From NCBI GenBank assembly GCA_010015585.1, contig ML975179.1: DNA of 44,259 nt, one strand, 5' to 3'. The notes beneath the pieces were generated by a model. That model was not told the DNA's origin, did no database searches, and saw only the letters and a list, made by a program, of their open reading frames with translations. Positions 1-44,259 of this stretch are shown here, one piece after another. The first letter of the stretch is position 1. Each line of letters opens with the position of its first letter. Made by a program: the position numbers and the translations under genes. The DNA is from Eremomyces bilateralis CBS 781.70. Lineage: Eukaryota.

Positions 1-1
1 C

Positions 2-1807
2 CGCGGCATGCAAGGCATGCAAGTCGTCGCGACCCGCCCCATCGACGTGGGTGAGGAGATCACCGTGACCTACGGCGAGGACTACTTCGGCGACGACAAC
101 TATGAGTGCCTCTGCGCGACCTGCGAGCGGCTGTGGCGCAACGGCTGGGCGCCGGCCGACCGGGTGCTGCGGGAATCGGTACACGCGTCCGTGGCGGCGG
201 CGACGGAGGAGGTGGAGATGGCGCAGCCGTATTCATTTCGGAACAAGCGGAAGTTCGTGGACGAGTCGGCGCAGGTGTCGAGGTCGGCGACGCCGGATGT
301 GTTGGGGAAGAGGCGGCGGCTGGCGGTGGGAGGAGCGCCGGCGGGTTCGCCGCCGGCAACGCCGAGGGGACGACGGACATTGCGCGTGCCAGAGATGAAA
401 AAAAAAAGGAGTGGCTCGAATCTTGGGACAGAGGTGGTGGCGGAGAATGTGGGGGATCCGATCACATCAACGGAAAAAGAACCCTGGACCCCGAAAGCGC
501 TGAAGACGTCCGCGAGCATTCCTTCTACCCCAAAGTCGTCCAAGTCGTCTTCGGCTCGGGAGGAGCTAAAGCAGGCATATGCGAGGGCCCTTGCAAGGCG
601 ACTAGGCCAGACTCAGAAAGATATCGCACAGCCCGACATCCCAGAGCAAACAACGGATGCAGACGAAATCAGGGACATATCGATTACCAAATCATCGTTA
701 CGGAGCAGCAGTAGAGCCGAAACTAGCTCACCTTCGACGAAGACCAGGCGAGTTGACACGCCCGACATCCCGATCACCCCGGCTGCACTACGAAAGTTGG
801 ATAGAGTGGCGGCCGAGAAAGCGGACACGACGGAGGCGGTTCAAGAGCGGGACATCTCGATTACGCGATCCTCCTTGCGCAACAGTAGTCAGGCGATGAT
901 ATCGAACGTGCCTTCGCCGGATTCCGATGCGTCGACGCCAGTATCATCCACGGAGTCCTCAATGGGATCGTCCCATAACTCCCAAGCGACCGAGGCGACA
1001 TCCATTGGCGACCTGCCACTACCCGATCCCGGGATTGAGGTCAAATCCGAGCAGGTCGAGACATCGACGAAGTCGATCGAGGAGAACCGCGAAGAACCCC
1101 TCCCCACCCCGAATCGGCTTCAATTATCCCTGAAACCGTCCATCAGTTCCCTTAGCGAGCTATCTGACCTCTCCGAAACCTGCGATATCGACCACGACAC
1201 CCTCGAGGCCGTCCGCCATCCCGTTCTCTCCGCTTCCTCCCTGAAACGCGGCCGCGGGCGACCCCCCAACTCCCAACGCACGCAGCCCCGCTCCCACCTC
1301 GCCTCCGCAACCCGCGCATCTGACTCCCCCATCCCCACCACTGAACCCCACCCTCCCCCCTCCCCCACCGGCTCCACAGCCAGCCAAACCGATAACGGCC
1401 CACACCGCACCCCCGGTGACTACTCCCAAACCGCCCTTCTCCTCAGCACGCCCTTTAGCCGCTGGGTGACCTGCCAAACCTGCGCTTCCCCCTTCCTCCA
1501 ACACGACGCGTACTTGACGCGGGCCGGCTGTCCGCGGTGCGAGCGGCACAGCATGCTGTACGGGTACGCGTGGCCGAAGACGGAGAAAGAGGGGCGGTGG
1601 GATAGAGAGGAGCGGGTGCGGGATCATCGGGAGGTGCATCGGTTTGTGGACCCGAAGGAGGAGCGGGGGATACGGAAGGGGAGGAGGTGGAAGTTGGAGG
1701 ATAGTAGGGAGGTGGAGGAGGAGGAAGAGGAAGAGGAAGAGGGGGTGGAGGTGGAGGGGAAAGTGGAGGGGAAGAGGGGAAGTCTGAGAAGGAAGACGAG
1801 GGCGTGA
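2..1807 (+). CDS. SET9: Histone H4K20 methyltransferase Set9, 3' part (5' end outside window)
   Basis: The ORF opens with the end of a SET domain and post-SET cysteines (VVATRPIDVGEEITVTYGEDYFGDDNYECLCATCE). A long low-complexity region follows, then an AT-hook-like KRGRGRPP and a C-terminal CxxC...CPRCERH motif typical of Pezizomycotina Set9. Confidence 0.85.
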   Translation, partial: RGMQGMQVVATRPIDVGEEITVTYGEDYFGDDNYECLCATCERLWRNGWAPADRVLRESVHASVAAATEEVEMAQPYSFRNKRKFVDESAQVSRSATPDVLGKRRRLAVGGAPAGSPPATPRGRRTLRVPEMKKKRSGSNLGTEVVAENVGDPITSTEKEPWTPKALKTSASIPSTPKSSKSSSAREELKQAYARALARRLGQTQKDIAQPDIPEQTTDADEIRDISITKSSLRSSSRAETSSPSTKTRRVDTPDIPITPAALRKLDRVAAEKADTTEAVQERDISITRSSLRNSSQAMISNVPSPDSDASTPVSSTESSMGSSHNSQATEATSIGDLPLPDPGIEVKSEQVETSTKSIEENREEPLPTPNRLQLSLKPSISSLSELSDLSETCDIDHDTLEAVRHPVLSASSLKRGRGRPPNSQRTQPRSHLASATRASDSPIPTTEPHPPPSPTGSTASQTDNGPHRTPGDYSQTALLLSTPFSRWVTCQTCASPFLQHDAYLTRAGCPRCERHSMLYGYAWPKTEKEGRWDREERVRDHREVHRFVDPKEERGIRKGRRWKLEDSREVEEEEEEEEEGVEVEGKVEGKRGSLRRKTRA

Positions 1808-2226
1808 GAGAGGTAATGATTATGATAGGGGATTACATGGCAACGGGATAGGGACTCGGGGGCAGGAAAACTGGCGATGGCAATAAGCATCCCATACATA
1901 ATCAAGATAGTTGTTCCGTTCGCAGTGCATTTCCTGCCAAGGGAAAGGTTGCATTCAGAGACTCGGGGTTCCCCGATTCATTATTTGCATAACATACATT
2001 AATGGCGTCTACCCTCCCATGGGTATACTGCGAATGTATGATTGGATAGCTAGCCATAATAGCATCGTTCGCATCTATCGACCATCCACGATCGTTTTCG
2101 TGCGGTGTATTTGCGCCGGTCATTAACGTTTTTCTGACCGAAGCCGGAGCCAGTCATCGCCAGCCTTGTACGCAGGCGCTCTTCTTCATGGGAACGGGGC
2201 TGAAACGGTGTCGTCGGTCTGTATCA

Positions 2227-3523
2227 TTAGAAATCAATATCGATGCCCATCATGTGGCTTCGAACAATTAGCCATATGAATCTTTCCCGTCGCAATTCGC
2301 CGACTCACCTCTCAATCAACCTCATAACCTTGGTCACGAACGCCTCTAGATGGAAGATTTGTTTCTATTCGCCCGAATCAGTTAGAATCCACGCTCCACG
2401 CATCGCCAAAAGGAGAACTTACGCTTCCCATCTTCACCCGGTGCTCGTAGAACGCCGCCCACTTGATCACCTCGGGTCGCAGCTCTGGCGCCACCTTCGG
2501 AATCAGCCGGAAGGCGAGCGACTTGATGACTTGCGTCGCTGGGATGCAGTGCACAAGGAGGTCGTAGAGCTTCCCGCGCACCACCATGATCTGCTGGGGG
2601 GATCGTTCCGCGACGATGTCGGCTGCGATTTGCTCGATGAACGCTTCCCAGTCGGGGGGAGGGATCGGTGTGGTGTCGGTGACAGTCTCACTGCCGATCA
2701 TGTTAGCACCTTGCCGGAAGCCGCAATCGAATGCAACACATATGGAACAATAGGAGAGAAATCCATACTTCTGTGCATACACCGCCTCAAACATCAACAG
2801 CGCTCTACGCAAATTCCTCCCACACTCCCCCGCAATCCGCTCATTCAGCCCTCCACTCTCCTTCCACCCCTCCTTCCTCCCCACCTCCTTCAACACCCCC
2901 ACGACGTCCTCCCCCGTCGGTGCCGCCACCCTAACCAACAAACACCTCGACCGAATCGGCGCAATGATATTCGCCGTACTATTCGCAACCAGAATCATCC
3001 TCACGTTCCCCGAATATTTCTCCATCGTGCGCCGCAGCGCCGCCTGCGCCTCGCGACTCAGATATTCCGCCTCATTGACCACGACGACCTTGAACCGGTG
3101 GCGCGCGCTCAGGTCGACCGACTGCGTCTGCGCGACCTCCTTCAGAAGATCCTGTACGATGACGCGGTCGTGGGGGCCGACGTCGGCTGGGGTTATTTCC
3201 AGGTGCTGGTTGGAGGAGGCAATGGTGAAGTCGAGCTTGCGGTTGGAGGAGGTGACGAACTGGCGGGAGTCGATGCGGATCTTGCTGACCGAGGGGCCGT
3301 AGAGGGCGCGGAGGGTGCAGTTGATGCGGGTCTTTTTGCCGGCGCCAGAGGGGCCGTAGATGAGGAGGTGGGGGAAGTCGGGGGATTGGGCCTGTCGGGG
3401 TTAGGATAGGCTGTGATGGGATAGGGAGAGATATACCAGTGCTTCTAGCCGTTTGGTGAGGTCATAGTGGTAGGTGAGCTGTGTAAGGTCTTTAGGACGG
3501 TGTTTGTCGACTAGGAGGGACAT
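2227..3523 (-). CDS. RFC5: Replication factor C small subunit (yeast Rfc5 / human RFC3 type), 5 exons
   Basis: The spliced reading is MSLLVDKHRPKDL...AQSPDFPHLLIYGPSGAGKKT (Walker A), then NEAEYLSREAQAALRRTMEKYS, IAPIRSRC and KQIFHLEAFV, ending HMMGIDIDF*. Introns read by eye: 3436-3392, 2768-2691, 2422-2365, 2308-2258. TAA at 2229-2227. Confidence 0.93.
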
Positions 3524-3667
3524 TGTGTGGTATCTGGATGGTTTAACTCGGGGGTATATATCTTTGTTAAGAAAAATTAAATGGGCCTTCTGGTGTGGAG
3601 TGTGGTGTTCAATATGTCAAATTGTCAAATTGTCAATATCAGATTTTAGAGATGGAGTCTTGAGAAG

Positions 3668-3709
3668 ACGCGATGAGGCGCGTCGCGCCAAAATGTGATC
3701 AGCCACGCG
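3668..3709. promoter_or_regulatory. Cluster of three MCB-like (ACGCG) cell-cycle boxes upstream of RFC5
   Basis: ACGCG at 3668 and 3705, and CGCGT at 3679 inside the palindrome GGCGCG-T-CGCGCC, 145-185 bp upstream of the RFC5 ATG. MBF-bound MCB elements are established in fungal DNA-replication gene promoters. Confidence 0.55.
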
Positions 3710-5205
3710 ACACCCCTGTCGCAATTCCGCTTCAACCTCATCGCCAGTTTCGAGATTTCGAACTCTCAAGTCTCGAATTTCGAGTTTCCTCTGCCCCAAA
3801 TCAGCCGTCTTCATCTACATTCTTTATATCTATCTATTATTCTAGTTTCTTTTGGTTCATCGCTGACACCCTCCATCATGACATCTTCCTCTCCAGCATC
3901 CCCTACCCGTATTGTACATTGCCATTCTCTCGCAAGATCATGCCTTTGAGAACAGGAGGTGAGAACATATATAAATTGGAGGGACCCCTCTGGAAATATC
4001 TGAATTCATTAGAAACAACCCAGATTCTACTCACAATAGCATATGGGTCTCGAAACACATCCTCTGATTCCCATCGGCATTCTTGTCATAGCTGCGCTTA
4101 GTTTCAATCGATACAACTCCGACTTCCTAGCCCTGCTGAAACTAGAATTTGGATCTTTTCGTCTAATCTTATTCGGCTTCAGGATGGTTCTCATTCACCG
4201 GCAAAAGACACTGAGTACCGCGTAGATGGGGTGGGAAGCATCATCCGGACCTTTGTCGGGCTCCCTGGCTGCAGGCACTGGCTGCCAGAGAAATCGTGCC
4301 GCTCATTTCATCCCTAGCTATTATTGTAGCGAGCCAGCACGGTAATGCCTCGCAGGGCCTTTCTAAGATGCCAAGTCTTGGTTTCAATTGGAGGTGCTGC
4401 AAAGACGTTCTACTAGAATTGCTTGTGAATTTGGAAGTAGCGGAATACTTTTGCCCAGTCTACGCTCTCTCACATCAGTCCGAAGGCAGCCGCCCCTGTA
4501 GCCGCTCTGTTCACCACTCTTGCAACAGTTGCATGATTGAGACCAAGTATCTTCAACCAATCGACTTGGTTCAGTATGCGGTTTACAACTTCCAGACGTT
4601 GTTCCGTAGGGTCTGACCACCACACCATAGCATAGTAGGAGCAAGGTGAGGTAGGAGTACATAGAGTATGACAACCTGAAGTCACCAATCCAGAATTGGA
4701 TTTAACCAGTTTTCAAACTTGAGATTTCCCATGAGTGAACTTGCCAGATGCAGTGATTGAACAATAGAGCAACCATTCCATCCTCCACTCTCTGGATAAA
4801 CCCCGAGACGCACGCGTTGATATTGCTAACCATGGCTGTAGGGACTGATATCCCTCCTCACAAACTGGAGCTTGAATATGAAAAGGTCGCCATACACAAC
4901 TAATCAGTGTATAAGGTAACTACCTCATCCAATTATTCGACATGTTGAGCTATAAAAAAATGAGCTTCCAAGTGCGGATCTCCCATTATTTCGAAAGTGA
5001 CATGCGGTCATTCCCTTGCCTATCCCTCCTATCATACAGTCATTAATATTCTTCGCCAATACCGATATCGGTATGCGAGTAAATCCTTTCCAATCATTCG
5101 ACGCCAACACCACCAATCGCCAACCGAGCCCCATTTCCATCAGAGTAAATTGGCCTGGAGATCAGACCCAAAGCACTCTCGGCCATTCCCAGCAACTGCG
5201 TCAAG

Positions 5206-5880
5206 CTACAGCTCTTCCACTATACCTGTCTTGATTCTTCCATCGCTGCCTCCGTCCCTATACACACTGACCAGCCCTTCATCCGCATTCCCACTCTCCC
5301 GCAAGAAACTCGGCCTCCCTGATCTTGAACTCCCCGGCATCGACCCAGTCCCTTCCGGCGTCCATCCCCCAAACCCCGATCCCGCTATTGCATCTCCTCC
5401 CATGCTCCCCTGGGTGCCCAAGCTAGCCATGCCGTTCCCAACCGCACTTCCAACACCATTCGTACTCCCCGAACCCGAACTCGGCGACGGCGGCAAGTTC
5501 GCACCGCCACCAACCGTCACCCACCCTTTCGGCGTCACCACAACTTGCACGCTCGGTTTATCACACACTGTTCCATCCGTCGTGCACCCCTTGAACCCGT
5601 TCGCGCAGGTATGCCAGTGGCCGATCTCGACGCCGGTGGGCACGGTGCCGATGTTGCTGGCGCAGTCGTTGGAGAAGCGGAGGGCGGTGGTCGCGCAGAT
5701 GGAGAAGGAGGAGGATGGGGGGAGACACCCGGCGAAGCCGGAGGGGCAGACGGTGGCGCGGTAGTAGTGCGTGCGAGGGGGGCAGAGAGGGGTGAGATCG
5801 AGGGGCGGGGATTGGGGAAGGGGAGAGGTGGAGGCGAGGGGGAGGGAGGTGATGAGGAGTTGGAGAAGAGGGACGCGCAT
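5206..5880 (-). CDS. Small putatively secreted Cys-rich protein with Gly/Ser-rich tail
   Basis: Hydrophobic N-terminus (MRVPLLQLLITSLPLASTSP) and 8 Cys arranged as two C...C-x(2-3)-GF-x-GC...C modules (CPSGFAGC and CANGFKGC). Confidence 0.65.
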   Translation of the reverse strand: MRVPLLQLLITSLPLASTSPLPQSPPLDLTPLCPPRTHYYRATVCPSGFAGCLPPSSSFSICATTALRFSNDCASNIGTVPTGVEIGHWHTCANGFKGCTTDGTVCDKPSVQVVVTPKGWVTVGGGANLPPSPSSGSGSTNGVGSAVGNGMASLGTQGSMGGDAIAGSGFGGWTPEGTGSMPGSSRSGRPSFLRESGNADEGLVSVYRDGGSDGRIKTGIVEEL

Positions 5881-6851
5881 TGTAGATTGAAATTGAATTG
5901 CAAGAGTTTCTCTGGGAAATGACTGATTTGGGAGAATTCGCGATAGATACGACTTTGCGGACTAGCTTCGAAGGACTTCGGATGTTGAATCGTGTTGGAT
6001 GATGACTCTGTTGGGTTGAATCGGGTGCTGAATAGACATATTTGAAGGCATTAATATCGCTATAGAACTGATTACGAAGGGACGCTGATGCACAGAATGT
6101 TCATGAAGAAGATAAAGAGAGAAAGAAGGGCCAAGGGAACTTGGACATTTGAGGATCTCAGACACTAACAACGGTCTCATCGGTGATCGGCAGCATCGCG
6201 CGCTCGTATTCATATCCGTTGTCTCCTGGTTAGCGTGCATGGGACGGGGCATAACCGCATAAGGGGCCATTTATGCAAGGTCCAGTGCTAAACTTAGTGC
6301 ATTCACTGGGACGCTGAGTAAAAGTTTGTCCAAACGGCATACGCATCCTACGGGGGACAACAGAGAACCTGCATGAAATTTAAAAACAGGGATATGGACT
6401 GGTTCAGGTTTTGAAGGTCTAGATGCTTGGCTTATAATCTATGGAGGTGGAGCCGCAAGTCGCTGTAAAAGGTGGAATTTGAGGACTGCGAATGTGCGAA
6501 TGTGGTGTTTACCCCGGAATGTGGAAGATCGGCAATTGCAGGGGTCAGTTGGTGGTGATTGGCAATCTCACGATGAAAATAGCAGTATTCAGTGAACAAT
6601 ATCAGTGAATAATAATAACAGGATTTGACTGCCAACAATGGGTTTGGACTCATCAGCTCAAGCATTCAGGAGTCAGGCAATCTTAGCGTACCACGTTTTG
6701 CAGCCTACTGGCCAATTCCTTCCTGGATATTGCTTTGATTCACATTTATCGTTAAAAATCCCAATTTAAGACAACCCATTGCATGCTCTGCCATATTATG
6801 GGCGACGAGAAGCAAGACCAAACTATCATATTGATTTCATAATACTCAAAC

Positions 6852-8484
6852 TCAAAGAAGTTTCGCTTGGCCGCCGTACTTTGCCTGCCATGCGCTGAAA
6901 TAAAGGATGGCAGCAAGCGGCTGCCCGATCAAACAGAACGATATCCAAAAGATCACGTTTCCTGCCACCTTGGGGGCCCGACCTTCCATCTTCTGCAGAG
7001 GGTCGGTGAGGAGGATCAGCGGAATCTGCCCCATCATTCCAAAGAACGCCACTCCTGTAGGATTGTCTATTAGTAAACAAGCTCCAACTTCAAGGCGAGA
7101 AAGGTCTGCTGGACTTACCGATGATGTTGTGCGTTGGAATCCCCACCAGTAGCTCATGTAAAATCCCTGAAAAGATAAACACCAGCAACTGGGCGACGGA
7201 CGGTGGTACTCCCCGCCCCACCAAAGGCGAGTAGATATGTCTCTTCATGAATTGATACACTGGCTTATTCCAACTCGTCCAATACGTACGGATACTCGTC
7301 ACATTCCACCAATCCGAGTAGAACTCCCGATCCCCAAACCGCATCACCTCCGCCAGCGCGTTTAGCGCCGACTGAAACCCTGCGTAGAACCCCGCGAGCC
7401 AGCAGAACAGCGAGATGGTCGACAGCTTCATGACCCGCTCGAAGATCGAGATGATGTCGAGCGTGAACACTTTCTCCAGTGAGTTCTTGAGCAGCGGCGC
7501 CGCGTACTGCGCGGACGCGAACCAGATCACGATGACCAGCCCGAGTGCCTCGGCGACCCGCTTCGCGACGAAGAGCCAGCGGATGTGCGTCGTGCGGGGA
7601 TACACGGGCTGGTATACGAGGGTGGGCGCCCACCAGAAATATGTCAGGTTCTGCAGCGTGATATTATTCGGATAGGTGGAGTCGCGGTAGAGCTCAGGGA
7701 TGGAGTCTGGCGGGGCGGTAGTGAGCATGGCGTGGCGGAGGTCGCGGTTGGTGAAGGCGTAGGAACAGGCCTTCAGCCAGACGATGATGGCATGCAGTTC
7801 GCAGAGCATGCCGATACCCGGGGAGTGGATGCGGTAGTAGACGATGGTGGATGTGACGACGAGGTTCAGGGTTGCGTTGATCCCGTGTGCCCAGGCGATA
7901 TAGTACCAGGTCCATCGGAAGCGGCGACGGATTTGTTCCGCTTGTTTGGTTCCCCCATTGCCGTTTGATTTTCGCTTGAGAACCCCAAGCGCGTTCTGCG
8001 CTGCGACCAGCTCGATTAGGAGGGCGATGAACAGGTGGATTGGGACGGAGAGCCAGAGGATGAGGCCATAGGAGATGTCTTGCCGCCGGTATTCGCTGCA
8101 GGTTAAACAAACGAGGACGCCGTACTTCCGGAAGTTTTCGAGGATAAGACGGAGATTGGAGACAACTGTCATCGGATTCCATGTTAACACAAGGCCCTGT
8201 TATTCAAGGTTTGTTAGATACGTACTGAGCATTAGAACCATCAGGTTCCGGAACCCGAAAAAGTTCGGCGGGTTCTCCGCGCCCGGGCTTAAGCACGAGG
8301 TCCTACTCGACGCATGAACCGGGAAGACATGCTTATATCGTTGGGTCCTTCGATTAATGGACTTCTTCCCAGCTTCATTTACTGTTCCATTGGGACTTTT
8401 TGCTCGTCGGTGGATGATGTTGCTCCCTGAGGCCGAGTCCATGTCTGTGGAATACGCCGTGCTCGTTCCCGTGACGGTAGCCAT
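6852..8484 (-). CDS. MBOAT acyltransferase, DGAT1/sterol O-acyltransferase family, 3 exons
   Basis: Motifs GFRNL, APTLVYQPVYPR, FGDREFYSDWWN, WNKPVYQFMKRHIY and catalytic SGILHE. Introns 8225-8166 and 7118-7055. Confidence 0.9.
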
Positions 8485-9167
8485 GGCGGCTCAGGATGGA
8501 TTGTGATACACGGAAATATCTTGTGTCATTGAGACACGGAATAGATAGGAGGGACGGAGAGGAATATAGTCGTAGATCTCTGCATTTGCCGTCAGCGATC
8601 GCTCGTTGAATTCCATTCCCTCATGAGAGTCTAGATGGGGAAGCTCATCGGTGACGTACCTCTAGTGCATTCGCGAACGCGTCAACTATTCGGTGGAAGA
8701 AGGGGTAGAAGTCTCGGAATATGACAATCGTTCATGCTCGCGAGTAACACTACCGCGAATATATCTAAATGATATGCCAAATATTGGGGAGGGACTTATC
8801 GGAAGAGAATCTCAGGTGGGGATATCCTGAGGGGCGACGAGTTTGTTGAGAACCTCGCCCCGCAGCTATCCTGGGTGGTTGCTAGGGACTCCTGCGGATT
8901 GTAGATACTACCTAATTAATACAATCATTGGCTCGGTGGTTGGGATGACAAAATGTTGATGGGATACTGAATGGAATATTGGATAAAGTACTGCCTAATT
9001 CAGACATAGTAATAACATTTCTCTCTCGATCTAAATGGAACCGTACCCGCCCATGTTGCTAAATGCTGCAAGACTCCCTCAACTAGGTATTAGAACCCCT
9101 CTATTTTGTCACCGGCAAGACGTACTACTTCTCTTTGGTTCGCATCAACGCTCTTCAACCACCATCA

Positions 9168-11002
9168 TTACCTTATCCGGATCTGAGGCAACTTGACATT
9201 CCGAAGGTCGCCACGAGTAAGAACACCAGCGGCAACGGCGATGACGCCGAGAACTCCCGCAGCAAGCTGCAAATTGCTGACCTGGGTCTCCTCCACCACT
9301 CTCCCCAGCTTGGTCTGACCCTTTCTTCGCACCTCGTCGGAAGCGGTGCCTTCAAGGATGTAATCCTGCCAGTTCACACTGCTCAGGAACTTCTGATACT
9401 GAACCACCGTCAGACCCCAATTGTTGGTGATCTTCCCGTCCTCGTTCTTATACCAGCTCGTGCATCGCTCATCGGCGAAGGACGTCTTGGCTAGGATCTC
9501 TTGCAGCCAGTCGTTGTATTTAGCGACGACGGTTGGATTCGGCCGGATCGAGAGAGATTTGCCCTCGCGCTTGGATTTTAATACCTCGCCGATCAGGGCG
9601 TTGATATATCGGCTTTGCGCCTCGATCATCAGGATGATGCTGTTGTGTCCGAGGTTACTGTTCGGCCCGTAAAGCATGCCGAAGTTGGGGAGGTCTTCTA
9701 CGGTCACGCTGTAGTATGCCTGCGCGCCTGACCTCCAGATATCGGAGATATCACGGTCATGGATGCCCTTGACCTTGATGGGATACATAAACTCCACCGT
9801 CCGGAACCCTGTCGCATGCACAATGAGGTCGAACTCCTCGAGGACGTCGCCTTCCACTTCGATTCCAGTCTCGGTAATTTTCTGGATCTTTCGCGTTTCC
9901 ACCGACACGTTCGGTCGCGCAAGGGCCGGATATAAATCATCCGAGATGATGACCCGCTTGCATCCAGGCGGGTAGTTTGGCGTCAACGTCTCCCGCATCT
10001 CCTTGTCATCCGGGAAAGTCTGCTGCAAGAGATCGAAGCTCTGGTCTCGGAGGAGGTTGGCGAAGTCGGAGTCGCCGTTGGTGACGGCATCGTAAAATGA
10101 CTCGCGGAAATCCATCATGTTGGCGCGTACTCTTGATTGCACAAACGGGACATATTTGAAGATTGCGCGCCGCGTCGCTGAGACGGGCCCGTCGAGGCGC
10201 GGGATCACCCAGTTCGCTTGTCGCTGGTACATGGTGACATGCGATGCGACCTTGACAATTTCGGGTATGATTTGAGCAGCAGTGGCGCCTATAGCCGTGT
10301 CAGATGACGGTCAATAATGGATCTCGTTCAGCATACCATTGCCGATGACGGCTATTCTCTTCCCCTCCAATGGGTAGCTCCAGTCCCAACGGGCCGAGTG
10401 CATCGACTTTCCCTTGAAGTCATCCAGCCCTTCAATGTCAGGATAGCGTGGGACGTTCAATTGGCCGACACCAGAAACCAGGAAATTAGATGTGATGGTA
10501 TACCCATCTGAGAACTCGCGATCCTTGTCTCCTGACACGTTGACTCTAGTCTTCCAGTTCTTCTTATCATCGTCCCATTCTGCTTGTTCGACGCTGGTGT
10601 TGAAGCGGATATGTTGGAATAGGCCGTACTCGTTTGCGACCCTGTGGAGATAATCCAGAATCTCTTCTTGGCCGGGATACAGCCTGGACCAATCTGAATT
10701 CTGCGCAAAGCTGTACGAGTAGAGTAGGCTCGTTACTATCTCGAATCAGCACAGAGCAATGGTAGGTGAGAGTCAACATTCTTACCGTCGCAGCAGCAAC
10801 CTGGATACTTGTTATCGTGCCAGGTCCCACCAACCCCCGAGCTTTTCTCCACAATGATGAAGTTCCGACAGTTGTGTTGTTTGATAAGATCAATGGCTGT
10901 GCACATGCCAGAGATGCCGGCGCCAACAATGACCACCGCTGCTTGGGTGTAGTCCTTGTTGGTGACAGGCACCTGCGGCCACGGCTTGTCGTGATGTGAC
11001 AT
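9168..11002 (-). CDS. Flavin-dependent (Baeyer-Villiger-type) monooxygenase, 3 exons
   Basis: GAGISG Rossmann motif, GGTWHDNKYPGCCCD, BVMO fingerprint FKGKSMHSARWD, second Rossmann GNGATAAQ, and ATGF. Introns 10785-10736 and 10336-10289. The exact 3' end is slightly uncertain. Confidence 0.9.
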
Positions 11003-12026
11003 TGCGACGCTGGGTGAGAAGGAAGTATTGATACAAGGGCACTGGAGAACAATGCAGTAACAAGCAGCTTAAACAATGGCAGAAAGGGGATATATAGGAA
11101 GACGAGTGGTACTGTATAACACGAAGGACGACACTTAGGGGAAAGGGAAAGACTCAAACCACGGAAGAAGAATAAATATTATTCCTAGAGAGCATTGGCT
11201 ACCCTTATCCATAGTATATCATGACGCAGCATAGTCGATTCGACCATTTGCGCGGCAATTCCTAGACCATCATTACCGCTCACTACGCTTCGGATCCAGA
11301 GCGTGTCGATCGTAAAGACCTCGGGCACCAAATGCGGAGAGGATACCCCTCCCGAGCCACATTTGCAGGCCGGCCATCGTGGAACTGTTCTTCCGCAGCT
11401 GGCGATCGCCCTTTGGACCGGGATTGATCGTATGACTATCGACACCACGATAGGATTTCCGGAGTTTGTCCGGTGAGATTGGCGGATGCGTAATTGTATA
11501 TCAACGTTGCGTAAAGCTGACAACCAGACACTCTCCACAACTATCGTTCCTCGCCCGCTGACATGGAGCAGAAGTTGGGGAAACCCCACCCTGACGGAAC
11601 GCCGTGTAGGGGTATGGGCTATGCGGCTCTGCCCATTGCTACTGTATCTGCTAGGTTCGGTATATTTGTAAATAGGTAGCACCGAGCACTCCAGTCTTCT
11701 ATTTATGTCAAGCCTGAGGAACTTTGTATTCTCTCCTAGTAAGGAGTTCGTCCGGGTATAAATAATATTTCCGTGCCTTACCATACCTTAATGTCCCTCT
11801 GCTGATTGATTCAACCCGGCATCCCCAACGATTAGTCCACCGGCACGGTGCTTAAGAATCATGGAACCATCACTCCATCAGAGTAACGGCATTCTCAACC
11901 TATTCATGGAATACATTAAAATAGGAAGGCGTCACCAATCCTGCTAGCTAACTACCGAACACAGACTTTGTCCATCCACTCCATAAGTTATGCTTTCAAA
12001 TCAACCACAGACTGTACAGCTGAACC

Positions 12027-13610
12027 TCAGTAGCCCTGCTGACGATGCCACTTCTCCTCCCAGTCCGGGAAATACGGCGCCTCATCTAACGTATTCGGCG
12101 TCCAATCCGGCGGGATCATTTCTTTCTCGATCTGTTCCTTCTCATACTTTTCCAGCGCAGGAATCACCACATGCTCCGTGTGCCACGTGCTCTTGTACTC
12201 CATGAGGCTGGGCTTACCCTCCCGCAAGACTTTCAGGACCAAACTCGGGATATATGCCTCGTCGCGAAATTCCGAGACGGGCGTGAAGAGAGCTTTGAAG
12301 TTGAAGATGATGGCACCCGATAGCGGCAGGCGCCGTAAAGTCTGCCAGTCCACGCGGAGGTTGCAGCGGTCGATGTTGAGCTCGGGACTTTGCGAATCGC
12401 GGTACTTCTCGTGGGGATCGCCGGGTGGCATATAGAGCGGTTCGTCGACCTCGAGGCCCCAGGAGCTGCGCTGGATGGACTTGTTGGATGGTTTCTTTGC
12501 GAAGTATCTTCGTATTTATGTCAGCGGCAAGTACTAACGCAACGATGGAACACCTACCTGTCCATTGAGAATTGCATCTTCTCCTTGTAGTCTGGAATAG
12601 GACCGTGGATCTCATCTAGCTTCATGCCCATCTTCGTCCCCAGGTTCCATCCAAGGGCGCTGCAGATGACGCCCGCTCGAAGGTGGTAGATGCCAGTCTC
12701 CGGGTTGCGAAGCATAATCGCAAAATCTTCTGGTATGTTGTTCATGATGACTTCTAAGGGATCAATCTTCCGGAGGTCCGATGTTGTGTTTAGTATGGCG
12801 TTATGCAGGGTCATTGTAGCCTTGTCCAGTCGGAAGTACTGCGGATACCGCGCGCAGAGGAATTGGACGACCATCTCCATCAGCTCTCGGCATGCAAGTT
12901 CAGAACCAGGGAGCGAGTCCAGCACGCATTTCCCGACCTTTTCATATATTCCTTGCCGTTGCTGGACTCGATCAGCGTATCCCTTCGCAAGTTCAAGCCA
13001 CCAGTCGGATTCCATCTTTGTCAATGCTAGAGCACAGGTCAACATACATCTCACAACCATGTCCCAGGTTCTTACACATGGTCTGGTGGTAACTCCATCT
13101 GAATGGCCGATATGGCCGTGACATAGCTGTGTCAATATCAAATTCATGATAGGGCTGTGGAAGAGGAACTCCGCTTAGCGCAGCGTAGTCAGGAAAGCCA
13201 CCCAGCGCCTCGATTTCCTCTTTAGAGAACTCCATGCACGTATAGTGGTTGGGACTCCACTGTGAGAAAGGGAGGTCCATGGGAGCCAAGGACGTTCGTG
13301 AGCCAGGACAAGTCGAGATAAACTCCACCAGAGTCCGATCTTTCAACAATGGGCAGTCGGGGCCCAGGTCGCTCACGGCGCACCTTCGAGACGGCGGGAA
13401 AGTATCTGCATACTCCGAGAGTCCCAAAGAACGACCTTCCTTCGTAGAAGGTGACAGCGATCGTGGAGGGGTCTTGGACTGTGATGACCGTCGGCGGCGA
13501 AAGCGGACTCGGTCTAATACTACGGCTCTGCTTGTCTTGTTGGTCGCCAATATAAATCCAGAGCCGAGAAAGAACAGTGCAACGAGAGCAGCATAAAGAA
13601 GCTCCGCCAT
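12027..13610 (-). CDS. DUF3445 / heme-dependent oxidative N-demethylase-like 'HRQ family' protein, 3 exons
   Basis: N-terminal TM helix, then RPYRPFRWSYHQTM, PEDFAIM, IHGPIP and LRVDWQTLRRLPLSGAIIF, with C-terminal WHRQQG. Introns 13075-13027 and 12557-12508 (AAG acceptor). Confidence 0.8.
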
Positions 13611-14689
13611 AATGAAATCCGGCGGTGTAGCACCAAAACTTAGACTTTGCAGGGTAGGTCAGAGGATGATGAAGTACAACAAGAGCCAATTGCAATGGAT
13701 ATCCGCATTAGAGATTTAGAGTCATATATAGCTAACTGGAATCCGGCTCGAGGCATCTTTTGAAACATTAATGTGCATTCTGACTCGCTATAGATATCCC
13801 TAAACATCAACTGAATGCCAGAGTGGAGACCTTGGGGCTCAGTTGCTTCTTCTGGTCACCCAAAGCCAGCAGGAGTTCATTGGGCCCAATTCCCCGTAAG
13901 CGCCTAGTCCGTCACGCGCGATCTGGGGTAAGCGCCGCTATCGTCCGTGGATAAGGGATGCTTGGAACTTAATCCAGACAGCACGAGGACACAAACTCTA
14001 ATCGTGCAATCGGTAGCTGAAATAAGAGGACGAAAAAAGGGATTCGACTCTCGAGGTTGCATAGGTATTCGATGAAAACAGGAAAAACACGAGAACAGAA
14101 TCGAACATGGTGTTCAACCTCATACTATTTGGAGGGATCGTCGAGGAGGGTAATGGCGGATTGGCTATCGGCCACCTCGATGTGCTACTATTGCTGCAGG
14201 TTTGCACGGTTCGAATGCTAGGCATGTCTCTCGCCATATCTGCAAGCCATGCAGCATGGAGCGGAGGTCAATATGGATCTGGATTGGGTTTAGCTGCTTT
14301 GCCATTTCTCTCCCAAATCGGCAGTAAAGTCCAGTCGCAGTGGGCGCGATAATTTTGGGTACAGCGCGATATGGATCTCCGTGAGTTGCTTGGAGGAAAT
14401 CTCGCCGCCAAGATTCATTAACGCCTCGAGATGCTTGATTCCGATGATCGATCATATCAGGCGCGGGGAATGTCGGTAATCTTGATCAGCTCATGATCGA
14501 ATTAGTTGCATGAGAGTGGAACTTGGAAGGTTGCTGTGGATGGTGGTTGAAGATAAGAGCCATGCACGTGATGCGGCTGATATCTACAATGAACGCCACG
14601 ATCGTACTGCGGGTTGATGTCCACCTCAGCATCACATCTTGAAATTTTCTATTGTTCGGAAATGAAAGAGGATTGAGACTCCAATCTCT

Positions 14690-15920
14690 GACCAGCTCAC
14701 GGGCCCGATATGTCTACATGTCCGTGTGACGTAGTGTATGATCGAAATGATGAAGCCACAAACAAACATGACGGTGGACTAGTTGAACGTCTCTCGTGTG
14801 ACATCCTTGCTTCCCGGCCAGCTGGTCCAGAGCAAAATAAAGATCCTATAAAAGGAATACAATCCCGCTCACAAGGGACCCGAAGCGTCCCAGGTGCCAT
14901 CTTGCCGGAAAGACTTTGCCACCGCCAATTGTTCGCTGTACAACAACGTCCCGATGGAAGTGCAATACATCGCCATCAATGTCATTGATTGGAGAGAGAT
15001 GGTGGCATTGAATGTTACTCTCACCTCGATGTTGATTAAGGATAGAAGACAAGCGATTGCACAAGTGAGGAGCACAGCATTACGGCGCACTGTTTCACTT
15101 TTTTCCCCTGAGTCGTCTTTTAGCACATGCCCATTGCGTGTAACCATCTTTTAAACATACCTTTTTGAATTCCGCCCAGATGGCGTTGGAAGGTAGGCCG
15201 CCGTCTCTTGCAAACGCAAAAGTCTGTCAGGATGTGTATGCGCTGGAGTCAATAGAGCCAGGGAGGGTAAAATAGGGAAGGAGTACAAATCGCGGAATCG
15301 CGCCTTTGTCCGCAGCCTAGATGGAAACATACACGAAGGCAAGGCCGGAAAGGTTAGTCTTAGGGCGCAGAAATCGTCAATGCTTACTAGTGAGAACAGA
15401 TATGTGATCAGAATGATAATCTGATGGTCCCATCGAGGAAATAAACAGACGTGATCTGGCCAGCCATCAAACCGAGCCCAATAGGTTGCCATCCGCCGTT
15501 CGAAGTCAAATCAACGAACAAACACAGCTCGAGTAGGGGCACAAGGTGCCAGAGCCCCGAGAACTTCGACCAGGGGAATCTAACCCAGCGTATGAGGAAC
15601 CATCATCACTACTGGCCATTTTGTGAGCTGCAAGTCTCGCATGCGAAGTTCAAATTACTCACTTTGCAGCATCGGTAGCTGGTTGGCCAGGAAAATTTTG
15701 ACCATTCCCTCATTTTCTGCCATGGCGAATACGCTCAGGGTACCATGCCACCTGCTCTGGTATGTACGACAGCTGATACGCCGCAAGAATACCCTGAACG
15801 GCTATTCCTTGCGCGATACATGTTGCCAATATCTACCTCAGCGGACGAGGTATCCTTTCCATTGTCCAGCATCGTGGTATTTGGTGTATTTTTCTCATCC
15901 ATATAGCTGGGAGATCTCAC
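14690..15920 (-). pseudogene. Decayed APC-family amino-acid/choline/GABA permease
   Basis: Recognisable fragments lie in different frames: FVDLTSNGGWQPIGLGLMAGQITSVYFL (~15520-15435), AIACLLSLINI..FNATISLQ..LMAMYCTSIG, PARWHLGRFG and WPGSKDVTRETFN*STVMF. The TAG at 14781-14779 sits where W is expected. The span is too short for 12 TMs. Confidence 0.75.
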
Positions 15921-17005
15921 TCAACGTATTGCACGCTTGAAGCACGAGAAAGAAAGGAGCAAGGAAAGAGGACTCGGAGAAATTTTGCTGCGACTTGTTC
16001 AAACAATAAAATCATCCCAGCAATTGCAATATTAAGCAACGAATCTTCGGTCATAGATTCCGTCGTTACTCCACAAGCGAATAAATTGTTCGGGAAGTCG
16101 TGAATTTACTCATCTGGATGCATGAAGAGTGATGTCGTACTACCCACGCCTCGTGCAACGATTAACCAACTTTTTTATGACTAGGCCTGTGGACTCGGTA
16201 GCTAGGTCCTCAACCAAGTCGGAGATGTACATCGATCTTTCATGCCAGAAGTTGATTGGGCCCAGAGTGGTCCCTCATCATCCTGTACGGTTCGTGATTT
16301 TACCAGGTCGCTCATTGTTCGAACTTCCAACCCTACGATGCCACAAAGTGGCTTGCGTGGGTTGTTCGGGACCGAATGATAAGAGGCTAGACCAGGAGAC
16401 TGCAAAGCAAGAGATATGAAACGAACTGGACCATAGTCAGGGGCATGCGACTAGTCAGGTATTGTTTGGAAATACGGATAGATGGATCATTCTTGAATCC
16501 ACTTCTTCAGTGGTACGGAAGGGAAATGCCAAGACCTCCAGGATGGGCACTACTGGTAGGCAATGGCAGCCAGAATTCTCAAGAAAATACCCGTCCATAT
16601 ACCAATGAAAGCAGTAACTAAGGAAGGAGATTCTTCTTGAAATGTTTTGAGGCGTTAAGGTAATTACTTGGGAGGTTGAGCTGAGCTGCTGAGTAAAACT
16701 GAGATGAACTGATGATGACTAATAGGATTGGATATTGTTGGTGCCTTAAGCACAAAAGGCGCCAAGGCAGACAGCATCTTCAGTTGCTGATGCAGTGACG
16801 ACTGACGACAGGTCTTGGGGTGAAAGCCAGTGATATCCCCTGCTGTCCGGCTGTCACATGCTATTCAGATATTGATCACGACGACGAACATGAAGCGTCT
16901 ATTATTCCACTTCTCTTCTTTCTATAGCCACTTGTTCAGCCTATCCCATGTTCTCCAATCCCTCAAATCCTAGGCCAGTGCTTTGTGGTGTGTAGCAACG
17001 CCAGC

Positions 17006-19248
17006 ATGGCGGTCCAATCCAAGGTCCATTCTTCCGCCGCCAAATCCGAACGAGCGTTCTCCAGGATTGCACAAGCGTTGGGCAATAAATACCTCAAGAA
17101 CCGGACTCGAATATCGCGGACTGTATTCCTTACTCTCTTCATCGCGCTCACATATCGTATTCGAAATGCCATATCGGAGCAGAAGGCCGCGTCGACGCGC
17201 CCAGCCGAGGGTTCCTTGAGCGCGGGAACCGGCGCTGGGGCGGGTGAAGCCACGCAGCGGAAGCGCGTGGAAATAAACCTCGAGTTCTTTAAGAACTTGT
17301 TGCGATTGTTGAAGATAGTGATACCCGGTTGGAAGAGCAAGGAGTTGCGGTTGTTGATCAGTCACAGTATCTTCCTGGTGCTTCGGACACTGCTGAGCTT
17401 ATATGTGGCTGAGTTGGATGGGAAGATTGTTAGCAGTATTGTTCGGGGGAAGGGGAAGGAGTTCTTGAAGGGACTGGTTTGGTGGATGGTGGTTTCGGTT
17501 CCTTCGACGTTTACAAATGCCATGGTATGAGCAATGCTGTCCTCCGCATCCCAAGGCTCAGCCCGTACTAACTTTCGACACAGCTCTCCTACCACCAGTG
17601 CAAGCTATCCCTCCAATACCGAACCCGCCTCACGAACTACATTCATAATAAATACCTCTCGAATATGACCTTCTACTCCCTCTCTGCGCTCGATGACCGA
17701 ATCAAGAACGCCGATCAACTCATAACCGTGGATGTGACGAAGTTCTCAAACAGTCTCGCGGAGCTGTACTCGAATCTTGCCAAACCGGTTCTTGACATGG
17801 TCATATACAACTACTCCTTGTCGAAGTCGGTCGGCGGCGAAGGCCTGTTTTCCATGTCTCTAATAGTCCAGCTAACAGCGAACCTCATGCGAACACTTAC
17901 TCCGCCCTTTGGGAAGTACGTTGCCGAAGAGGCACGGCTCGAAGGCGAATTCCGATTCCAACACTCAAGATTAATAGACTACAGCGAGGAGATCGCGTTG
18001 TATCATGGCCAGGAGGCGGAAAAGGATACATTGGACAAGGGCTATTTCACATTGATCAAGCACGTCAATCGGATATTACGGCGCCGGTTCTACCACGGAT
18101 TTATGGAAGACTTTGTCATTAAGTACTTCTGGGGCGCGATGGGTCTAATGCTTTGCAGCGTTCCTGTCTTTTTCCAGGTCCCCGGCGTCACGGGTACCAC
18201 ACTCGGTGACAGGACAGAGAATTTCGTGACGAACAGGCGCATGCTGTTGTCTTCTTCGGACGCATTTGGACGGTTAATGTTCTCATACAAGGAAATCACG
18301 GAGCTGGCGGGATTCACTTCACGCGTCTCAACATTGCTTGATGTCATCGAAGACATTCAACGAGGTCATTTCGAGAAGAAGCTCGTCTCTTCGGCGAGCA
18401 CAGAGGAACACGCTGCCGTATTGAGGGAAAGAGGCGAGGTTGCCGAAGGTCCCGACATCGAATTCATTGACGTACCCATCGTCTCACCAAACGGCGATGT
18501 CTTGGTGCCAGCACTCAGCTTTACTGTCACGCCCGGCGAGCATTTGCTCATTGTCGGACCAAACGGCTGTGGCAAGTCCTCGCTGTTCCGCATCCTGGGT
18601 GGGCTCTGGCCAGTATATGGCGGCAAAGTCCGGAAACCTCCGTTCGAAGACATCTTCTACATCCCGCAGCGGCCATACCTTTCGCGAGGCACTCTCCGGC
18701 AACAGGTCATCTACCCGGACGGCGTCCGCGAAATGCGTACCAAGGGCATCACTGATGCCGATCTCTATCGCATCCTATCGATTGTGGAAATCGAATCCGT
18801 CGTCGATCGCCAAGGCGGTTGGGACGCCGAGCAAGAATGGGCGGATGTCCTTTCCGGCGGCCTCCAGCAGCGGATTGCCATGGCGCGGTTATTCTACCAC
18901 GCGCCGAAGTACGCGATCCTGGACGAATGCACGAGCAGCGTCACGCTGGAGATCGAGAAGGTCATGTACGAGACTGCGAAGTCGCTCGGCATCACGTTGA
19001 TGACGGTCAGCCATCGACGAAGCCTGTGGCAGTACCATACGAATATTTTGCAGTTCGATGGACAGGGTCATTTCATTTTCACCAAACTGGATGCGGAGAG
19101 GCGGCTAAAACTGGAAGATGAGAAGGAGGAGCTGGATTTGCAGCTGCGGGCTGTTCCAGGTAAGATCGCTAAGGTTTCGTGTAGAGCGTCATCGCTAATT
19201 CGGACGATAGAAATCGAGAAACGCATCCAAGAACTGTCCTATGTTTAG
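17006..19248 (+). CDS. PXA2: Peroxisomal ABCD half-transporter (long-chain acyl-CoA import), 3 exons
   Basis: EAA-like region [28 protein letters not shown], Walker [16 protein letters not shown], signature LSGGLQQR and Walker B ILDECTS. Introns 17525-17583 and 19160-19210. The PXA2 (rather than PXA1) call rests on the LSGGLQQR variant and short N-terminus. Confidence 0.88.
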
Positions 19249-19579
19249 GCCAATAGAAAGGCTTTGTAGCCTCCGAGCTCGTTTGAAGGATAGCGGTGCC
19301 TCCCAAGAGGCATTTGGTTCCTTCGACATTCTCAGCGCTGCGCAAAGTTGCACTGGCAGAGGGAGTATGGTCTCAACCACTCTCCCAGGTGCGACATTTA
19401 CGGCATATCCATGACGTTCAAGTAGAACAGCGCGAGCAGCGTCTGATAAACCGGCCACGATAACACTGTCCGGGGTTGGGGGTGTGCATGAGCACAATAG
19501 ACCGGCGGATCTGTTCCTGCTTCTCCTGCAATTGAGAGGTACTCGACGCGGTGTATAGTATCTTCGAGGCTATTATGTC

Positions 19580-20599
19580 CTAGCTTTTCTTGTCTCTTAG
19601 AGCAGACCACATAGAATCGACAATCTGAAATACCGACGTCACAGACTTCAAGGTGCTTGCATGAATCCGAGATCCCATCCTTTGCTGCACCTTATCTGGA
19701 TGCCATCTGACCCGCTCGGTCTTCAGCAGCGCTAGTAGACCGCTCCCTTCCGGCGGTGCTCGGCGAAAGAACTCTTCCACCATCTCTTTCGAAACGTCGT
19801 GTCGTCTTCCGCTCTCGATCGGCCATGGTAACTCGATTGGTTTAGCGTCTGTCCCAGACGCTGACGCCGCCGTCTTGGCCTCCTCTGCAACGCGCTCCCA
19901 CGCCTGAACATATTCTTCCCACCGCCCCTTCCACCTCTTCCTCGACCTCCTCTCCTCTCCCCTCCTCAAACTCTCCTCCACCCGCCTCTTAAACTCTTCG
20001 TGCTCCTCGTGCTCCTCCTCCATCCTCCTCCTACCTTTCTCCCGCTCCCGTCTCTCACTCTTCTGCTTCTCCCGCTTCTCCCTCTCCTCAACCACATGCT
20101 GGTGCGACTTCTCCCACATCTTCCCCCGCACGTACGACGCGTACTCCTCGTCCGTCATTTGCTCCAGCTCGCCCTGCGGCCCTTCGTAGGTATTCGGGTA
20201 GACGTGCATGGGTTGTCCGTATACACCCTCCCAGTACTGCGCGCCTTCATCATCGGCGAGTGCGTCGAATAGCGATTCTCGAAATGCGGTGTCATGGTCC
20301 ATGTATTGGTCGCTGCGCGCGTTCGGGAGGTAGGTATCGTCATAAGTGGAGGGGTCATCGTGGAGCGGTGAGTGATATGTATATCTGGAGGCGGGGGATT
20401 TGCTGCGGCGATGTCGCCAGGATGAGGTATGGTGCCAGCCTTCATCGTCGGATCGCCGCCGTTTACGATTGCGCCGGGAACTATGCGCATCGTCGGACTC
20501 TTCGCGGTCGCGCTTCCGTTTGGATTTGAATCGGAATTTGGAGGGGTTAGGCGCGGTGGTCTCGTCGTCCGTGAGGACTTTGGCTTCCACTTCAGCCAT
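19580..20599 (-). CDS. Conserved fungal protein with NFKBIL1-like C-terminus
   Basis: Intronless 339-aa ORF with AFRESLFDALADDEGAQYWEGVYGQP, an R/E coiled coil, LPWP and LKTERVRWHPDK. Confidence 0.75.
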   Translation of the reverse strand: MAEVEAKVLTDDETTAPNPSKFRFKSKRKRDREESDDAHSSRRNRKRRRSDDEGWHHTSSWRHRRSKSPASRYTYHSPLHDDPSTYDDTYLPNARSDQYMDHDTAFRESLFDALADDEGAQYWEGVYGQPMHVYPNTYEGPQGELEQMTDEEYASYVRGKMWEKSHQHVVEEREKREKQKSERREREKGRRRMEEEHEEHEEFKRRVEESLRRGEERRSRKRWKGRWEEYVQAWERVAEEAKTAASASGTDAKPIELPWPIESGRRHDVSKEMVEEFFRRAPPEGSGLLALLKTERVRWHPDKVQQRMGSRIHASTLKSVTSVFQIVDSMWSALRDKKS

Positions 20600-21019
20600 G
20601 GTTTGATTTGTATTTCATAGCGGCTTGTAGCTTGCCAGCTGGTATTTGAATCGCTGAACCAAAAGTTTCGGAAACATGGAAGAGTGGTTGAATGCAACTG
20701 GATCGCAACCGGGATGCCTTGGATGTGTTGGCCGGGGGTTCAGCCCTATCGGATAAGCTGTGGATAAACTACGGTAAAGAATCTGGAGGTGGCTAATGCG
20801 CCACTGGTTGCATGCACCGCCACAATATGCAAATATGACCAATCATATCGAGGATGAATGTACGTTCGCAACATCCAGAGGCCGTGGACGAGCTCTCTTA
20901 ACCTTGACCCGATCAATTGCTTTAACTCTCCCGTAATTTGAACATAAACGGAACTTCGTACCCCTAAAGACCTCGAATCCGGCATATTCGAGCTCCAGCG
21001 GCTCGGATTTCGAACGATC

Positions 21020-21466
21020 ATGGCCACGAAGTATGCATTCGCGCAGACGCTGAAGGAGCTCAGATTTCACCTTTGCCAGACATCCGAAGCCAGCGCAGCT
21101 GCCAGGTACGATCGTTGAGGCATTTCCATTGTAGACAGATGAGCTAAGAGTGCGGCAGGTCCTTCCTCGTCCGATCATATCCCACGATGAAGAAGCACAA
21201 CCCTCACACTCCGATCATGATCCGGGAAGCGTCCGGCGTCGAACCAAAAGTGTGGGCAAGATACGGTATGGATCAAGTCGCAAGCGTACTGGGATGATAC
21301 TGATAAGATATATTCTACAGAATTTGGAAAGGAGAAGGTGGTGCCTCTGAACGGTATGCTTTCCTCACCTATACTATTAGAGGTCTAAAGCTAATAGCAT
21401 GATGTAGGCATGGATGACAAGACGATCGAAAAAACGATTACCGAACTTGTGAAGGCCTCAATATAG
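21020..21466 (+). CDS. NDUFA2: NADH:ubiquinone oxidoreductase 10.5 kDa (B8/NDUFA2) subunit, 4 exons, 94 aa
   Basis: Not in the ORF track. Exons 21020-21105, 21159-21265, 21321-21353 and 21408-21466 with GT..AG introns give MATKYAFAQTLKELRFHLCQTSEASAAARSFLVRSYPTMKKHNPHTPIMIREASGVEPKVWARYEFGKEKVVPLNGMDDKTIEKTITELVKASI*. Confidence 0.93.
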
Positions 21467-22124
21467 TGTCTACTGGGCATGGGAATAGAACCTTGGATGG
21501 AAGGGTACGTTGAGGGCGGGACCGTTCCTAGTAGAGTGCTGGTTGCAAGTTTCAGGGCATTGTCATTTCACAATGAGTTGCCACTCCTATCAAGATGAAC
21601 TAGGCAAGGCAGGTGTATATACTGTATCATATTGGAGGCCATTGCCTCGACAGAGACGGTCAATCACTTCCATGTCGAACAGCTTGGCATGAGAGTATAT
21701 TGCATGGTGTGCTCTGCGGACAACGCACTCCATCAACCTCCGCAATTCAATAAAGAAAATTTATTTCAAAATGCACACGGCCGATAAAGCTTGCACCCAG
21801 TAGATCAGATTTATGAATCCTTTGTGTGTGGCCTTAGTATTGGTGGTGAGCGTCTGGTTTTCCAAAAATGTATTAGATACGCAAATATCCAGTCTCTCGA
21901 AAAGACATGTCTACGACCCAGCTCCAACAACATCAAACGTGTCTCTTACAACAACGACAAATCTATAGCGATGATGCACACTCTAACACACCGAAAGGAC
22001 CGCTTTGATATATGTGTTACCTAATTATTTAAAAGATGGACCTGCCACCCAAGCCATCTCCATATCTCGAAATACAACACCGCCACGTTTTCCGGACCGC
22101 GCATCAGCAGAGTACACGCTCACC

Positions 22125-24245
22125 ATGACTCCTCCCAGCTTCCTCTCGGAGGCCTTTGGCTCCCTTTTATATGCTTTAGCTGATATGCAGCCTCTAATTT
22201 TGGTCTATTTGCATCTCATCATCTCAGCTCTGCTCCCAATCTACGCAGCCTCGCACGCATCGCTGAGCCGCCCGTCCTCCGCGCAACTGCCGGAGAAAGG
22301 CAAGCAAACAAAGGGAGACGAGGTCGACGATGAAGAGGAAGAGGAGGATCTCAAGGTCCACGTGATGGAAGGCCTCCACCCGTCCGACGCGGTGATGTTT
22401 CCGATCCTCGCCGGAATTACCTTGACTTTTCTATATGTCTTGATCAAGTGGGAGACCAAATGGTTGAACACGATCCTGAACGTGTACTTCGGGGTTTTAG
22501 CTCTTCCCGCAACTACGCAACTTCTCAGCGATGTCCTACTGGCTTTCACTCGATTTCTATTCCCTCGCAAGTACACCTATGGGAATCGGCTATTTGTGGT
22601 GCTCCAAGAGTTCGAGGAAGCCCGGGCGGTGGGAAAGGATGGGCAAACCAATTCGAACAGGTCTTCCCCCTTACCGGGATCTCTCTCGAAACTGCCATTC
22701 GGAGACGGCTTGACCAATATCCTTTGGAATATTCGAGGCTTTCTGACTATGAAACTTACTCTCCGGATCAAGGTCGGGCGTCTCCTATCATTGAAGACTC
22801 GCTTTGGAGTCCAAGAGCTCATTTCGGCCTTCGTCACGGTCATGGTCATCCTGTACTACAACTTCGTAGCCAAGCCTTGGTGGATGACCAACTTGATGGG
22901 GTTCGCGTACTCCTATTCAGCGCTAAGAATCATGTCCCCGTCTACCTTCGCCACGGGCACCCTGATGCTGGTCGGGCTTTTCTTTTACGACATCTATATG
23001 GTGTTCTTCACGTGAGTCGCCCTGATTATCTGGTTCCCCTGCTTTTCTAACGCTCATAGCCCGATGATGATTGCAGTGGCAAAGGCCTTGGACGCTCCCA
23101 TCAAACTCATGTTCCCCCGTCCACCCCCTCCGTCCGCGGGACCAGGACAGACATTCTACTCTATGCTCGGGCTTGGTGATATCGTCCTTCCCGGGATCTT
23201 CGTCGGACTCGCCCTGCGCTTCGATCTGTACATGTACTACCTCCGCAAGCAGACGAAGGCAGCTACCTCAGCGAAACACTCCCATGATGAGGCTTCGGGG
23301 GACCGAAAGTCCTCCGAAGATGCCACGACCGAGGAGCCCCAGGTCTCCGAAGTCCTCTTTAAAGCCAAATATCGCGCCCCAACGAACCTCTTCGAACGTT
23401 TCTGGCTTACTTCCTGGTTTGAAATCCTCGCTCCGACCTTTGCCCGAATCAGTCCTTTTGTCGAGACATTTCCGAAACCGTACTTCCATGCCTCGCTGGT
23501 TGGGTACATCCTCGGCCTGTTGGCGACCCTCCTCTCCATGCACCTGATGCAGCATGGCCAACCAGCGCTTCTCTACCTCGTCCCTGGCGTCCTACTCGCC
23601 TGCTGGGGTTTGGCTATCGTCCGTGGTGAATTGTCGACCTTTTACAACTTCTCGGAACACGAGGAACCCGAACCGCCCTCTAGCACCACAAAAGCGGCGG
23701 CGACGAAGAGGCCTGCGGCTGCGTCGGTCGAGGAACTAGAAGTTGGTGAGAGGGACAAATCAGCCGCGGCTAGTGCATCGGAGCAGAAGCCCTTTCTGCT
23801 GAAAGAATCCGAGCCCGAATCTGCTGAAAGCAACCCATCCGACACCGATCCCACCGATCCCACTCGGTCTCACGCACAACAGCACCAGGATATCCCTCAC
23901 AGCGACACGACTGAAGAGACGCCCAAGACCATCAAGTCCGTCCGCTTCGAACTCCCCGAACACCGACCCCGCTCGCCCGGCAACTTCGAAGCGCGGAAGG
24001 ATCGAGATGACGAATCGTCTTCTGTGGAAGCAGTGCTCTTCTTGTTCTCCATCACGATGTCAACCCGTGGGAGGAAGGCCAGGGCGGAGGTTACTGACAA
24101 GGCGGTGCCGACTGATACTGGCGCGGCGACTGGGTCTGTGAGGAGAAATGGGGCGGCCGTGGCTACGGCAGTCGATGCCAGTAAGGGATGGGGGAACATA
24201 AGAGCTCCTGGGTATACTAAGGCGAAACGTATAAGACTGGATTAG
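22125..24245 (+). CDS. Signal peptide peptidase (A22B intramembrane aspartyl protease), 2 exons
   Basis: Catalytic FFYDIYMVF (YD), LGLGD (GxGD) and QPALLYLVP (PAL). Intron 23012-23059. Start taken at CACCATG (22125). Confidence 0.92.
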
Positions 24246-24876
24246 GTTTGCCTCGACCTCAGGTATGCCGTATTGGTGTGCACAACGCATGGTACTGGCA
24301 GTATGGCTCTCTCGGAGCGTTATGGAAAGCATTGCATGGCGCGGATTACTCGGTATAGCTGTGGCTTGCATTATCTTGTAATATTAGACATAAACCTCAA
24401 ATGGGAGCTATCCTCGCTTCTTCGTAGGAATCCAAGGATTGCATGACGGTATACACGGACTGGCATATTCCTCTAGTATTCCATAGGTCGAATTAAGACC
24501 GGCCTGCAGTACGGTAATATCAATTGAGTCAACGGGAAAGAAACAAGCTTCAATCGCTGGCCTAGTCGGTCACACAATATAGAGTGATGGGTGTGAGTGC
24601 AAGTATTTCACCAAGATTCACTCCAATTTGGCTCTCTCAAACTACTAGTACAAAGTTACGAGATCTCTCAGGTTTGGTATATGCATTACTCCGTTCCCAT
24701 CCCCATCAATCATCAGATCTTTTATCGATTCATGGCCAGCATTCCTCGTTTCATTACTTTTTGTCACGCTGCGTTGAACAGCCGAAGCCCCAAACCTCAA
24801 TCAAGCCAATCTGCTCCAACCCCTTCAAATGCCCCATCTCGGCTGTTGAAAGAAAGTTGAAGGAGAAGAAGGCCTC

Positions 24877-27875
24877 TCAACTTTTCATCACAAAAAACGC
24901 ACTCTCCAACAACTCCTCCGCCGTCGGCCGCTTCTCGTGATCAATCACAAACGTGCTGCGCAAAAACTCCGTCATCTCCTTGCTGGCATTGTCCGGAATC
25001 GTTGGGCTGCAATCCTGTGTGCTCCCGATTTTGAAGATTGCCTGCATCTGGCTGCAGTTCGGATGCGGATGGCTCCCGGAGAACATCTCCACCAGCAAGC
25101 ACCCCAGGCTCCAGATGTCCGCCTTCTTGGTGTACGACGTCTGCCGCACGACCTCGGGCGCCATCCAGAAGACGGAGCCCTGCAGCGAGACGCGGGCGCC
25201 GGCGCCGGACTTCGCGGCGGCGGGGCTGAGGAGTGAGGAGGCCTCGACGCGCTTGGAGATGCCGAAGTCGGAGATCTTGACGGAGCCTTTGTTGTCGACG
25301 AGGATGTTGGCGCCCTTGATGTCGCGGTGGATGATGTCCTTGCTGTGCAGGTACGCAAGGCCGTGGAGGATCTGCCGCACGAAGTTCTGGATCATGCCCT
25401 CTGGGAGGGGACCATAGTTGACGAGCATGGACGCCACGGAGCCACCGGGGACATACTCGAGGAAGATGTTCAGGTGGGATTCGTCGGAGTTGGAGCCGAG
25501 GTATTGCACAATGTTGGAGTGCTTGAGTTCGCGGAGAAGGCCAATTTCGTGCTTGAGGGCGTCGACCATGCTGTTCTTCTTGGCGTCGAGGGCGTTGTTG
25601 GAGGCGGACGACGGCATCTCGACTTGCTTCACGGCCATGAGTTCGCCGGTGACGGCGTGGAGCGCGAGATAGACGCTCCCGAACGAGCCTTGTCCGATCA
25701 GCGCACCTTTCATGTACTTGACGTTCTCCCACGAGTCTTGCTCGAGGTACTCGGTGAGCTCCTCGTCGGACCCCTCACTGTCGTCTTGAATGAGTTGTGA
25801 GAGACGCTTGTTGAGAGAGTCGCAGGGGTCGGATCCTGACATGCTGCTGTTCGCGGCGCTACTACTCGCGTCGTAATAACTCAGCATCGTCGCGCTGGCT
25901 TCCCCATCCGCCACGCTTACTTCGCTGTCGCCCGCGAACGAGACATACGATTTCCGGTTGGGTTCCAGGGGGGACTCCTCGTCTAGTGGCTCGAGAACCG
26001 ACGACGTTACGGAGTCGCGGTAGTTGGAGGCGTGCGGCAGCCCCAGCCGCATGACGGAGAGCGGCCGCAATGGCCTCGCTTGATTCATTCCCAGATATGC
26101 ATCGGATATGGCGGGCAACGGCGGCGCATCTCGAAGACCCGACGCGATGCTGACATTGCTAACCGTGCTTAACCGGTTGGCCGCACGGCTGATCCGGCGC
26201 GACCGCCGGACGGACATGCGCACGGCCTTGTCGATCTCGTCCTTCTGATACTCTGGGAAGTACGTCGATAGGTCCGAGGCAATGAGCTCGCTGGGTGGCC
26301 GGCCGCCATACAGTTCTTTAATCTTCCTCACGCGTGCGGCGGGTGGCATCCGCTCGCTATCCGATCGCTCCAGGTCCTGCGCGGCGGAATTGATGTGTCG
26401 TTCACGCTCACGGGCCGATGTTGGGGACAGCGGGTAGCTTACGGCCGCCAAGGACTCCCCGGTGATCTTCTCGATCTTCATCTGGCTAGACTTGCTGTTC
26501 GGGATGATGACGTGTTTCTGTGGCGGTTGTTGCATTTGCTGGCTCGCGATGTTCGCCGCCGCTCGCAGCTGGTCGTCTTCCGGTTTGCCCTTGTGGATCT
26601 TCCGGAGGATGAGTCGGCCTCGCTCGAGACGCGCTCGGTCGGTACATATGCTCAGGAGTTCGGCATCGTTTAATCGGCGGCAGCGCGAGGGGATCGGCTC
26701 GATTCCGTCCAGGACGTAGAAGCAGTGTGCGGTGACGTGGGCTTCGTTGAGTTGGCCTTTTCGTAAGCTCTTCAGGATGATGTCCTCGGCAGTCTTGCAG
26801 CCATCGATGCTGACCACGGATGAGTTGGCGTTTTCGAAAATGACTCGGATGAGGGGTTTGTCGGCAGGGAGGATACTGCTGTTGGTGACGGAACCGTCCA
26901 TGCTAGGGCTGGCACGGACGTGGGTAGCGAAGCGGGCGGTTTGTGGAGTGGTGTCGTTGGGAGTGGTTGATGATCGGCCGGGACCGTATGTGGAGGTACC
27001 TGGTATCCTTCCGCCTGATGAGCCTCCACTGGTAGGACCGTGGATGCCGTCTTTCTTGGGGCTATTCATGCCGTATTTGAGGCGACTCCGTTCTTGGTCT
27101 ACGAACGGGGAGCTTGGTCGCGATGAAGGTTTGCCGGACCCAAAGTTCCCGGCTGCGTAGCTGCTGAGCTCGGAAGCCATGATTTGGCGGGACATTCGTT
27201 TGTCGGAGCGAGTGCTGGTATTGGAGCGTGCGGAATGGAGTGGTCGAGGAGAGGCAGACGAGGGAGGAGTGTAGGCGGCAGTTTCGAGTATAACTAAGGA
27301 TTCCTGTACCAATGTAAGCATCATTCAACTTAACGTATAAGATTAATTTACCCTATTTGAAACCTTCTTGGACGCTTTATGGTACTCCTTATTCCGAAAG
27401 AGCTTTATTTGCGTGCTAATTCGAACGCGGTCGCCAACTTTCTTTATGCCAATGTCCTTGAGTGCCGTGGTCTCCATCTCCATGAGGACTTCGCCGCTGA
27501 TATTGTGTCCTGCGAGCGCGTCAGTCGGGCGGCACGGCAGCAACGGAGATCAACTTACTTCGGAAAGCTTCAGCATAATTGCCAAGACCGAGATTTTGAA
27601 GCCAGTCTCCAACACGCTCCTCGTCCCAGTGTCTGCCAGGTCTCTTAGCGGGAATCTAAGATACAGCGACGCGATAGTACGAACCTCACAGAATCATGTC
27701 CATCATAAAGCTCTGAGAATTCCGACTCCGTAGGGCTGGCGAAGAAGCCAGGCTGTTCCCTCACCGCGCTCGCTTGCACACGGTAGTTCCCAAGATTGGA
27801 AGCTTGTGACGAAGAGAAATTGTTTGCTCCCCCGTGTCCAGCCGGATACGGCGATTTGGAGGCGAGCATTGCCAT
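24877..27875 (-). CDS. STE11: MAP kinase kinase kinase Ste11/SteC, 4 exons
   Basis: SAM domain split over exons (HWDEERVGDWLQNLGL...NISGEVLMEM...GIKKVGDRVRI), a Ras-association region, RPPSELI, and a kinase domain with GQGSFG, MAVKQV, HRDIKGAN, DFG and SLQGSVFWMAPE. Confidence 0.95.
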
Positions 27876-28538
27876 TGTATTGAAGAATGGTAGGTACTCG
27901 ATGTATGACTATGGCAAGTGCTTTGTGAGAGACCGTTGTGAAGGGACCGTCGGGTATTAAGTGTTCAGCGAGGCATAAATGAATATAGAGTGGCGTAGAC
28001 GAGATGAAGCACAGAGTCGGTTCGGAGGTGAGGGTGCGGCGTACGCGAGACTGTGTCACCCAGGAAGGTGAACTGTTTGCGCAGCTATTGTGGTGCTATT
28101 GTCGGTGAATAGGCGTATTCCTCTACCAAAGAGAAGGTGACTATCGTCAGATGGTCAGTCAATCCATTTCCACGTCCTCTTCACCCTCTGTTTCATGGAA
28201 ATCTGGTGGTTCGATATTCACCAAGATGATACCTAGCGGGCAGGGAAACGTCAAAGGGAGATCAGTGGCGGCAATGTTGAACGAACAAAGACAGTGAACA
28301 GACGTGGCGAATAGAAAGGTAACCTGAGTCTGGAACAGATGATGACTTACCAGCCTATGAAACAAAGTGTCGGCCGAGTCGAAGAGAATGTGAAATGTGG
28401 AGGGATGATCTCGAAAGTGATCAACGATGGCGTAGGTAGGGTGAAGAGGGGTTGTATGTAGGAGGGTTGTCGCAGACGTTGATATCAAAGGACCGTAAGA
28501 GAAACTGGTCTGGCGAAGGATTGTGGTCCTTCCCTCTT

Positions 28539-28598
28539 TCTTTGATATCCCGATCTTTGATATCCCGATCTTTGATATCCCGATCTTTGATATCCCGA
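28539..28598. repeat. Perfect 15-bp tandem repeat (TCTTTGATATCCCGA) x4
   Basis: Four identical copies starting at 28539, 28554, 28569 and 28584. Confidence 0.95.
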
Positions 28599-30016
28599 TG
28601 TTCGTATATAGGAGAGGAGAGAGTAGGGGATGGGTGGTACCGAGGAGGAGGAAGCGAGTTTCGGTAGAGGATCGCGTCGCGCTGAGGAACGGGAAACGAT
28701 GATTCTCTCGGTGGCGGTATAGTCGTAACCCACGAAACCTCGGCGACAGCAGGCTCAATAGGCAAATGGGAGAGCAACCGACGAGAACTGGATCGGAGGA
28801 GAGAGTAGTGTCAGGGAGGAGCGTCGAATCAATGGGAATCAATGTACGGGGATGCGGCGAGATGCAGGGGGTTTTGCAGGGGCTGGCGGGTTGTCGTTGT
28901 TTCAGAACAAGGCGCATCAAACACCGATCCTTTCTTGGGCCTTTCTCTATTACAGTCTACACAGCTCTAGACCACCACCGTCTAGAAACATTAGGCAGTC
29001 GTTGATGCTCCTATCAGATGGAAACATGAGTTCCCTCGTCGTAATTACACAGTATTTCAGGCTTCAGAGGCATGAATAATGGAAGCACGACAGCTCCCAC
29101 CTGGTCTACCGTCGTCCGTCTATACAGAACCGAGTTCGAGATAGATACACCAATCCATCCACATTCCACGCCATCCCAGCTGACGGCTGCTTTTCGGCTC
29201 TCTCCTGTTTCGTTCTAATCAGACGCTCCACAGTCCCCTTGATTCGCCTCTCTTGAGACCTGAAGGCTGAATCATTCTAGAAGTTGTCTGGTTATCCGGT
29301 CTCACGGCTTGAGTCAGCAGAGAAATCGCAATCGTGGATCGAACGGGGATGATGGAGCCTGCCAGTGACATCTTCTCGACCTCCGTTCGATCATGATCCT
29401 TAGCCATGGAATCCCATATCGCACACGAGCCTTGGAATCCATCTTTAGCGTCTCTTGAAAGTCTTCTCGAATTGTTCTTCGAATCGGTTATGGACGGGTT
29501 GTATGCACCTCGAGTTACTCAGCATCCGAGCCTTCATCAGCCGGACAGTGTCTCTGCTGTACCACCATGACCCTGGATCATACAACACTGTTGGTGTGCA
29601 ATCATGTTGATCCATTACCCACGGCTCTGACAACACGAAACAAGTGGCAAGTGGCAAATCCGGGACCAACTGAGCTGATGAGAGTTCTCCTGTCCGCTAT
29701 ATTCCAGCATCTATCTCTATCAATTCCTTTTCATTGGTTTGAAAGAGGCGGCATCGCCCGAGAGTGGTTTCCTAGCGTTCCTTGTCCTCTTGTGCTTCTA
29801 AGTTAGGCTTCCTATATTAACTTATATAGTAAACCCGATCTGCCCGATCGCGGCCACACCGTTAGCGTCTGGTTATATTGCAACTTGGATGGGGCAGGAT
29901 CCAAAAATAGATGCATAGACGTACTGAATACATAGTACGAAGTGTTACCGAACTATTTATCCAGGGTTCTATCGCCATTAGAGCATCCTCTGCCTAGACT
30001 TGCGTCGGTATAAACC

Positions 30017-31589
30017 TCACTCCTCATCTATTCGCCTACCGAGCCGCTCGCTCAGGTACTCCGTCGTCTCAGTTGTCTCGAAGACGGAACGGAACGGAGC
30101 GTAGTCGACCACGTACATAGTAGTGTCTGAGTTCTCTGGCAGAACACCAACGGGGGCTTTCTGTTCCAGATAATTCAGAATCTGTAATGGATCGTTCCAC
30201 GGATGCTCTCTCCCAGATACCAGGTAAATCATTAGAAGGGGCAGCATGGTGAGCGAGTACAAGTCCGTTTCCAGCGTTGCATACTTTTTAAGGTCTCTCG
30301 AACTTGTCTTTCCCCTTTAATGGTCCTATGTCTTTGTCATGACGCTCTTTTGCAGCCGTCTTCCAATCGAAATTGTCCGGCGCGGTTCTCCTGGTGGGCT
30401 TCTCCTGATCAATTCAAACTTTCATGCCGACTGTCTTTGTCAGATTATAAACGAGGAAGCTTTCCCGCGATCACATCGGCAACCTGCGGACAAGTACTGA
30501 GATGAATATGGATAGGCAACTAGTCCATCAAGTCCATCAATTCACTTCGTATGGTGTTAGCTGCTAGGACAACCTTTGGTGGCATATCATCCCCGAGAGC
30601 ATGGTTCAGCAATGTTTCCTAGACACGAGTGTGTTATTGAGCAAGCTATGGGATCAGTGAAGTAAGGAGCAGGTGAATTCCGAAGGCACTTAATAAATAT
30701 ACTTTGGTCAACTTTATTAAGAACGAAGACCCTAACGGGAACCGGATAGCACGTTAAATTGAAATATTATTATTATTAAGAACGAACGCATGTGGCTTTG
30801 TCGGTGGCACCACACGGGGTTGCCAGAGGAATTGATCTGGAAACACCAGCTGGTTGGCCATTCAAGTGCTGTGCTTTTCTTTTGCAGGTTCCAGCTTCGA
30901 GTCCGATGTGGAACAACATTCTATGGGGATTCTCATAATACTTGCTATCCCATATCTTTTTATTACAAATAGCACAAGGTGCCCCTCTTTCACCGGGCAC
31001 GTACGTCGAAGATATCGGAATTTGTTGTCCAAAAGGATCAGGCTGGCACGGCCTGATCAGTCAGCGTTGTCAAGCATAAGATGCGTATTGCTCTCCCCTG
31101 GTCTATATTCGCAACCAGGTAAATACCGGCCCTGAAATTTTCCTATTAGGGGTCCTGTTCTTGAACTGGTAGGCTACTTTTGCAAACGAGAGATACGTCA
31201 GGACTTTGGGACCCAACATGAACCTGGAGATACCATAAAACATCAACCTCTTGTAGTTGAAGACCGTAGGTTTCAGCCTTTTCTGGCCTCTGCTCATCCC
31301 TATTAATACGCCTCAATGTAGCTGGCCACCACGTGCTCGACTTAGGTATTTGTAGCACTCAATCAAGCGACTCATCGGCATCATAACCGACAGTCCGACA
31401 CTGTATACGGAATATGGAGTAAGTAATTGGACATGAGTGTTTGTTGACTGGGAAATTGCCATATTGGTCGCCTGTTGACACTCGTCCCCTTTGGTCTATT
31501 ATGTTGTCTAGTGGCTGGGTCTCCACCTTTGTTTGATGTCTCATGAACCATGTTGCTACCTTAAGCTGCACATTGCCAGGCATCTGCAT
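30017..31589 (-). pseudogene. Possible decayed gene of unknown family
   Basis: A chain of short protein-like minus-strand ORF fragments separated by stops or frame changes (30017-30262, 30776-31000 with CAIC..H...H, 31103-31297, 31359-31589). No family recognised. Confidence 0.3.
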
Positions 31590-32287
31590 CTCGAGTGAAC
31601 AAAACAGCCGAGTTCAACTTTCGTTCCTTCATCCATCTATCTGGGGTCGATGGCCAGCAAATCCAATTTTACTCGCCAATCTCACTTGCCGCGACGTTTA
31701 AGCACCATCTCGCTGTCTCGCCGCCTCGCCGTGACCGAGCGCCTTTTAAGAAGACCTAAAACTCAGAAGAGAGTCTAGCTAATCCAATTGATACTGAACA
31801 CGGTACGGAGTTAACCAATGTGGAAGGTGTATGTACTTGACCCTTGGAGTCAGCCCCCTTATTCTGTTGGCTCAACCGTAGAACAGTAAACTGCTGCCAC
31901 CGCCACGAACGCCACGGTCGTATTAACCGTCTTATCGGTCTCATAAAATTGGACAGGAATAGGATTTATCCTTTCAAGAAAGAACTCCTTGGTCCCGGGC
32001 GAAATCCATCCAATTGAGCTGTTCCCTTAGGACCGGCCTTCCTGGATGAACCACGGACAGTAACCATTCTGATGGAACATCGCGATGGAGCTAGTATCCA
32101 GAGCTAGAAGACCGTGTCACCGGTGACGCGAGCTTGTCCGTTCCTCCATCGTCGTTAATAGGGATGTCGGCTTAAATAATGCCGCTATGTAGGTGCAATT
32201 CCATATTATGTTAGAGTCCCGAACTGTGGTTCAATATTTTCAAGAATCGTTCTCCCGTTGTGCCCTTCTTCATATTATCCTGGCGTT

Positions 32288-34120
32288 ATGGTTTCTCTAA
32301 AAGTCATTCAGCCGCTCCTACTCCTTTCCATCCTCACGGTAGCGGAAGATCTTGCTCGAACATGTAAAGCTGTACCGGGAACGGCGTCCTGGCCCTCCAC
32401 GTCTGATTGGGATGCGCTCAACAAGACACTATCCGGAAACCTCATCAAACCCCTTCCTCCTGGCGGCGTTTGTCACCCCGAGCAGCCAAACTACGACGAG
32501 GCGGCCTGTCCGGCTGTTCAACGTGCATGGACAACCTCATGGAGCTTCCACATCGAAGATCCAGTCGGCAATGGCTATAACAACTGGAACAACGACACTT
32601 GTCTGCCTGCCCCTGAGAACCCGTGCAGTGCTGACGGATATCCTTCGTACGTCATCAACGCAAATACAGCACAGCATGTCCAGGCCGGGATCAACTTTGC
32701 TCGCGAGAGGAATATTAGACTAGTCGTCAAAGGCACCGGACACGACTTCCGCGGCCGAACTGTGGCTCCCGACTCTCTGTCAATCTGGACGAGGCATTTG
32801 CGTGGTATCCAGGTGCGGGAGACTTTCGAAATCGAAACAGACCGGCAGCCGTGCAAGCAGTGCTCCTATGGACCGGTGGTCACATTTGCTTCCGGCGAGG
32901 ACCATAGCAGCGTTTTTGCAGAGGTCAACAAGCACGGCTTTATGCTTAATGTTGGCGCCGCCGGCAGTGTCGGCGAAGGTGGTTATACTACTGGCGGTGG
33001 GCACTCAGTCCTCAGCTTCCAGACAGGTCTCGCGGTCGACAATGTTATACAAGCCAGGATCGTCACGCCGGACGGGAAAATCGTCACGGCCAACCGATGC
33101 AAAAACAGCGAGCTCTTCTGGGCATTGTGCGGTGGTGGTGGCTCGACCCTCGGTGTCGTCCTGGACTTCACAGTCAATATCTTCCCGTCCGTCCCCATCG
33201 CATACTACACGTTCAACTTCGTATCCACTGGCACAGACATTGCGCACTTCTGGGACGCGGTCGCATACGTGGTCGGGAAGTATGCGGATATTTCGAAAGG
33301 CGGTGCAATGGGCTACACGTCCGTCGCACCAGCCCTCGGCACCTCTCCACCCGGCTACCAGGGAAGCTTCACGGCGCCAAATATGACCATATCCGAGCTC
33401 TCGGCGTTAATAGACCCAATCGTAGAAACGGTGGACGCTCTGTATCCCGGCGAAATCCAGACCGTCGTAGATACTAGCTCCTGGGGCTCCTTATATGAGT
33501 GGTGGACGGCCAACCCCGACATCACAACGGCCACTGGCATCAACGTAGTGATCGGCTCGAGGATCCTCGACGAGAGCGCCCTCAAGCATCCGCAGCTCGC
33601 GTCGTTGATTCAGAAGGCGACGCCTCCTCGCGGGCTGCGGTTGTATCTGGTGGCCGGGCCGGGTACTCACCAGTACGCGAACGATTGGAATTCTGTGACG
33701 CCAGCGTGGAGAACGGGCTATGTGCACGCCGGTAAGTCATGCTGTGGTCGATAGAAGAACATGTTTCTGACAACGGTGCAGTGGTCTCCGGACCATTCCT
33801 ACCCTTGAATGCCGCGTCGAAAGCTGCTGCAATTAACAACGTGACAACCACTTGGATGGATCCTCTACGGGAGCTCGCACCGAATACGGGTGCTTATCAG
33901 AATGAGGTATGATCCCTTTCTACCGCGTTCCCAAGCCTTTACTCATATTCTTTAGGCAAACGCTTTCGATCCGAACTTTCAACAGGAATTCTGGGGGAGC
34001 AATTACCCGCGACTGCTCAAGGCCAAAAGGCAGTTTGATCCCAATGATGTTTTCTGGTGCCGGAGCTGTGCTGGAAGCGAACGGTGGGAAGAAGTTGGTA
34101 CTCAGCTTTGCAAAGTCTGA
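32288..34120 (+). CDS. Secreted FAD-linked oxidoreductase (berberine-bridge-enzyme/VAO-like), 3 exons
   Basis: Signal-peptide-like start, CKAVPGTASWPS, KGTGHDFRG (FAD-attachment His) and GGGHS. The spliced BBE C-terminus reads GAYQNEANAF...FWGSNYPRLLKAKRQFDPNDVFWC. Introns 33732-33781 and 33907-33955. Confidence 0.9.
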
Positions 34121-34573
34121 AGCCAAGAGGACCTCGAAACTACCGCATGGCGCAGGCCTAAGCCAACTTCCCTTGTATTTCACTACCGCTTCCGGTCCTA
34201 TTAATTACAAGTAGAATCTGAGGACCTGTGAAATTGCCGCCGCAAAGAGCGGTTTGTGACGCGGTTTTTGGCGGCATTTCCACACGACCTGGTCACGAAA
34301 ATCAACCCTTCTCCTCCCAAAACACCCCGTAATGCCAAGCGCACGTGACTCTGTCCATCATCAGTTTCTTGAGTTGATCATCTAAGATCTAGAGTCGTTT
34401 TAACGCGTCTCGTGGTTGTTGGGGCCTGTGCACGATTTGACCGGATTACTCTGACCCCTCACAGTAGCACGGGAGGTGTCCCATCACGCATGGGAGAGGT
34501 TAGATTTCTTCCACATTGGATGGCTGATACCAATCTCGCCCGACACTGAGACACAGACCCCAATTCTATCGAT

Positions 34574-35628
34574 ATGAGGGTACCCACGATCTGCTTTGTA
34601 GCGGAGCGACTCAATTCGACGACATTCAAAATAGTTCGATGGCATTCAAAATAGTCGACGGCATTCAAAATAGTCGAGGAGGAGAAATATCTCGAGTATC
34701 CCCAGATATTTGTTAAAATCCTGGATGAGACGCTAGTCATTTTGGACACAGAATGTGGAGGTGCGGCGCAAGATCTGGATGTGACCGTGACCTCTTTACG
34801 AGAATATTTGGAGACCGTCCCCGTCGGAGATAATGGAAAGGAGCCGTTGAACCCAATTGCCAGACTGAGTTATATGGTAGTGTGCACGCACTGTCACTTC
34901 GACCATATCGGTACGCTCCCTTTGTGCGAAAGTATGGAGTATGAAGTCGGGTCTGACATCAATCAGGGGGGATCGAACAATTTCGTGATCATCCCAAATC
35001 GTCAATCTGCGCCAGTTCCTACGACCGCTCGTTTCTTTCTCCTGCGAACCTGCCTACGATTTCACTATGCAGGAACCTCGGAATCAGGACACCATCGTAT
35101 AAAGTGTCGCATTGGTTAGACGACGGCCAATTCCTCCAGTACAAGTCCAACTCCCTTCCGCTTCGGGTATTCCATACTCCAGGTCACACCCCGGACGAGC
35201 TAGCGATTTGGGACTCAGACGAGCGCGTGCTGTTCGTCGGCGACTCATTATATGAATGGGTTCCGATTATCTTTCCCTCGCAAGGGAATATAGTCCTCTT
35301 CAGTGACTCGATTGGTAGGATGAAGCAGCTCGTTGCGGAGTGGAATGCAGATGAGTCGAGCTCCAGAGTCAAAATTGCATGCAGGCATGTTACCTATGAC
35401 GCGGACGGAGAGCAGATACTAAGCGACGTAGAGGAGTTCTTGTGGCTTGTGGTTACTGGCGCCGTAAAACCGAAGCAGTCGGAAGAGTCCAGAGGCGATA
35501 TCTTGGACCTGTATGAGGGAGACGATGGGAAGTACTCGATAAGGTGCCCTCACAGACTGGTGCTCGATTTCCGTGTAGATGAAGAGGCAATGACGAAGCT
35601 GAAGCAACGAAATGGTCTCATTCCATAA
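34574..35628 (+). pseudogene. Metallo-beta-lactamase-fold hydrolase, probably disrupted near its 5' end
   Basis: THCHFDHIG (HxHxDH), HTPGHTPD and LFVGD, with intron 34911-34966. A tandem triplication at 34616-34673 places an in-frame TAG at 34652-34654. DTECG and ACRH stand where DTGCG and xGH are usual. Confidence 0.7.
34616..34673 (+). repeat. 19-20-bp tandem triplication (TCGAYGRCATTCAAAATAG)
   Basis: Copies at 34616-34635, 34636-34654 and 34655-34673. Confidence 0.9.
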
Positions 35629-35720
35629 ATCGTGGATTGTTATTCTCTTTTTTCTTTGGGGTGCGAGCATTGCCCTTCCCGGTGTATCTCATTGCTAGCC
35701 GAGCTTTAGATCAGCTACCA

Positions 35721-36233
35721 TCAAGATGACGTGTTTCGCATCCTTTGAGCTCTCCTCTCCTCGTGTCCGCTTATCTTCCTCCCCCAGAGATCTTTCCAGA
35801 TCCAAACGCCCACTACACCAACGATAGCACCACCGAGATGTGCCGTTGTATTCATAGACTTCACGAAGAAGCCCACAACCTGATCGAATACGACAATCGT
35901 CGCAAGTATTCCCCAGGCAGGATATAGTCCCGGGTCCTTGAAGAACAAACCCTCCAAAGAGACCTGGAAAGGTGCGTAAGGGTCGAGCATGTGGATTGCG
36001 GAGAGGAAGGCGAAAACTGCGCCAGAAGCCCCCATGCTGAAGATGTTAAACCGCGAGCGCAATGAATAGTAATACAGAGAACCAAGCGAGGAGAGGACGC
36101 CCGCAGAGAGGTAGAGAGGAAGGGCGAAGCCGCGATTGGAACGTCGTATGCTACCGAAATTGCCTCCAAAAACGGAGGTTCCTGACGGCGTCTTCTGCTG
36201 TCTTTCCACCTCGGCGAAACTCCATCGTTTCAT
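35721..36233 (-). pseudogene. Rhomboid protease C-terminal half (PARL/Pcp1-like), 5'-truncated
   Basis: LYLSAGVLSSLG, catalytic SMGASGAVF (GxSG) and TAHLGGAIVG (His) are present. The upstream SxFSH/HxxxN segment was not found by eye. Confidence 0.6.
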
Positions 36234-36531
36234 TACCGGAGGTGCCCAAAACTCCCCGTCACTGTGCCTAGGCCCTGCAGGCGCCGCTCAAGTTCGTCAC
36301 ACGTCAGAGCAACGCTATGTCAATGATCGTCATCTCCCACCATCGTCGCATGCCGTCTCATCGTCGAGTCATCGATCACCTCTTCACCAATCTCGTCGTG
36401 GGCGCTACTGGCACCATTTTCGTGCATGTCCATTGCTAAGGATTAATTTAGGGTTTATCCACTCGAGATTCTTCCGATGGCATCGCAGCATTGGCTTCCA
36501 TACCATCCACTTCCTACCAACCCAGACTGGA

Positions 36532-38104
36532 CTATCCTTCTAGGTCCGCTCCGCTGACCAGCTGTTGCAACACGTCCCCAAAGAACCAGTTCTTATATTG
36601 ACTACCAGCAGAGCCATACTGCAATATGCGCTTATAGAGATCCAACAAAAGGAAAGCCCCTCTAACGCTTCGTGTGCTGGCGCTTAAGCGGTCGTCTGGT
36701 CCTACGTTGGTCTAATGCCAGAGCAACGTTAGCAACAAGAACTAAAAGAGGGGGTTGGGGGGATTTACCGTGTTTTCATCACTGTCGATCCATGCATAGT
36801 AGATTTGGTGATCGTGCCCAACAATTGTCGCTCCGGGTTCAGGGAAAACCTTCACACAATCCTGTGTTTCCGAAGCTGTCCCTTCTTTGGCCCCAGTACT
36901 AGCGAAGCGCTGTGCTGTCTCAACCAAGCGAGCCTTGTTCCGTAGACTTGCCGCGAGCCAGACACTCAGTTGAAGTTCTGCCTGTGCATGACCTCCATCA
37001 CTAGGCTTTACCTCAATTCCAGAGAATAAAGCTGTCCGCTTCGTGAACGAGTCCCTTGTATGCCCCAAACGGTCTCGCATTCCATTCCGCGCCAATTTCT
37101 CATATAACTCGCTCGTCGCCGGATCTTTATGCGAATATGATAGAACGTAGTCGGTTTTGCGCTCAATGAGTGCGTTCGATGCCGTTCGGCTCAGGAAATT
37201 GGTTTGGACCCGCTGGGATTGTCTGCACCGATAGATTAGATTCAACTCTGATCTTTCCGAGTTGTGTCTACTTACACGCTCTGCAGAAGCCACTCATTTG
37301 ATACACTTTCCTTGAGAGCTAACTCTAGAAGCGGTTGGATGACATCCATGCACCAAGCATTCTCATCTCGATGATTCTGCTCACAGTCCCGAGCATTGGC
37401 AACGATCCTCTGAATATTATCAAGAAGAGAAAGTATATCTTTGGGAGCGCGTTGATCCGTTTCGTCGTAGGCGTCATCGTCGATTTCGTCCACAAGATCT
37501 GGATCGGACGAGATGACCTCCTAGAAGAAAGTCAGATAGGACCCGCGCGGACAGATTTGCAGGGACATACCTTAAGACCTGCTGGAAGGAAGCTTCGGCC
37601 AAAGTTAGTTATGAGAAGCTTTCTCAATCCCCGCACTTGTTTGGGGATATCCGCTCTGATGAGACTGTCAGTTTGGATTGAAGGTACTGAAGTTCTCAGC
37701 TCGATGGCATGATCTCGTGTGGGGCTGTTGTTTCGTTTCGGACTGGAACCTGAGCCTAGTGATGTTGCACTGAGCACCGTGCGACTGTCGAGGACCGCAA
37801 TATTCCTAGAGCTAGAGCTGAGGACTGTATCACTATCTTGGCCTCGCTGCCTCTTCCGTGGACTCGAGGAACGCTCGGTTGCAGGCAATGAAAGACGTTG
37901 CTTGCGCCTCGTCGGGTTTTTCACGGATGAGGGAGGAGTTACGGTCTGGAGTGGGTGATACAAGAGTGGCTTGGAGGACCACGACAATCGGACAGGACTG
38001 GACTGCAGCGCAGAGCTCTTCGAATCCTTAGCGTCTCGGTGACGGGAACTCGGGATCGCTCTCTGTGTGTTTTCAATCCATGAAGCAATATCAGCAGGTT
38101 CCAT
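36532..38104 (-). CDS. Fungal PD-(D/E)XK nuclease-like protein, 4 exons
   Basis: Exons 38104-37571, 37520-37276, 37222-36769 and 36711-36532 join in frame. Motifs: ENAWCMDVIQPLL, KTDY, SGIEVK...AELQLSVWLAA, VGHDH and C-terminal STRSVRGAFLLL...YKNWF. Confidence 0.78.
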
Positions 38105-38686
38105 AGGTGGACAATGACGGCTGGCGGCGTTCTTTATGTCCGAATACTAGAAGTGAGAGAGATTCATACGCACGTCAGGCCTCTCAGTGAGGCCCATGTG
38201 GGGTATACTTGATGTTGATGTCGCAGGAAACATGACATTCCCGCAATAAACAAAGCGAGTCACGTGTTAAGCCTCGGTTTTCCAGGCATGAACGCACAGT
38301 GCGGTCAAGTGCAGTGGCGATGAAAGAGACGTGTCGCGACCGCACACGGGTCGCTGGCGATGGGCGTAGCATCCACTACCGTCGCCAGTACCGACCGTGT
38401 CTACTGCCTCCGTTGGGCAGGGTGTTTTTTCATCAAGGGAGGCCATCAAGGAATGTGGGAGATGAAAACCATCCGATGGGGATCTATCTAGCCTGCAACT
38501 AGATCCTGAAGTCTAACTTATTATTAGGCGGATGAGGACGCGTCCTAGATCCCCAACAGGACACCCTTGGGCTCGAATCGGCTCTGGGATCGCCTCGCTG
38601 GCGAGTAGTCCGTGGGTGGTGAGGGTTTGAGATATTCCTAATCCTTATCTCAGTTGGGACTCAGCTGCCAGATGATGGATGGTCCT

Positions 38687-38748
38687 GCGCGTACACGTCC
38701 CCGGTTTCTACGCGTACACGTTCCCAAATACTAGACGTACACGTCCCC
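38687..38748. repeat. Three 23-bp-period repeats (core CGTACACGTYCCC), likely MULE terminal/subterminal repeats
   Basis: Cores at 38690, 38713 and 38736, about 130 bp beyond the transposase stop (38876). Confidence 0.7.
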
Positions 38749-38946
38749 AAAGATGGTTAGCCTACTAATTTCTGTGACCACCAACTCGCTCAACGTGCAA
38801 CTGCAGAACTCGCGGAAATGGTGATGTAGAGATAGATATATAATAGAGAAATGAACGTGTAGTATACAAGATATATCATAAGTCGAGAGTCATAAAAACT
38901 CCACCATCTGAGGTCCTTTGGATCGCTCCACGAGTCGCTCCTGTAC

Positions 38947-38999
38947 CACGCCTTTGATTTGCTCCCCTCGCACGCCTTGGATTTGCTCCCCTCGCACGT
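38947..38999 (-). repeat. 24-bp tandem repeat encoding RRARGAN(P/Q) in the MULE transposase tail
   Basis: CACGCCTTKGATTTGCTCCCCTCG x2 plus a partial third copy. Confidence 0.85.
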
Positions 39000-40526
39000 C
39001 TTTGCCTTGGTATAGGCTGTGGGCGTGGAGCACGATTAGCCTCTCGATCTGCGGTTTCAAATCCAACCTCTTCGCAATGAGAGGACGTTCCACGCGGTGT
39101 AGGCGTAGACTGCGAGGCTTGGAGTTCACCAGATGGAGAGACCAAGACAATGCCCTGTAGCTTTGGCTGGCGAACGGTCCGCTGAGAGGTAGGAATTGCA
39201 GGCTCTCGAAGATGACGGAATGGATCCTGTGCAGGACCGAAGACAGGCTTCCTGAAATATAGCCAGTGCTCATCAATCAAGGAAAGGGGAATCTGCCAGT
39301 CTCTAATCCGCCGGAGGTTCTCGCTAATAGTATGGGAGCACGGTAGGCCCATCGATTTAGCAAAAGTCCCTGTACAAGGCTGGAGAGGTATAGGGCGGGT
39401 AAGGAGAGTCGCGCGAGCTAATTGAGTCTGTTCCATCAGCTAATTCAAGGCCGGTTTGGAGACCCTGTCGAGGAGGTCGTCAGAGATGACTGAATTACAT
39501 CTCCACCGCGTTAAAGTCCTAATAGAGGCCGTATCGTTGGCGGCAATAGACTCATTGGCGTTCTGTACGACTGCCTGGAGTATCAGAGTAGTCACATTCA
39601 TCAAATCTTCTTTTGCTTCTGTAACGTGCTGCTTGATCACGCCGTGAGCGCATAGTTAGCAAAATTCCCGAACTCAAAGTATGTGTTAGAACCGCGGAGT
39701 CTCCATTATAGCCATTTCCAGAGATATCAACGTACGTATCTCATAGCTCGATCTCACTTTGATCTCCGCGGTTTTAAAGCCACTTACCTTCTTAAAATCT
39801 TTCAGAAATTGAGCACGGAGCTTCCTCATGTCCTCCCTTTGCGCCTTTGTCTGATATAAGATATCAAGATGTCTTGGAAGTACGAACTTTCGCGTGAGAT
39901 TGGTATTAACATTCATAAAGATATGCCAATTACATAGATGGCGCGGAATCCCGGCGAAAACGAGCTCGGGTGCATTGATCAAGGCGTCCTCGCTATCCGT
40001 GAGTATTAGACGTGGAAGAAGTATACCTATGGCACTTTTGAGCTGACTTAATACCCAAATATAGTCGTCTTCGGTTTCTCCCTTCATAAAGGCGAACGCG
40101 ATATCAAAGTTTGTCTTTGATGCCGTTGCCCCAACGGCATGGAAGAGAGGCATCTTGTACTTATTAGGGCTTGTCTACTTCGTAGCTGGCAGGTTTAAGA
40201 AGCAGGGGCCAGGTGGGCGTTTTGGCTTCTCTATTATCACGAGCGTAGCGAGTTACTTAAGTGGTATTGGTAGAATCAAAAACTTTTTATTGCCCTCTCA
40301 TTGGCTAGACAGGGGTTCGCGAAAGGAAACCACGTGATTTATGAGAGGAAACCACGTGATTTCGATGCTTTTTACTGTTTACTTTCTGTCGCTCTCTTTC
40401 CTCTCCACCACTCTTCCCACATGGGCCTCGCAGGGAGGCCTAACGGGCGTAGGGATACCAATCAATCAATCTACTTCTTATTCCTGATCTACCACTTACT
40501 TATCCTTCTATTATTACGCCTCCGAC

Positions 40527-43500
40527 ATGTCATCTTCTGGAGACGCCGGTGGTAGAGTATGCTCGAATTGTAGGTCCTGGAGGGTTGATAAGGAGTTTAC
40601 TTCGAAGCGTCGCCGACTACTGGTCAAGAAGTGCTGGCGATGTCGTTACGGCCACGATCATGGTGATGCTGTAGGTAGAGTGAATGATTCGAATACGTTC
40701 AAGCTGACATCATTAGACCCCCTATCTTCGACCCGCCGCTACGTCTACGCGAGACGCCTCGTCCTCGCAACCAACCGACACTGAGGACGATAGGTCTTGG
40801 AGGCGGGAGGCTTCCCTATTCCACCGTGCCGGAATACATAGCCAAGACGATGGGGATAGAGCCGCTGCTCGCAGGGAGTATAATGCTATGTCACGGGCTC
40901 ATCGCGCTGCTACTCGTCTACACCGTAATGTCCAGCCGCTACCAACGTTCGGGGATTATCTCCAACGACGGAGGCTATCACCTTCACATCAACCGCAATC
41001 AGGTCAAGGTGCTCCTGATGATGGCGACAACGGGTTTAGGCGTCTAAGTCCGATCTCCTTGGCCGGGTTATCCCAAATTCAGGGCGATGAGCAACCCCGT
41101 ACACGTCATCAGGAAGATGAGCAACGCGATCGTACACGTCAACGGACAGATGAGCAAAGCGATCGTACACGTCAACGGAGAGATGAGCAACGCAATCGTA
41201 CACGTCAACAGCGAGATGATGGTCGTACAGAAGCACTTCAGCGCGGAGATGTTCGCCTCGATCCCCAGTCCCGGGATTTCAACATCCAGGATGCCAATCT
41301 TTCCGAGCAGGATTGGGGATACGTTAAGGCCTTCCACCAGGAGATGGCTAGTTTGAACCTTGAGCACTGCGCCCAATGTGACGAAAAATGGTTTGATATG
41401 CGTCTCGTGGATGGTATATGTCATCGATGTAGGATCGACGATAGGAAACGAGGCGATTTACCACCGCTGTATTCCGCAGAGAATCATTTAAATCCTGGTC
41501 TGGGCCCGTCGCATCACAATCTTCCTGAGTTATCTCAAGTAGAGGAGCTCCTTATCGCCCGTGTCCATTGTGCTGTGGAGGTTCGAAAGGTTAACGGTCT
41601 TCAGTACCGTTATACAGGACATATCATCAACTTTATGAGAGACGTGGGGCGTGTATACAATCGACTACCTCTCCTTCCGAAAGACCTTGAGATCGTTGTC
41701 CTTCGCCCTGCGAATTGGGATCAGGATCCCCGTATGCAGCGCCAGTTTCGACGCGACTACCGTGTTCGCCGTACTGTCATCGAGCAGTGGCTAACCCATC
41801 TCAAGGTTCACCCCCCTAGATATCTGTCGTGAGCAGTTGCTAACCCATCTAAAGGTTTACCACCCCGGATATCGCGATGTCGTCGTCGACCCTAGCCGCG
41901 TGCAGCATCTTCCTATTGATGATAGTATTATGGAAGAGGTCGGCGTCCAGACTATTGAGGAAGAAGAGCTAGGAGGCGGCGATGACGATACGGGAGACGA
42001 GGTAGATTACGTCGCCGTAGTCCCGGATCTCCTCCAACCCCAGACGGAGATGGAGCAACTTCGGCAGCATGTCGATGATGCTCATGAACGTCGACGTGAG
42101 CATCTGACGATGCCTGAGTTTAGATTGACTCCTCTATCTGAGTTTAACCACTCTCAGGCTCTTCTAAGCCTGGCGTTCCCAAGCTGCTTCCCCTGCGGTA
42201 TTGGGGACTTCGTTCATCCCCGTCTCCGTAAGGTAGAGTATCGTGAATATATTAAGCATCTGATGAGGTTCCACGATGGTCGCTTTGCGAAACATCCGCG
42301 CCTACGGTATGTCCTTTTTAACACTCTTTTCCGGAAACAGGTCAGTACCCGTGCATCTTACTTCGTTCGTCAACGTCCTGAGCATAATGATCTATCTCTT
42401 GAGGAACTCCGTGCTGCTTTTGCGGATGACTCTCCTGAAGCCCAGGCCCTTCTGAACTCTATTATCCGTTTTTCAGGGAGTCTACGCGGCACGCGGCCCT
42501 ATTGGATTGGGCGTGGTAAGCAGCTTGAAGCTACCGTGCAATGGTTTGGGTCTCCCGACATCTTTTTAACGCTGTCGGCCGCCGATTACCACTGGGATGA
42601 TCTACAGCGTCATTTACCTCAATATGAGGAGTGGCGTAATGGATCTCCAGCGGAGCGGATCTCAATCTCACGCCGGAACCTCCGAGACTATCCCCATATC
42701 GCCGCCTTCCTCTTTCATCGGCGCCGTGAGGCTCTCTACAAGAATTTAGTAGATCCTAAGTTTAACATCCGCGATCAATGGGGCCGATACGAGTGGCAGG
42801 GTCGCGGCTCGTCGCACTCACATTTCCTCCTCTGGCTAGACCGTGCCTGCCCTAACAGCGAGCTTGATCGTATCCCTACGGAGGATCTCCCTGCCGCCCT
42901 TGAGAAATTTGCGCAGTTCTGGGGCGGTCACATCACGGCGTTAAACCCCGAACCTTCCCGTCGGGTGCGACCAGAGGATGAGCGGAGTGCTATCGCGCTA
43001 AGTCCCCACACCCAGGAGAATATACTGGCCCATTACTCGGCTATCATCAACCGTGTACAGAGGCACCACTGCAGTGATGCGTACTGCCTCCGTACGAATA
43101 AACGCACTGACCGGAAGGAGTGTCGTTTCTACGCCCCATGGCGGATCCGGGATGTGCCTGTGGTTACGAAGGATGAAGGCAACCCTAGGTTCTTTAACTT
43201 TCGCGGTATCCGGAACGATGATCGGTTAAATCACAGCAACCCTGCCCTTATCACAGCCTGGCTTGCGAATATCGATATCACGCCCTGTACAGGGAGTCGA
43301 GCAGTATTAGCGTATCTTGGAAAGTACTGCTCAAAACCAGAGAAGAAGACGGCCACCTTCCACGATATCCTAAAACATCTCCTAACGATCGTTCCCGAAC
43401 ATACGCGCCGGCCATTCCTTTCGCTGACCACGAAGATTATGAATCGTCTAATTGGTGAGCGGGATTGGTCAGCCCAGGAGGTTTCCCATATTCTTCTTGA

Positions 43501-44259
43501 TCTCCCCCTCCAAGTCTCTTCACGCGTGGTGATTTCCGTCGATTGTCGCCCGGAGGTGGAGCAGCCCCAAGGAATTGAAATCCAGGACGATGGGACTATC
43601 CAGAGCGGCCTCTCCCCTCTTCAAAAGTATAAGCAAAGACCTGAAGCGTTTAACGACATTTCCTATCTTGAGTTTCTACGTTGCTATGAATTCGCACGGG
43701 TTAACTCAATTCGGAAGAGAGGAGAAGGGAAGGAGCGGGCGTTAAATTACTTCCCCCGATATTCATCGGTCGGCGATACCCGCGAAGACTGGTGTCGCGT
43801 TAAACTGATGCTACATCACCCCTTCCGCCGTATGGATGATCTCCTCCGGCCCGAGCTTGATGGTCTGCTTTTTGCGTCGTATTCTGAGGTGTATTCCGCG
43901 TCTTGCGTGAATGGTCAGCATAACCATCCGGTGGATCATTACGACCCTATTGTTCTTGCGGACGAGGATGAGTTTGAAGAAGGCGCCAATGAGGAGGAGG
44001 ATCAGCAAGGGAGCTGGGATGAGCTCGCCGGTCAACTGCCTGGTCGCGATAGAACCGTTCTAGAGGACCCAGATGCCCTTGGTCAACGACCTCTTGACCG
44101 TGAGTACGATTGGGCGTCCCATGTCGGGAAGTATGAGATTACGAAGGAGTGGTGGGCCACTGCAAAGGCCCAGTATCCCTATATTCATGAAGCTGTTCCC
44201 TTCGCACCTGATACCGTTGAAAAGCTGAACGCTAAACAACGTATAACATACGATATCCT
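40527..44259 (+). CDS. Helitron Rep(HUH)-Pif1 helicase protein, 3'-partial, predicted introns 40671-40716 and 41806-41854
   Basis: N-terminal CxxC..CxxC, a second Cys cluster CAQC..CHRC, LPELSQVEELLIARVH and LAFPSCFPCG...HDGRFAKHP. Rep motif 1 is IFLTLSAAD, motif 2 is EWQGRGSSHSHFLLW (42791-42835) and motif 3 is YLGKYCSK (43313-43336). RDWSAQE follows, and LNAKQ at the window end probably starts the helicase. The frame from 41855 is open to 44259 by my translation and is absent from the ORF track because it has no stop. Confidence 0.9.
41086..41229 (+). repeat. ~33-bp coding tandem repeat (DEQxxRTRQxx) x ~4.5 in the RepHel N-terminal region
   Basis: Units start at 41086, 41116, 41149 and 41182, with a partial unit at 41215. 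Confidence 0.9.
41774..41873 (+). repeat. ~49-50-bp tandem duplication within RepHel spanning an AAG|GT site
   Basis: 41782-41824 versus 41831-41873: 37 of 43 nt identical by hand alignment. Confidence 0.92.

Follow-up and report, generated by a model that had tools for sequence, protein, structure and literature searches.

Intron gain by tandem duplication has a simple formulation in Rogers' model, in which an exonic segment containing an AGGT proto-splice site is doubled, splicing then makes use of the GT in the first unit and the AG in the second, and the removal of one unit leaves the peptide unchanged, all in a single step. Hellsten et al. (2011) re-enacted this model for the vertebrate ATP2A1 gene, where the gain dates back more than 420 million years and the repeat can no longer be seen; the re-enactment therefore used a minigene, which was spliced at about 16% (PMC3265369). 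In the potato RdRp gene, a tandem genomic duplication gave rise to an intron (Ma, Lan & Niu 2016, PMC4974935). This intron is recent, and its source has been identified as a tandem copy of an adjoining part of the gene, one that spans an existing intron–exon border and inherits the branch site together with the polypyrimidine tract and the 3′ splice site, with activation of a cryptic GTAAG donor. Novel introns in Drosophila have been ascribed to the regional doubling, in tandem, of coding segments that contain a proto-splice site, a conclusion reached by comparing 12 genomes and concerning conserved host genes (Lehmann et al. 2010, PMC2891723). Mobile elements are also tied to the appearance of introns, in fungi as well as in other eukaryotes, through introners, which are reported to be transposons that create introns at their insertion sites (PMC12130899). 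Well-supported natural intron gains in which the source sequence can still be recognized are reported to be few (PMC4974935, PMC3265369).

Here we describe a two-copy tandem repeat in a Helitron RepHel gene of Eremomyces bilateralis CBS 781.70, located near the end of the 44,259-nt stretch of contig ML975179.1 (GenBank assembly GCA_010015585.1) that we analysed and refer to as the window. We conclude, at a probability that we put at roughly 0.8, that the RepHel gene of this expressed, multi-copy Helitron family contains a U2-type spliceosomal intron at 41806-41854 and that this intron was born by tandem duplication of 50 coding nucleotides containing AAG/GT. The locus resembles Rogers' model and ATP2A1 in the doubling of an exonic AG/GT segment, the use of the first GT and second AG, the removal of one unit, the unchanged peptide and the single step. 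It differs from ATP2A1 in that 84% of positions still match between the repeat arms, the intron measures a mere 49 nt, the putative branch site is duplicated coding sequence, the host is a transposase gene and the spliced form is the sole one assembled. Like the potato RdRp intron, this one appears recent and can be traced to an adjoining part of the gene that was doubled in tandem; in contrast to the potato case, only exonic sequence served as the Helitron source, which is what the original model describes. The Drosophila cases similarly involve an exonic duplicate of which one copy turned into intron, but they were inferred from genome comparison, whereas the present gene belongs to a multi-copy mobile element and its joined form has been seen. 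The relationship to introners is the reverse: an introner is itself the intron, whereas the Helitron intron would have arisen within a transposon's gene by local duplication and spread only with that gene. Comparable proteins are fungal Helitron RepHel products (DUF6570, Helitron_like_N, PIF1), for example from Fusarium oxysporum, Metarhizium, Talaromyces and Fonsecaea, which share the domain order up to the window end and the same sequence motif; they are 46–48% identical over the matched part and carry the motif only once, uninterrupted at the four DNA loci read. We regard the locus as a rare and clear natural example of intron birth by a known mechanism, Rogers' AGGT model, in which both repeat arms, a splice junction in a sequencing run and the unduplicated state in relatives are visible together.

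A tandem repeat splits the RepHel reading frame

The features of the locus are collected in Table 1. Contigs from three sequencing runs, X1, X2 and X3, carry unrelated letters before position 40416, and we therefore place the beginning of the repeated unit at about this point. Within the element, an upstream frame of 371 codons (40717-41832) that encodes the DUF6570 domain is stopped by a TGA, and a downstream frame of 821 codons (41795-44257), shifted by +1, encodes Helitron_like_N and stays open to the window end. The Rep (HUH) domain in this second frame (PF14214) is matched over profile positions 1-191 of 191. A PIF1-type helicase domain (PF05970) is present in all long homologs, and the window ends at 44259, before its expected start. 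The initial annotation, made from the sequence alone, had held that the unspliced frame shifts and stops at this TGA and that removal of 41806-41854 restores a long open frame. Our reading of the frames agrees with both statements: the deletion yields 1164 codons without a stop, and 1212 codons remain open across the spliced gene.

Table 1. Features of the Helitron RepHel locus, in window coordinates
Feature	Position	Strand	Remarks
Helitron element, 5′ part	40416-44259	+	left edge approximate; continues past window end
RepHel exon 1, ATG plus 48 codons, CxxC...CxxC motif	40527-40670	+	phase-0 join to 40717 after intron 1 removal
Intron 1, 46 nt, canonical GTAGGT ... GCTGAC ... TAG	40671-40716	+	joint 40670->40717 in X1 only
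RepHel exon 2, DUF6570 domain	40717-41805	+	Pfam DUF6570 E=2e-22; ends in 5′ half of copy 1
Tandem repeat copy 1, 50 nt	41774-41823	+	first 32 nt exonic, last 18 nt intronic
Intron 2, 49 nt, phase 0, GTTCAC donor / AAG acceptor	41806-41854	+	X1 joint, GT..AG
Tandem repeat copy 2, 49 nt, minus one base	41824-41872	+	first 31 nt intronic, last 18 nt exonic
In-frame TGA if intron 2 retained	41830-41832	+	sequence, ORF list
Predicted branch site GCTAAC	41839-41844	+	sequence; same hexamer in exon at 41790-41795
RepHel exon 3, Helitron_like_N Rep domain	41855-44257	+	ORF; Pfam E=8e-39; open at window end

Tandem Repeats Finder reports a repeat at 41774-41873 with a period of 49, 2.0 copies, 84% matches, 1% indels and a score of 144. 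Read directly, it comprises 50 + 49 nt (41774-41872) that are 84% alike, with seven substitutions between them and a single base missing from copy 2, so that 8 of 50 positions differ between the arms; the longest run identical between the copies is 13 nt. At period 49 without gaps, 37 of 43 positions match, compared with a best of 25-28 in 30 shuffles of the window, and at least 36 matches at this period are reached at only three places of the 44 kb. The tandem duplication of about 49 nt noticed in the initial annotation is thus real, Tandem Repeats Finder and the shuffles being in agreement. Its unit length needs amending: the original unit was 50 nt rather than 49, and the intron would later have lost one base.

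The letters AAG GTT at 41803-41808 recur at 41852-41857, so that AG/GT is present at both repeat junctions, and intron 2 is composed of the 3′ half of copy 1 and the 5′ half of copy 2 (18 + 31 nt). All four differences between the copies that can be polarised as damaging sit in these intronic halves, a 4/4 outcome that has a chance of 1 in 16 and is weak as a test by itself; the changes affecting Trp and HPGY are located there, as had been noted from the sequence earlier. RIP is ruled out as the source of the differences between the arms, three of the seven substitutions being transversions and one further change an indel. Error-prone synthesis during the duplication would have to have introduced eight changes in 50 nt and is unlikely.

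Splice signals single out one pair of boundaries

Intron 2 begins with GT at 41806-41807 and ends with AG at 41853-41854. A CTRAC-type branch consensus is present in it as GCTAAC, whose predicted branch A lies 11 nt before the last intron base, and the AAG acceptor is the first AG downstream. Judging from these letters, GCTAAC probably serves as the branch site, and both it and the AAG acceptor appear to derive from the duplicated Trp-Leu-Thr...Lys codons. The usual donor in filamentous fungi is GTRNGT, with a purine at +3 and a G at +5. Intron 1 (GTAGGT) and both introns of the RFC5 gene in the same window (GTAAGT and GTGAGT) conform to this consensus. GTTCAC departs from it both at +3, which is not a purine, and at +5, which is not a G; its GT and the exon-end AAG do fit. 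At 49 nt, intron 2 falls within the size range of the three further introns that we compared, which measure 46, 51 and 58 nt; the latter two, at 2258-2308 and 2365-2422, are those of RFC5, and one of them has an AAG acceptor. This acceptor, at 2258, had been cited in the initial annotation as a parallel and indeed ends a 51-nt minus-strand intron running from 2308 to 2258. After splicing, the C-terminus of RFC5 is identical to that of its nearest homolog (P0364). By species, the RFC5 nearest to it is assigned to Eremomyces bilateralis, at 92%.

All 60 of the 49-nt deletions that start between 41770 and 41829 restore the frame. Both the Trp and HPGY are kept by 20 of the 60, and GT..AG ends occur in just one of these 20, 41806-41854. 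Among 114 frame-restoring GT/GC-AG pairs, the same interval is the only one that keeps Trp and HPGY without an indel. Its spliced product aligns to homologs without an indel and tops a profile of 181 homolog segments at 295.4 bits, compared with 251.7-290.5 for eight others tested. The pair 41771-41819 (GTACTG..TAG) replaces the conserved Trp with Leu, and the pair 41829-41895, which has the strong donor GTGAGC, loses HPGY; neither occurs as a joint in X1 and both were rejected. None of the other candidates among the 114 is a joint in X1 either. Products were scored for five of all these alternative pairs, and they fall below that of 41806-41854. Programmed frameshifting or read-through is unneeded, since a joined form exists.

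A joined form is assembled in one run

In X1, one contig with a depth of 627.5 runs from 41802 straight into 41852, a 49-nt skip with six ambiguous letters; a cut at +3 gives this joint GT..AG ends and makes it equivalent to removal of 41806-41854. The junction of 41805 to 41855 that the initial annotation had anticipated is therefore present. A second, diverged copy in X1 (depth 101.7) also skips 49 nt, with its joint placed at 41780/41830 and 20 ambiguous letters, a placement that falls short of 41805. No X1 contig spans the 49 nt of 41806-41854, and by our own arithmetic the two skipping contigs yield exactly the depths recorded for the X1 bins, 621.4 and 560.0. Intron 1 is skipped as well, in X1 only (one contig, depth 685.8, 46 nt, GT..AG ends). 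X2 and X3, which are DNA-type runs from the same organism with 292 and 177 contigs, have neither the 49-nt nor the 46-nt skip, and every contig in them that crosses the site carries the duplication. One diverged copy, whose other-letter counts of 17 and 40 are identical in X1-X3, has the segment in X2 and X3 and lacks it in X1.

We read X1 as RNA because the canonical, phase-0 intron 1 is also missing in this run alone. The run type itself is a guess, labelled as RNA with DNA as the alternative, and none of the runs is recorded as RNA; on the evidence of intron 1, X1 almost certainly holds spliced RNA, and the joint at intron 2 would then be the work of the spliceosome. Three X1 contigs with a summed depth of 499 cover position 40700, within intron 1, with a variant letter, and X1 is therefore not purely spliced message: either this segment is retained in RNA of other copies, or the run includes some DNA. 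These observations are of assembled contigs rather than reads and the RNA side is a single sample, in which rare unspliced forms and strand are invisible. The suggestion made earlier that the weak GTTCAC donor might limit production of full-length transposase finds no support here, there being no unspliced X1 contig over the 49 nt, within the limit that a rare form retaining intron 2 could escape the contigs. A run from another organism (X4, organism B) contributes a single 271-nt contig that is uninformative about the site, and two further runs (X5 and X6) contain next to none of the sampled sequence words.

Diverged copies share the duplication and relatives have a single motif

The element belongs to a multi-copy family, with depths of hundreds to thousands and 70, 292 and 177 contigs in X1, X2 and X3, respectively. 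The duplication is likewise present in X2 and X3 copies with 12-18% divergence, and copies differing at 38/327 and 39/337 positions span both repeat units with no gaps. A copy of about 82% identity reads through the region with 1-nt losses at 41818 and 41824, both intronic, as its only differences in length. Because these diverged copies share it, the duplication is an old feature of the family. The initial description of the intron as new thus holds relative to other Helitron families but not in the sense of an event private to this copy.

Coding variants within the family are enriched for synonymous changes. Of the 39 best-supported coding variants, 24 are synonymous, against an expectation of 28% (binomial p=1.6e-5), in a test that drew on 40 displayed variants of 784. 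When each side is taken in its own frame, the synonymous fraction is 12/20 upstream, in exon 2, and 12/19 downstream, in exon 3. This pattern points to purifying selection on both flanks of the repeat, each in its own frame.

The motif W-x7-H-x-x-Y occurs in 155 of 181 unique homolog segments and its stricter form W-x7-HPGY in 98, bearing out the conservation that had been expected of it. At four of four loci in relatives' DNA, a single motif copy lies inside an uninterrupted ORF of 1508-1638 codons, and homologs in raw contigs also cross the site in one ORF. The single-copy, intronless state looked for since the initial annotation therefore exists, at these four DNA loci and in protein homologs of distant relatives. 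P0010, the homolog used as query for the four loci, is about 49% identical to the window product over the junction region, and three protein searches returned no relative above 62% identity (bests 48%, 62% and 47%). No single-copy state just outside the family was seen in these searches, so that the choice between gain and loss rests on distant relatives, which do not bound the branch of the gain.

Discussion

We envision a scenario in which 50 nt of coding sequence with AAG/GT was duplicated in tandem within the RepHel gene. The donor would have come from the GT of the first AGGT and the acceptor from the second one's AG, and the duplicate of TGG CTA ACC (Trp-Leu-Thr) would have provided GCTAAC as a perfect branch site 11 nt upstream of the acceptor. 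Splicing out exactly one repeat unit would put the mRNA back into the unduplicated frame, and for this reason a frameshifting duplication could be without effect on the protein. The element would have stayed functional and would then have multiplied and diverged with the intron aboard, its intronic halves drifting (one base lost, Trp to Leu, His to Pro and Gly to Arg) and its exonic halves remaining under selection.

A rival account is that the repeat is a plain frameshift lesion in a decaying Helitron copy and that X1 shows a joined form because it contains the genomic DNA of intact copies in which the duplication never took place. Transposon ORFs are commonly inactivated by lesions such as a 49/50-nt tandem duplication, the type of X1 is only a guess and GTTCAC is a poor donor. 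We nevertheless consider this account improbable. The canonical 46-nt intron 1 is missing from X1 too, at GT..AG ends; in X2 and X3, from the same organism, the duplication is in every contig at the site, including the 12-18% diverged copies, with no skip; and the same diverged copy has the segment in those runs and is without it in X1. The synonymous excess on both flanks in their own frames and the 1212 codons that are still open, although the arms differ at 8 of 50 positions, likewise argue against decay.

Direct repeats flanking an apparent intron are also the classic setting of template-switch artefacts. The X1 joint could in principle reflect reverse transcriptase switching between the direct repeats, or collapse by the assembler, with cellular RNA keeping the 49 nt, and a donor that is non-consensus past its GT would fit such an origin. 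We give this possibility very little credence: an artefact is expected as a minor form, whereas the joined form is the sole X1 assembly and 627.5 + 101.7 explains all of the depth; the joint lies in a 6-nt identical stretch with AG/GT and not in the 13-nt stretch that would favour a switch; and 13 nt is well under the 31-letter words of the contigs, so that assembler collapse is not expected. Equally remote, in our view, is a real intron that predates the repeat and acquired its exon-like sequence later, through duplication over an intron–exon border or intron sliding. The potato RdRp gene illustrates that duplications across an existing intron–exon border can yield new introns (PMC4974935), and the relatives compared here include no close outgroup. 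Against an older intron, the two repeat halves (18 + 31 nt) account for the whole of intron 2 and leave no remainder, and the four related DNA loci and the raw-contig homologs cross the site in one ORF.

If intron 2 was born by tandem duplication, its presence in a multi-copy transposon host means that one gain event left many diverging copies, and we hold it slightly more probable than the contrary that the family is a replicated time series of one newborn intron. The duplication would have hit an active Helitron, been neutralised at once by a chance branch site together with AG/GT and then been copied genome-wide, with efficient splicing despite GTTCAC. Were this so, a branch site and GT/AG at the right spacing would suffice for intron birth in short-intron fungi, and this would be the first reported case of the mechanism within a transposase gene; our literature search found no earlier report of intron gain by tandem duplication inside such a gene. 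Intron birth would also be one means by which a mobile element outlives an otherwise killing lesion. The family could show how a newborn intron ages, through the drift of intronic versus exonic halves, small indels and changes to the poor donor, and could reveal which signals a 49-nt fungal intron needs. In one subfamily the intron is two bases shorter.

Results

The initial annotation had noticed, from the sequence alone, a tandem duplication within the RepHel gene of the Helitron, and direct reading and Tandem Repeats Finder (period 49, 2.0 copies, 84% matches, score 144) agree in placing one at 41774-41872. The size it proposed, about 49 nt, has to be revised: the ancestral unit is 50 nt, with one base missing from copy 2. 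Apart from this base, seven substitutions separate the copies, 4 of them transitions and 3 transversions. Ungapped matches at period 49 amount to 37/43, compared with 25-28 for the best of thirty shuffles of the window, and period-49 matching of at least 36 occurs at only three places across the 44 kb.

As had also been claimed, the upstream and downstream RepHel frames are out of register (by +1), the protein stops at a TGA at 41830-41832 unless sequence is removed, and excision of 41806-41854 (intron 2) yields a single open frame, which starts at the ATG at 40527, upstream exon included, and stays open for 1212 codons to the end of the window. The earlier open reading frame had begun at 40717 and thus lacked the 48-codon exon; removal of intron 1 joins that exon in phase 0 to the frame opening at 40717. 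All 60 of the 49-nt deletions tested restore the frame. Both the Trp and the HPGY of the conserved RepHel motif are retained in 20 of the 60, and a single one of these 20, 41806-41854, has GT..AG ends. At 49 nt, intron 2 is in line with the other introns examined in the window, of 46, 51 and 58 nt. The AAG acceptor previously assigned to RFC5 is borne out by the nearest homolog: splicing gives exactly the C-terminus of an Eremomyces bilateralis protein, the nearest RFC5 (92%; next best 67%), a match that puts the source organism near that genus.

Features of the RepHel gene and other introns examined in the window
Feature	Position	Size	Characteristics
RFC5 intron	minus strand, within 2258-2422	58 nt	GTAAGT..TCTAAC..TAG
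RFC5 last intron	minus strand, within 2258-2422	51 nt	GTGAGT..GCTAAT..AAG, acceptor at 2258
RepHel exon 1	ATG 40527 to 40670	48 codons	CxxC...CxxC pattern
RepHel intron 1	40671-40716	46 nt	GTAGGT ... GCTGAC ... TAG, canonical
RepHel upstream frame	40717-41832	371 codons	DUF6570, E=2e-22
Repeat copy 1	41774-41823	50-nt unit	
Repeat copy 2	41824-41872	50-nt unit	one base absent
RepHel downstream frame	41795-44257	821 codons, open at window end	Helitron_like_N, E=8e-39

The closest proteins found, 46-62% identical and from Fusarium, Metarhizium, Talaromyces, Fonsecaea and similar fungi, have a single motif copy at the site and align with the spliced product without an indel. The motif proposed to be conserved here, WLxxLKxxHPxY, is found as W-x7-H-x-x-Y in 155 of 181 unique homolog segments and as W-x7-HPGY in 98 of them. 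Four DNA loci of relatives, all on metagenome contigs, likewise carry it once, within uninterrupted ORFs of 1508-1638 codons. Against a profile of the 181 segments the product of removing 41806-41854 ranks top at 295.4 bits; eight other products, including those with either whole copy deleted and those of five other GT-AG pairs, score 251.7-290.5 bits. Among 114 frame-restoring GT/GC-AG pairs nearby, only 41806-41854 retains Trp and HPGY without an indel. Protein searches returned no close outgroup, so the branch on which the intron was gained is not bounded.

The differences between the repeat arms fall as the initial annotation had described. All four that can be polarised as damaging lie in the intronic halves: the 1-nt loss and TGG to TTG (Trp) in copy 2, and CAC to CCC (His) and GGA to AGA (Gly) in copy 1. 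Because chance would give this outcome 1 time in 16, we regard it as supporting evidence only. The exonic halves hold a synonymous difference (CCC at 41864-41866, where most family copies, like copy 1, have T in place of the C at 41866) and a His/Tyr difference at a variable position directly before the conserved His, where relatives mostly have His or Asn; one Leu-synonymous and one Ile/Val difference could be assigned to neither copy.

We compared with the window the contigs of four sequencing runs that hold parts of the element. Three runs share an organism label, X1 being marked 'RNA? (a guess)' and X2 and X3 'DNA?'; X1 covers 94% of the sampled words. In an X1 contig of depth 627.5, position 41802 is followed directly by 41852, so that 49 nt are missing; 6 letters are ambiguous, and with the cut three bases on the joint has GT..AG ends and removes exactly 41806-41854, which is the predicted 41805/41855 junction. 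A second, diverged copy in X1 (depth 101.7) also skips 49 nt, its joint falling at 41780/41830, where 20 letters are ambiguous, so that the exact site is not fixed. By arithmetic, the two skipping contigs account exactly for X1 bin depths of 621.4 and 560.0. The skip is absent from 292 X2 contigs and 177 X3 contigs, and this second, diverged copy, which can be identified across X1-X3 because the numbers of other letters (17 and 40) agree, includes the 49-nt segment in X2/X3 but not in X1. A further joint, from 40670 to 40717 (46 nt skipped, GT..AG, depth 685.8), occurs in X1 alone. Since the textbook intron 1 is precisely lost in the run that also lacks the 49 nt, we take X1 to represent spliced message, and it very probably contains spliced RNA. 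X1 yielded no contig that covers the 49 nt and thus no unspliced form (a rare retained form may escape contigs), and the earlier proposal that the weak donor GTTCAC limits transposase output is therefore unsupported. This donor agrees with the usual fungal consensus only at the GT.

At position 40700 in intron 1, three X1 contigs (summed depth 499) carry G where the window has C, the window-type copy being spliced; other family copies are thus transcribed with intron 1 retained, or X1 holds some DNA. A GT at 41745 with the exonic GCTAAC...AAG could make a 61-nt intron, 41745-41805, which also leaves the frame open; X1 contains no joint for it.

The initial annotation had presented a new intron in this RepHel copy. 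Its birth by duplication is supported, but it is not private to the copy: X2/X3 contigs with 38/327 and 39/337 differing positions span both repeat units without gaps, and the duplication is therefore older than much of the family's divergence. An approximately 82%-alike copy in X2/X3 also reads through; it has lost one base at 41818 and another at 41824, each inside the proposed intron 2. Of the 40 best-supported variant positions among 784, 39 lie in coding sequence; the change is synonymous at 24 of them, where 28% would be expected (binomial p=1.6e-5), with 12/20 in the upstream and 12/19 in the downstream part, each read in its own frame. This excess on both sides indicates that purifying selection acted on both frames during the divergence of the copies, and the frame shift must therefore be bridged in the message.

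Discussion

Altogether, we put at about 0.8 the probability that 41806-41854 is a spliceosomal intron born by tandem duplication of coding sequence, which upholds, with corrections, the earlier interpretation as intron gain by the AGGT model. The ancestral coding sequence, ...TGG CTA ACC CAT CTC AAG GTT..., contains GCTAAC and, eleven bases on, AG/GT. We envision that a 50-nt tandem duplication came first, after which the GT of the first AG/GT (41806) would serve as donor, the copy 2 GCTAAC (41839-41844), of coding origin, as branch site, and the AG of the second AG/GT (41853-41854), the first AG past the branch site, as acceptor, such that exactly one repeat unit would be removed in phase 0.

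It is improbable that the gene is a dead, frameshifted copy and that X1 represents DNA of intact copies, since intron 1 is lost in X1 only, every X2/X3 contig across the site has the duplication, and the selection signal is present in both frames. Slightly less probable still is that reverse transcription or assembly created the X1 joint artificially: X1 contains no form other than the joined one, and the joint lies in the 6-nt AG/GT stretch and not in the identical stretch of 13 nt, which is longer but still too short to collapse 31-letter words. We give equally little credence to an older intron that acquired exon-like sequence later, as all 49 nt are explained by the two repeat halves.

Birth of the intron by duplication is Rogers' tandem-duplication model. 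This model has been re-enacted for ATP2A1 (PMC3265369), and natural cases are reported in potato RdRp (PMC4974935) and Drosophila (PMC2891723). Open-access papers and bioRxiv yielded no such intron gain inside a Helitron or other transposase gene. The present case is unusually legible, with both arms visible, a branch site of coding origin and a splice junction seen, and many diverged copies stem from one duplication event.

In X4, a run labelled as a different organism, one 271-nt contig (43367-43637, depth 4.6) has 0 other letters relative to the window and nothing else of the element is present; either sample carry-over or a fragment that is shared may account for it. Within RepHel, an in-frame 33-nt tandem repeat (41098-41219, 3.7 copies, 88% matches) in the low-complexity N-terminal part differs strongly among family copies, with several variants at 41194-41226, and in one diverged copy 40882-41174 is replaced by 176 other letters. 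Many X1-X3 contigs depart from the window upstream of 40416 and beyond 40451, joining it again at 40507-40510, and one X3 contig has 25 other letters in place of 40452-40509, which suggests a left terminus of the element close to 40416 and a 58-nt segment that is variable from copy to copy. Directly upstream of this edge lie broken MULE-type transposase ORFs (38876-40174, minus strand), of which 39686-40174 matches PF10551 (E=7e-20); with these remnants abutting the Helitron, the window ends in a nest of transposons.
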